Shown here piece after piece: positions 1 through 64,000 of a DNA stretch of 64,000 bases. Every line of letters starts with the position of its first letter. Position 1 is the stretch's first letter. The notes below the pieces were generated by a model. It saw nothing but the letters and a program-made list of their open reading frames with translations. It was not told where the DNA came from and searched no databases. The DNA lies in assembly GCA_964016885.1 (NCBI GenBank), contig OZ024745.1:61008001-61072000 (forward strand), written 5' to 3'. A program made the position numbers and the translations under genes. The DNA comes from Eledone cirrhosa (lineage: Eukaryota).

Positions 1-554
1 TCTAATTTTAGCCTTATTCTTTATTTAATTTTCTTTAGTTTATATAAAACTGTTTATTTGGTTAAACATACAGAAAAAGAGAGCAATATTGGAAAGGACT
101 ATAAATGTCATAAATGAGAGGGGAAGAGGAAGAACTACGATAAAAAGAAAGGAGAAAGGGGTGACAGACTTCACACCTATGTCAGTGAAATGTTTCGGCT
201 GTGTCACGGACAAAATGCCAAAGGCATTTTATTTATATCATAAGAAATACGTGTTTATGCATACACACACATGTACGTCTTTGATACCTAATCAATTACT
301 CAATTCATTTATATTCAAATTTAGTTGTAAATTATTGCAGATACAACAGACCAAATTCAATTCATTCTTCCTATGCATAAACTGCTAATGTTTCATGCAG
401 GTCTCTCTTCTCTCCTTTCCACACTACTGATGTTATCAAAAAAGGAAAGGAAAGACAAAGCTGACTGTGGCAAGATTTGAAACCCGGACTACTCAAACAA
501 ATGCAGTGAAGCAATTAATCCAATGCTGTAATGACTTAATCAATTTGCCTTATA

Positions 555-739
555 CAGGTAAAATTCTGTTTTAACGAATACCATAACAAATTTTTCAATA
601 TAACAACATTTTTTTCAATCCCCGAGGTAATAACAAACAAATGCTCAATTTATTTCACTCAATCTTGTTATAAAGAGTTTTTTGTTACAACAAATTTTTT
701 TTTATACCCAGTGAATTTCGTTATAACAGAATTTCACTG
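555..739. mobile_element. Tc1/mariner(pogo)-type MITE
   Basis: Imperfect TIRs CAGGTAAAATTCTGTTTTAACGAA / TTCGTTATAACAGAATTTCACTG, flanked by TA on both sides; no ORF. Confidence 0.65.
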
Positions 740-744
740 TATAT

Positions 745-1075
745 AAACCATCATTGTTTTAATGGGCCTTTCTTGCTGCTTGCAAAAATTGGTTAGGACT
801 GTCATACAGCTTATTGCCACTTATCTTGATTGTTTGGTATTTTAAGATCTGACTTCACCACTTTCTATGTCATTCTCAGTCTCCTACAATGGGCATCTTC
901 CACATTTAATACATAGCTCTTTAGCACTTATCATTTATCCTCCATTCACATCATATTAGCAGTCACCTCTCCTGCATACATTGACTTTTCATAGCCATCT
1001 TCTTTCCTAGCTCACATATACTCTGCTTTCCATGCAAGATAACACTACACATCCAACATGTACTTGACACATTTC
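745..1075 (-). mobile_element. Old degenerate RTE-type LINE 3' fragment
   Basis: Minus-strand translation has EDLPRNVSSTCWMCSV...QSICEL, a decayed version of the EDLRRLERNEACMLRWMC...QSINEL of the younger copies at 25-28 kb. Confidence 0.55.
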
Positions 1076-1590
1076 TTGGTAGATCTTCTACATTTAATAT
1101 CCACATTTCACTTTTATCTAATATAACACATTTTTCTATTTTCATGGAAATAGCATTTTATTATTGCTTCATATTGAGTCAGCTCTGTTTAAATAGAACT
1201 TTGGTAATAAGTATTTCAGTCTAGCACTAATTAGGTTACCTTGATAATAGAAATTACACTGAACAAATCATCTGGGAAATTTAAGAACTTCATTCAATGG
1301 GTGTTGCTAGCAGTAACTGCTTCTATGTTTCTATCACATCTGAAATCCTTATTCTGTGCCGGTTTACCAGAGATCCCATAGTTTGTAACAAAAGGGTTAA
1401 GGTTTGAAATCATGATCTTGTGATTAGTAGTTTAGTACCTTGATCTCACAGCTACTATGCTGCTAGCAAGACTAGGAAGTCAACAATATGTTTCACAGCC
1501 AACAGTTTCACTTTCATGTTCATAAAAATCTGTTTTTATCTTTTTATCTTCCAGAGATTATCAAAATAAGTACTACTGTACTGTGGGGAG

Positions 1591-2677
1591 TTGTTGTCAC
1601 TTTTTCCAATATACAACAGTTCCTGCTTCTTTGAATTAGAATGATGTGGTCTAACCCATGCTAGTGTGGAAAATGGACGTTAAACAGTGATGATGATGAT
1701 GATGATTATTATCACCCTGTCTAAGCTTACAAAATCCATCTATCTCTCCTCTCATCATCCTTTCTGTTCTGAGTTCAAACCCTGCAGAGATTAGTTTTGC
1801 TTCATCCTTATGAGGTCAATAAAATAAAGCACCAATAACACACTGGGGTCGATTTAATTGACTTTTCTCTCCTCTTCAAAATGCTGGCCTTTATTTAAGC
1901 TGGCACATTACTGCACCAGCTCCTAAAATTCTTGCACTTAACCCTTTAATGTTCAAACCGGCCAGAATTCTCTACTTCTTTCTGTTCAAACTGGCTGTAA
2001 CTGGCCACTCATACTGATGTTAAGGTATTGTTCTCAAAATAAATACTTTCAAAATCTCATAGATTCGATATTATGTGAGATAATTATGCGAGGTAAAGCC
2101 TTTACCATGAAAATATAATAGTATATATAGAGTAATGTGAAGCTAAAGGGTTAATTCAGCCTCCCGTCTTCCATCACGATGATACAGAGTATTTCTTATT
2201 GCCAAATATACAATTCTGCTTGGCTTTAACTTTCCTTCTCTGTTCCTTCTCATTGTTTTAACAAATCATGTAAAGATATCTACTTGATGGGAAACTACAT
2301 TTGGTGTCAACTAGCAATTAACACACGATATTCACTGTAACCAACCAATCACATTTCACAACAGCTTGAGTCAATTCTCATCATGCAGACATTGTCTTGA
2401 GTTTCTAGTAGAACACTTTCAGCTCCACCACAATGTGTTATTGATGCTTTATTTTATTGACGTAAGGATGAAGCAAAGCTAATCTCTGCAGGGTTTGAAC
2501 TCAGAACAGGAAGGATGATGAGAGGAGAGACAGATGGATTTTGTAAGGTTAGACAGGGTGATCATCATCATCATCATCACTGTTTAACGTCCATTTTCCA
2601 CACTAGCATGGGTTAGACCACATCATTCTAATTCAAAGAAGCAGGAACTGTTGTATATTGGAAAAAGTGACAATAAC
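1591..2677. repeat. Local inverted duplication: ~255-bp arms (~1591-1845 and ~2430-2677)
   Basis: TTTTCCAATATACAACAGTTCCTGCTTCTTTGAATTAGAATGATGTGG... recurs as its reverse complement at the right arm, including the same junctions between unique DNA, a (GAT)n retro tail and a SINE piece. Confidence 0.9.
1942..2150 (+). mobile_element. piggyBac-type MITE, family A (~200 bp)
   Basis: TTAA|CCCTTT...AAAGGG|TTAA termini. Related copies at 18505-18710, 20623-20832, 21702-21903 (reversed), 35684-36243 and 55016-55204. Confidence 0.8.
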
Positions 2678-4821
2678 ACAGATTGCTCATTTGGTTATCA
2701 GGTGTCTTCTTGATTTGGAACCTGTATCCCTATGGACTCATTATTCTGGTAAAATCTCTGCTCAACATATGTGCGTGCGCATGTGTGCTGAGGAATTTTT
2801 TATCCCAAGGTTAATCCTGATTGGGGAGGCCTGTGATCAAAGACACTCCACTGGTTACTATCTTGTCTTTGCATTTTCAGGCATAGTGTATCTAAGATAA
2901 TGTCATACAATAGGACCTGTTATAAAGCAATAGAGTAGTATTTGAAGGAGACTTTACTACTATTCTTAGCAGTTCAAGCAACCATGTAAAGGCTCCGTCG
3001 TAATAGGAAAATAAAGAGTATTTGCATTTAATATAAGCTTTTACAAATATCCTGTTTGGTTTCATTGCTTACTATACCACACTGTAGATATTGTAAATTG
3101 TACAGCTAATGAAAATAATAGTTCTGTAACTCTGAAAATAAAATGATTTACCAATATTGATAGCATGTTGAAAACAAATATTCCCCAACTTTTGTACATA
3201 TTCAAATACACACACACACATTTTGTCACATACTCTCACTCACTGACTCCATGTTTCACTCATCAAATACTATAAAACAGCTGGTTTCTTATCTCTGTTA
3301 TATCTCTATTGCTATTTATTTAGTTTTGTAGTCAAATCAAATCTATTTAAAGACTGCCAATACTGTTATGATCAAAGAGAACCATTACACTCTGGGGAAT
3401 TGGTGTTGTATTTGTTTTCAGTTTGGCCTCTATTTCATTTATTGTAGTCCATAAATACACAAGCCCATCCTAATAAATTCTGCTCATTGTTTATTCAATT
3501 CTGTTCATTACACAGTTCTTTTATTCCACAAATATTCAACAAATCTATTACATTCACATTTTATATTGCCAGTTTTCTTTTCCGTTTTCAATTTTTTTGT
3601 TTTTGTGTAAATAAATATGGAATAATATCAACAAAAAAACCTTGTCACTTTTAGCAGACACACTGTTTAGTGTTTTGTCTAGCTGTTTCAATTTTTTATA
3701 ACACGGAACAACTGTTAATTATCTGTTTCTATATTTTATTAGAATCTGTATAAAATGATTGAAAATTTATTCTGGTAATAATAATGTTTTGTTTTGTTTT
3801 GTTTTGTTTTCCTCCATAAATGTTTGTTTCCTCCATGCCATGTTCATTTTGTTGTTTGTCTTCTTGTTTAGGTTAAGAGTTTGTTGACTGTACCGTTGAG
3901 AGTTTGTTGTTATTGTTGTTTTTTGTTTCTACTTTCCCTTCTAACAAATCCAATGCTACACACACTACCTCACTGGCAACTGTTGTTCAAATCTCAGCAA
4001 TCCCCCCCCCCCCCCTCGTTTCAAAGAACATTCTGTTCTGGATGAGTCACAGAAAATATTTAACTTGAGTGCATCAATGTACTTTATACACCTATTGGAA
4101 TGTGAATACACTCATATATGTATACATACATAGAATAATTGCATGTATACATACATTCATGCATACATATCTATGTACACAAATACATGCAAATATACAG
4201 ACACATACATACTCACTCCCTGATATGCACGCACACACACACACACACACGCATACATATTTAGGATATACTCACTGATATATGCATGTGTGTACACATG
4301 CATGTAGATATGCAAACATACAGGCATACATCAAATAACACGAAAAATTAGAACTAAATTGTTAGAACTTGTGGTTTTATAGCTGGTTACTTCTTAATAT
4401 TGGTTTCTTTTGGCTAAGCACAGTCGATGTCAATTTTTAAATGCCAGTAATATACTGGCACTTATTCCAATTGACTGTACCTCTCTGATGTCGAAAGTGG
4501 TTATGTGTTTAGCTTGAAGAAATCAATATTGGATTTTATTGAGAAAGTAAAACAATCTAGAATGTACTTTATGTTACCAAATATAAGTTCTCTGAAATTA
4601 ATTATAATAATTGTATTTCTAGGTTTGCTAGTAAGTGTACCATTATTATGTTCTATCACTAAAGAACCCTCTCAAAATATTGTTCTCTCCTTTATTTCAT
4701 GGCATACCAGCAACATACATTTTGATGTTTTTATTTTCACTCTGATTCATGCTAATATACATTATTACTAACCTGCCAGTGACTAATGACTTTTCTTATA
4801 TACTAGTATTATATAAGAGTC

Positions 4822-5052
4822 GAAGGGCAGTGGATTGGTAGTACTAGTAGAGCATCAGACAATGTGCTTTGCAGCATAGCGTTACGGCTCTTTACGTTCT
4901 GAGATCAAATCCCCTGTGGTTAGCTTTGCTTTTCATCCTTACAGGATCGATAAAATAAAGTACCAGTAACACACACACACACTGGAGTGGATTTATTCGA
5001 CTTTCCCCTCCCCTCAAAATGATTAACCTTTTGCCTAAATCAGAAACCATTA
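4822..5052 (+). mobile_element. tRNA-derived SINE family 1 (Meta-domain-like core), older long subfamily
   Basis: Head GGGCAGTGGATTGG, B-box-like (GA)TCAAATCCC, core TTTCATCCTT...TCGATAAAATAAAGTACCAG, tail AGAAACCATTAT. Many copies across the window. Confidence 0.75.
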
Positions 5053-5264
5053 TATAGGGGTGCAATAATTAAAGATAGCAATATCTCTTAAAAGCAGGCA
5101 CACCTAGAAGTTTATATAACCCAATTATATACAATTCAACATCATTATTTAATGTCCATTTTCTATGCTAGCATAGGTTGGACAATTATATATCTAAATT
5201 TGAGATTTCAGTCTTTGCAATTTAAATCATCAAAATACATATTAATTAATTCTTAGTACAAGTT

Positions 5265-5606
5265 GTGCATATATTGATTAAAGATATAAATGAGTTGAAA
5301 TTTGCCATCAAAAACCTTGTCCAGGACCCCACATCTAAACCAGCTGGCTTTGACCTTCCTAGAAAGAAATGGGTGTCCCTTAATCGAATACACACAACAC
5401 ATGCCAACACAGCCCATCATCTCCATCAATGGAAAATGAAAGATTGCCCAGCATGTGACTGTGGGGACCTTGACCAGACAGTGCTGCATGTTGTTTGGGA
5501 TTGCCCTCTCAGATGCTTTCCTGGCAGCTTGGAGGACATCCATAATACTACAAATGACGCCTTGGCTCATCAATCTCTCTCTCCCTCTCTCTCTCGTTTT
5601 ATGTAA
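5265..5606 (+). mobile_element. Ingi/Vingi-like non-LTR retrotransposon ORF C-terminal fragment
   Basis: WVSLNRIHT...HQW...CPACDCG...QTVLHVVWDCP zinc-knuckle C-terminus. A decayed second copy lies at ~35140-35580. Clade assignment is from memory of the motif. Confidence 0.65.
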
Positions 5607-6280
5607 TACGTGAATTTGGTTTTGTTTCAACACCGAATCAGTATCTTACTCTCTTTTTACTCTGTGCCAAGTGGAATATAATAGTCCAATATATTGCCAG
5701 TAAACCGATACACACATTGTATATCTAAATTGCAGAAAAAATATATTTAGACACAAATTCAGTAAAATAGCTCTCTCTCTCTCAACTACTGAGGAAGTTG
5801 TTGGGGTGCCATATCGACATATGGCGTTTCTAAGGCATTTTAAAACCTGGTAGAACCCATCACCTTTCCAGGTCAGAATACAGCAAATTTTTTCCAGAGA
5901 AGGATAGCGAGAGAATGGAAGTGAGAAAGAGATATAGAGGAAGAATCAACCCCAGTACTTGACTGGTACTTTTTTTATCGACTTTGAATGGATGACCTTG
6001 ATGGAATTTGAACTCTGCAAAGCATTCTAGCTGACATTCTAATGACTCTGCCAATTTCACCTTTCAGTAAAATATACTAGACATATATTCAGGTATTTAA
6101 AAAAGCCAAATGAGAAAGATTCTACATGGTGGTTTATCCTGCTAGAAATAATAGCCAAATATCCTCAAATCACACATTAGCATCTTAAAAATAAACAAAA
6201 GACACATTGGATGATCTAGACCAAAATAAATAAGATGGGTTTGACAAAGCTGAAACACCTTCAATCATAGGTCTTCTTAA

Positions 6281-6512
6281 CCCTTTCATGATCGTATTTC
6301 TTATGAAATACATTCTATTTCAATTAATTAATGAAGAATTTTGAGGGATTTACTAAAATTATGAATTATTTCATTACTAAGATAGTTAACTTAATGTAAG
6401 GTTCTTATATAAAATTATGTTGGAAGATTTTAATTTAAATTGGAAACCTTTAAAATGGGTGTTTTATTTCATAGAACCAGGGCCAGTTTTGGTCGTGTTG
6501 GTAACTAAAGGG
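6281..6512 (+). mobile_element. piggyBac-type MITE, family B (~230 bp)
   Basis: TTAA|CCCTTTCATG...CTAAAGGG|TTAA. Copies at 7468-7681 (reversed), 19742-20096, ~30690-30806, ~34140-34332, ~43735-43935 and 56705-56924 (reversed). Confidence 0.8.
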
Positions 6513-6514
6513 TT

Positions 6515-6900
6515 AATCAGGGTTGACTTATGCTAAACAAAGACAGCAACAGTTGCATTAATACCTTCATATAACTGATATTGTGACAAATGTTTCAAAA
6601 TATATTAGTCTAACCTATGCAAAACTGAGTTTCAATCAGGGTTGACTTAAGCTAAACAAAGACAGCAACAGTTGTCCTGATACCTTCATATAAATTGACA
6701 TTGTGACACATTTAAAAAAATATATTAATCTAACCTATGCAAAACACAGTTATCTTGTCATAGGTCTGCTCAATCAGGGCTGACTTTAGCTAAATAAAGA
6801 CAGCAACAATTGCACTAATACCTTCATATAACTGATATTGTGACAAATGTTTCAAAATACATTAATCTAACCTACGCAAAACACAGTTATCTTGTCTCAT
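6515..6900 (+). repeat. Tandem triplication of a ~120-140-bp unit
   Basis: AATCAGGG(T/C)TGACTT..GCTAAA.AAAGACAGCAACA...TACCTTCATATAA...CTAACCTA.GCAAAAC starts at ~6515, ~6634 and ~6771. Confidence 0.85.
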
Positions 6901-9504
6901 TAGAAATAAAACAGTTATCATATCTAGAGGCAATATAAATTTGAAACATTCTTATCCTATTTCTCTGTAAACTAAGATAAAATATCTTGGAAGCAGCTTG
7001 CTGTTCAGTTATCAATTTAGTGTCACACAGATTAGCTTGCCTTGATTCCTCACTTTTTTCCTTTTTTGGCTTTTTCAACATTGCTTAAAAGATAATCTTT
7101 TCATATTGGTATCAAACATAAATGAACAAATGGGTTAGAGTGGAGTGGATTCAAGATATGAAAAGGTTTTATTATAAATCTTTGGAGTCTTTTGGATTGT
7201 ACTATCTTTATTTACTGCTGAATTTCCTTTTCATTGTTCCCTGTGGGTGGAGTTTGAAACTATCACATTGTTTTACTCTGTGCTATGCAAATCAAGTTCA
7301 GAATGCAGTCCCTTGCTTTGATTGCTAATTAATTGATACAAGTATTTCATCTCTCCAAATCAAGAATGATTTACTAAAATTATAATTTCTTTAGATGGTA
7401 TTTGTAACATAACAAAATATTCTTATATAAAAAGGATGTTTGAAGGTTTTAAGTAGGAACCCTTTAACCCTTTAGTTACCAACCCAGGTACTGTGAAACA
7501 AAACGCCCAATTTTAAAGGTTTCAAATTTAAATTCAAATCTTCCAACATAATTTTATATAAGGACTATACATTAAGTTACTGTCTTAGTGAAATAATAGA
7601 TAATTTTAGTAAATCCCTCAAAATTCTTCATTAACTAATTTAAATATAATGTATTTCATTAGAAATATGGTCATGAAAGGATTAAAATAGGTGATTTTGT
7701 TTCATGTTAACAGAGGTAGTTTGAGGTGGGTTAGTATCAAAAAGGTTAAGGTATTTAGAGTGGTGTTTTACCATTCTCTATGCATTTTCTGTTAAGGTTA
7801 AAGTTTATTGAATCGTGTCTCGATAAAATAAGCATTAGAGAAGAGCTGGAGTCAGTTAAGTTGAATGAACACTGACACCAAAAATTGAGGTTTTGCTCCC
7901 TAAATTAGAAATGGCGGCAGATGGCAGAATTGGTAGATTGGCAGGCAAGATGCTTTAAGGTATTTAGTTATATCCCTTTATTTTCTAAGTTTATGTCCCC
8001 ACCATAGTTGAAATTGTTTAATCCATCTGGGTGTAATAAAATAAATACCATTGGCAGTGCCCTAGTATGGCCTCAGCCAGTCGGCTGGAACACATAATGG
8101 AATAATAGAATAATTTCAGTACTGGAATCATTTACATCAAAATCCAAGTTTGTGTACATTTCTGTATCATCATTATCATCATCATGGCCACTTTTCCATG
8201 CTTGCATGGGTTGGACAAGTCTTCTCCAGTACAGCATTCCTCCACTTCTCTCTTTCTTTTGTCATTCTTTCATGAGGTTTAGCATCTTGAAATCTGCTTT
8301 CACCTCTTCTGTCTAAGTCTTTCTTAGGTTACCTCTAATATGTCTTTTTTCCACTCGAAACATGTGACACTTCTTCATTCTATGATCACCTTCCATTACA
8401 TTACATGCCTAGACTTATTACATACATTTATTTTCTCTTGCACACATCTAATTTCAAAGTGTTTATCTAAAAACCTTCCATCATAATTTTATATAAGAAC
8501 TTTTCTTCTTAATAATGAGAATTTTAGTTACATTACTAAATCCCTCCAAATTCTTGATTATTTTCAAAATTAATAGGGAAAATAAAAGGCAGTTTTTATT
8601 AGAAATATTCTACAAAAGGGTTAAAACACTGAAGAGACCTCCACTGTGATATAACCTCTCAGGAGGCCAGCTAAACCTACATAGGTGAGAGCTGTAAATA
8701 TCATTTCATTTCCTCTCTGCCAATTATTCTGAAAACAAAGCTAATTCTTTCAACCATTAACACAGTCACCAATAGGGATGGTTTTTACTTTTAAATATTA
8801 CAAATGTGAGAAAATTAAAACAATGAGTATAAAAGAAAAGAAAAATAAGGCAATGATAATAATAATAATTGTTTCTATTTTAGGCTCAAGGCCAGCAATT
8901 CTTTTGGGGAGAGAAAAGTCAATTAAATCAACCCAAGTGCATTACTGGTGTTTTATTTTATCGATCCCATAAGGTTGATAGGCAAAACTAATCTCGGCAG
9001 GATTTGAACTCAGAGCGTAAAGGGACGTAACTCAATGCCACAAAGTATGTCCGAATGAAAATCTAAACTATAATAAAATAAGAAGGACGGGACTGCGTAC
9101 GGTTTATAATTTTTTATCCCATTAGTAAAATAAGTTGGATTACTTTGAATAAATAATGAATGAATATTACATAATTTATCTACTAAATTTCGTGGCTGTT
9201 CATTAAATATATTTTATTATTTATTTAAAATTCACTTCTTTAAAATTTTCAAATGTCAACACTTGCGGTGGCGATCGTTTAAATAAATATATTAATTTTC
9301 TGTCACTAATTTTCTCCTAATGCAGTTTATATATAATATCATTTTATTTTTAATGTATCATGGATTACGTTACTGATTACATAAGCCAGTGTAACGCAGA
9401 CTCTCTTCAATTTCTGTGTATATTGTCAATTACGATTTTATTTGACGTATCATATCTTCATGTATATATACTTGCATATAATATCAATATACATACGACA
9501 AATG

Positions 9505-9540
9505 CTAGCAGAAAACCACCCGCGGGTGGTTTTCTGCTAG
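9505..9540. repeat. Perfect 36-bp palindrome with CTAG termini
   Basis: CTAGCAGAAAACCACCCG|CGGGTGGTTTTCTGCTAG is its own reverse complement. Confidence 0.95.
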
Positions 9541-11058
9541 TAAGATTAAGGATGGGAAAACTAAAAATAACATTTACTAAACATCAGTTTAAAATCTTCT
9601 TGTCATATGAGAGGCAGGCAAGTCAAGATCGATTGCAACCCATACTTGTTTCTGCGTAATCTAATTTTTGCATGTTGTACGATTGAGCGATGGGACATAT
9701 TGTTTAAGCAAAACATAAGCAAAGTCATACATACATACTGCATATACATACACATAAATACACACAAGACACAAAGGCAGGCCCACACACATGCTCACAT
9801 ATATGTATACACAGACGCATACAAAAAACACACAGAGACATAGACGCCAACACACATATACAGACACACACTCACAAACATATATGCAGGGACATAAATA
9901 CATATACATAGACATACATATATATATACAGACATACACACATATGCAGACACACACATATGGACATAAATACAGACACATGCAAATACACTTACACACA
10001 CAAACAAAATGTGTGCAGTCATATGTTCCAAGTAGTAGTGAACATTATTCTAATTGCCAATCTTATTGTGTCAATTCAACAAAGTACAACTTATAGTTTA
10101 TGAATGTCAAATATTCATACTTCGCCAACCCTAGTCCACTGTTATCACTGTGAAATCATAACTGAGTTTTACTGATCCACAAAGATAATGAATACAGCAA
10201 GTAGACTTACCTGACTGGCTCTACAATGAACATAATTTCTATAGTAGCTAGAGAAATACTCACATTTTGTCTTCATGAACTATTTTTATCTCAATTGGAA
10301 ACCACCTGTGAAAATCTGTTACAAAAGAAAAATGTATTGAGGATATTGAAAGTAAATCCGAATTTACTTACAAACTCTTGCAATCAACAACTTCAGTAAA
10401 CTTTATATTTAAATAACAATGTGAGGTTGAAGGCATTCAATGTGTGTTCTCATAAATTACCTCCCCCAAAACTGCACAAATAAACGGACAGCTGCATTTA
10501 CTCCATCGGATTACAGGAGTCTGTGATTTGCTAGCTTTCATTATTCCAGTTTTCTCTTTGATGTGACATCAACTAAAAAACTTCATTGACTCTGCTACAT
10601 TAGCTATTTCATATTGGCTAGCTATAACACAGGCTTTATCTACCCTACTGTAACAACCCATTTATATTTTTATAATGTATTAACCCCCCCCCCTCTATTA
10701 TATGTATGTGTATTTACATATATGTACATATATATGTGTGTGTGTATGTATATGAGTGTGTATTTGGCCAGACTTTCCTCATAATGTGGACGAACTGTCT
10801 GACTTGTACAAGCATGGCCAATAAGACGTTAAACAGTGGTGATGATGATATATATACATGTGTTTATATATAGGTATGTGTGTAAACCATAGTAGGGAGG
10901 TCAATATGTAAGTAGTGAGATTGACTAAAATTATTTTTGGTCTGTCTGGCTTATACTCCCATAAATAGATTTTTTTCACTTAAATTTAATATGTAATATT
11001 GCTTCTCTTTATCTATATATTTTATCCATTCATTGAGATGTTTAAGTATTAGAGATTA

Positions 11059-11400
11059 CCGTATTTTCCGGCGTCGAAGATGCTTCGTCCTCGAGGACGC
11101 ACCCTAATTTTGACAACCAAAAATTTGAATAAAAAAAAGTTTCTTCTTTTGGCACAAGGTCAGCAATTAACCAGTACATTACTGGTACTTTATTTATCGA
11201 CCTCCGTAAGGATGAAAGGCAAAGTTAACCTCGGCGGGATTTGAACTTAGACCGTAAAGGGACGTAACTATGCTAGAAAGCATTGCATCCAACCCTCTAC
11301 CGATACTGCCAAATAAACAACCTTTAGCCTCCAGGACGCATGGTAGATTTCTGAGACTTATTTTAGGAAAAAAGTAGCGTCTTCGACGCCGGAAATACGG
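11059..11400. mobile_element. Tc1/mariner-type MITE with a nested SINE (~11140-11312, minus strand)
   Basis: TA|CCGTATTTTCCGGCGTCGAAGATGCT ... AGCGTCTTCGACGCCGGAAATACGG|TA. The interior holds a family 1 SINE. Confidence 0.85.
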
Positions 11401-11410
11401 TAATTAATAT

Positions 11411-11449
<39 letters not shown>

Positions 11450-11684
11450 ATATGTGTAGATCCCGAGTTAAATCGGAAGTAATCACAGTTAAGGGACTCA
11501 ATACATTACTAGAATGTAAACATCATTATTTTATATAGCAATGGCTTCTGCAGGACTAAAACTATTTCATTTGTATGAAATCATCATTCCTGATTACCCA
11601 CTCTACTACCCTAAGTATTGAGTACTCTGGTGCGTTATTGTCCATCTGGTTCCTTACCACACCTCCTTCGTTATATATATATAT

Positions 11685-12845
11685 ATATTGTTATACTTGG
11701 GGAGGGTCATATTTGTGTAATAATATTGCCAGAATTAATAACAGAACACACTCACTGTTTGGTTGGTTTTCGCTTCTGTGTCTTTTATATCGGTTAATTT
11801 AATTTATTCGGTCCTAAATGTTACCATTGACTGGCTAGCGGTCAAAAATACAGATACAATATAGACACAAACACATATATATAGTCTATCAAAGTTCTTT
11901 CGTTGCACATCTGCAACAGCGTCAGTGGTGCTATTATGTTTCCTCCCGTTGCATTGTATGCCTACGTAATCTTTATTTATTTATTGATTTGTTTATTTTT
12001 TTGTCTTCTCTGCGTTTGCATGTGTGTATAGTGTTTTGTTTGATGTGTGTTCTTGTTTGGGTGACTGTGTATTGGTTAATGTATTCTATCTTAGTTTACT
12101 CGTGTGTTTATATGTGTTTGTTGTTATTGTGCTTGTGTATGTATTTATTTATTTATTTATTTATTTATTTATACTTCTCTTAGGTCAGTGTTGTTTGTTT
12201 GGGTGTTGTTATTCCATTCATTTTTTCTGTTTAGCCTTGGTTTTCTAAGTTCTAAACAGAAAAAATGAATGGAATAACAACAACACCCAAACAAACAACA
12301 CTGACCTAAGGGAAGTATAAATAAATAAATACATACACAAGCACAATAACAACAAACACATATAAACACACTAGTAAACTAAGATAGAATACATTAACCA
12401 ATACACAGTCCCCCAAACAAGAACACACATCAAACAAAACACTATACACACACGCAAACGCATGCGCAGAGAAGAGAAAAAAACAAACAAATAAATAAAT
12501 AAATAAATAAACAGACTAAATAAAGATGGCGTAGGCATACAATGCAACGGGAGGAAACAATAGCACCACTGACGATGTTGCAGATGTGCAACGAAAGAAC
12601 TTTGATAGACTATATATATGTGTTTGTGTCTATATTGTATCTGTATTTTTGACCGCTGCCCAGTCAATGGTAACATTTAGGACAGAATAAATTAAATTAA
12701 CCGATATAAAAGACACAGAAGCGAAAACCAACCAAACAGTGAGTGTGTTCTGTTGTTAATTCTGGCAATATTATTACACAAATATGACCCTCCCCAAGTA
12801 TAACAATATTTGTTTCGACACACGATTTCATATAAAAAACCTTGC
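11685..12845. repeat. Fold-back (inverted-arm) repeat element, copy 1: ~550-bp arms, 17-bp spacer; possibly Penelope-like
   Basis: 11685-12234 is the reverse complement of 12252-12809, with scattered mismatches and microsatellite indels. The right arm extends with TTGTTTCGACACACGATTTCATATAAAAAACCT. Flanked by (TA)n. Confidence 0.9.
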
Positions 12846-12847
12846 AA

Positions 12848-12890
<43 letters not shown>

Positions 12891-13612
12891 AACAATTCTA
12901 ACTTATAAGAAACGAGTAATGAAAATTTGCAATAATAATGTCTTTCCTAATAAAGAATATTACACAACTCACTCTCCCTCCCCCTATCCCCCTCCTCAGC
13001 CTCCCCTCTCTCTCTCAGTATCTGTGTGCAAGAGAACATATACATTCTCATTAATATACATTTGTTAACAATGAAATTCAAAAGAAACTTATTATGGCTA
13101 GCATGCTTGTTGGAACATCAAGAGATGCATTATTCAGTTCCTGCCAAGAAACAACTTCACTTTCCCTTTAACATAATGTTTTTAGAAATAAAAATAAAAA
13201 TAAAAATAAACATTATTATTGTTAAATGATTATAGAAAAAGTTTAGCTTTTATTTCTTGGAAGAGAGGAAAAAAGAGAGTTTTATGTTAATTTATACATG
13301 GCATCAGTGCTCTGATGTGGCCTCTGATCACATGACCTTATAACATACAAGCCACCACTTTGTTTCCTCCTTTGAGAATGCTTGCACAGTTGAAGTTGAG
13401 GACAAAAAGCCATATGGCATAACAACATAATAGAGGTCTAGAATAGAAATTCCCTTGCAACCAGGTTAGTCTGTCCTATATTGGTCTCGTCAGCCACCAG
13501 CAAGCCTGTAATAGACATGTTGCAGGCCCCTCCATAAATATTCGTTAGCCAAGTCAAGTCATGATACTGTGAGAGCATTGTTTTCAACAAGGTTAAGACA
13601 CACACTCATTCA

Positions 13613-13642
<30 letters not shown>

Positions 13643-13643
<1 letters not shown>

Positions 13644-13988
13644 GGAGGTACATGGCTTAGTGGTTAGAGCATTGGCCTTGCAATCGAAAGGTCATGAGTT
13701 CAATTCTCAGACCGGGTGATGTGTTGTTTCCTTGAGCAAGACACTTTATTTCACATTGCTCCAGTTTACTCAGCTGTAGAAATGAGATGATAGGGACTGG
13801 GGTCCCTATCATTCCACTGCAAAGTGGTCGTGGAGGTGCCACGGCAAAAAAAGCACCCAGCACTCACTGTAAATGAGGTTGGTGTTAGGAAGGGCATCCA
13901 GCTGTAGAAAGCAAGCCAGAATTAGTTACCGTCCCACCCTTGCAAGCAGGGAAAAGCGGACGTAAAATGAAATGATGATGATGATGAT
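13643..13988 (+). mobile_element. tRNA-derived SINE family 2 with RTE-type 3' tail
   Basis: A-box TGGCTTAGTGG, B-box GAGTTCAATTC, core CCTTGAGCAAGACACT, then AGGAAGGGCATCCAGC and a GGACGTAAAAT(GAT)n tail. Near-identical copy at ~34557-34900 (minus); relatives at 43288 and 51308. Confidence 0.85.
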
Positions 13989-14147
13989 GTGTGTGTGTGT
14001 GTGTGTGCTATTGTCGAGCATGAGAAAAAGTAGAGTTTAAAAATTCATTTAAGCAGTTTAATCTTGTTACACTGGAATTTCTTGCACAAAATTATGGTGT
14101 AAGGTTTTAATATAAGAACACTTTAAAACAAGCAGTTTTATATTTTA

Positions 14148-15051
14148 CTAGCAGTGGTACCCGGCGTTGCACGGGATAAGGTATTTTGGAACGCTGGCCA
14201 CCAACAGACATAATCGTGGAAAAACTCCATGCCTGGACAATATGTAAAGAAAATAAACTGAATATTCTGATGGCTGGATAATCTTTAAGATTTTCCTCAA
14301 TGAAGCAGGAAAAATGCAGGTTTTCACCTAATGTGGGCCCTAGGGGATCAAGAAAATTAATTTTTTTTATGTGCATAATATGCTTTGAAATTTCGGGACA
14401 ATTGGATAGACGTAACGTCCCCCAGCCATAAAAAGCTGAAAAAAAATGAAGTTTTTCACCTAATGCGGGCCCTAGACCATAAAAAAGTTGGATTTTCTTT
14501 GCTCACGGTATGAAGAAGAGACTGACTAATAGCAATTACAATTCAAGGAAATTGGTCTGACGTGACGCCTCAAAAAACCTCTAAAAAGCTTTAAAAAACG
14601 CAGTTTTTCACCTAATGCGGGACCTAGGAGATCAAAATGTTGAATTTTTCATGTGCATAATAATCCCTGAAACATAAATAATACACATCGATTGGGTACT
14701 TCTCGAGTTTTAGGGATTCAAACTCACACACACAGAGACAGACATCCTCAGGCAAGTGACATAATGCAGACAGCCAGACATACAGACAGATATTATAAGG
14801 GCGTGACGTTATATGTATGTATCTATCTAAAAAGAGAAAGACTGAGAATTATAGAGAGAGATCGCTAAATCGCCTAATGCGGTCCCTAGGGCATTGAAAA
14901 TTTGAAATTTTTTTTTTGCTCAGAACACTCCCTGAAACATAAGTATTACATGTGTAAAGTTTGAAAAGAGTCGGTTGGGTGGTTCTCGAGTTTTAGGGAT
15001 TCAAACTCACACACACACACAGACAGATATCCTCAGTTTTATATATATAGA
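14148..15051 (-). mobile_element. Complete non-autonomous Helitron (904 bp)
   Basis: On the minus strand it starts A|TCTATATATATAAAA and ends with the hairpin CCCGTGCAACGCCGGG, then TACCACTG and CTAG|T. A^T insertion site, no TSD, internal repeats of CCTAATG(C/T)GG.CC(C)TAG. Confidence 0.85.
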
Positions 15052-15128
15052 TAACAGGGATGGTTTTCCTACAGGTTAGTGCCAAAAGGGTTAAACTTTT
15101 CCTGCATATTCTTGTGTCAACTCACAAC

Positions 15129-15132
<4 letters not shown>

Positions 15133-15206
<74 letters not shown>
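15133..15206. repeat. (CA)n microsatellite
   Basis: Uninterrupted CA run of about 37 units. Confidence 0.95.
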
Positions 15207-15208
<2 letters not shown>

Positions 15209-16104
15209 CATGCATTATATAAAGGATTTTTAGTTTTGTTTCTAGATCATTGAATAATGAACAATTCATTTTCCTCCTTACTATATATGGTCTGTATTAA
15301 CACTTTAGAATTCTTGGCCCTTGAATCACCTTGCTACTCACTGCAGGGGTGAACTTTGCAAGGGCTTATATGGCCAGTATTTTTAACTATTTTTCATAAT
15401 CAAAAACCTGTGTTGAAGTAATTAACTTTAAGTTAACATGGACTCAAAATTCATAATTTGCTCAACACTTCATAAATATAATTATATATATATATGGAGT
15501 TTCGCCTGTGATAAACACTGATAAACTGGCGAAACTCCAGAGTAACAAGACTCAGTATTTAGCCTTAATAAAATGAATACTAAAACTCTATTTCCGTATT
15601 GAGTACTCTTTTCCCTTAGCTGTTAACCTCATATGGAGATACATATATATATCCAGGGAGTGTAACATGAAGTTACTGTAGGTTCATTCTGTCATTACAA
15701 CAGCATATGTCCGACGAGCTTTTGATTCCAGAGTTGGGCCAGATCGAACCTAGAGCTGATCAATAGCGAAACACGCGTCACCAATCAATAAATGTAATGA
15801 AGGCTTAACAAATCGTCCTTGTATTATTATATATATATATATAGATTGTGTGTGTGTGCTGTGAATATATATCACTGATGAAACTAATACCATGGCAACA
15901 AGCTTGAGACTGTAGAGTTGATGAAAGAAAGTAAAAAACAAACTTGTTTCTGATCTCATGTAAATATTTTGTCTTTTACTGTCATTCAGATTCCACTAGT
16001 ATATATATTGTCTTGTCTTTCATCTTTCTTATGTTTAGTAAAATAGGACAATCACTGATTCACTGCATTTATCGTGACGAAAATGTCTGTACAACTCAGT
16101 AGAT

Positions 16105-16143
<39 letters not shown>

Positions 16144-17099
16144 CATCGTTTGTCAATTTTCCATGCTAGCATGGGTTAGACAGGTTGTCCCATTTGAGGC
16201 AGGTTGATTCAGGTGACCGTATCTTGCTCATATAGAACTGTTTCTGGCTAGGTTTCTACAGCTGGATACCCTTCCTAACGTTAACCACATTTACAGTGTG
16301 TGCTGGGTGCTTTTTGTTGTGACACCCACACAACCACTTTACAGTGTGGGCAGGATATATTTTGTTTACAGTAAGGGTGGTGTGAACAGAAGTGGGTGGG
16401 ATAATAATAATAGATATAAATAGAAGTTTAGCCGCAGTAGAGCAGATACCAATTGAATTGTTCAAGGCCATCACAAAGCACTCACTGGTGCGAAAAGTTA
16501 ATGCATTTTCATCCAGAGCAAACACAAAATTAAGAAAGTGTGACATCATGAATAAAACTTATGAGATATAGTGCTTGGATTAATCTATGAGGGATGAAAC
16601 TCTGAAAAAAAAACCTACTTGTATCATAACAACCCTTTTGACCTATACCAGCATGGAATGCGCATATAGAAGGATGATGTGCTTTGATAATGGGATGTAT
16701 GAACCACTAAAATAACGATCTATATTTTTTATACAAGTTTTATATTCTATTTGTCACACCATACATAGAAGGTGAATATACATTGCTTCTTTGCTACTAA
16801 AGAGTTTGAATATTTAGGGATATTTTGTTTGCATAGAGAGGTGGGGTATTAATGTAAGAAGATAATTCTTGTCTGCTGATAATGACAGTGATGGTGATGA
16901 TGATCTGTAACAGGGATAAAAAATTGCTTCAGATAATCATCTGTTAATTTTCATTTCATGTCTTTAATTAAGTTATCCTGGTCTAACTCTTTAGAGATCT
17001 GAACTTTCTGAATGTGTGTATGTATGTGTGTTTGCCTATATATATATATATCACCTTCGTTTAACGTCTATCTTCCACGCTAGCATGGGTTTAGATGTG

Positions 17100-17174
<75 letters not shown>

Positions 17175-17179
17175 AAACA

Positions 17180-17676
17180 AATTAGAATTTGAATTTTTGC
17201 TCTAGCATAGCAGATACATAAATGTAAATGCGGGTTATATCGAATAATAATATTCGATTCGTTTGCAAGCAAATGGCTTCACTTATGCTATGCTTTGTTT
17301 TTGATGACTACTGTCATCCGTTTGTTCAACAGTGGCATCGGCATCGAGGAACAATTAACACGTTTCTGGGTCATTTCCCTTCATCAGGACTGTAAACCTC
17401 TCTGCTACTCGATTGAACTGTTGAAAATATATAGTATTTTCTAATGTATACATCGGCTGATTAGCCACATTTGCATACCAAGCGATTTTACAGCTGGCCT
17501 TGCCGAAAGGTAAAAACAGAATCAGAATTTGATTTCTCACTCTAGCATAGCAGATTACATAAATGTAAATATGGGTTATATTGAATTATAATTATAATAT
17601 TTGATTTGTTTGCAAGCAAGCGACCTCACTTATGCTATGCTTTGTTTTTGATGACTATCGTCATGTGTTTGTTCAA
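17180..17676 (-). repeat. Terminally redundant ~340-bp unit (1.5-mer) containing a hammerhead-like motif
   Basis: ~155-bp direct repeats at ~17180-17330 and ~17520-17676 flank a segment that holds CTGATGA...GAAAC on the minus strand. Confidence 0.8.
17351..17393 (-). ncRNA. Putative minimal type I hammerhead ribozyme (degenerate)
   Basis: Minus strand reads ACAGTC-CTGATGA-A-GGG-AAATGA-CCC-A-GAAAC-GT-GTT-AATTGT. Both core boxes, stem II, a very short stem III and an imperfect stem I are present. Confidence 0.55.
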
Positions 17677-20600
17677 ATCACACTTGGGTCTAACTTTCTA
17701 CTTCCCATTGTGGATCAAATAAGTTCCAGTGCTAATGTTAGAAATCTTTTGAATTAAACTATGTACTACAAAACTGTTACATGGTATTTAGTTACATATA
17801 TTTATTCAATTCACCACACCCATTTTCTTCTACAAAAAAAGCCTTATTTCTAAGAAAGTTGTCTTCTTTATGAGAAGAAATCAAAAGACAACTATTTAGG
17901 AATGAAGCAGAGACTTTCATTTGAAGAATCCTTCGAGGATTATTGGTCTGAGCTGTTTGTGCTTGATAGAAGACAGTGCTGAACTTATTAAGAATATATG
18001 TGCTTTTCTTTGTCTATTAAGATTCAGAATTTTAAATAACAGCCTTTTTTTTATGTCATGGAAATAGTTCCATCATTTTTAATGTAGAATCATCAATGAA
18101 CTGTTCTCACATCAAATCTCATGGTTGTGCAAAAGAATTAATTTAAAAAAAGCTGTCCATTTATTTTTTTTTTAAATTTTGTAATGGAACATATCGAAAT
18201 AAATAGTGACCTTTCTTTTATTATAAATAGAGAATGAAAAATAAAGCTGTTAGCACAAGACAAATATTTCAATTCAATTTTATTCACTTTATTCTCATTA
18301 TGTAATAAATACAATGAAATGTTGAAGCGCCACTAACAATGAAAGCAGTGATAAAAATTCATATCAAATTGTTATTAAAAATTCATTTGAAATAATATTT
18401 ATATAATTTAATAAACTTCAAGTACTGTTCCATAACTCATTGAGGAATTATTTCGCTCTATACAGTGGTTTGAAAACGGACCCACAACAATATTGAGCTC
18501 TTAACCCTTTAGCATTTAAACCGGCCATATCCGGCCAGAATTCTCTCACCTTTTTCTGTTCAAACTGGCCAAAACCGGCTGCTCATACTGATGTTAAGGT
18601 ATTATTCTCAAAATTTCATAAATTGGATATTATGTGAGATAAAAGTGTGAAGTAAAGCCTTTTTCCATTAAAATATAATAGTGTATATGAGTAATGTAAA
18701 TGCTAAAGGGTTAAAATGTATATGGGTCCAGTGGACGTCATCACCATCATTGTTTTTACGTCTGCCTTTCCACACTTGCATGGGTTGGACGGGTCCTTTT
18801 CAGCACAGCATCTCTCCACTTGTCGCGTTTCTTTGTCATCTCCTCTGGGAGTCTAAGTGACTTGAGGTCAGCTCTCACCATCTCTGCCCAGGTCTTTTCC
18901 TGGTCTACCTCAGCTGCAGCTTCCATCCACTGGCATCTCTTGGCACTTCTTCACCCTTCAATCATCATTCATGCACGTCACATGTCCATACCAACACAGT
19001 CTTCTCTCCTGATCTGATTATATAAAATGACTGAGTGATAAATTTCTCCTCCCTCCCATGATTATATACTCCACATTCCTTGTAAAACATCTTTATAAAA
19101 ACATTATTCTATATTGCTTTTGTTCACAGAGATGTTAGCAGTATGTACTAGATCACATGAGAATGTTATTTATGATAAGAGAAGGATTTGTCTCATGAGC
19201 TTCACACTATAAAATTGGAACTTGGAACTTAACACAGGCTGTTAAAAGTTCTGCTGAGCCAAATCTAAGCAGGCCCAGTCACAGTGGTTGGTGATAGGCA
19301 TCCAGCCATAATAATGAGTAACTGAGAGGAAATGAAAAAAAAAAGAAAGAAAGAAAAGATAGGGTGTGCCAAAGAAATACATATTACACACCTTTAGAAT
19401 TGTGTCAGAGATGATGCAATCTAAGCTGCTTCTACAATGCTATATGATCTTATTAGAATGAAGTATTATTATGACTGTGTGTATATACGCATAATACACT
19501 ATATATCTTTGAAAAATATAAATAAACATGTAATTTCAGTTGAAAGTCCTGTTTTCTTTTCTTTTCATCTATATAAGATTTTTTCTTTGATCTCATTCAG
19601 TTACATTCACAGACATCTGACGACACAATTCACAATAATATTTTGATTATTAAAAATGGTCACTTCACTGAAGACTAGGTCTTTTGATTAATTTATGTCA
19701 CATCCCTAGCAATAAAATCAATGATCTCTCTACACCCATAACCCTTTCATGGCCACATTTTTAATGAAATACAGTCTATTTTAATTAATTAATGAAGAAT
19801 TTTAAGAGACTTACTAGCATTATTATTTATTTCATTACTTAATGTAAGGTTCTTATATAGAATTATGTTTGAAGATTTTAATTTAAATAGGAAATCTTGT
19901 ATTTAAATTAATTAATGAAGAATTTTGAGTGATTTACTAACATTATTAATTATTTCATTACTAAGATAGTAACTTAATGTGAAGTTCTTATATAATCTTA
20001 TGTTGGAAGACTTTGATTTAAATTGGATACCTTTAAAATGGGTGGCTTTATTTCATAGAACAAGAGATGGTTTTAGCCAGGTTGGTAACTAAAGGGTTAA
20101 ATACTCTCAGATTTAATATATTACCATCAATGTATACAAACATTTTTACTGTAGTTTCTTCTGATTTTCTCAAGTTTCTGAGTAGAGAACTTAGTATTCT
20201 GAGCTTTTAATTGAAAGCTCAGAACACTGATTTCTCTACTCAGAAACTGGCAGTTAATAAAAGAAAAGTAAAAAAAAAAACTTGATATTTTTCATATGAT
20301 TTCTTAGGGCATAGTTATAGGAAAAATGACAGTATCCATTACTTTTCTGCAGAGCTGTCAAGATTGGTGGATGGAAGGGAGGAAGTTCTTAATTTGGAGA
20401 TCTGGTCTGAATGCTAAAGACATCTACTGGCCATGTAGCTTCAGATTTAGTTTATATCAATCATGAACGGATACAGTCTACCCAATGAGTTTTTATACTG
20501 TTTTCATCTACCATATTTTCACTCCCAAGTCAACCTGAAGTTACGGTAGAAGACCCATGTACGAAGTACTGTACAGTGTGATTTAGCTGGAAACTACATG

Positions 20601-23029
20601 TAATGTGAAGTGAACTGTTTAACTCTTCAGTGTTCAAACCGGCCAGAATTCTATACCTCTTTCTGTTGAAACTGGCTGTAACTGGTCGCTCAAACTGATG
20701 CTAAGGTATTGTTCTCAAAATAAATACTTTCAAAATCTCATAGATTCGATATGATGTGAGATAATTATGTGAGGTAAAGCCTTTACCATGAAAATATGAT
20801 AGTATATATAAAATAATGTGAATGCTAAAGGGTTAACCACACAACCATGTCTGTATCCATACATACCATGACAGGATGAACTTTTAAAGATTATAATAAT
20901 AATAATGACTATGAGGATAATGATAATGTTGACAATGGGATTTCCTTTTCTGTGAACAACCATGGATTAGTTTGAAATTCTATAGTCTATAGTTCAGGCT
21001 ATCTTTCAAAACCTTCTTTGTCATAGTGTTTATTGTTTGATTAGAGAAATTAATCTGAAGGTTGGGTTTGTTTGGAACATAGAAAATTTAATTGCTAGAT
21101 CCTGTTAGGAATAACTTATCTAGGACATAGTATGAAAGTTAAAAAAGTCACAGCAAAGATAGTTTAACAGATATAAGATAGAAGCTTCAGATGGTGGGTG
21201 GAGATGAGCTGATTTCACTTTAAATCTCTTCCTGTATCTTCTGTGATGTTTATTCAGATGGAATCAAACTCTACCATAAGAAAGATAAGACCCCAAATTT
21301 TTGAGACCGAATCCACCTATTTTTTCTTTCCTCTCTTTTTAACCTACTTGTATCTGATCCTTGACAAGATAGTGTTTATTTTTATAGCGGAAACATTGAT
21401 GGTGACTTCATGAAAAGTTTCTATTTTGTTTTTAATTACATGTTTTGTTTGTTAGACTTTTTCCTTTTAGTGTTTCCATTTTCATATGATCTCTTATTAA
21501 ATTTAATCCTCATATATTCATTTAGTGTGAATGAATTCTGGCAGGAGAGCACCTTATTATATAGAAAATAGCTTTGAGGCCTTTCAATGGAATCTATAAC
21601 ACATCTACCAATGGAAGCAGTTTCTTATGCAGTGCTCTTTTTTTTTCAGTCAAGCACCAGGGCTTGTTTATAGTTGACTGTTGTTTCCTATGTTACATTA
21701 ACCCTCTAGCATTTACATTACTCTATTATATTTTCATGGTAAAGGCTTTACTTCACATAATTATCTCACATAATATCAAATCTATGAGATTTTGATATTA
21801 TTTATTTTGAGAACAATACCTTAACATCGGTATGAGCGGCCAGTTTGATCAGAAAGAGGCAAGGAAATTCTGGTCGGATATGGCTGGTTTAAATGCTAAA
21901 GGGTTAATACTTCACCATTTTCAGTGAAGCTTCAGAAAATCTTGAAACATTTTTGGATCACTTCCTCTAAGTTAATCAAAACTTTGGTTCAATAAGGCCA
22001 ATGTGATGGAGGAGGATTTTCATGTATCTTCAACTATGACCAGGTGACAAAATAGCAGAGTTGTTGTTAGAAAATTGGATAGAATGATTTGCTGTAGTCA
22101 TTCTGGCTCTCTGTGTTCAAATCCCACTGAGATCAACTTTATTTTTCGTCCTTTTGAAGTCAATAAAAAAAAAGTACCAGTCCAGTACTGGAGTCGATTC
22201 TTCTATATCTCATATCTCCTTTCCTGGAAGAAATTGGCCATGTTCAAACCTAGAGAGTGGATAAGCTCCACCAGGTTTAAAATCTCCAAGATATATCATA
22301 TGTCACTAGAGCATCTCTACGACCCCATCAGGAGTTGATACATACAACTATTGCCACAAACTACTACAAACTGAAGGTTATCTAATAGTTTATATATGAT
22401 TATCAACCAATGTTGATAATGTTACTACTTCCAGAAATTCATCTAGAAAGTTCATATTATTCAGTTCATTACTGTCAAAGTTATTAGCTATTATATACTA
22501 CAGTTAGTGAACTTAAGATTGTATATGTGTAGTTATTGTAAGTCCCTTCTGTTTTGTATTTTAATAGGGTATCAGTGGATCAGTGGAATGGTTATCAAGC
22601 TTATCTTTGAAAAGATAGGGCCTGTTTAAAAATATATCACAATGTTAGAATAAACTGCTAATTTTTTTTTTCCTTTCAGTTTTTTTTCTACTTTGATGAA
22701 ATCTTTTAGTTGATATTTTTTTTATTCATTAATATCAAATTGGTATACTACAGAAATATAGAGTATTAGAGTATATTGTAGTAATTAATTTATTTAGTGA
22801 ATTATATTTGCATGTGTCGATATGTGTGCCAGTACAATATGCTTGTGTGGATGTGTGTGTGGCTATCTCTAATTAGTGTTTGCAGCAAATTACTAACTTC
22901 CACTAATTGCTGAAATGTTGTATGATTCAATAAAATAATCATGTTTCTACATTGAACTTATAAGGGTACAAATGATGGCGTGTCCCTTGATTAAAGTTAC
23001 CGCGGAACATCAATAATGGTTTCTGATTT

Positions 23030-24040
23030 AGGCACAAGGCCAACAATTTTGGGCGAGTAGAAGTCAATTAAATCGACCCCAGTGCATCACTGGTACTTTA
23101 TTTTATTGACCTCATTGGGATTTGAACTCAGAACGTAAAGGTCCATAACTCTATGTTGCTAAGCATGTTTGATGCCCTACTGATTCTGCCAATCCACCGC
23201 CTTTCAATAATTGTTTCTACTTTAGGCACAAGGCCAGCAATTGCCCAGTGCATTACTGTTACTTTATTTTATCGACCCTGTAAGGATGAAAGGCAAAGTC
23301 AACCTCGGCAGGATTTGAACTCAGACCGTAAAGGGACGTAACTATGCTGGAAAGCATGGCGTCCGACTCTCTACTGATACTGCCAATCCACCGCCTTTCA
23401 ATAATGATTACTAATTCAGGCACAAACAAAGCTAGCAATTTTTATGGGGAAAGGAAAGTCAATTATATCAACCCCAATATTTGAGTGGTACTTTATTTTA
23501 TGGACCCTGGAAAGGCAAAGTTAACCTCGGCGAGATTTCAACTCAAAATGTAAGCAACAGGAATAAATGCTGTAAAACATTCTATTTGATGCTCTGATTC
23601 TGCCAATCTACCACCCTTAGGAACATCAATAATAAGGATTTCTATTAAACGCTGCCACTGCATGGCACCTTAAGCAAATGTCTTTTACTTTAACCTGGGG
23701 TTGAGTAATACCTTGAGAGTTGAATTTGATAGGCAGAAACACTGTGGAAGCTCTGTCTCCCCCTCCCTCCCGAAGTCGATTTAATTGACTTTCCCTTTCC
23801 TGAAAATGATTGACCTTGTGCCTAAATCAGAAACCATTATTATTTGATGAGTGGTGGATTGGCAGTATTGGTAGAGGGTTGGGGCCATGCTTTGACGCAT
23901 AGAGTTACGGCCCTTGTCATTCTGAGTTCAAATCCCGCCGAAGTTAACTTTGCCTTTCATACGGGGTCGATAAAATAAAGTACCAGTAATACACTGGGGG
24001 TAATTGCTGGCCTTGTGCCAAAAGTAGAAACAATTATTAT
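23030..24040. mobile_element. Cluster of four to five family 1 SINEs, nested and in both orientations
   Basis: Repeated TTTATTTTAT(C/T)GACC...GGATTTGAACTCAG on the minus strand (23030-23620) and a + strand copy at ~23850-24040. Confidence 0.8.
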
Positions 24041-24560
24041 TAGATGAGTGTTTTAAGAGATACATCTTTGAGTAGACTAGATGATATTTGTGACAAAGTG
24101 CCATTTGGCTTCTTTCATGTTAGCATTAATATCTTTACCATGACACATTTTTTTAAAGACACCATTTCCTGTTCTTTCACTTAGTGTAAATGAAGCTACT
24201 GTTTATTTTAGCTGTTAACACTCTACCTCTCTTTCACTATCTTTCTCCCTATCTCTCACTATCTCTCTCTCATATTTTTTTTTTTATTGATAAAATAATA
24301 CACATGGTAATTTTGTTACAAAAATACTTTTGTAAATAGTCCAAACTAGTTAAATACTTAAGATAAATGTATATTAGGTAATGCCAAGTCCTTACTATTG
24401 GTAACAGTATCAGATGTTTGTATTTCTGATTAAGTTAGACGTAGCTAGTCTATTGTTTCAAAGACAGTTTATTTTCATTATGATGGCTTGTGTTTGAAGT
24501 GATTGGAATCAAATTTTCTTTTCTTTTATATGTATATATGTATGTATATATATATGTATA

Positions 24561-25315
24561 TCATCATCATCTCATCGTTTATCATCTATCTTCTATGCTA
24601 GCATGGGTTTAGACAGGAATTGTCCCACTTGAGGCAAGATTGGTCGTTTTGCTCGTATAGGACTGTCTGGCTGGATGCCCTTCCTAACACCAACCACGTT
24701 TACAGTGTGAACTGGGAGGTTTTACCATGTTACCTACATGGCCACATTACAGCGTGGACTGTGTGTTTTTTTTTTTTTCGTTGTGACACCTACACAACCT
24801 CATTTATTTAGGACTGGATGTTGTGGTACCAACAAAACTTTACAGAGAAAGGGGTGGTGTTGATGGGGGTGGAGGTGGGGGAGTTAGGATAGTGTGATGG
24901 GGGTGTATATTTGATTAAGAGGTGCCTACTTTGTACTTAGGCAAGGCGGGTTTTCTGTATTACTGCGTAGCGCCAAAGATCTCGGTCCAGTGACAATGTC
25001 TTAGAGAGGTGTAAGTGTGTAAGGTCGGAATTTATCAAATCATCCCAGGTTTTTCTGGGTCTGCCTACTCTATAATTTCCGTCAATTTTGATCGCCCTGC
25101 ACTTTTTTATACAGCTGTCGTCTTTCATGTGCATCACGTGACCATACCAACGTAGTCTTCTCTCGAGTAAACAGCATCTGATCCCTCTTATACCTAATTT
25201 CTCACTTAGTTCATTTATGCTTTGCTGTTCACGTATATTACTATTACACATCCAGCGGAGCATACATGCTTCGTTCCTCTCCAGTCTGCGCAGATCCTCT
25301 GCACACAATGCCCAT
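24561..25315 (-). mobile_element. RTE-clade LINE, 5'-truncated 3' end
   Basis: ORF C-terminus WALCAEDLRRLERNEACMLRWMC...RRLRWYGHVMHM...GRPRKTW...DRDLWR, followed by the 3' UTR and a (GAT)n tail. Confidence 0.9.
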
Positions 25316-25324
25316 GACATACTC

Positions 25325-26997
25325 TTTTCCTTGTTCGACAACTACAGGAGAAGTACTTAGCTAAAAGTAAATCCCTCTACTTAGTTTTTGTAGACCTGGA
25401 GAAAGCCTTTGACAGAGTCCCCCGCTCCATTATCTTAGCAAACTAGGTGTAGATGAATGGCTTGTGAGAGCTATACAAGCTATGTATAAAGAAACAGTCA
25501 GTATGGTTAGAATTAACAATGAATATTGTGAAGAATTTAGTGTAAAAGTTGGTGTTCATCAAGGCTCTGTCCTTAGCCCCCTCCTATTTATTATTGCCCT
25601 TCAGGCTATAACAGAGGAGTTTAAGACCGGCTGCTCATAGGAACTCCTATACGCAGATGATCTAACTCTCATAGCTGAATCTATGGCTGAACTAGAGAAG
25701 AAATTCCAAACATGGAAGAATGGCCTAGAATCAAAAGGCCTTAAAGTTAACTTGTCTAAGACTACAGTTCTAGTTTGTAGAAAGGAAAATAGGGCACAAG
25801 TGCCCTCAGGGAAATGGCCATGCTCAGTGTGTAAAAGGAGTAGGCAGAAATTCCATTTTATGTCCCAAATGCAGACTATGGGTACATAAAAGATATAGTG
25901 GGATCATAGGTAAACTATCTAAGAACGTAGATTTTATATGTGGCTGATGCTCAGGTGCAATAAGTAGCAAATGCCCACAGGATACTAGCTCCTTCTATTG
26001 CCCAGGTGGTTCTATAGAAATAGTGGACACTTTCCATTACCTGGGTGACAAAATCAGCAGTGGTGGAGGGTGCTCTGAAAGTACAGTAGCCAGAGTCAGA
26101 ACGGGATGGAAAAAGTTCAGAGAGCTTATACCGCTGTTGGCCACAAAAGGGTTCTCTCTAAAAATAAAAGGCAGATTGTATGATGCCTGTATACGAACAA
26201 CAATGCTACATGGCAGTGAGACATGGGCATTGCATGCAGAGGACCTGCGCAGACTGGAAAGGAAGGAAGCATTCATGCCCCGTTGGATGTGTAATAGTAA
26301 TATAGGTGAACGGCAAAGCATAAATGAACTAAGTGAGAAATTAGGAATAAGAGGGATCAGATGCTGTTTACTTGAGAGAAGACTACGTTGGTATGGTCAC
26401 GTGATGCACATGAAAGACGACAGCTGTATAAAAAAGTGCAGGGCAATCAAAATTGATGGTATTTACAGAGTAGGTAGACCCAGAAAAACTTGGGACAATT
26501 TGATAAATTCCGACCTTACACACTGGACTGAGATCTTTGGCGCTATGCAGTAATACAGAAGACCCGCCTCGCCTATGTACAAAGTGAAACCTACAGTCAG
26601 TAGGCACCTCTTAACCAAATATACACCCCAATCCACTACTCCTACCCTATCCTCCCACTCCCACCAACACCACCCTCTCTCTGTAAACTTAGTACCACAA
26701 CATCCAGTCCAAATAAATGAGATAATGAGATCAAGATCGTGTAAGTGTCACGACAAAAAAAACCACACAGTCCACGCTGTAATGTGGCCATGTAGGTAAC
26801 ACGGTAAAAAGTTACCAGTTCCACACTGTAAATGTGGTTGGTGTTAGGAAGGGCATCCAGCCGTAGAAAACCTGCCAGATAGTCCTGTATGAGCGAGACA
26901 CGGTCACACGACCAAGCTTGCCTCAAGTGGGACAACTCCCGTCTAACCCATGCTAGCATGGAAGATGGACGTTAAACGAAGATGATGATGATGATGT
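25325..26997 (+). mobile_element. RTE-clade LINE, 5'-truncated and disrupted (RT pseudogene through 3' tail)
   Basis: RT motifs FVDLEKAFDRVP, GVHQGSVLSPLLF and LLYADDL, with stops and frameshifts. C-terminal FHYLGD...LRWYGHV...GRPRKTW, 3' UTR ending GGACGTTAAACGAA(GAT)n. Confidence 0.93.
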
Positions 26998-27010
26998 ATA
27001 TATATATATG

Positions 27011-27067
<57 letters not shown>

Positions 27068-27295
27068 ATATATATAGATGATGATGATATCTATGTATAT
27101 ATATATATGTATGTATGTATATATATATAGATGATGATGATATCTATGTATATATATATATATGTATGTATGTATATATATATAGATGATGATGATATCT
27201 ATGTATATATATATATGTATTTATGTATATATATATATGTATGTACATATATATGTATGTATATATATATATGTATGTGTATATATATGTATGTA
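26998..27295. repeat. Compound (TA)n/(TATG)n/(GAT)n microsatellite with ~60-bp secondary periodicity
   Basis: TATAGATGATGATGATATCTATGTATATA is repeated three times. Confidence 0.85.
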
Positions 27296-28350
27296 TCATC
27301 ATCATCATCATCATCATCAACGTTTAACGTCCGTGTTCCACGCTTGCATGGGTTTGGACGGGGGTAGTCCCACTTGAGGCAAGAGTGATTGTCTTGCTCG
27401 CATAGGACTGTCTGGCAGGTTTTCTACAGTTGGATGCCCTTCCTAACACCAACCACATTTACAGTGTGGGTCTGGGAGGTTTTTACCGTGTTGCCTACAC
27501 GGCCACATTACAGCGTGGACTGTGTGTTTTTTGTCGTGACACCTACACGATCTCATTTGTTTCGGCCTGGATGGCGCGGCACCAACATAACTTTACATAG
27601 AACGGGGTGGTGTGGATGGGGTGTGGGTGGTGGCGGGACGGGGTGTATTTTGTTAGAGATGCCTACTGGCAAGGCGGGTCTTCTCTGTTACTGAGTACCG
27701 CCAAAGGTCTCGGTCCAGTGACATTGTCTTGGAGAGGTGTAAGTGTGTGAGGTCGGAGTTTATCAGCTCATCCCATGTTTTTCTACCTATTCCGTGGCTA
27801 CCGTCTATCTTTATTGCCCTGCACTTTGTAATACAGCTATCGACTTTCATGCGCATCACGTGTCCATACCAACGCAGCCTTCTCTCGAGTAAACAACATC
27901 TGATCCCTCTTATCTCTAATTTTTTCCTTAGTTCGTTTATGCTTTGCCATTCACGTATATTACTGTTACACATCCAGCGGAGCATGCAAGCTTCGTTCCT
28001 CTCTAGTCTGCGTATATCCTCTGCACACAATGCCCAGGTCTCACTACCATGCAACATTGCTGTTCGTATGCAGGCATTGTACAACCTGCCTTTCATTTTT
28101 AGGGAGAACCCTTTAGCAGCTAATAGTGGTATAAGCACTCTGAACTTTTTCCAACCAGTTCTGACTCTAGCTACAGTACTTTCAGAGCACCCTCCCCCAC
28201 TGCTGATTTTATCGCCCAGGTAACGGAAGCTGTCCACTATTTCTATAGAACCCTCTGCGCAATTGAAAGAGCTAGTATTTTAGTGGGCACTTGCTGCTAC
28301 TTATTGCACCAGAACACCGGCCACATGTAAAGTCTATGTTCTTAGTTAGA
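27296..28350 (-). mobile_element. RTE-clade LINE, 5'-truncated, third copy
   Basis: ORF 27653-28237 (FRYLGD...LHGSETW...LRWYGHV), 3' UTR and (GAT)n tail at 27296. Confidence 0.92.
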
Positions 28351-28400
28351 TATATGTATATATATATATGTATTTATATATATATATATATATATGTATG

Positions 28401-28435
<35 letters not shown>

Positions 28436-28565
28436 GTGTATATATATATATGTATGTATATATATATGTATGTATATATATATATGTATGTATATATGTA
28501 ATGTATGTATATATGTAATGTATGTATATATATATGTATGTATGTATATATGTATGTATGTATAT

Positions 28566-29160
28566 ATGGTGCTACTGGTAACATGTATTCCAGTACAACC
28601 TGTCCCATGGTCGGGTCGTTGGCGACTAAACTGGCAACCCTACCAAGGTTTCTTGGTGAGGAGGGTGACTTTGGACATCCTGCAGGACTAAAAACAAAAC
28701 CTGTCAAGGGGCAAAGGAGCTCTTAAGAGTCAATGGCCATCCAAAATCACCGTGAGAGATGAGCCCTTAGCCTTTGTCAAGGCAGAATTCTAGGAGAAGG
28801 AAAACTCTGATATAACACCTGCAACCCTGATGGTATCCAATGATGTTGACTTGTTCTTCTTTTTGGTAAATATCATCTTGGTTAAGAGAGTGGGACTGAC
28901 TTTGTGCAGTGCCTTTGCTCACTATAAAAGCTTCATGGCACAGGCATTGCTTTATATCTGGAGATCTCTCTGCACTTGTCGTCACATGGTACCATGGGCC
29001 CAGCATTATGTGTCAATAATTGTCGCAAGTGTAGTGTTTGTACCAGAGTTTTAAAGTCGCTGGCTGGACTAAAAAGTCACACTCGTTCAGCGCATCGGTA
29101 GGGGTTCTCCTACATGGATATAAAGTAGTGGCCGTACTCGAAAACGAGTTGGCAGCCACC
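28566..29160. repeat. Unclassified interspersed repeat, related to ~44005-44400
   Basis: Shares CTCTGATATAA...TCCAATGATGT.GAC..GTTCTTCTTTT...AGAGTGGGA.TG...GCCTTT..TCACT..AAAAGCTTCA...TTG(G)CAGCCA with the 44-kb copy. Confidence 0.6.
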
Positions 29161-29509
29161 ATATGTGTATATATGTATATGTATATATATATGTGTATGT
29201 ATGTATATATATATGTGTATGTATATATGTGTATGTATGTATATGTATGTATATATATATATATGTGTATGTATGTATATGTATATATATATGTTTATAT
29301 ATATATGTGTGTATGTATGTATATGTATGTATATGTATATATATATATATGGTAAATTTCTTTAAGTCGTTTGGAAGCCTCGACAATGCAAATGGGTAAA
29401 TCTCCGGGTAACAAGATCCGGTGGTGGAGAGAGAGATGTAAGTGGGTGTACGTTGAGATGCGTGGCGTGTATAAGACGTGTAGAGGAATGAAGGAAAGAG
29501 CATAAAGGA

Positions 29510-29720
29510 TAAAAATAAAAATAACAACACGAGAGAGAGTTACCGTGGGAGAGATTTAATTGTCCCTATATATTTCGGATTCACATCCATCAACTGGGGC
29601 TTTTTTCCGGGGTGGGGGAAAGGTTGTCTGTCGGAAAGGTGCGAAACGCGTCCTCCGCTGTTCGTTGTTTTAAATCTCTCCCAAGGTAACTCTCTCTCGT
29701 GTTTTTTTTTTTATTTTTTT
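29510..29720. repeat. Short CpG-rich element with ~35-45-bp inverted ends and hammerhead-like half motifs
   Basis: ACACGAGAGAGAGTTACCGTGGGAGAGATTTAA ... TTAAATCTCTCCCAAGGTAACTCTCTCTCGTGT. The interior has GCGAAACGCGTC (+) and GGAT-GTGA-ATCC-GAAATATATA (minus). Confidence 0.7.
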
Positions 29721-29759
29721 ACCTTATTCCACAATGCTTCAAGCAAACTTCAATACTCT

Positions 29760-29829
<70 letters not shown>

Positions 29830-29831
29830 TA

Positions 29832-30402
29832 TGTTATACTTGGGGAGGGTCATATTTGTGTAATATTGCCAGAATTAATAACAGAACACACTCACTGTTT
29901 GGTTGGTTTTCGCTTCTCGCTGTCTTTTATATCTGTAATCTAACTTACTCGGTCCTCAATGTTGCCATTGACTGACCGACGGTCAAAAATAATACAGATA
30001 CAATATAGACACAAACACATATATATATAGTTTACATAATTTACATAAATCTTTCGTTGCACATCTGCAAAAATGGCGTAGACATACAACACAACAGGAG
30101 GAAAATATAACACCACTGACGATGTTGCAGATGTGCAACGAAAGATTTATGTAAATTATGTAAACTATATATATATGTGTTTGTGTCTATATTGTATTTG
30201 TATTATTTTTGACCGTCGGTCAGTCAATGGCAACATTGAGGACCGAGTAAGTTAGATTACAGATATAAAAGACAGCGAGAAGCGAAAACCAACCAAACAG
30301 TGAGTGTGTTCTGTTATTAATTCTGGCAATATTACACAAATATGACCCTCCCCAAGTATAACAATATTTGTTTCGACACACGATTTCATATAAAAAACCT
30401 CG
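29832..30402. repeat. Fold-back repeat element, copy 2: ~240-bp almost identical arms, 54-bp spacer
   Basis: 29832-30070 is the reverse complement of 30125-30363 (one mismatch seen). Same family and same right-hand extension as 11685-12845. Confidence 0.92.
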
Positions 30403-30443
30403 CTAAACTAATTCATCGCCGCTATATATATATGTATATGTAT

Positions 30444-30477
<34 letters not shown>

Positions 30478-30938
30478 ATATGTGTATATATATGTATATA
30501 TATATGTATGGATATACTTATGTGTATGTATACATGTGTGTGTGTCTGTATACATGTGTGTGTGTCTGTATATATGTGTGTGTGTATGTGTATATATGTG
30601 TGTGTATGTATGCATATGTATGTATATATGCATATGTATATATATGTGTGTGACACTGCCAACTCTCCTGTATATGTCTATTTCTCATTCTATTTTCTTA
30701 AGTTAATGTAAGGTTCTTATTTTAATTTAAATTGAAAACCTTTAAAATGGGTGGTTTTATTCCATAGAACCAGAGCCAGTTTTGGCCAGGTTGGTAACTA
30801 AAGGGTTAAAGCTACATAATTGTTGTATTGCTGATGGTGGTGATGATGATTCTCAGTTATTCCCAGGAGTTATCAACCGAATTACTAACTACTAATCACT
30901 TACCTGTTTCAGTTCAAATAACTTGGCAGCATAATAAT

Positions 30939-31125
30939 TGTTTCTACTTTAGGCACAAGGCCAGCAAATACCCAGTGCATTACTGGTACTTTATTTTATC
31001 GACCCCGTAAGGATGAAAGGCAAAGTCAACCTCGGCGGGATTTGAACTCAGATCGTAAAGGGACGTAACTATGCTGGAAAGTATGGCGTCCGACCCTCTA
31101 CTGATACTGCCAATCCACCACCCTT
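30939..31125 (-). mobile_element. Young family 1 SINE with target-site duplication
   Basis: Nearly identical to the copies at ~34343-34520, ~47850-48038, 54405-54600 and ~57443-57625. Flanked by TTGGCAGCATAATAAT on both sides. Confidence 0.88.
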
Positions 31126-31429
31126 GGCAGCATAATAATGAAATCAAACCCAAAGAGATTTGTTTTTTCTTGCTACTTATTTAGCTTCCTGAGTTGGTCT
31201 GCTGATTTGTTTCCTGCAGACTTTGTGCTTGCTTCATCTCTCTCTCTGTCGATCTGTTTTTTCCTGCAAAACTCTGTTCTCTCTCTCTCTCATCGGCTGT
31301 GTTCAGACCTGTAGTGGCACGAGCTCCAGCAAGTTTAAATGCATGACATGCCATATATCACTATAATACCCCTGTGATTTTATTTGAAGTTAAGCGCCCA
31401 TGGCATGACACACACACACACACATATAT

Positions 31430-31584
31430 ATATTTATTAAAATAACAGATTAAAGATTAAGCAAAGAATCGCTGCTTTCACCCTTAACGGGATTTTCTGA
31501 AACTCTTCTGAGTTTCAGAAGATCCCGTTAAGGGTGAAAGCAGCGATTCTTTGCTTAATCTTTAATCTGTTATTTTAATAAATA
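31430..31584. repeat. Near-perfect ~155-bp hairpin (~75-bp arms)
   Basis: ATATTTATTAAAATAACAG...GGGATTTTCTGAAACTC-TTCT-GAGTTTCAGAAGATCCC...CTGTTATTTTAATAAATAT; one mismatch seen. Confidence 0.93.
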
Positions 31585-32536
31585 TTTGCTCTACAGTTCT
31601 TATATATTTGATATATATTTATCCTTATCGAGCCCTCTTTGGTTTTTAGTCTTCAAATTTATTATTATTACTATATATATATATAATCTCCAAAATGACT
31701 GACTGAATACATGTGTGCGTTTTTTTTTCCCATTCCTTGCTCTTTCTATTTCATCTTTTATTTCCCATTCTAACTTCTGGCGGAGGACTAGTGTCTGATA
31801 CATTAAAACTCTATTTCTATCATTTCAAGTGTTAAACTAATATACCTTTTCATTGTACTGGTGCTGTTTGCTTTGTTATTTCTGTTTACTTTTTACACAC
31901 ATATATATGCACACACACACACACAACATTGTAAGAAAGTACCTTACCTCGGTTGGTTTCCTCTCATGATTGTTGTCACCCAAGTGAGATAACAGTTTTC
32001 TCGTTTGAGAGGGTAGGTTGCTAATTTGGGATTCCACATGTTGCGTCACTTTCTGCGGGTCCAAAGTCATTGCTTCAGCTGTGAATCCATAGTACAGAAG
32101 ACAACAAAATAATGAGATTTAACAGATCACTTCTTTTTTGTGCCAGCTGTCATCAAGACTTCTGGTGTTCTCGGTCCCCAGACTGCTGTCTTCCTCTGCA
32201 AAATCAAGAAGAGAGCATCTCACTTGGGGAATAAGCCATGTAGGTGAAATGCCTGATTTGCCAGGTATTTCTAGCTGTCCTCTGTTGTAGTGCTTTCACT
32301 ATCTTGTCTGTGGAGCTCAGCTGAGATGTACTGCCCAGCCTAAGTTGTAGAGTTTGCCCCCTTCCCCTTAAAAAAATCCCCCTCCTTTTTTTTTTGTTTT
32401 TCTCCCGTTTATTATCTCTTAAAAAAAAACTTACACTATAACAGTAACTTAGTTGTTTGATTTTTACGAGCTGTGTCTAAATATCACAAACTATTTTATA
32501 ACAGACAATCTTTTTTTCCTCAGGGTCTTTTAAAGT

Positions 32537-33187
32537 TCTTCTTTTCTTCTTCGCCCACTTATTACTGAAAGGGTTGTGGTGGTAGAGTCCTCAAACACTC
32601 CTGCTAGTGGTTTCTGTCAGATGCAACTGTCTCCAATTGATCCAGCTGGATTCCCAAGCAAGACCAGCCAAGTTCATCGATGTTATTCAACTATCTTGCT
32701 TAGGGTCTACCCCTGGGTCTCCTGTTGGTTGGTTGGTTTTACCCTTAAAATCTGTCAAGGGTTTCTTTCCTGAGACATTCTAACCACATGTTCATAGTAT
32801 TGGAGCTGTGATCTCTCAATTCGAAGAAGTAGTGGCTTTACCTGGAGTGATTCTGATCTCCGAGCTACACACTTTATTCACCTTTGGAGGAACCTCATTT
32901 CGGCCGCTTGTCTTCACAATCGTATTCTTTCAGTCATTACCCAACATTCATGACAATAGGTAAGGCTTGGCACGAATACCAAATTGAAGCTAGCAAGTTT
33001 AGTTTTTATACCCACCTCCCTTCTTCTGATTACCGAATGCTGAAGCTGGCATTACTTAACTCAATAGAAAGTGATCTCCGACTTACACTTGATAGGTGTG
33101 ATGCCAAGTGCTGCATGGCTGGAATTAAAATCAGTGCTGCGAAAACTGAGACACTCACCCAAACTATTTCATGAAAGAACAAAAATG
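32537..33187 (-). mobile_element. RTE-type LINE insertion with 5' inversion and long TSD
   Basis: Minus part encodes KTKL...FVPSLTYCHECW...QAAEMRFL...RIERSQL and has an (AAG)n tail. The + part (~33030-33180) encodes the RT segment ESDLRLTLDRCDAKCCMAGIKISAAKTETL. Flanked by T7-CC(C)TCAGGGTCTTTTAAAGTT direct repeats. Confidence 0.8.
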
Positions 33188-35683
33188 TTTTTTTTTCCCT
33201 CAGGGTCTTTTAAAGTTGCAGATTAAATATTAGATTATCTGGGATCTTTAATGATACTTTCATCCTTATAATTTGATATAAACTATATAAAATATTTTAC
33301 ATTGGTGTCTTTTTATGTCCTATAAAACACACCCAAGAATAATTGACTTATCATATACTGTTTCAGGTCTGAGAATTGGAATCCTGTTGCTCCACCCCTT
33401 TTTCTTTCTTTCATTTATACTTGTTGGAATTGTCTTTTAGGGGCTATACGTTTAGAAGCAGCTATATTTAAATTAAAATGGAGCTTTGAGTGTTTTTGTT
33501 GCTGTTGTTAGAGTGGTGTATAGTAGAATTAGTGGAGTGGCAGACAAAATGCCTTGTGGTATTTAGTTACAATTCTTTGCATTTTAGGTTACATAAATAT
33601 GTACCAGTCATCTATTAGGGTCAATTTAGCTGATTATATTCTCTCCAAGGGTGGTGGATTGGCAGTGTCAGTAGATCATCAGACAATATGTATTGCAGCA
33701 TAGAGTTACAGCCCTTTATGCTCTGAGTTCAAATCCGCCAAAGATAGCTTTACCTTTCATCCTTACAGAGTCGATAAAATATAGTACCAGTAATGCACTG
33801 GGGTTGATTTAATCGACTTTCCCCTTCCCCAAAAATGTTGGTCATGTGCCTAAATCAAACTATTATATGCTCTCCGAATTCAGTCACTTGAATGCTGGGG
33901 CACTGTTGTCAGTGAAATAAGCACTGAGCTAAAAAGCTCAGTGCTTATTTCAGTATGGTGCTTAGTTTATTGATCTCTATCAAATGGCTAAATTATCCTT
34001 TGACATCACAAAACAATTTTGACACTGTAAAAAAAATAATTGTTATTTTTGCTGTTATTTTTTATCTTAGATGAACACTTTATAATTCCTTAGTTAAGAC
34101 AGAAATAACTGTCTCATAGTTGTTTTTGTGGTCATTTCACTACCACATCTCAAATGAAATACACTCTATTTTAATCAATTAATGAAGAATTTTGAGGGAC
34201 TTACTAAAATTATTAATTATTTTATTATTAAGATAGTAACTTAATGTTGGAAGATTTTAATTTAAATTGGAAACCTTTAAAATGGGCAGTTTTATTTCAG
34301 AGCCAGTTTTGGCAGGGTTGGTAAATAAAGGGTTAAAACACCAGTATCGGTAGAGGGTCGGACGCCATGCTTTCCAGCATAGTTACGTCCCTTTACGATC
34401 TGAGTTCAAATCCCGCCGAGGTTGACTTTGCCTTTCATCCTTACGGGGTCGATAAAATAAAGTACCAGTAATGCACTGGGTAATTGCTGGCCTTGTGCCT
34501 AAAGTAGAAACAATTATTATATTCATTTTTACATTATTATTTTATAGTAATATATTCATCATCATCATCATCATCATCATTTCATTTTACGTCCGCTTTT
34601 TCCTTGCTTGCAAGGGTGGGACGGGAACTTCTGGGTTGATTTCTTCAGCTGGATGCTCTTCCTAACACCAACCTCATTTACAGTGAGTGCTGGGTGCTTT
34701 TTTTGCCGTGGCACCTGTACGACCACTTTGCAGTGGAATGATAGGGACCCCAGTCCCTATCATCTCATTTCTACAGCTGAGTAAACTGGAGCAATGTGAA
34801 ATAAAGTGTCTTGCTCAAGGAAACAACACATCACCCGGTCTGAGAATTGAACTCACAACCTTTCGATTGCAAGGCCAATGCTCTAACCACTAAGCCATGT
34901 GCCTCCTATATTGTATTTTCTTATCAATATTCAAAAATACAATAGCAGCTATAAAGTCTTGCTAGCTCTGTTGATGAGAAATAACTCTTGTAAGCATGAA
35001 TGGCGGTGCCCCAGCATGGGCTCAGCCTGTTGGCTGGAACATGTAAGAGAGTATGAATCCCTTTATTTTAACTTATCAGTCAAGCAATGTGAAACTTAAC
35101 TTGTCCAATAGTTTCACTTACTCAATCGAGCAATGGCATTGGAATGAATTCCACATAGGGTGGACCACGTCAAGGTTGCCATCTCCCACCCTAACATGTA
35201 CTTGAAATCACACAAACCATTCTGGGAATCAATGAAGACCTGTCAGGACAATACTTTTGATCTGAAGGAAGAGTGACAAAGATCATGGAATGGGTTCAAA
35301 TTTGCCAATAAAGACTTCATCCAGGACCCCACATCATCTAAACCAGTAGGCTTTGACCTTCACATACCAAGTCAGCCTATCATCTTCATCAATGGAAAAT
35401 GAAAGACAGCCCAGCTTGTGACTGGGGACCCTGGCCTAATAGTACTGTATGTTGTTCAAGATTGCCCCTCAGACATTTTCCCGGCAGTCAACCTGGAGGC
35501 AATCCATAATGCTGCAAATGACACCTTGGTCTGGCACACTGGTCTTGACCTGCCTCTCTAGCTACTGTGCATATGTAATACAACAAGAAGAATTTACTCA
35601 ATGATATAAAGATTAAAGATTGAACTGTAACAGGATAGAAGTATTTTTTGTATCCTGTACATCTTTCTAAACTGGTTTATTAA

Positions 35684-36243
35684 CTCTTTGGTATTACATT
35701 ACTCTATATTTACTATTGTAATTTCACAGAAAAGTCTTTATCTTACATAATTATCTCACATAATATTGAATCTACGTGATTTTGAGATTATTCATTTTAA
35801 GAACAATACCTTAATGTTGGTATGAGTGGCCGGATATGACCGGTTTGAACAAAAAAAGTTGAGAAAATTCTGGCCAGCCACCAACACCACCCTCTCTCTG
35901 TAAAGTTAGTACCACAACATCCAGTCCAAATAAATGAGATAATGAGATCGAGATTGTGTAGGTGTCACGAGAAAAAAACACACAGTCCACGCTGTAATGT
36001 GGCCGTGTAGGTAACACGATAAAAAGTTCCCAGTTCCACACTGTAAATGTGGTTGGTGTTAGGAAGGGCATCCAGCCGTAGAAAACCTGCCAGATAGTCC
36101 TGTATGAGTGAGACACGGTCACCCGACCAACCTTGCCTCAAGTGGGACAACTCCCGTCTAACCCATGCTAGCATGGAAAATGGATGTTAAACGAAGATGA
36201 TGATGATGATGATGATGATATGACCAGTTTAAATGCTAAAGAG
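35684..36243 (-). mobile_element. Family A TTAA MITE interrupted by an RTE 3'-UTR insertion (~35878-36219, + strand)
   Basis: The MITE halves match 21702-21903. The insert is nearly identical to 26660-26997 and ends in (GAT)n. Confidence 0.8.
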
Positions 36244-38964
36244 TTAAGGTGTTGTCTGGAATTAAAGTAAATAATTTTCTTGCATTTTACATCTCATATT
36301 TATTCTTTTACACACACATAACTACAAACATACACACACAACTACATGCACATATATGCATACATACTTACAGACTCTTTCAGAATATGTTATAAAGTAG
36401 TTTTCCTGAAAACCAATCCACACACACTTTCACACAAACACGCATACGTACATACATACAGATTGATAGACAGACAGTCATTCTCTCAGGGTATATTATA
36501 AAGTAATTTTCCTGACAACCAATCCCAGCTAGAAACTCAGAATTATAAGTTATGTTCGGTTCATAGTTAGTATTGAATATAGACATGTGTTTATACAACA
36601 GCCTCAGCAAACTCAATACTTACTTCAGAGGTATAGCATCAGTTAGTCTGTGGGGGGTGGGAAATAGCAAAATATTAATCCCAGTGTTAGTTTTGTATAT
36701 TTCCACTTTCCACATGTTACCATTGGTTCTTCAATTGTTCTGCAAGAATGCATTAAATGAATGGTTTGCTTGTTTCTACAAGGGGTTATACGTTCTATAC
36801 TAAATGTAGTTGTTATTTATTAGAATTTCTCTAGAGGAATGTTGAAATACAGTAACAGGGTGGTTTAAACTACTGAACATATATGCCACTCCTTGCTAAT
36901 TTGAAACAAGTAATCTTAATTTGCAAATTTGAGTTTACTAATCATTCATTTACACTAAATTCATAAAATAAAAACGATTTGAATTCAGCTCTAAATGCTA
37001 AGAAAACAATTGTTAATATAAAGTACATATTGTTTGTATCGTTAACACAGTAGACTGAAGATGTAAATGAATTAGTATTGAGTGTGTTATCAAGTACGTG
37101 TGTGCATTGATATTCTCTCTCTTTCACTTACTGCTTCCGTCTCTCTCACTCTCCTCATCTCCCCTATTATAAGCAAATGGGAGCCCACAAGCTGGCTACC
37201 TTGTGGCCCCGGTGGACAGTATAGAGAAGGTGTTTCCCCGGAGGATGGTGAGGCTCATACCTGTGGGTAGCCAACTCCATGCCAATTGTAGTGAGTAATA
37301 CAGTGTTCCCACTCTTTGCAGCAATAGCCTGTATACCAAATAGTGCCTATTTACAGCTTGTTGAATCAGGCCAAAGAAAGAGAGTTTTGTGTCATGGCCA
37401 TGGATATAGCATATTAGAATTAGAATTGACAAATATATTTGATTTTTTTTTTTTTTCCAGCTAAAAATATAAAACTTTGATTTATTCAGCTGTGGATTAG
37501 CAGTAGTAAAGTGAGCCATCTAGGAAAAAAATATTTACCCCAACAGTATTAATGTAAATACTCCCTGGTGGCATGGGGAAACAGAATATGTAACAATATG
37601 TCTTCATACTGCTATTGTTATAGTTGTTTAGTCTTCTGGTCATCTCCTAGTGATATTTGATATGTAGTACAATTTTAAAATGTCAAACAATTGTTGTTTT
37701 GTTTTCCATTAATAGATAAGCACAAAGGATATTATTTCAAGACATTTTGTAACATTTGGAAAACATAGTGAAACTGTACTCTAAAAGAAAGTTATTCTTT
37801 ATGTCTTAAGTGGTCTTTGAACTTTACTAGAAATCACTTATCTTTGGCACTGCCTAAACTTATTGACTGAGGTCAATTTTGCCTTTCATCCATTCGAGGT
37901 TGATAAAAAAAACCCAGCCAAGTACTAATGTTGATTCTTCCTCTATATCTCTATCTCACTTCCTTTCTCTCATTCTCTATCCTTTTCTGGAAGAAATCTA
38001 CTGTATTCAGGCCTGGAGATGGGTTCTGCCAGGTTTTTTAAAAAAATGCCCTAGAAATGCTGTATGACTCCCTCAGGAGTTACGGGATCATGCATGCCAT
38101 GTAATCTTATTGAGTCATCCATAACTTTATTTATTAACTCTATGGTTTTTTTTCTTTTTGTCAAACATTTCCTAAAAGCAAAATCAAGTTTATTTGTTCT
38201 GTAAAAATCATTTCCCCTTGGAATTCATAGTCTGCTGGGGTTTACATTTCGAAAGAGAAAAACATTCCCAGGAATATTGATATTTTCCTTCATACAAGAA
38301 GAAATTGAGTGAAGCTATCAACTTCATTCTTATGGTCCTTTAGTTTCAGATTTAATGACAACAATGATTTCCATCAGCTAGAGATGTGAAATGACAGTTG
38401 AAGATTTAAACGGTCTGGCTTTCTCTTATCAGTGGTTCTGTCTTAAAACTATTCTAAATGTAGATAAAATTAGTGGATCTGAATAAAGTATCTATGTAAG
38501 GAATGAAGCTGAAACCTTCAGTCAGCTTATTTCTTATCTAAATCTTTTGTAAAAGAAACAATAAAATGGACAGCTGATAGAAAACCTTTTCAAATGCTAG
38601 AATAGAAAAATGGATGTGAGAATAACTTCTTGGTTGCTTTGTAAAGTTTGAAATATTCAAATTACAAACATCTGGTTAAAATGTTGATATTGTCACACAT
38701 AGTTCTGAGCTGTGGGTTTGCATGTTGTTTTAAGACTTCTTTTTTTTTTGCATCTCTTAATTATTAGACCATATATAAAGAAAATAGTTTCTTTCTCTTT
38801 GAGCCCAGATAATTATATGCTTTGATTTAAACATAAACATACATTTTTTATTAATATTATCAATGACTGATGATGAATAAAGGAAATATTTATCTTGTGA
38901 TAGCTCCACTCCAATGAGACCTTTAAATCATATTAATGTTAATTTTTCTTTTTTTATGTTTCAG

Positions 38965-39048
38965 TGATTTACAGCTATCATGGCACTGTTGATTATGCAT
39001 TACCCCTCACTGTTGGACAAACTGTATATATTGAAGAAGAAATAGATG
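38965..39048 (+). CDS. DOCK3/4: Internal coding exon (84 nt, phase 1/1) of a DOCK-family Rac GEF, N-terminal half of the SH3 domain; most similar to DOCK-B (DOCK3/DOCK4/sponge)
   Basis: Polypyrimidine tract + tttcag| acceptor and G|gtatga donor. Translates (V)IYSYHGTVDYALPLTVGQTVYIEEEID(G), matching my recollection of DOCK4 VIASFRGTVPYGLSLEIGDTVQILEKCDG. Joins in frame to the exon at 55653. The first coding exon was not found in the window. Confidence 0.88.
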
Positions 39049-39277
39049 GTATGACACTACTTCACATTTGCACTCTCTTTTCATGGTTAAAACTTTTGAT
39101 ACCAACTTGCTCAAAACCAGCTTTGGTTCCTTGAAACAAAGCCACCCATAAGCCCCTCAAAATCCTTAATGAATTAAATCAAAATACAGTTTCATTATAA
39201 ATATAGTAATGAAAGGGTTAAGATGCTGTTGTTGCATCTCTAAATGCTATTAATTTAACTTAATAAAAAAGTAACTA

Positions 39278-39649
39278 CTCTCAGGTCTCAAATAATTGCC
39301 CCTTATTAATTTTTCAAATTCTTTCCAACCACACCACTGCTTGTTAAATTTTGCTAATCTATCTCTGGCGAAATTTTATTTTAAGGGGTAGCATTCCTGC
39401 AACAATTAATTTTCTTTAGACATTAAAAACATTACACATGATAAAAAAAAGTACATTACTAGAATTCCCATATGTCATAAAATAAATAGGATGTGTGTGT
39501 GTGTGGGGGGGGGGGGGCCTCTGTATGTAAACTAAACGACTAATTCTGGTTTTTAAAAAAAGATTCAATGGAGGCAACCTAGAAAAATTTACTGATTTTC
39601 CAAGCCTCGCCCCTTGTTCCCCAGCCCCCCATTATTTCGGACCTAAGAG
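39278..39649. mobile_element. TA-flanked MITE
   Basis: TA|CTCTCAGGTCTCAAATAAT ... ATTATTTCGGACCTAAGAG|TA. A similar right end, ATTATTTGAGACCCAAGAGTA, occurs at ~42662-42682. Confidence 0.65.
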
Positions 39650-41397
39650 TAACTTGGAAAGAGAATGGTTACTTGAATTTTATGCCAAACTGGTTATGAA
39701 ACAATTTTCTTTTGAAAGTTTCTAATAACTGTCCTTATTATAATGGAATTAAGTGCGATGTATGTGTGACCATAATTCAGAACCTAGAAATGATGGGTTA
39801 ACACTCACACAACACTGAAAATATTTCTCTCACCACCTATGGTTCTTTTTGATTACCAACTGTAAGGAGTACTCCATACTTCCCCTAGTCTGTCATGGCT
39901 TACTAGCTCTATACGGACGTTTAAATTGAATAAATAAATAAATATTCCACTGATTACCTTTCTTTCAATGACCCACATTTCACTCACTACATCTCTTATT
40001 GTGATTGCCTCATCTACTTCCTTCCTTCTTTTTAGCCTTTTCACATTTTATTTTTCATTTTCACTAGTCTCTATATTACTACTTAGTCAAACCACTTTCG
40101 TCCGAAACTTCAGGCATTTTCTATTCCTCACATCTTTTGAGTTGATCTTTTTCTCCAATATGATCATCGATTTTTCTCTCAAGCTCATAAACTTAAGAAA
40201 AAAAAGAAAAACCTGTATCACTTGGATGATAAAATGGTAGCTTTATCTGTGATGACAACTTCATGTGCTAAAAACGGTGTACCCATTATTATACTCCTCA
40301 CAGGAGTGTGGGATTAAAAACAGTTCCACTCAGTAGCCATTTAGTCTCACTACCAAACAGATGCAGCTGTACATTGATGTAAAAATGGGAGCAAAACTAA
40401 CTATACTGATTATGCCAGTCTCTTCATCTGTGAACTCAATAGTTTTTAATGCCAGTTGTATGTAATATTATGCCAGCTACGCTTGGGAGGATATGCAACC
40501 CATCTTTCCTTTTCCTGCCTTTAAACTAATTACAATTTATCTTATAAGAAGCAGGTATAGGTACACAAACTGTGTAAACATATATATAAAGCAAAACCTG
40601 TGAGTGATTTCAGAGCCTAGCAAGTTCCCAGGTACATTTGGGGGTATAATATTACTATAAAATGAATGTTTATCTGAATATTACTTATTGCAATGTCAAT
40701 CAGCGTAAATGCTTGTAGTATTGTTTTACATTTTTCTTTTATTTGGTTTTCTTATAGAAAATTATGTGAATAAAAGTGTATAAAAAAAATAAAGATAGGA
40801 TCAACATCCTAAAAGAAATTTGCTGGTCATAGTGTATGTCTTAGATTAATTCCAATCTGAAGGTTAACAGGGGGAACAAAAAGTGGCTTGGCAGTATTGG
40901 TAGTGCATCAAACAAGGCATAGTTACACTTCTTTACAATCTCAGTTCAAATCCTGCCGAGGTTAGCTTTGCTTTTCATCCTTATGGAGTTGATAAAAGGA
41001 GGTACCAGTAATGTACCGGGGTCAATTTAGTCAATTTTCCCCTCCCCCAAAATTGTTGGCTTTGTGCCTAAATCAGAAACTATTATATAGTAAGTAATTA
41101 AATATAAAAATTGCTTTTCATCTTAGAATTCTTTAACATGGCTCTCTTTTATTTTGCTTGAGTTAGACCCAGTTAAACAAATAATTAATGTTAACAGAAT
41201 AATTAATGTAATGTGAATAGTAGTAAAAAGACTTACTCTTAGAATTTCATCTAAAAATAGCTCTGAATCACATTATATATATTATCATCATCATCATCAT
41301 CGTTTAACGTCCATTTTACTATGCTTGCATGGGTTAGATGGGTTGTCACTTTATGAGACAAGTCAGCTCCAGAGACCAACATGCTCATGCGTGTGTA

Positions 41398-41431
<34 letters not shown>

Positions 41432-43287
41432 ATTAGTCCTTCTATTTCTGGAGGAAATTTCCCTTGCATTGTTGTAGCCCTCTAAAACACTTTCCACGAT
41501 GTTTCAAGCAAATGACTATATATATAGCATCCTATATATATATATTATATATATATATACATTGTGGGCGGAGGTGGTGAGAGCAGACCTCAGATTGCTG
41601 AGGCTCACAGAGGAGATGATGAAGAACTGTGACAAGTGGAGAGATGCTGTGCTGAATAGGACCTGTCCCACCCTTGCAAGCAGGGAAAAGCGGACGTAAA
41701 ATGATGATGATGATGATGATGATGACATGCACACACTATGTTATGGTATTAATACATATTTAATATGTATGATGATCATGTTTCTCAATAAATTCAAATT
41801 ATATATTTGTGTATATGTATGTGTGTATAATTTCCCATTGATATCAATTAGACACTCTGAGATTATAATAAATATGAATTAACAACTTAATAGCTAGATG
41901 TCAGTACTGAACCCATACTACACCTTACATTCACTCTCCCACTCCCCCGTGAAAGATTTTGAGACAAATATTTGCAGAATACTACTATGAAGATATGAAT
42001 AATGATACTTAGAATAGCAGTCCCCCTCTCATTCCCTCTCTCAGGTGAGATCTGAAATGGCTCAGTGCATAAGGAATTAGTCTCATGGGTTTATGCTTGC
42101 AAGTTTCTAATTAATCAGCCTTGAGCAACTGTCACTTCTTAAGATTTTATCTAGTCAACATACATTAATTAAAGTCTTTTTATTCTTTATAACAGTGAAC
42201 TGTGCCATGATAATGATTTACAATTAGTTGGAAATATAGGAGCATTGCACAATTAAGTTGACAAATATAAATCATCAATAATTCGTCTAGTTGAACTTAC
42301 TCTAGTTGTATAATATCCTATGAACTTACTCTAGTTGTATGACATTCTATGAACTTATTCTAGTTGGATAAAGGGTGGAATATGCAGAGTTGGGTGGTGG
42401 GAAAATTGATAATTTTTCAAGGCTGTTTCTGTTGATTTAAAAAAAAAAACAGAATTAGTCATTTAGTTTACATATTGAGATCCCAACTAATCCTATTTAT
42501 TTTATAATGTATGGGATTTCTTTTTTTGTCGTGTGTAATGTTTTTTAATGTCTAAAGAAAATTGTCACAGGAATCCTGCCACTTAAAATAAAATTTCACC
42601 AGAGATAGATTAGCAAAATTTAATAAGCGGGGGTGGGTGGAATAAGAGCGGTGGGCGTGCGATTATTTGAGACCCAAGAGTAGGCCGGGTGAGCTCCATT
42701 TACTGAAACTTATGTTACAGAAGCAGCTGGTAGAAAGCTTGACTGAAATTCACACGCACTTCAGATATACAATACCTTGCTTAAAATTACACTGGATGAA
42801 AATTTGTCATTTTCATAGAAGTGAATGTATCTTCTTTGACATTACATTGCCCACTGGTTTGACCATCTAATGATAATCAAAAGACAAATGTAGATTACAC
42901 AGTTTCTATAGTACAGTTTATAAAGTTAAATGTATCATGCTAATTTTAGTAGGGAAGTAAAACAAAAGATTAAAAATAGATTTTTTTTTATCAACTATAA
43001 AGTGATTATACACACACACACACATGTTTATATATATATATATATATAAATTTGTCTTTGTCATCATAACAACATATGTGTTCTTCCAAGCTGGCAGTGG
43101 GGTATGAAGCTTGTCTAAATATATTTGGCACTGCTTCAAAGATATATAATAAATGAACTCCATTCTGATTGCATAATAAGTGGGGCACTGTTTTATGCAC
43201 TAGATCATTTGGTAGTGGAGCAGAAAATGTTGTGGTTGGATACCTTTTGATCCATTTTATTTCCTTAATTTAATTATATATATATGT

Positions 43288-43625
43288 GAAGGTGCATGGC
43301 TTAGTGGTTAGAGTATTGGGCTTGCAATTGGGAGGTTGTGGGTTTGATTCTTGGACCGGGTGATGTGTTGTGTTCTTGAGCAAGACACTTTAATTCACGT
43401 TGCTCCAGTTTACTCAGCTGTAGAAATGAGTTGCGACGTAACAGGTGCCAAGTTGTATCGGCCATAGCCTTTCCCTTGGACAACATCAGTGGCGTGGAGA
43501 GGTGAGGCTGGTATACATGGGTGACTGCTGGTCTTCCACAAACAACCTTGCCTGAACTTGTGCCTTGGAGGAAGATCTTTCTAGGTGCAAATCCAATGGT
43601 CATTCGCGACCGAAGGGGGTCTTTA
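43288..43625 (+). mobile_element. tRNA-derived SINE with a family 2 head and core but a different 3' body
   Basis: TGGCTTAGTGGTTAGAG...TTGAGCAAGACACTT...CTCAGCTGTAGAAATGAG, then an unrelated 3' region ending CGACCGAAGGGGGTCTTTA. Confidence 0.75.
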
Positions 43626-44879
43626 TTGATTTATATATTTATTTATATATATAAACAATGCCACAGAACCATAATGCTTCTCCCCCCTTTAGGTCATTAA
43701 TGCTGGGGGGGGGGGGGTATGAAATTTACATTAACCCTTTCATTACTGCATTTTTAATGAAATAAACTCTATCTTAATTAATCAATGAAGAATTTTGAGG
43801 GATTTACTAAAATGATTAATTATTTCATTTCTAAGATAGTAACTTAATGTAAGGTTCTTATATAAAATTATGCTGGAAGATTCTAATTTAAATTGGAAAC
43901 CTTTAAAATGGATGGTTTAATTTCATAGAACCAAAGGCTTAAACTCTGTTACTACTAACCAACAAAGCACTTGTTAACTAAACAGCATTTCTACATCATG
44001 TATGTATCTGCCCTTTAGAGGGTTTTGTTTTTCATCTCACAGGGTGTCCAAAATCCTCCTCCTCACCAAGCAAGCGTGGGGTTGTTGGTTGAGTCACCGA
44101 CGACCCAACCAAAGGGTGGAGGATCTCTAGGAGGTCACTCTGATATAAAACGCAACTTCGTTTGCATCCAATGATGTAGACCAGTTCTTCTTTTGATGTT
44201 CAAAGAGTGGGATTGGCCCCATGCAAAGCCTTTCATCACTTAAAAAAGCTTCAAGCATAGGCATCACTTGATATGTGACATTTTTTTGTGATACATGATA
44301 TTTCTGACCATAGGCAAGTTCCTAGCAGGACTCAAAAGCCATGACGTTCGTGCTTAAGTATCAAGTGACGGCATTACTTGAAATTGTGTTGCAGCCATCA
44401 TGTATGTATGTGTGTGTGTGTGTGCTCCATGACACACATGCACACATAGATTGAGTGTGTGAGAGAGATATTTGTGGATAGTATGTATGTATGTGTGTGT
44501 GTGTTTGCTTACACACATGCACACACAGGTTGAATTAGAGAGAGAGAGCTATCTGGATAGTATGCATGTTGACATGTTTGTGTGTGTGTGTTTGTTCACA
44601 CACATGCACACACATAGATTGAGTGAGAGACAAACAGACAGACAGAGACATAACACTGTTGGCAGAAAATACAGATTTTTGGCATAAATAAAAGTATTTT
44701 AGAACATTTAGGACAGTTTTGTCTTATTTTTAATTGAGCTTCCTGAATTAAAAAACAAAAAAAAATGTTTTTCACACAAAAGATTTTATATAGATTAATA
44801 ATAGTAGAAATAGTATAAAACTGGTCAAATAAGTATTAATAGTTTACTAGGTTGCTCATGGCAGAGCCACTACTTCTTC

Positions 44880-45140
44880 ACATTGAAAGATCATAGATTC
44901 TATATTACAGACATGTGGTTAGAATGTCTAATAGAATTGTTGGGCAGATTTTTACAGGCAAAGCCAGCTAGCAGGAGACCCAGAGGTAGACCATGAGCAA
45001 GATGGTTGGATAACATCCATAAGCTTGGTCTGGTGCTAAGGGTCGGTATGCTTGAGCTGTATAGTGGAGTGTGCTCCTGCTGGCCTACAAAATGGCTAAA
45101 ATCGGTTGTGTTTATCACCTCTGCTGTCCAAACTCCCTCT
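44880..45140 (+). mobile_element. Degenerate RTE LINE 3' fragment
   Basis: Encodes HVVRMS...RRPRGRP*ARWLDNI, the same type as the 32.6-kb element. Confidence 0.6.
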
Positions 45141-48100
45141 CGTGCGTCCCCGTTGCAGCACTGGCTCCACCAGGTTGGGTTAGGTTTGAAAGCAAGAGTT
45201 CGGTGCTATAACCGATGCAATGCTTGGATTGCCCTATCCTAAATTTCATCATATACTTGTGGCTGGGCACTGCTTGTGAAACCAATCGCCCGAAGAAATG
45301 CCATTGAAATGAACTTACACCGTGAATTCCTTCGATGGAGCTGGCTCAACCCACTCCAGGTGAATGCTGCCTCAAGTACAAATAAATATAAGCTCAGTTG
45401 ATCTTGCCTAATGGTTGCTTCTGATAGGACCCTCTGGAAGGTGTATCTGGGGCATCTGCCTCTACAACCCTCCCAGGAATAAGTGGGAGGAGGAAGACAA
45501 GAATAAGAAGTCATCATCATCATCATCATCATCATATATTTACAAACAAAAGAGATATTTTATCATTTGGTAAAATAAATCAGTTATTGTGAAGTTTGGC
45601 TTGTTTCAATTCCCCAGTTGGATTTACTTTATTCCAAACTTTAGAAATAGCACAAATGTTTCCACTTCCGTTCTCTTATAAATAAATCTTCGTCATTGTT
45701 GTTGTTGTTATGAAAATTTAAGAAATTCATGGTATTAACAGCATATGCCAGTATTCTTTCAGTCATGGAATTTGTGACCCAATTTTGATTCCTGTTAAAA
45801 TAGAACAACTGATTGTTTTCATTTCTTCTACTATATAACTTGAGGGCTTCATGCCTAATTAATGATAATGATAATAGTAATAATAATAATGGTAATAATA
45901 ATAATGATTTCTTGTATAGGCACAAGGCCAGTAATTTGGGAAGAGGGGAAAGTCGATTAAATTGACCCCAGTACGTTACTGATGCTTTATTTTATCGACC
46001 CTGTAAGGATGAAAGGCAAAGCTAACCATGGCAGGATTAATATTAATAAGGATTTCCTTTATTTGACACGAGTGTAAAATGGGGTGGGGGTGGGGGTCAT
46101 ATAATAATCAATTTTTATATTTTCTTTCCTATTTGATTATATGATATACTTTTTCATTTTTTTTATTTTTTATCATATATTCTCCAATTCTTCCCCAATT
46201 TTTACATCCGTTTTCCCCCATGCTAGTGTGGATTAGTCGTAACAGCAACTTGGCAGATCCATTAGGATGTTGGTTAGAATTCTTGGCAATATTTGTTCTG
46301 GCTCTCTGCATTCTCAGTTCAAATCCTGCTGAAGTCAACTTTGCCTTTCATCCTTTTGAGGTCGATAACAAAAAATACCAGTCCAGTTATCTAAAAGTCT
46401 AAAGCCTGTCTCAAGACAGGAGGCTTATCAGGCTGGTACTTATCCCAGTTTCATGGTGTGAAGTGACTCAGATTACAAGACTCCCCCTGGACAGGATGCC
46501 AGTCCATCGCAGGGTTAAAGTCTGTCTTAAGCTTCGAAGCTCGTCAGGCCGGTGCTTGTCCCTGTTTCTGTGGCATTAAACAACTGAGAATACAAGGCTT
46601 CACTCTGGACAAGACGCCAGTCTATTGCAGGGTTGAAGTCTGTCAGTGGGTAAAAAACTTCAGTCATCAGCTAAGTTTTTTACCCACTGACATCTTTCAA
46701 TAGGAAAAAATACATTATTGTCTATATGTTACACACTTTAAAGTGTTTGGTGATAGGAAGGACAGCCTGCTGTAGATACCTTGCCAAACAAAGGGTCAGG
46801 AGAACCCTTTAGTCATGTCAAGGACATGGCAGCCTCCCTAGTGTTGGTGATCTACATGATAAATACACCCCGTATATGTTGTAAAGTAGTTGGTGATAGG
46901 AAGGGCATCCAGCCATAGGAATCTTGCCAAACAAAGGGTTGAGAGGACCCTCAGTTGTGTGAAAGGCATGACAACCTCTCCTCAGCACTCGATGGAATGT
47001 GAGACCGTGCATAAGTACACAGGTCCCTGGCCTTCTTGGGAGATCAGTGGCTCCACTTCAGTACTGACTTGGTTTATATGGACCCATTCCACCCTTGCTA
47101 GCAGGGAAAGCAGACATTAAGACAATAATGATGATGATGTTATTGCTACAGTTGCGCCTGTTTTTATATCTACCTTTTCATTAATTGTTGAAGCAATTAA
47201 CATTATAATTGGAGGCTCTTCCCAGCATTCAGTTACAAAATCTGTTTTATATTTACATACTTTTTTAAATTTGACTGGCTATATTTTAAATTTGTGATCT
47301 TAGATTTACTTATTAAGTACCTTGACCTTAAAGCTGGTATATTTTGTTGTTGTTGCTGTTAATTATATGGTTGTATAAGTCAGGATTTGTTTAACCTGTT
47401 CCTTCCAGTATAATAGTTAAAAAAGAGATAGATAAAAATTGAAAAAAAATCATTAAAATATGTAAAGAACAAAGTCATATAATGTAGTATTTTGTTTCCC
47501 TATCAAACATGTTATAACACACACAGATATATATTTCTTTGTAAAACTGTTTCTATACTTTCTGGCATGTAATTTTCTGTTGATACCCAAACTACAGACG
47601 TTATGACTCATTTTATTTTGCCTTTTTTTTTTTAAAAGAGGGGCAAGTTTCTTGCTAAAAAATCAGTATTTATATTTCTTTGTACATTACTATTACCAAC
47701 TAAATACATTACTACTACCAACTAAATTTATCTAGTTTTACTAAACCAACAAGAGAGCCTCTGCCACAGTCATTTAATCTGGTGAATTAGTAGAGTTGCT
47801 AGAGAATGGGACTTTTGTCCCATTCTCTAGCAACTCTACTAATTCAATAATAATAATTGTTTCTACTTTTGGCACAAGGCCAGCAATTACCCAGTACATT
47901 ACTGGTACTTTATTTTATCGACCCCGTAAGGATGAAAGGCAAAGTTAACCTCGGCGGGATTTGAACACAGACCGTAAAGGGACGTAACTATGCTGGAAAG
48001 CATGGCGTCCGACTCTCTACTGATACTGCCAATCCACAATAATAATGCCTTCCTTTTTGTTCTGAATTCAAATCCTGCTAAGCTTAACTTTGTCTTTCAC

Positions 48101-49504
48101 CTTTTTGTGATGTATAAAATAACGTGCCAGCCAGTGGATTGGTTGAATTGTCAGATGGGATTGGCTGCTTTGCTGTATTTGTTCTGAGTTCAAATTTTAC
48201 TCTAGCCTATTAGAGTGTTATACATCTCTCACCTGGTTTAATGACCCTGCTTGGCCCTTTGAAGCTTTTTACCAGAGTTCACTCTGTTGCAAGTATCTAG
48301 ACCAGGTCTCTGTTTTCTGTGGCTGAAAGCCCTTCCTAATGTCAACCACTATACAGTGTGTACTGGGAGTGTTTTATTGTGGCACCAGCTTAACCATCTT
48401 ACAGGATGGACTGGGTGCTTATTGTCGTGGCACCAGCACTACTACCTTACAAGGTAGACTGGATGCTTTTGGATGTTCACTGTAACATTTCTTGTATTTA
48501 AATATTTATCTATTTGCACTATTTAGGCTAACAATGTCTTTAATATGCTCTTTTTTCCCCCTCCTCAATGAAATGGTATGGCCTAACCTCCATCATACAT
48601 ATATAAATATCATATTCACTCTCAGCAGTATCATTTGCACTTAATAAGTGTCTGTTGTTATCATTGCCCCTCCCACTGTCTAGCATGTTTTCAATGGATG
48701 TACAAAGACACATTTTTTTGGCACCATGTTGTTATTTTTCTCCATATTATAACTAAAGCTTAATTTAAAAGTCATGATAATTACTCATAAACATACCTAA
48801 ACATGTCCTCTTTTGCTACTTTTAGGAACCAGGTTTTTCCAAATTGTATCTCTTTCCTAAGTTTAGAGTTCAAATTCTGCCAATTTGACATTATCTTCCA
48901 TCCCCTCTTGGGTCAATACAAAAATAACTGTAATATACTCAGGTTATTGCAGTCAATTATTTCTCTCCTCTTCAACAATTCAGTATTTAATTTTGTCCCT
49001 TTATGTCCGGTATTCAGATCTTGCTTTATATCTCTAGTGTTTGAGTTAAGTACCAGTCAACTACTGTTGTTCAATATAATTGACTACACATTTGTGGCTG
49101 CCTCCACCTCCTCCTCCTTCCTGAGAGGGTCATGAGGGCCAAGTCCTTAAAAACTCCTTCCAGCAGGTCTACCTGGAGTGACTCCTGCCATTCTTTCCTG
49201 AGACATGGCCTTGTGCCAATTTGAGAAATCAAGATGTCCCCTATATTGTGTGATTCCATAATTATACTAGCTGGCCCTGTGGAAATTCCACTGTTGTTGA
49301 AAACTCAGACACAATAATTACTCTGACATATATTTGTTATTTCGTCATTGTATCATTTGAATCATTATACCATTAATTATCACTACCGTAATTTATATCA
49401 TTAATTTAATAGTTCTTTATACACAATGGTTTTAATGATAGTTTTTTTTTGTTTTTTCTCTTTGATTCTCACTCTCTTGCCTGTTGGTATTAAATACCCT
49501 AACA

Positions 49505-49880
49505 AAAGTCTAAGGCTAAAGTCTGCCTGAAGTCAGGCTGGTGCTTATCCCAGTTTCATCAGAGTACAGGACCCCCGACAAAACACCAGTTCACTGTAGG
49601 GTTAAAGTCTGTCTCAAGCCAGGAGGCTCGCCATGCCGGTGCTTATCCTGGTTTTGTGGCATGAAGCAAATGAAAGTACAAGACTCCCCACTAGACAGGG
49701 TACCTGTCCATTGCTGGGTTAAACTGCTGCCGGTACTCATTTTCAGCTGAGTATACTGGAGCAACGTGAAATAAAGTATTTTGTTTGAGAATACAACACA
49801 CGACCTAGTCCAGGAATCAATCCACAACATTATGATCGTTAGTCCAACACCCTTACAACTAGACCACGCACTTCCACACC
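49505..49880 (-). mobile_element. SINE (family 2-like head on the minus strand) with tandemly repeated 3' module; related dimer at ~46390-46640
   Basis: CAGCTGAGTATACTGGAGCAACGTGAAATAAAGT core (reverse), plus repeated AAAGTCTGTCT.AAG...GGTGCTTATCC modules. Confidence 0.6.
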
Positions 49881-52169
49881 CTAACAAAAACATTAGTTAA
49901 ATTTCTAACCCTAGAAAATGTAATATAAAATTATAATCCATGACTAAATACTAGCTGTAGCAAGTAGATCCCTATCTTATTAAATGTTTCACCCTGGACT
50001 TTGTTAATTCTTATTAAGTTAATCTAAATGGCAACTGAGTTCTTTGTAAAAGGTTCAATCTAACAATGCCTTTGCAGTTTTGTCCACGGGGCACAGCTCA
50101 GCCCAGCCATAGGCCCAGAGTCCATCATCCTCTCCCTTTCCCCTTCTCTTTCCTCTGTGGCCCAAGAGTGCTTGCTTTCTCCCTTCTTTTCCTCTCATTT
50201 ATGTCATTTACAGTCCTTTCCTCTACTTTCCCATACAGCCAGATTCCCCTTCTTTACCTCTTCCCCCTCTTTTTTTCATTATTTAATTTTATTTTTATCT
50301 TTCTTTTTCATATTTATGTAATTATCAATGGTTTTAAGTCGACTTTGTGAGTGAAACACGTGTATTGAGAACAAATATTTATTTTACCCCCCCCCCCCCC
50401 CCCCAAAAAAAAATTACATTAAAATACATGTTAAATAACTGACAATTAAAAAATATTAAATATTTAAAAAAAAAAAGCTACAGTCTTCATCTTCTTACCA
50501 CAATGACGACGACTACTACTGCTGCTCCCTGCATCAGCGGGTATCTCCACTGATAATATCACCAGCTGCAGTTCTCAGTACATCACATTTGTGTGTATGT
50601 GTGCATTTCATTACATTTGTCTATAAGCAACATTCACTCTCACTTTCTCTCTGACTTTTAGCCTCTGCCTCACAATGTTACTATTTCCTCTCTCGTCCAC
50701 ACTGTTCTCTCTCTCACTTCTTCTCCTACCAAAACTTTGCTCTCCCTCCCCCTCCTATCAAAACTTCTCTCTTTCTCTCACTTCCCCTCCCATCAGAATC
50801 TCTCTTTCACATTACATATGTACAAGCATATTAATATCAATGATGAGAGTAAGAGAAATTTCATTTTAATAACTTTAACAAAAGTGTGAATGTCACATAA
50901 TCTTATTTCTCTATAAATCTAAGGTCTTATGTTTATGTTTACAATCTTTTGGAGGAAACTTAGCATGCACTCTATAGTTCACTCTTCTTTACTCATCGCT
51001 AGAACAACCGTTAAAACAGCCAAATACTGTCATAGACAGCGATGGGCAAATATGCCTTAGAGCACAGGTTCTCAACCCATTTAGGCCAAACGCCCCCTTT
51101 TGTCCCTCAAAATCACGAAACGCCCCCTACCCTATTTTTCCATTTTTCAATATACTACTGATTTTGATATCAGTTGATTACTAAAAAATTGATTAACAAT
51201 ATTCCAAAGATACCATTGCAGGCAGCTGAGAGTATAAATACATTCCTTGAAAGGAAATATATCAATTTCAAAAAAAGGAACATAAATGTTCTTTTTTATG
51301 AATAAGGAAGGCTTAGTGGTTAGAGCATTGGGCTTGCAATCGAAAGGTTGTGAGTTCAATTCTCGGACCGGGTGATGTGTTGTTTCCTTGAGCAAGACAC
51401 TTTATTTCACATTGCTCTAGTTTACTCAGCTGTAGAAATAAGATGATAGGACTGGTATCCCTATCATTCCACTGCAAAGTGGTCGTGGAGGTGCCACGGC
51501 AAAAAAAGCACCCAGCCCACACTGTAAAAGTGGACGTGTAGGTGCCACGGAAAAAAAACCCAGCACTGTAAATGAGGTTGGTGTTAGGAAGGGCATCCAG
51601 CTGTAGAAATCAGTCCCTGTAGAGCAAGACAAGTCAGCCGACTGGACACTGCCCACAACAGGACAACCCATCTAACCCATGCTAGCATGGAAGAACGGAT
51701 GTAAAACGGTGCTGCTGAAGGACCAGTTAAATTTGTGATATTCCCACCAGGCGATACCAGCTATTTTGAACATTTATACAAGAGCAACTCTGTCTATCCA
51801 AAGAGTGGTCTTATCTGGAAGAAAGTGGCAATTATATCATTTCAAAGCTTTCCAATTTTCCTTTTATTGAAACAGACAGAATAAATGTTGATATCTAACT
51901 TGATGTCCCCTCCTCTTTGTGAGCTTAGAGACCGTGTAAGGGGGTTTCATGACTATATAAGAGGGTGTATTTATTAGTAAATGGTAAAATATATACAACA
52001 AATGAGTAAGTGAATTGCAGTCAGACTGCAACTACAAATAAAAAAATTGTTAGTTTGCTTTGTAACAATAGCATATCCAAGTTTTCGGATAAATCAACTT
52101 ACTTTAACTTTGACCTCATTTCAATGGAATCCTTGAGCTTCATGGAGTCTAGCTAACTCTTTGACATGA

Positions 52170-53148
52170 GGCTGAATTTTCGTAAGATGTAGCTAGCGAT
52201 CTCCACGAGTAATTACATTGTAGCAGTTGCACCAAACCTCCTCTCGACTAAGTATGAACTTGGAAAAGGCAGAGCAAATCTCTTAGCCTCTGCATGTAGG
52301 AGTGGAAATCGACGCTGAATTTCCTCTTGCATCCAAAAAAGGGGTTCACCTATTTTGGGAAATCTAATTTTGATCATGTTATCTGCTTGAAGTTCAATGA
52401 ATTCTTCCTGAAATTTAACGTTCAAATCGTCGACGGTAGCTATGAAGGGATCTGCTATCCACATTGGGATATCCATCGGCAAAAGGTCGACAAACTGTTC
52501 TCTCATGTTGTCTTGTAGTGCATGGAAGTGAGCGGTATAAATTTGGAGTTGGTCATCGCTTACAATGTTTTGAACATTGGCGACACTAGGAAAATTATAG
52601 AATTCCCGTCAACAAAGATTCCTTTCGATGACATTCAATTTGGCCAGGAATGTTTTCACAGCATTCCTTTCTTTAAGCAAGGTGATCTTCTTCCCCTGCA
52701 AAGCCATAATGACGCTATTGCATTTGTCAAAGGTGTTAGCGAGGTAGGCGCAGTCTTGCCTCACATCGAGGGTTTTCTTGTACAGTTCTGTGTTGCGTCC
52801 TCGAAGAAACTCAATGATAGAGTCGAACAGTTCAAAGAAGTGAGTAAGGCACTTGCCCTTTGAAAGCCACCTCACTTCAGTATGAAGGAGCAACTTGACG
52901 AATTCTTCGTCATTATCTTGGTACAGTTGCCGAAAATTTTCTTCATTGAGGGAATGGTGTTTGATAAAATTGATGACATCAATGGCCACCTGCAAGGACT
53001 TGCTCAGTGGCTCACTGAGTTTCTTCACAGCCAAGTGTTGTTGATGAATGACACAATGAACAGCAAATACAGATAGATTTTCTCTCTTCAGAAGAGTGAA
53101 GAAACCCTTATGTTGGCCGACCATTGCTCTTGCGTCATCCGTAGCACA
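52170..53148 (-). pseudogene. Buster/Charlie (ZBED8/SCAND3-like) hAT transposase pseudogene, C-terminal part
   Basis: ATDDARAMVG, HCVIHQQHL, LLLHTEVRWLSKG, WIADPF and LPFPSSYLVERRF motifs; frameshifted, with the N-terminus missing. Confidence 0.9.
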
Positions 53149-53149
53149 T

Positions 53150-53470
53150 GATACAATGTGTATTGTATGTGGTCCTAGATGTATGTATTACCTCCCTGTG
53201 TGTTGTATGCAGTCCTAGATGTATGTATTACCTGCTTATGTATTGCATGTGGTCCCAGCTGTATGTATTACCTGCTTGTGTGTTGTATGTGGTCCTAGAT
53301 GTGTGTATTACCTGCTTATGTGTTGCATGTGGTCCTAGATGTGTGTATTACCTGCTTATGTGTTGTATGTGGTCCTAGATGTGTGTATTACCTGATTATG
53401 AGTTGTATGTGGTCCTAGATGTGTGTATTACCTGCTTATGTGTTGTATGTGGTCCTAGATGTGTGTGCTA
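53150..53470. repeat. 40-bp minisatellite, about 8 copies
   Basis: Unit ATGTGGTCCTAGATGTGTGTATTACCTGCTTATGTGTTGT. Confidence 0.95.
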
Positions 53471-54174
53471 CCCGCTTTTGTGTTTTTTCTTTTCTTTTTT
53501 TATTTGTAATATTATTTATACAATAGGGAATAAAATAGATCTACATAGTGTTAACTTGTTACGGTTGAGTCAATAATTTCAGACATGAAATACATTGTTA
53601 TCTTTGAAGCAAAAACAAGATTCAAACTGGCTCCCGCCCAAAGTGTCCTTGACCCAGTTGACTGTGGGTTTTTTCCATTTTTAAGATCTCAATTGCCGGT
53701 TAATGTTTAGACACGCCTGCAGACCTGCTTACAGCTACGGTCAGACCATAGTTATGCTGTCTGCATGGTCATTCAAATGCATTCACACTGGCTGTCTCAG
53801 AGACATACAAATATGGCTTATAAAACTTACCAAAGTAAAGGGCCTTCTAGCGCCCCTGATGCCCTCTTGTTCCAAAACGCCCCCCCCCCCCCCCCTGGAG
53901 TTCCAAAACGCCCCCTGGGGGTGCATATGCCTCCCGTTGAGAACCTTTGCCTTAGAGGGTAGAGACCAGTGGCCAGAGGTAGACAAGCAGATGAAATATA
54001 GAAAATATTGAAAGAGGAGAAGGACAAGGAGGAGTGTGTTGGCACACAGAAATAACTATAAAAAAAAAAAAAAAAGGCAATGTACAAGACAAGTTCTCTC
54101 TCTCTCTCACACACACACACCTTCACCCTCATCAGCTCTTAAACCATCAAAATGGTGTTGCATATTTGTTAAAA

Positions 54175-54660
54175 TATAGTGGATTGGCAGTATTAGTAGA
54201 ACATCGGCCAATATGCTTTGTGGCATACAGTTATGGCCTTTTACGTTCTGAGTTCAAATCCTGCTGAGGTTAGCTTTGCCTTTCATCCTTAGGGGGGTCA
54301 ATAAAATAAAGTACCAGTAACATACTGGGGTCAATTTAATTGACTTTCCTCTCCCCTAAAATTGTTGACCCTGTGCCTAAATTAGAAATCATTATTATTG
54401 TTAAGGGCGGTGGATTGGCAGTATCGGTAGAGGGTCGGACGCCATGCTTTCCAGCATAGTTACGTCCCTTTACGATCTGAGTTCAAATCCTGCCGAGGTT
54501 GACTTTGCCTTTCATCCTTACGGGGTCGATAAAATAAAGTACCAGTAATGCACTGGGTAATTGCTGGCCTTGTGCCTAAAGTAGAAACAATTATTATTGT
54601 TAATATAGGAATTGGCAGGGCACTGGGCAATACACAAAAGTAGAAACCATTATTATTGTT
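54175..54660 (+). mobile_element. Tandem family 1 SINEs: an old copy plus a young copy inserted in its (ATT)n tail
   Basis: The young copy (54405-54600) is flanked by the duplicated ATTATTATTGTTAA. Confidence 0.85.
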
Positions 54661-55652
54661 GGTATTTTATATCCATGTTTAACACTTTATAAAATGTCCA
54701 TATTTGTTGAACCATGTCTATTTTATATGAGATACTGTACATACTTGTATTTAAGTCACAGCAGTAGATAAGACATACCTCTTCCGTGTTTATAATCTTT
54801 GATCGAGACAAAAATCATATGTTGCCTTTTGTAAATAATGTTTGCAACTTTGCTTGCAGTTGTCTCTTAAAATAATAATAATTAAAAAAGAAGCTATTTA
54901 TCTAGAATACGTAATCACTAACATTGCCAGTGCAGTTTAGCAAAAAAAACCTGGAAATATAGGTAACATAAAATGTATTCTTATGCATGAAATGAAATTA
55001 ACTGCTTGCTTTTAACCCTTTAGTATCTAAACCAGCTGCCGTATCCGGCCAGAATTCTCTCACCTCTTTCTGTTCAAACCGGCTGTAACCAGCCACTCAT
55101 ACTCATGTTAAGGTGTTGTTCTCAAAATAAATAATATCAAAATCTCATAGATAATTACTGTGAAAATATAATAGTATATATAGAATAACGTAAATGCTAA
55201 AGGGTTAAATTGCTATTACTAAATGGCTGATAATATATGTAGCATTAGGATTACAGCAGACCATAAATTAAAAATAAAACCTACACATATATATTACATA
55301 CATCTGGATATTACTTTTGTTTAAGACATCATCAATATATATTTGATTACAAAGCCAATATTCAAAATTGAGTGAATATTTACATAACCAACCCACAGGA
55401 CATACTCAATTATTTGCCTCCGTCTCTGTGTGTTAGTAAATGTTGCCGATTTCAAGCTTAGGGAAAGGTTTTTAGTAAAAAAAAGACTGTGACTTATCTA
55501 AGAAAGAGTATATACAAAAAATGTATTTTCAGTTTCCTCACCACTGCTGCTCTTGACATTGTTTTCATCATGATTTGCTAAAGAAGAATCTATTTGTTTT
55601 CTAAGAACAAGATTTCACTCTTTACTCTGTTCCTTTTTGTTTTTATTTGCAG

Positions 55653-55743
55653 GGTGGTACAAAGGTTATAAAATTAAACACAAACATGAGAGGGGGATAT
55701 TCCCAAAGGCATACGTTTTCATCAAAGAAGCCACGGTTTCAGG
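55653..55743 (+). CDS. DOCK3/4: Internal coding exon (91 nt, phase 1/2) of the same DOCK gene, C-terminal half of the SH3 domain
   Basis: ttttatttgcag| acceptor and GG|gtaagt donor. Translates (G)WYKGYKIKHKHERGIFPKAYVFIKEATVS(G), with the SH3 GWYxG...GIFPxxYV motif and a DOCK-like KEAxV tail. The preceding intron (39049-55652) is 16.6 kb. Confidence 0.9.
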
Positions 55744-57294
55744 GTAAGTGTTATCAAACTAAATTTATGCTGTAACCCAGAGGTGGGGAACCTTTTCATG
55801 TTAAAAGGGTGCATTAAGTTACTTGTTATATTATAAGACAACATTCAGGAAACCATAATTATATATTCTTAAAATCTACATTATTTTCTAAAAAATCTAA
55901 TTACTATGTACTAATTATCTAAAAAACAAAAAAAACAACTTTTTTTTTAAAAAGTTAACTACCTTTTAATGACTCTGTTGTGCATGCTTGTTTCTTCAGT
56001 AAGTAATACACTTTTCAACACTATGCTATAACAAACATGATTGGGCATGTGTTGGAAAATACATGCGTACACACACACACACAGAGTAATATACTATTTA
56101 CTGGTTTCAGTTGTTAGAGTGTGGCCATGCTGAGGCACCACCTCGAAGTAATATATGTAATAAAATCATACCATTAATATTATATAACAAAAATGAAACT
56201 ACAGAATAAAAAGAATCCTTAACTTTTAACATCCTATAATGATTTAGCTGTATGTATGGCCTTGGAATTCCTGATGGAGTTGTAGGGGCACCGTAGTGAC
56301 ATACAGCATGCCTTTGGCATTAAAAAAAAAAAAACGGTAGAGCTCACCCCCTTACTGGGTTTGGATCCCAACTGATTTCTTCTAGAGAAAGAGAGATAGA
56401 GTGATAGAGAGAAAGATATATAGAGGAAGAATGGATCACTGTATTAGACTGGTACTTTTTTTATTGACCTCAAAAGGATGAAAGATTAAGTTGACCTCAG
56501 TGGGTATTGAATTCAGAGCACAGAGCCAGACTGAAAACTATCCAATGTTTTAATGACTCTGCCAAATTGCCATAAGGCTAATAGTGAGCGTAAGAAGTAA
56601 TTGAACAATATCTAAAATAGGCTTGTTAATTCAAATGTTTTTAGTATCTTTAGTGGTGGACAGTTTGTTGTGAAGATTTGCAATATTAGAGTTAAACACT
56701 TTAACCCTTTATTTACCAACCTGACTTGGTTCTATGAAATAAAGTCACCCATTTTAAAGGTTCCAATTTAAATTAAAATCTTCCAATATAATTTTATATA
56801 AGAACCTTACATTAAGTTACTATCTTAAAAATGAAATAATTAATATTTTTAGTAAATCCCTTAAAATTCTTCATTAATTAATTAAAATTGAGTATATTTC
56901 ATTAGAAATGCAGTCATGAAAGGATTAATGTGATGCAGTCATAGTTTTATTTTTTTACTGTTCAAGTATGTCTTACTAATGCAGTTTTATAAATAAAAGT
57001 CAACTGACACTTCAAGTTCTGCTTTTGTTTTACCATCTTTAACTATTGCCTCTGCAATGTATCAACATTTATCAACACACTCCTTAAAGCATATTAAACA
57101 AAAGTATGCTTTCATGTCATTAACTGTAGTAATTAGGTGCTGCTATAGAATAGTTTGACATTGTAAATAACTTATAGAGAAGTAGTTTTAGTTAGTTTGT
57201 ATTCCCCTTTGTATCCAGTCTATAATGTGGTAGAAAGTAAAACTTTGTTACTACTGGAGATATGACATTTTAGTTAAACTTTCAACGATTTAGT

Positions 57295-57732
57295 TTATCA
57301 CAACCATCACCATCACCATCATTATCATTACCATTACCACCACTACCACCACCACCACCACCATCATTATCATCATCATCATCACTATAATCACCATCAT
57401 CACTATAATCACTATCATCACAATAATCACCATCATTATCATTTGGCAGTATCGGTAGAGGGTCGGACGCCATGCTTTCCAGCATAGTTACGTCCCTTTA
57501 CGATCTGAGTTCAAATCCCGCCGAGGTTGACTTTGCCTTTCATCCTTACGGGGTCGATAAAATAAAGTACCAGTAATGCACTGGGTATTTGCTGGCCTTG
57601 TGCCTAAAGTAGAGACAATTATCATTATAATCATAATCATCACTACAAACACCATCAACATCCATCATCATAATCATCACTTCAATCACCATCAATATCA
57701 TCACCATCATTATCATTATTAGCATCATCATT
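57295..57732. repeat. Degenerate (ATC/ACC)n trinucleotide tract split by a young SINE (~57443-57625)
   Basis: CATCACCATCAT-type runs lie on either side of a near-consensus family 1 SINE. Confidence 0.85.
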
Positions 57733-57814
57733 CCTTTTTTTTAAATATCAATACAGGGAAAACTTCTTGGAAATTCTGAATTTCTACATTTAAAAATAAT
57801 TATGTGTATGTCTG

Positions 57815-57848
<34 letters not shown>

Positions 57849-58042
57849 GAAGTGGGGAAGGAAGAATAAGGTGATTTTCTTCTTGGAAATTCCTTCCACT
57901 CCTGGCTATATAACAGCTGTGTTAGAAAGATATATAATTTATCATATTTTTGCACAGATGTCATATCAGGAGAATTAGAAAAAAAAAGAAAAAAAAAAAA
58001 AAAGCTGTTTCCATACAAGAAACTGACATATTTGTAGGAAAA

Positions 58043-58170
58043 CCACTACTATCACCACTAACACCTCTACTACTATCACCACCAACAACACCACTACTAT
58101 CACCACCAACAACACCACTACTATCACCACCAACAACACCACTGACACCATTACCACCAGCAATACCACT
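58043..58170. repeat. 24-bp minisatellite, about 4-5 copies
   Basis: Unit CCACTACTATCACCACCAACAACA. Confidence 0.8.
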
Positions 58171-58332
58171 GTTTTCTTTTCTTCTTCTGCCTCAAATATT
58201 TGAAAGAAGAAAGTTAAAGACAGCTAGATAAATGAAAATATTGATTAATCTTTCTGTAGAATTTAGCAACTTACTGTTTTTGCCTGAGCATCTTCTTTAT
58301 TAAGCATCATCATCATCATAATGTCTGCACTT

Positions 58333-61300
58333 CTGTGGTTGTATGGCTAGGACAGTTCTCCTCAGATCACCTAGGTAACTGTGGTTGTATGGCTAGGACA
58401 GTTCTCCTCTGATCACCTAGGTAACTGTGGTTGTATGACTAGGACAGTTCTCCCCAGATCACCTAGGTAACGGTGGTTGTATTGCTAGGACAGTTCTCCT
58501 CAGATCACCTAGGTAACGGTGGTTGTATGGCTAGGACAGTTCTCCTCAGATCACCTAGGTAAATGTGGTGGTATGGCTAGGACAGTTCTCCTCTGATCAC
58601 CTAGTTACCTGTGGTTGTATGACTAGGACAGTTCTCCTCAGATCACCTAGGTAACTGTGGTCGTATGGCTAGGACAGTTCTCCTCAGATCACCTAGGTAA
58701 CTGTGGTTGTATGGCTAGGACAGTTCTCCTCTGATCACCTAGGTAACTGTGGTTGTATGGCTAGGACAGTTCTCCTCAGATCACCTAGGTAACTGTGGTT
58801 GTATGGCTAGGACAGTTCTCCTCAGATCACCTAGGTAACTGTGGTTGTATGGCTAGGACAGTTCTCCCCAGATCACCTAGGTAACTGTGGTTGTATGGCT
58901 AGGATAGTTCTCCTCTGATCACCTAGGTAACTGTGGTGGTATGGCTAGGACAGTTCTCCTCTGATCACCTAGGTAACTGTGGTTGTATGGCTAGGACAGT
59001 TCTCCTCAGATCACCTAGGTAACTGTGGTTGTATGGCTAGGATAGTTCTCCTCTGATCACCTAGGTAACTGTGGTGGTATGGCTATGACAGTTCTCCTCA
59101 GATCACCTAGGTAACTGTGGTTGTATGGCTAGGATAGTTCTCCTCTGATCACCTAGGTAACTGTGGTTGTATTGCTAGGACAGTTCTCAGATCACCTAGG
59201 TAACTGATTGTATAGCTAGGACAGTTCTCAGATCACCTAGGTAACTGATTGTATGGCTAGGACAGTTCTCCTCAGAGCACCTAGGTAACTGTGGTTGTAT
59301 TGCTAGGACAGTTCTCCCCAGATCACCTAGGTAACTGATTGTATGGCTAGGACAGTTCTCCCCTGATCACCTAGGTAACTGTGGTGGTATGGCTAGGACA
59401 GTTCTCCTCAGATCACCTAGGTAACTGTGGTTGTATGGCTAGGACAGTTCTCCTCTGATCAACTAGGTAACTGTGGTTGTATGACGAGGACAGTTCTCCC
59501 CAGATCACTTATGTAACGGTGGTGGTATGGCTAGGACAGTTCTCCTCTGATCACCTAGGTAACTGTGGTGGTATGGCTAGGACAGTTCTCCTCTGATCAC
59601 CTAGGTAACGGTGGTTGTATGGCTAGGACAGTTCTCCTCTGCTCACCTGTGTAACTGTGGTTGTATGACTAGGACAGTTCTCCTCTGATCACCTAGGTAA
59701 CTGTGGTTGTATGGCTAGGACAGTTCTCCTCAGATCACCTAGGTAACTGTGGTGGTATGGCTAGGACAGTTCTCCTCAGATCACCTAGGTAACTGTGGTT
59801 GTATGACTAGGACAGTTCTCCTCTGATCACCTAGGTAACTGTGGTTGTATGGCTAGGACAGTTCTCCTCTGATCACCTAGGTAACTGTGGTTGTATGGCT
59901 AGGACAGTTCTCCTCAGATCACCTAGGTAACTGTGGTTGTATGGCTAGGACAGTTCTCCTCAGATCACCTAGGTAACTGTGGTTGTATTGCTAGGACAGT
60001 TCTCCTCTGATCACCTAGGTAACTGTGGTTGTATGGCTAGGACAGTTCTCCTCAGATCACCTAGGTAACTGTGGTTGTATTGCTAGGACAGTTCTCCCCA
60101 GATCACCTAGGTAACTGATTGTATGGCTAGGACAGTTCTCCCCTGATCACCTAGGTAACTGTGGTTGTATGGCTAGGACAGTTCTCCTCTGATCACCTCG
60201 GTAACTGTGGTTGTATGACGAGGACAGTTCTCCTTGAGATCACTTATGTAACGGTGATCGTATGGCTAGGACAGTTCTCCTCTGATCACCTAGGTAACTG
60301 TGGTGGTATAGCTAGGACAGTTCTCCTCTGATCACCTAGGTAACGGTGGTTGTATGGCTAGGACAGTTCTCCTCTGATCACCTGTGTAACTGTGGTTGTA
60401 TGACTAGGACAGTTCTCCTCTGATCACCTAGGTAACTGTGGTTGTATGGCTAGGACAGTTCTCCTCAGATCACCTTGGTAACTGTGGTTGTATGAATAGG
60501 ACAGTTCACCTCTGATCACCTAGGTAACTGTGGTTGTATGGCTAGGACAGTTCTCCTCAGATCACCTAGGTAACTGGTGGTATGGCTAGGACAGTTCTCC
60601 TCAGATCACCTAGGTAACTGTGGTTGTATGACTAGGACAGTTCTCCTCTGATCACCTAGGTAACTGTGGTTGTATGGCTAGGACAGTTCTCGTCAGATCA
60701 CCTAGGTAACTGTGGTTGTATGACTAGGACAGTTCTCCTCTGATCACCTAGGTAACTGTGGTTGTATGGCTAGGACAGTTCTCCTCAGATCACCTAGGTA
60801 ACTGTGGTGGTATGGCTAGGACAGTTCTCCTCAGATCACCTAGGTAACTGTGGTTGTATGGCTAGGACAGTTCTCCTCAGATCACCTAGGTAACTGTGGT
60901 TGTATTGCTATGACAGTTCTCCTCTGATCACCTAGGTAACTGTGGTTGTATGGCTAGGACAGTTCTCCTCTGATCACCTAGGTAACTGTGGTTGTATGGC
61001 TAGGACAGTTCTCCTCAGATCACCTAGGTAACTGTGGTGGTATGGTTAGGACAGTTCTCCTCAGATCACCTAGGTAACTGTGGTGGTATGGCTAGGACAG
61101 TTCTCCTCAGATCACCTAGGTAACTGTGGTTGTATGGCTAGGACAGTACTCCTCAGATCACCTAGGTAACTGTGGTGGTATGGCTAGGACAGTTCTCCTC
61201 AGATCACCTAGGTAACTGTGGTTGTATGGCTAGGACAGTTCTCCTCAGATTATCTAGGTAACTGTGGTTGTATGGCTAGGACAGTTCTCCTCAGATCACC

Positions 61301-64000
61301 TAGGTAACTGTGGTTGTATGGCTAGGACAGTTCTCCTCAGATCACCTAGGTAACTGTGGTTGTATGGCTAGGACAGTTCTCCTCAGATCACCTAGGTAAC
61401 TGTGGTTGTATGACTAGGACAGTTCTCCTCAGATCACCTAGGTAACTGTGGTTGTATGGCTAGGACAGTTCTCCTCAGATCACCGAGGTAACTGTGGTTG
61501 TATGGCTAGGACAGTTCTCCTCTGACCACCTTGGTAACTGTGGTTGTATGGCTAGGACAGTTCTCCTCTGATCACCTAGGTAACTGTGGTTGTATGGCTA
61601 GGACAGTTCTCCTCAGATCACCTAGGTAACTGTGGTTGTATGGCTAGGACAGTCCTCCTCAGATCACCTAGGTAACTGTGGTTGTATGGCTAGGACAGTT
61701 CTCCTGTGATCACCTAGGTAACTGTGGTTGTATGGCTAGGACAGTTCTCCTCTGATCACCTAGGTAACTGTGGTTGTATGGCTAGGACAGTACTCCTCAG
61801 ATCACCTAGGTAACTGTGGTTGTATGGCTAGGACAGTTCTCCTCAGATCACCTAGGTAACTGTGGTTGCATTGCTAGGACAGTTCTCCTCTGATCACCTA
61901 GGTAACTGTGGTTGTATGGCTAGGACAGTTCTCCTCAGATCACCTAGGTAAATGTGGTGGTATGGCTAGGACAGTTCTCCTCAGATCACCTAGGTAACTG
62001 TGGTGGTATGGCTAGGACAGTTCTCCTCAGATCACCTAGGTAACTGTGATGGTATGGCTAGGACAGTTCTCCTCAGATCACCTAGGTAACTGTGGTTGTA
62101 TGGCTAGGACAGTTCTCCTCTGATCACCTAGGTAACTGTGGTTGTATGGCTAGGACAGTTCTTTTCAGATCATCTAGGTAACTGTGGTTGTATGGCTAGG
62201 ACAGTTCTCCTCAGATCATCTAGGTAACTGTGGTTGTATGGCTAGGACAGTTCTCCTCTGATCACCTAGGTAACTGTAGTTGTACTGCTAGGACAGTTCT
62301 CCTCAGATCACCTAGGTAACTGTGGTGGTATGGCGAGGACAGTTCTCCTCAGATCACCTAGGTAACTGTGGTGGTATGGCTAGGACAGTTCTCCTCAGAT
62401 CACCTAGGTAACTGTGGTTGTATTGCTAGGACAGTTCTCCCCAGATCACCTAGGTAACTGATTGTATGGCTAGGACAGTTCTCCCCTGATCACCTAGGTA
62501 ACTGTGGTTGTATGGCTAGGACAGTTCTCCTCAGATCACCTAGGTAACTGTGGTTGTATGGCTAGGACAGTTCTCCTCAGATCACCTAGGTAACTGTGGT
62601 TGTAATGCTAGGACAGTTCTCCTCTGATCACCTAGGTAACTGTCGTTGTATGACGAGGACAGTTATCCCCAGATCACTTATGTAACGGTGGTCGTATGGC
62701 TAGGACAGTTCTCCTCTGATCACCTAGGTAACTGTGGTGGTATGGCTAGGACAGTTCTCCTCTGATCACCTAGGTAACGGTGGTTGTATGGCTAGGACAG
62801 TTCTCCTCTGCTCACCTGTGTAACTGTGGTTGTATGACTAGGACAGTTCTCCTCTGATCACCTAGGTAACTGTGGTTGTATGGCTAGGACAGTTCTCCTC
62901 AGATCACCTTGGTAACTGTGGTTGTATTAATAGGACAGTTCACCTCTGATCACCTAGGTAACTGTGGTTGTATGGCTAGGACAGTTCTCCTCAGATCACC
63001 TAGGTAACTGTGGTGGTATGGCTAGGACAGTTCTCCTCAGATCACCTAGGTAACTGTGGTTGTATGACTAGGACAGTTCTCCTCTGATCACCTAGGTAAC
63101 TGTGGTTGTATGGCTAGGACAGTTCTCCTCAGATCACCTAGGTAACTGTGGTTGTATTGCTAGGACAGTTCTCCTCTGATCACCTAGGTAACTGTGGTTG
63201 TATGGCTAGGACAGTTCTCCCCAGATCACCTAGGTAACTGATTGTATGGCTAGGACAGTTCTCCCCTGATCACCTAGGTAACTGTGGTTGTATGGCTAGG
63301 ACAGTTCTCCTCAGATCACCTAGGTAACTGTGGTTGTATGGCTAGGACAGTTCTCCTCAGATCACCTAGGTAACTGTGGTTGTATGGCTAGGACAGTTCT
63401 CCTCTGATCACCTAGGTAACTGTGGTTGTATGATGAGGACAGTTCTCCCCAGATCACTTATGTAATGGTGGTCGTATGGCTAGGACAGTTCTCCTCTGAT
63501 CACCTAGGTAACTGTGGTGGTATGGCTAGGACAGTTCTCCTCTGATCACCTAGGTAACGGTGGTTGTATGGCTAGAACAGTTCTCCTCTGCTCACCTGTG
63601 TAACTGTGGTTGTATGACTAGGACAGTTCTCCTCTGATCACCTAGGTAACTGTGGTTGTATGGCTAGGACAGTTCTCCTCAGATCACCTTGGTAACTGTG
63701 GTTGTATGAATAGGACAGTTCACCTCTGATCACCTAGGTAACTGTGGTTGTATGGCTAGGACAGTTCTCCTCAGATCACCTAGGTAACTGGTTGTATGGC
63801 TAGGACAGTTCTCCTCAGATCACCTAGGTAACTGTGGTTGTATGACTAGGACAGTTCTCCTCTGATCACCTAGGTAACTGTGGTTGTATGGCTAGGACAG
63901 TTCTCCTCTGATCACCTAGGTAACTGTGGTTGTATGGCTAGGACAGTACTCCTCAGATCACCTGGGTAACTGTGGTTGTATGGCTAGGACAGTTCTCCTC
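58333..64000. repeat. 46-bp tandem satellite, about 123 copies in the window, running past the window end
   Basis: Unit CTGTGGTTGTATGGCTAGGACAGTTCTCCTC(A/T)GATCACCTAGGTAA. Highly homogeneous, with no unique spacers and variant patterns recurring at 780 bp. Confidence 0.98.

What the first reader, a model, noticed from the sequence alone, without database searches (positions are those of the whole stretch)
17180..17676. Hammerhead-like ribozyme inside a terminally redundant ~340-bp unit (candidate retrozyme or mini Penelope-like element)
Seen: ~155-bp direct repeats 340 bp apart, next to a long (TA)n. Between them the minus strand reads ACAGTC CTGATGA A GGG AAATGA CCC A GAAAC GT GTT AATTGT. 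Known: minimal type I hammerheads with very short stem III occur in Penelope-like element pLTRs and in short tandem metazoan retrozymes that yield circular RNAs. Inference: this 1.5-mer is a reverse-transcribed copy of such an RNA. This copy is decayed (A-A at the base of stem II, mismatch in stem I, GUU triplet), so activity is doubtful, but the family consensus may be active.
Basis: partly seen in the sequence, partly recalled or inferred. Interest (0 to 1): 0.72.

Follow-up and report, generated by a model that had tools for sequence, protein, structure and literature searches.

The report
Decayed copy of Penelope-pasted hammerhead retrozyme
This is an old, mutated copy of a 340-base non-coding repeat, present at hundreds of places in this animal genome, that carries a hammerhead (predicted self-cutting RNA) motif and was likely pasted in by Penelope-type jumping-gene enzymes; the kind of element is known, but the ends of its copies make its proposed copying route testable.

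Summary
Confirmed. 17175-17676 (minus) is 1.48 turns of a 340-nt non-coding unit with one type I hammerhead. At least 597 relatives keep its core exactly. The A.A pair and GUU triplet are family traits, not decay; only a few changes are private to this copy (about 7% from consensus, likely dead). The fold is canonical, with a long, covarying stem I, rather than minimal. Homologous sister families (3,423 core matches, mostly C; 25,012, D) swap stems I-III while keeping pairing and the stem III palindrome. Copies end at two fixed sites about 35-45 nt apart, mostly abutting (TA)n; head-to-head insertions pair one of each (17 of 17 scorable, family D). This is the Penelope tail signature, and an autonomous Penelope-like element here shows it too. 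An octamer-TATA block resembling some host U6 promoters precedes the ribozyme. Not shown: cleavage, transcription, circles, the partner element. [quoted passage not shown] The scan noted sister families, the two-arm footprint and the promoter before, on other DNA of this genome.

The parts
17175..17676 (-). Whole insertion: 1.48 turns of the 340-nt unit (unit position +22 to +340, then +1 to +183, counted from the predicted cut site)
   Evidence: 36 substitutions against the family consensus
17514..17676 (-). First copy of the redundant segment; 5' truncation point at 17676, unique flank, no inverted arm seen
17175..17329 (-). Second copy of the redundant segment (the tail after the ribozyme)
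   Evidence: 83% identical to the first; both share small departures from consensus
17351..17393 (-). Type I hammerhead: stem I 5' arm 17393-17388, CUGAUGA 17387-17381, A.A pair 17380/17367, stem II 17379-17368, GAAA 17366-17363, palindromic stem III 17363-17358, predicted cut between 17357 and 17356
   Evidence: Sequence; pairs counted; cross-family swaps; cleavage untested
17397..17418 (-). 5' arm of the extended stem I (three further helices)
17324..17349 (-). 3' arm of the extended stem I, with a private 6-nt duplication
17465..17477 (-). Octamer block (ATGCAAAT at 17476-17469), candidate snRNA-type promoter element; one change from the family word here
   Evidence: Kept in families A-D; 13-nt exact match of the family word to the upstream region of U6 locus L325; function untested
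17424..17433 (-). TATA-like box, 43 nt after the octamer and 77 nt before the cut site; predicts a start near 17403
   Evidence: inference from U6 spacing
17218..17228 (-). End site 1 of the family (+133 to +141), passed over by this copy; a second copy lies at about 17559-17569
17175..17190 (-). End site 2 (+177 to +186), where this copy's 3' end lies, at the T-rich tract
17106..17171 (.). (TA)33 microsatellite abutting the 3' end; likely the insertion target
   Evidence: microsatellite follows 54 of 58 site-1/site-2 ends in family C

Best explanation
This is a 5'-truncated, likely inactive copy of a 340-nt non-coding tandem unit with a conserved type I hammerhead fold (a non-LTR retrozyme), likely inserted by the reverse transcriptase and GIY-YIG endonuclease of a Penelope-like element acting in trans. 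Steps: (1) inferred: a multi-unit locus is transcribed from an internal octamer-TATA promoter; (2) predicted: the ribozyme cuts weakly, best as a dimer through its palindromic stem III, and some monomers are ligated into circles; (3) inferred from copy ends: the Penelope protein cuts AT-rich or (TA)n DNA and starts reverse transcription inside the RNA at one of two sites 135 or 180 nt past the cut site, often from both sides of the break; (4) shown: this copy begins at site 2, runs back through the ribozyme's cut site and stops after 1.48 units, so its template was a circle or an uncut multimer, not a cut linear monomer; (5) shown: it has since drifted about 7%, including a mismatch next to the cut site.
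For: Dispersed family. Unit closes on itself and has no ORF over 44 aa. Pairing kept in 92% of cells, 41 double changes against 19 in shuffles, and stems swapped between families A/B, C and D. Consensus circle folds at z = -8.3. Fixed 3' ends: family A 11 of 20, with 7 of the other 9 cut by a later insert; family C 58 of 80. Head-to-head arms pair site 1 with site 2 in 17 of 17 scorable family D loci of 26 and 5 of 7 family C loci. Two internal start sites and a 30-40 nt tail are Penelope traits (PMC11167929, PMC8557442). RT plus GIY-YIG elements are abundant, one with a 905-codon open frame and the same two-end pattern.
Against: No partner identified: no ORF-linked terminal repeat homologous to the unit in 80 Penelope-type loci. 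Cleavage, transcription and circles untested. In family A/B true dimers are rare (L033 seen; one search gave no real one among 2 hits), and many copies have broken cores. 23 of the 40 rows were picked by an exact core pattern and the double changes come mostly from one subfamily split. End-site windows were drawn after seeing the data. Site pairing was scored in sister families, not in A/B. Octamer-TATA spacing is 42-44 nt against 46-47 in U6. No RNA-editing scar was found.
Confidence: 0.8

Rival explanations
1. The unit is the terminal repeat (pLTR) plus tail of an autonomous Penelope-like element not sampled here, and the copies are its truncated 3' stubs.
For: Same ends, inversions and target as Penelope elements; only 150 of more than 10,000 GIY-YIG candidates were scored; Xenopus retrozymes match pLTRs (10.64898/2026.07.22.740005).
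Against: Sequence after the ribozyme equals sequence before it, so the unit is closed; 5' flanks are unique or inverted arms in the copies inspected; sister families form pure dimers and arrays of up to 7.
Confidence: 0.1
2. Same element and enzyme, but the template is an uncut linear multimer; the ribozyme rarely cuts and circles play no part in copying.
For: In vitro, unprocessed RNA is the main substrate of an anole Penelope protein (PMC11167929). 17 of 28 family C dimers stop within 70 nt before the first cut site, 26% expected, as if limited by a transcript start. A.A and GUU likely slow the ribozyme (recalled, untested).
Against: 10 of those 28 run 95-215 nt upstream, past the predicted start (2 may be alignment run-ins to an inverted arm). 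Linear copying loses a promoter-bearing unit each round, yet family D holds arrays of up to 7 with 0-4 differences within 7 of 8 arrays. The ribozyme fold is kept across families only about 66% alike.
Confidence: 0.35
3. A satellite or SINE spread by DNA-level events or by a LINE, with an incidental hammerhead-like motif.
For: Core motif is within chance in the window; no Rfam match; RT fragments of another retroelement type lie in the window.
Against: Compensatory stem swaps, fixed paired ends, inverted arms and variable 5' truncation are not expected from this; no poly(A) tail at the window's 3' end.
Confidence: 0.04

Closest known systems
Metazoan non-LTR retrozymes (Cervera and de la Pena 2020, PMC7229834: passages, section 14 and Discussion read, supplement unreadable; Li, Clavereau and Pollet 2026, 10.64898/2026.07.22.740005: parts 1-3 of 5 read)
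   Same: 150-450 bp non-coding units, GC under 45% (36% here), type I hammerhead, highly self-paired predicted circle, monomers to multimers, co-occurrence with Penelope-like elements. The axolotl Amex2 motif also has a mismatch (U.U) at the base of stem II.
   Different: A.A mismatch and GUU triplet; family A/B is nearly all sub-dimeric and old, so this copy fails the preprint's 'active' definition (two complete ribozymes); RNA and circles not shown here; the parts read report no two-site or two-arm footprint.
Endonuclease-bearing Penelope-like elements (PMC8557442 passages; PMC11167929 parts 1-2 of 4; PMC4209133 parts 1-2 of 4)
   Same: Partial tandems, inverted 5' arms, (TA)n targets, two internal start sites giving a 30-40 nt tail, hammerhead upstream of the start sites.
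   Different: No ORF; canonical rather than minimal ribozyme (no G10.1-C11.1 pair with bulged base); no sequence match to the terminal repeats sampled.
Newt satellite 2 (Coats, Zhang and Epstein 1994: not held, seen only as cited in PMC2220036; ribozyme passages in PMC6155905)
   Same: Hammerhead repeat with an internal snRNA-type promoter, dimer cleavage and an extended stem I.
   Different: Cited as RNA polymerase II; the block here has a TATA box and a downstream T-run like U6 (polymerase III), untested; family A is dispersed, not a satellite.

Membership tests
Metazoan non-LTR retrozyme | Short non-coding unit (150-450 bp), low GC | tested here: met
   340 nt, GC 36%, longest ATG ORF 44 aa
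Metazoan non-LTR retrozyme | Type I hammerhead fold conserved in the unit | tested here: met
   no Rfam model match
Metazoan non-LTR retrozyme | Head-to-tail repeats with two or more ribozymes | tested here: inconclusive
   Window copy has one; L033 is a dimer in A/B; met in sister families C (68 matches) and D
Metazoan non-LTR retrozyme | Dispersed multi-copy | tested here: met
Metazoan non-LTR retrozyme | Self-cleavage | not testable with these tools
   Needs in vitro transcription
Metazoan non-LTR retrozyme | Expressed as linear and circular RNA | not testable with these tools
Autonomous Penelope-like element | RT plus GIY-YIG ORF between terminal repeats | tested here: not met
   No such ORF in or beside the unit
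Penelope-mobilised element | Two fixed 3' ends about 30-40 nt apart | tested here: met
   A: 130-142 and 175-187; C: 135-150 and 165-185
Penelope-mobilised element | Inverted 5' arms and AT-rich or microsatellite targets | tested here: met
   Opposite-strand pieces in 23 of 72 A/B loci. The window copy itself is single-armed
Penelope-mobilised element | Sequence link to a partner's terminal repeat | tested here: inconclusive
   None in 80 loci, a small sample of the candidates
Minimal Penelope hammerhead (PMC4209133) | Bulged base after position 9, G10.1-C11.1 pair, short stem I | tested here: not met
   A.A opposition and a long stem I
U6-type (type 3) promoter | Host upstream word and TATA at U6 spacing | tested here: inconclusive
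   Exact octamer at -76/-77 in 2 of 12 distinct U6 upstream regions, a one-letter variant in 7, none in 3; spacing 3-4 nt shorter in the repeat
Plant LTR retrozyme | Type III hammerhead in LTRs, 4-bp target duplication | tested here: not met
   Type I fold; no duplication seen at the window's junctions (by eye)

The most novel reading that the evidence does not exclude
This copy is a fossil of a self-promoting retrozyme superfamily (over 29,000 intact ribozyme cores) that carries a captured host U6-type promoter, uses deliberately weak mismatch-closed hammerheads, and is copied round an RNA circle by a dimeric Penelope protein that starts at two sites from both ends of a break in (TA)n; some branches captured the target microsatellite into the unit and now seed microsatellites.
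Probability: 0.3. Interest if true: 0.72.

Novelty: new member of a known kind. Interest (0 to 1): 0.46.

Why it matters
The papers read propose, from co-occurrence and terminal-repeat similarity, that Penelope-like elements mobilise animal retrozymes through circles, but do not show the insertion step. Here the copy ends carry the two-site signature measured in vitro for a Penelope protein, and they name the RNA start sites and DNA target for a direct assay. The four related ribozymes are a natural series (A.A or U.U closure; GUU, GUC, GUA) for hammerhead chemistry. The window copy itself is an ordinary dead member; the young sister family D is the better test object.

Tried and rejected
Rfam: no hammerhead match. 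Hard 5' boundary at a transcript start: suggested by 5 dimers, rejected on 28 (an excess near the ribozyme, spread over 26-71 nt, with 10 copies going far beyond; stalling in the long stem explains it equally well; single copies showed no significant excess, 6 of 53, p = 0.29). Pile-up of 5' ends at the cut site: 2 of 81 arms in C and 1 of 20 in A within 10 nt, no support for cut linear templates. A-to-I editing scars: none (A 34 A>G against 36 T>C; B 21/9, p = 0.15; C 56/45). Within-array identity as proof of rolling-circle copying: not decisive, the nearest other array can differ by only 1-4 changes. A/B dimer pattern: 2 hits, neither a true dimer. Partner search: negative. RNA search with a family C dimer: no RNA holder listed. 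First pair count used a mis-registered structure and was redone. Target duplication: none seen; a 14-nt repeat 707 nt apart was taken as chance. Literature: 10 searches listed no paper describing this family by title or abstract start; the unread supplements of PMC7229834 and of the 2026 preprint could list it.

Full report
Observation. On the minus strand the element runs 17676 to 17175 and abuts (TA)33. Alone the hammerhead core is within chance (21 of 100 shuffles) and Rfam finds nothing relevant. The case rests on the family.

Family. The window lies on contig C5 of a 3.0-Gb genome. A DNA search gave 2,762 candidates, 40 scored, 53 matches on many contigs. Exact patterns over the ribozyme gave 154 and 597 matches, controls 0; these are lower bounds. 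From 21 loci (30 fetched, 9 dropped as segmental duplicates) the consensus closes on itself as a 340-nt unit (family A). Subfamily B carries a microsatellite inside the unit. Eighteen A copies average 9.7% from consensus, the window 6-7%: an old family. The consensus circle folds at -96.6 kcal/mol against -63.9 +/- 3.9 for 60 shuffles, and -84.3 for the opposite strand; this is a consensus, not a natural copy.

Ribozyme. Family traits are a 6-bp stem I, an A.A opposition closing a 3-4 bp stem II, a palindromic 6-nt stem III and GUU. Stem I continues across an internal loop into three more helices. On 40 of 51 anchored copies (11 truncated or gapped ones left out; 23 of the 40 chosen by an exact core pattern) 92% of cells pair, with 41 double changes against 19.3 in shuffles and 22-43% pairing when slid; most double changes reflect the A/B split. 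Stronger evidence comes from homologous sister families found beside other loci. Family C (437 nt; most of 3,423 core matches) keeps A.A, has GUC and a longer stem III. Family D (420-510 nt, about 66% alike to A; 25,012 matches) has U.U, GUA, a different stem I and II that still pair, and a different stem III that is still a palindrome. By PMC4209133 this is the canonical layout expected to work as a dimer, not the minimal Penelope form. That GUU and A.A slow cleavage is recalled, not tested; the passages of PMC1636495 name GUC as the usual natural triplet and do not contain GUU. The window copy adds a mismatch beside the cut site and a 6-nt duplication, so it is likely dead.

Ends. In family A, 11 of 20 copies end at +130-142 or +175-187 from the cut site; 7 of the other 9 are interrupted by a SINE-like insert. 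The window copy ends at +183. In family C, 58 of 80 arms end at the matching two sites and 54 of these are followed by a simple repeat under a loose test. The site windows were set after looking. In head-to-head insertions one arm ends at each site: 17 of 17 scorable family D loci out of 26 (one probable duplicate dropped; site 1 there cannot be told from the internal microsatellite) and 5 of 7 in family C (one has two site-2 ends, one is cut). Opposite-strand pieces occur in 23 of 72 A/B loci. PMC11167929 reports two internal start sites, giving the 30-40 bp tail, AT-rich cutting of both strands and a predicted dimer for an anole Penelope protein; PMC8557442 describes inverted arms and (TA)n targets.

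Partner. GIY-YIG candidates exceed 10,000; 3 of 4 long frames carry both RVT_1 and GIY-YIG matches. One young family (18,080 candidates) has its own minimal hammerhead in its terminal repeat, a 905-codon open frame at L287, and two 3' ends about 45 nt apart before simple repeats (10 and 12 of 30, 8 other). None of 80 such loci has a terminal repeat homologous to the unit; the matches were free-standing retrozyme inserts. Mobilisation in trans is therefore inferred from the footprint, and the partner is unnamed.

Template. The window copy crosses the cut site and covers 1.48 units, which a cut linear monomer cannot template. Circle or uncut multimer remain. For circles: arrays of up to 7 near-identical units in family D and dimers that run past the predicted start. 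For uncut RNA: the in vitro result of PMC11167929 and the excess of dimer ends near the first ribozyme (17 of 28). I put circles at about 55:45 within the main explanation.

Promoter. ATGCAAAT lies 87-89 nt before the core in 27 of 51 A/B loci (the 13-nt word within two mismatches in 40 of 51) and at the same place in C (three copies) and D, followed by a TATA-like box. Among 12 distinct upstream regions of 30 U6 loci, 2 have the exact octamer at -76/-77, 7 a one-letter variant, 3 none. One shares 13 nt exactly with the family word (0 of 200 shuffles; the other 4 regions tested were not above chance). T-runs follow site 2. This suggests a U6-like promoter, with precedent in newt satellite 2 (second-hand). 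The U6 comparison was prompted by earlier scan notes; transcription is untested.

Verdict. [quoted passage not shown] Nearly every feature has a precedent in the papers read; the added value is genomic evidence for the Penelope insertion step, most of it from sister families that the scan had already noted elsewhere in this genome. That the host is a cephalopod is a guess shared with those notes and was not tested.

Noticed in passing
window 12569-12596 and 30116-30143 (+): Two copies of a different, minimal-type hammerhead (bulged U, 5-bp stem II) in short elements that end before (TA)n at two points about 20 nt apart; the second has an inverted copy of the ribozyme region upstream. Likely Penelope terminal-repeat stubs.
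   Followed up: partly
L007, L014, L016, L113, L114, L129 and others, unit position about +105 to +125: A SINE-like element of about 200 nt repeatedly interrupts the retrozyme unit at its ATT-repeat hairpin (7 of 20 family A copies); the SINE label is my reading, not a database match.
   Followed up: partly
Families B and D (L031-L060, L103, L217): A (TA/TG)n run sits inside the unit, in a hairpin just before end site 1, and varies in length between units of one array; the element carries microsatellites with it.
   Followed up: partly
L103 8568-9562; L217; L232: Family D is young and abundant: 25,012 exact cores, arrays of up to 7, two-armed insertions.
   Followed up: yes
L093, L098, L102, L111, L131: A further hammerhead family with a U.U closure, GUC and a long palindromic stem III, often as inverted pairs; not linked to the neighbouring ORFs.
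   Followed up: partly
L327-L354 (G000:C19, about 31.78-31.84 Mb): A tandem array of about 30 U6-like genes at about 1.8-kb spacing with a variant upstream word; L331 has the SINE-like element inserted in its upstream region.
   Followed up: no
window 58333-64000: 46-bp satellite, about 124 copies, 92% matches.
   Followed up: no
window 24937-28279: Three fragments of one reverse-transcriptase-like C-terminal coding region, not Penelope-type by appearance; 52213-53187 looks like a DNA-transposase remnant. Labels are recalled, not searched.
   Followed up: no
window 16150-16370, 17054-17095, 18767-18794: Pieces of another abundant repeat, also seen beside many fetched loci; one sits in the same TA-rich tract as the retrozyme.
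   Followed up: no
L016-L024 (G000:C1, 143.3-143.8 Mb): One family A copy is repeated nine times at about 60-kb spacing as part of a segmental array.
   Followed up: no
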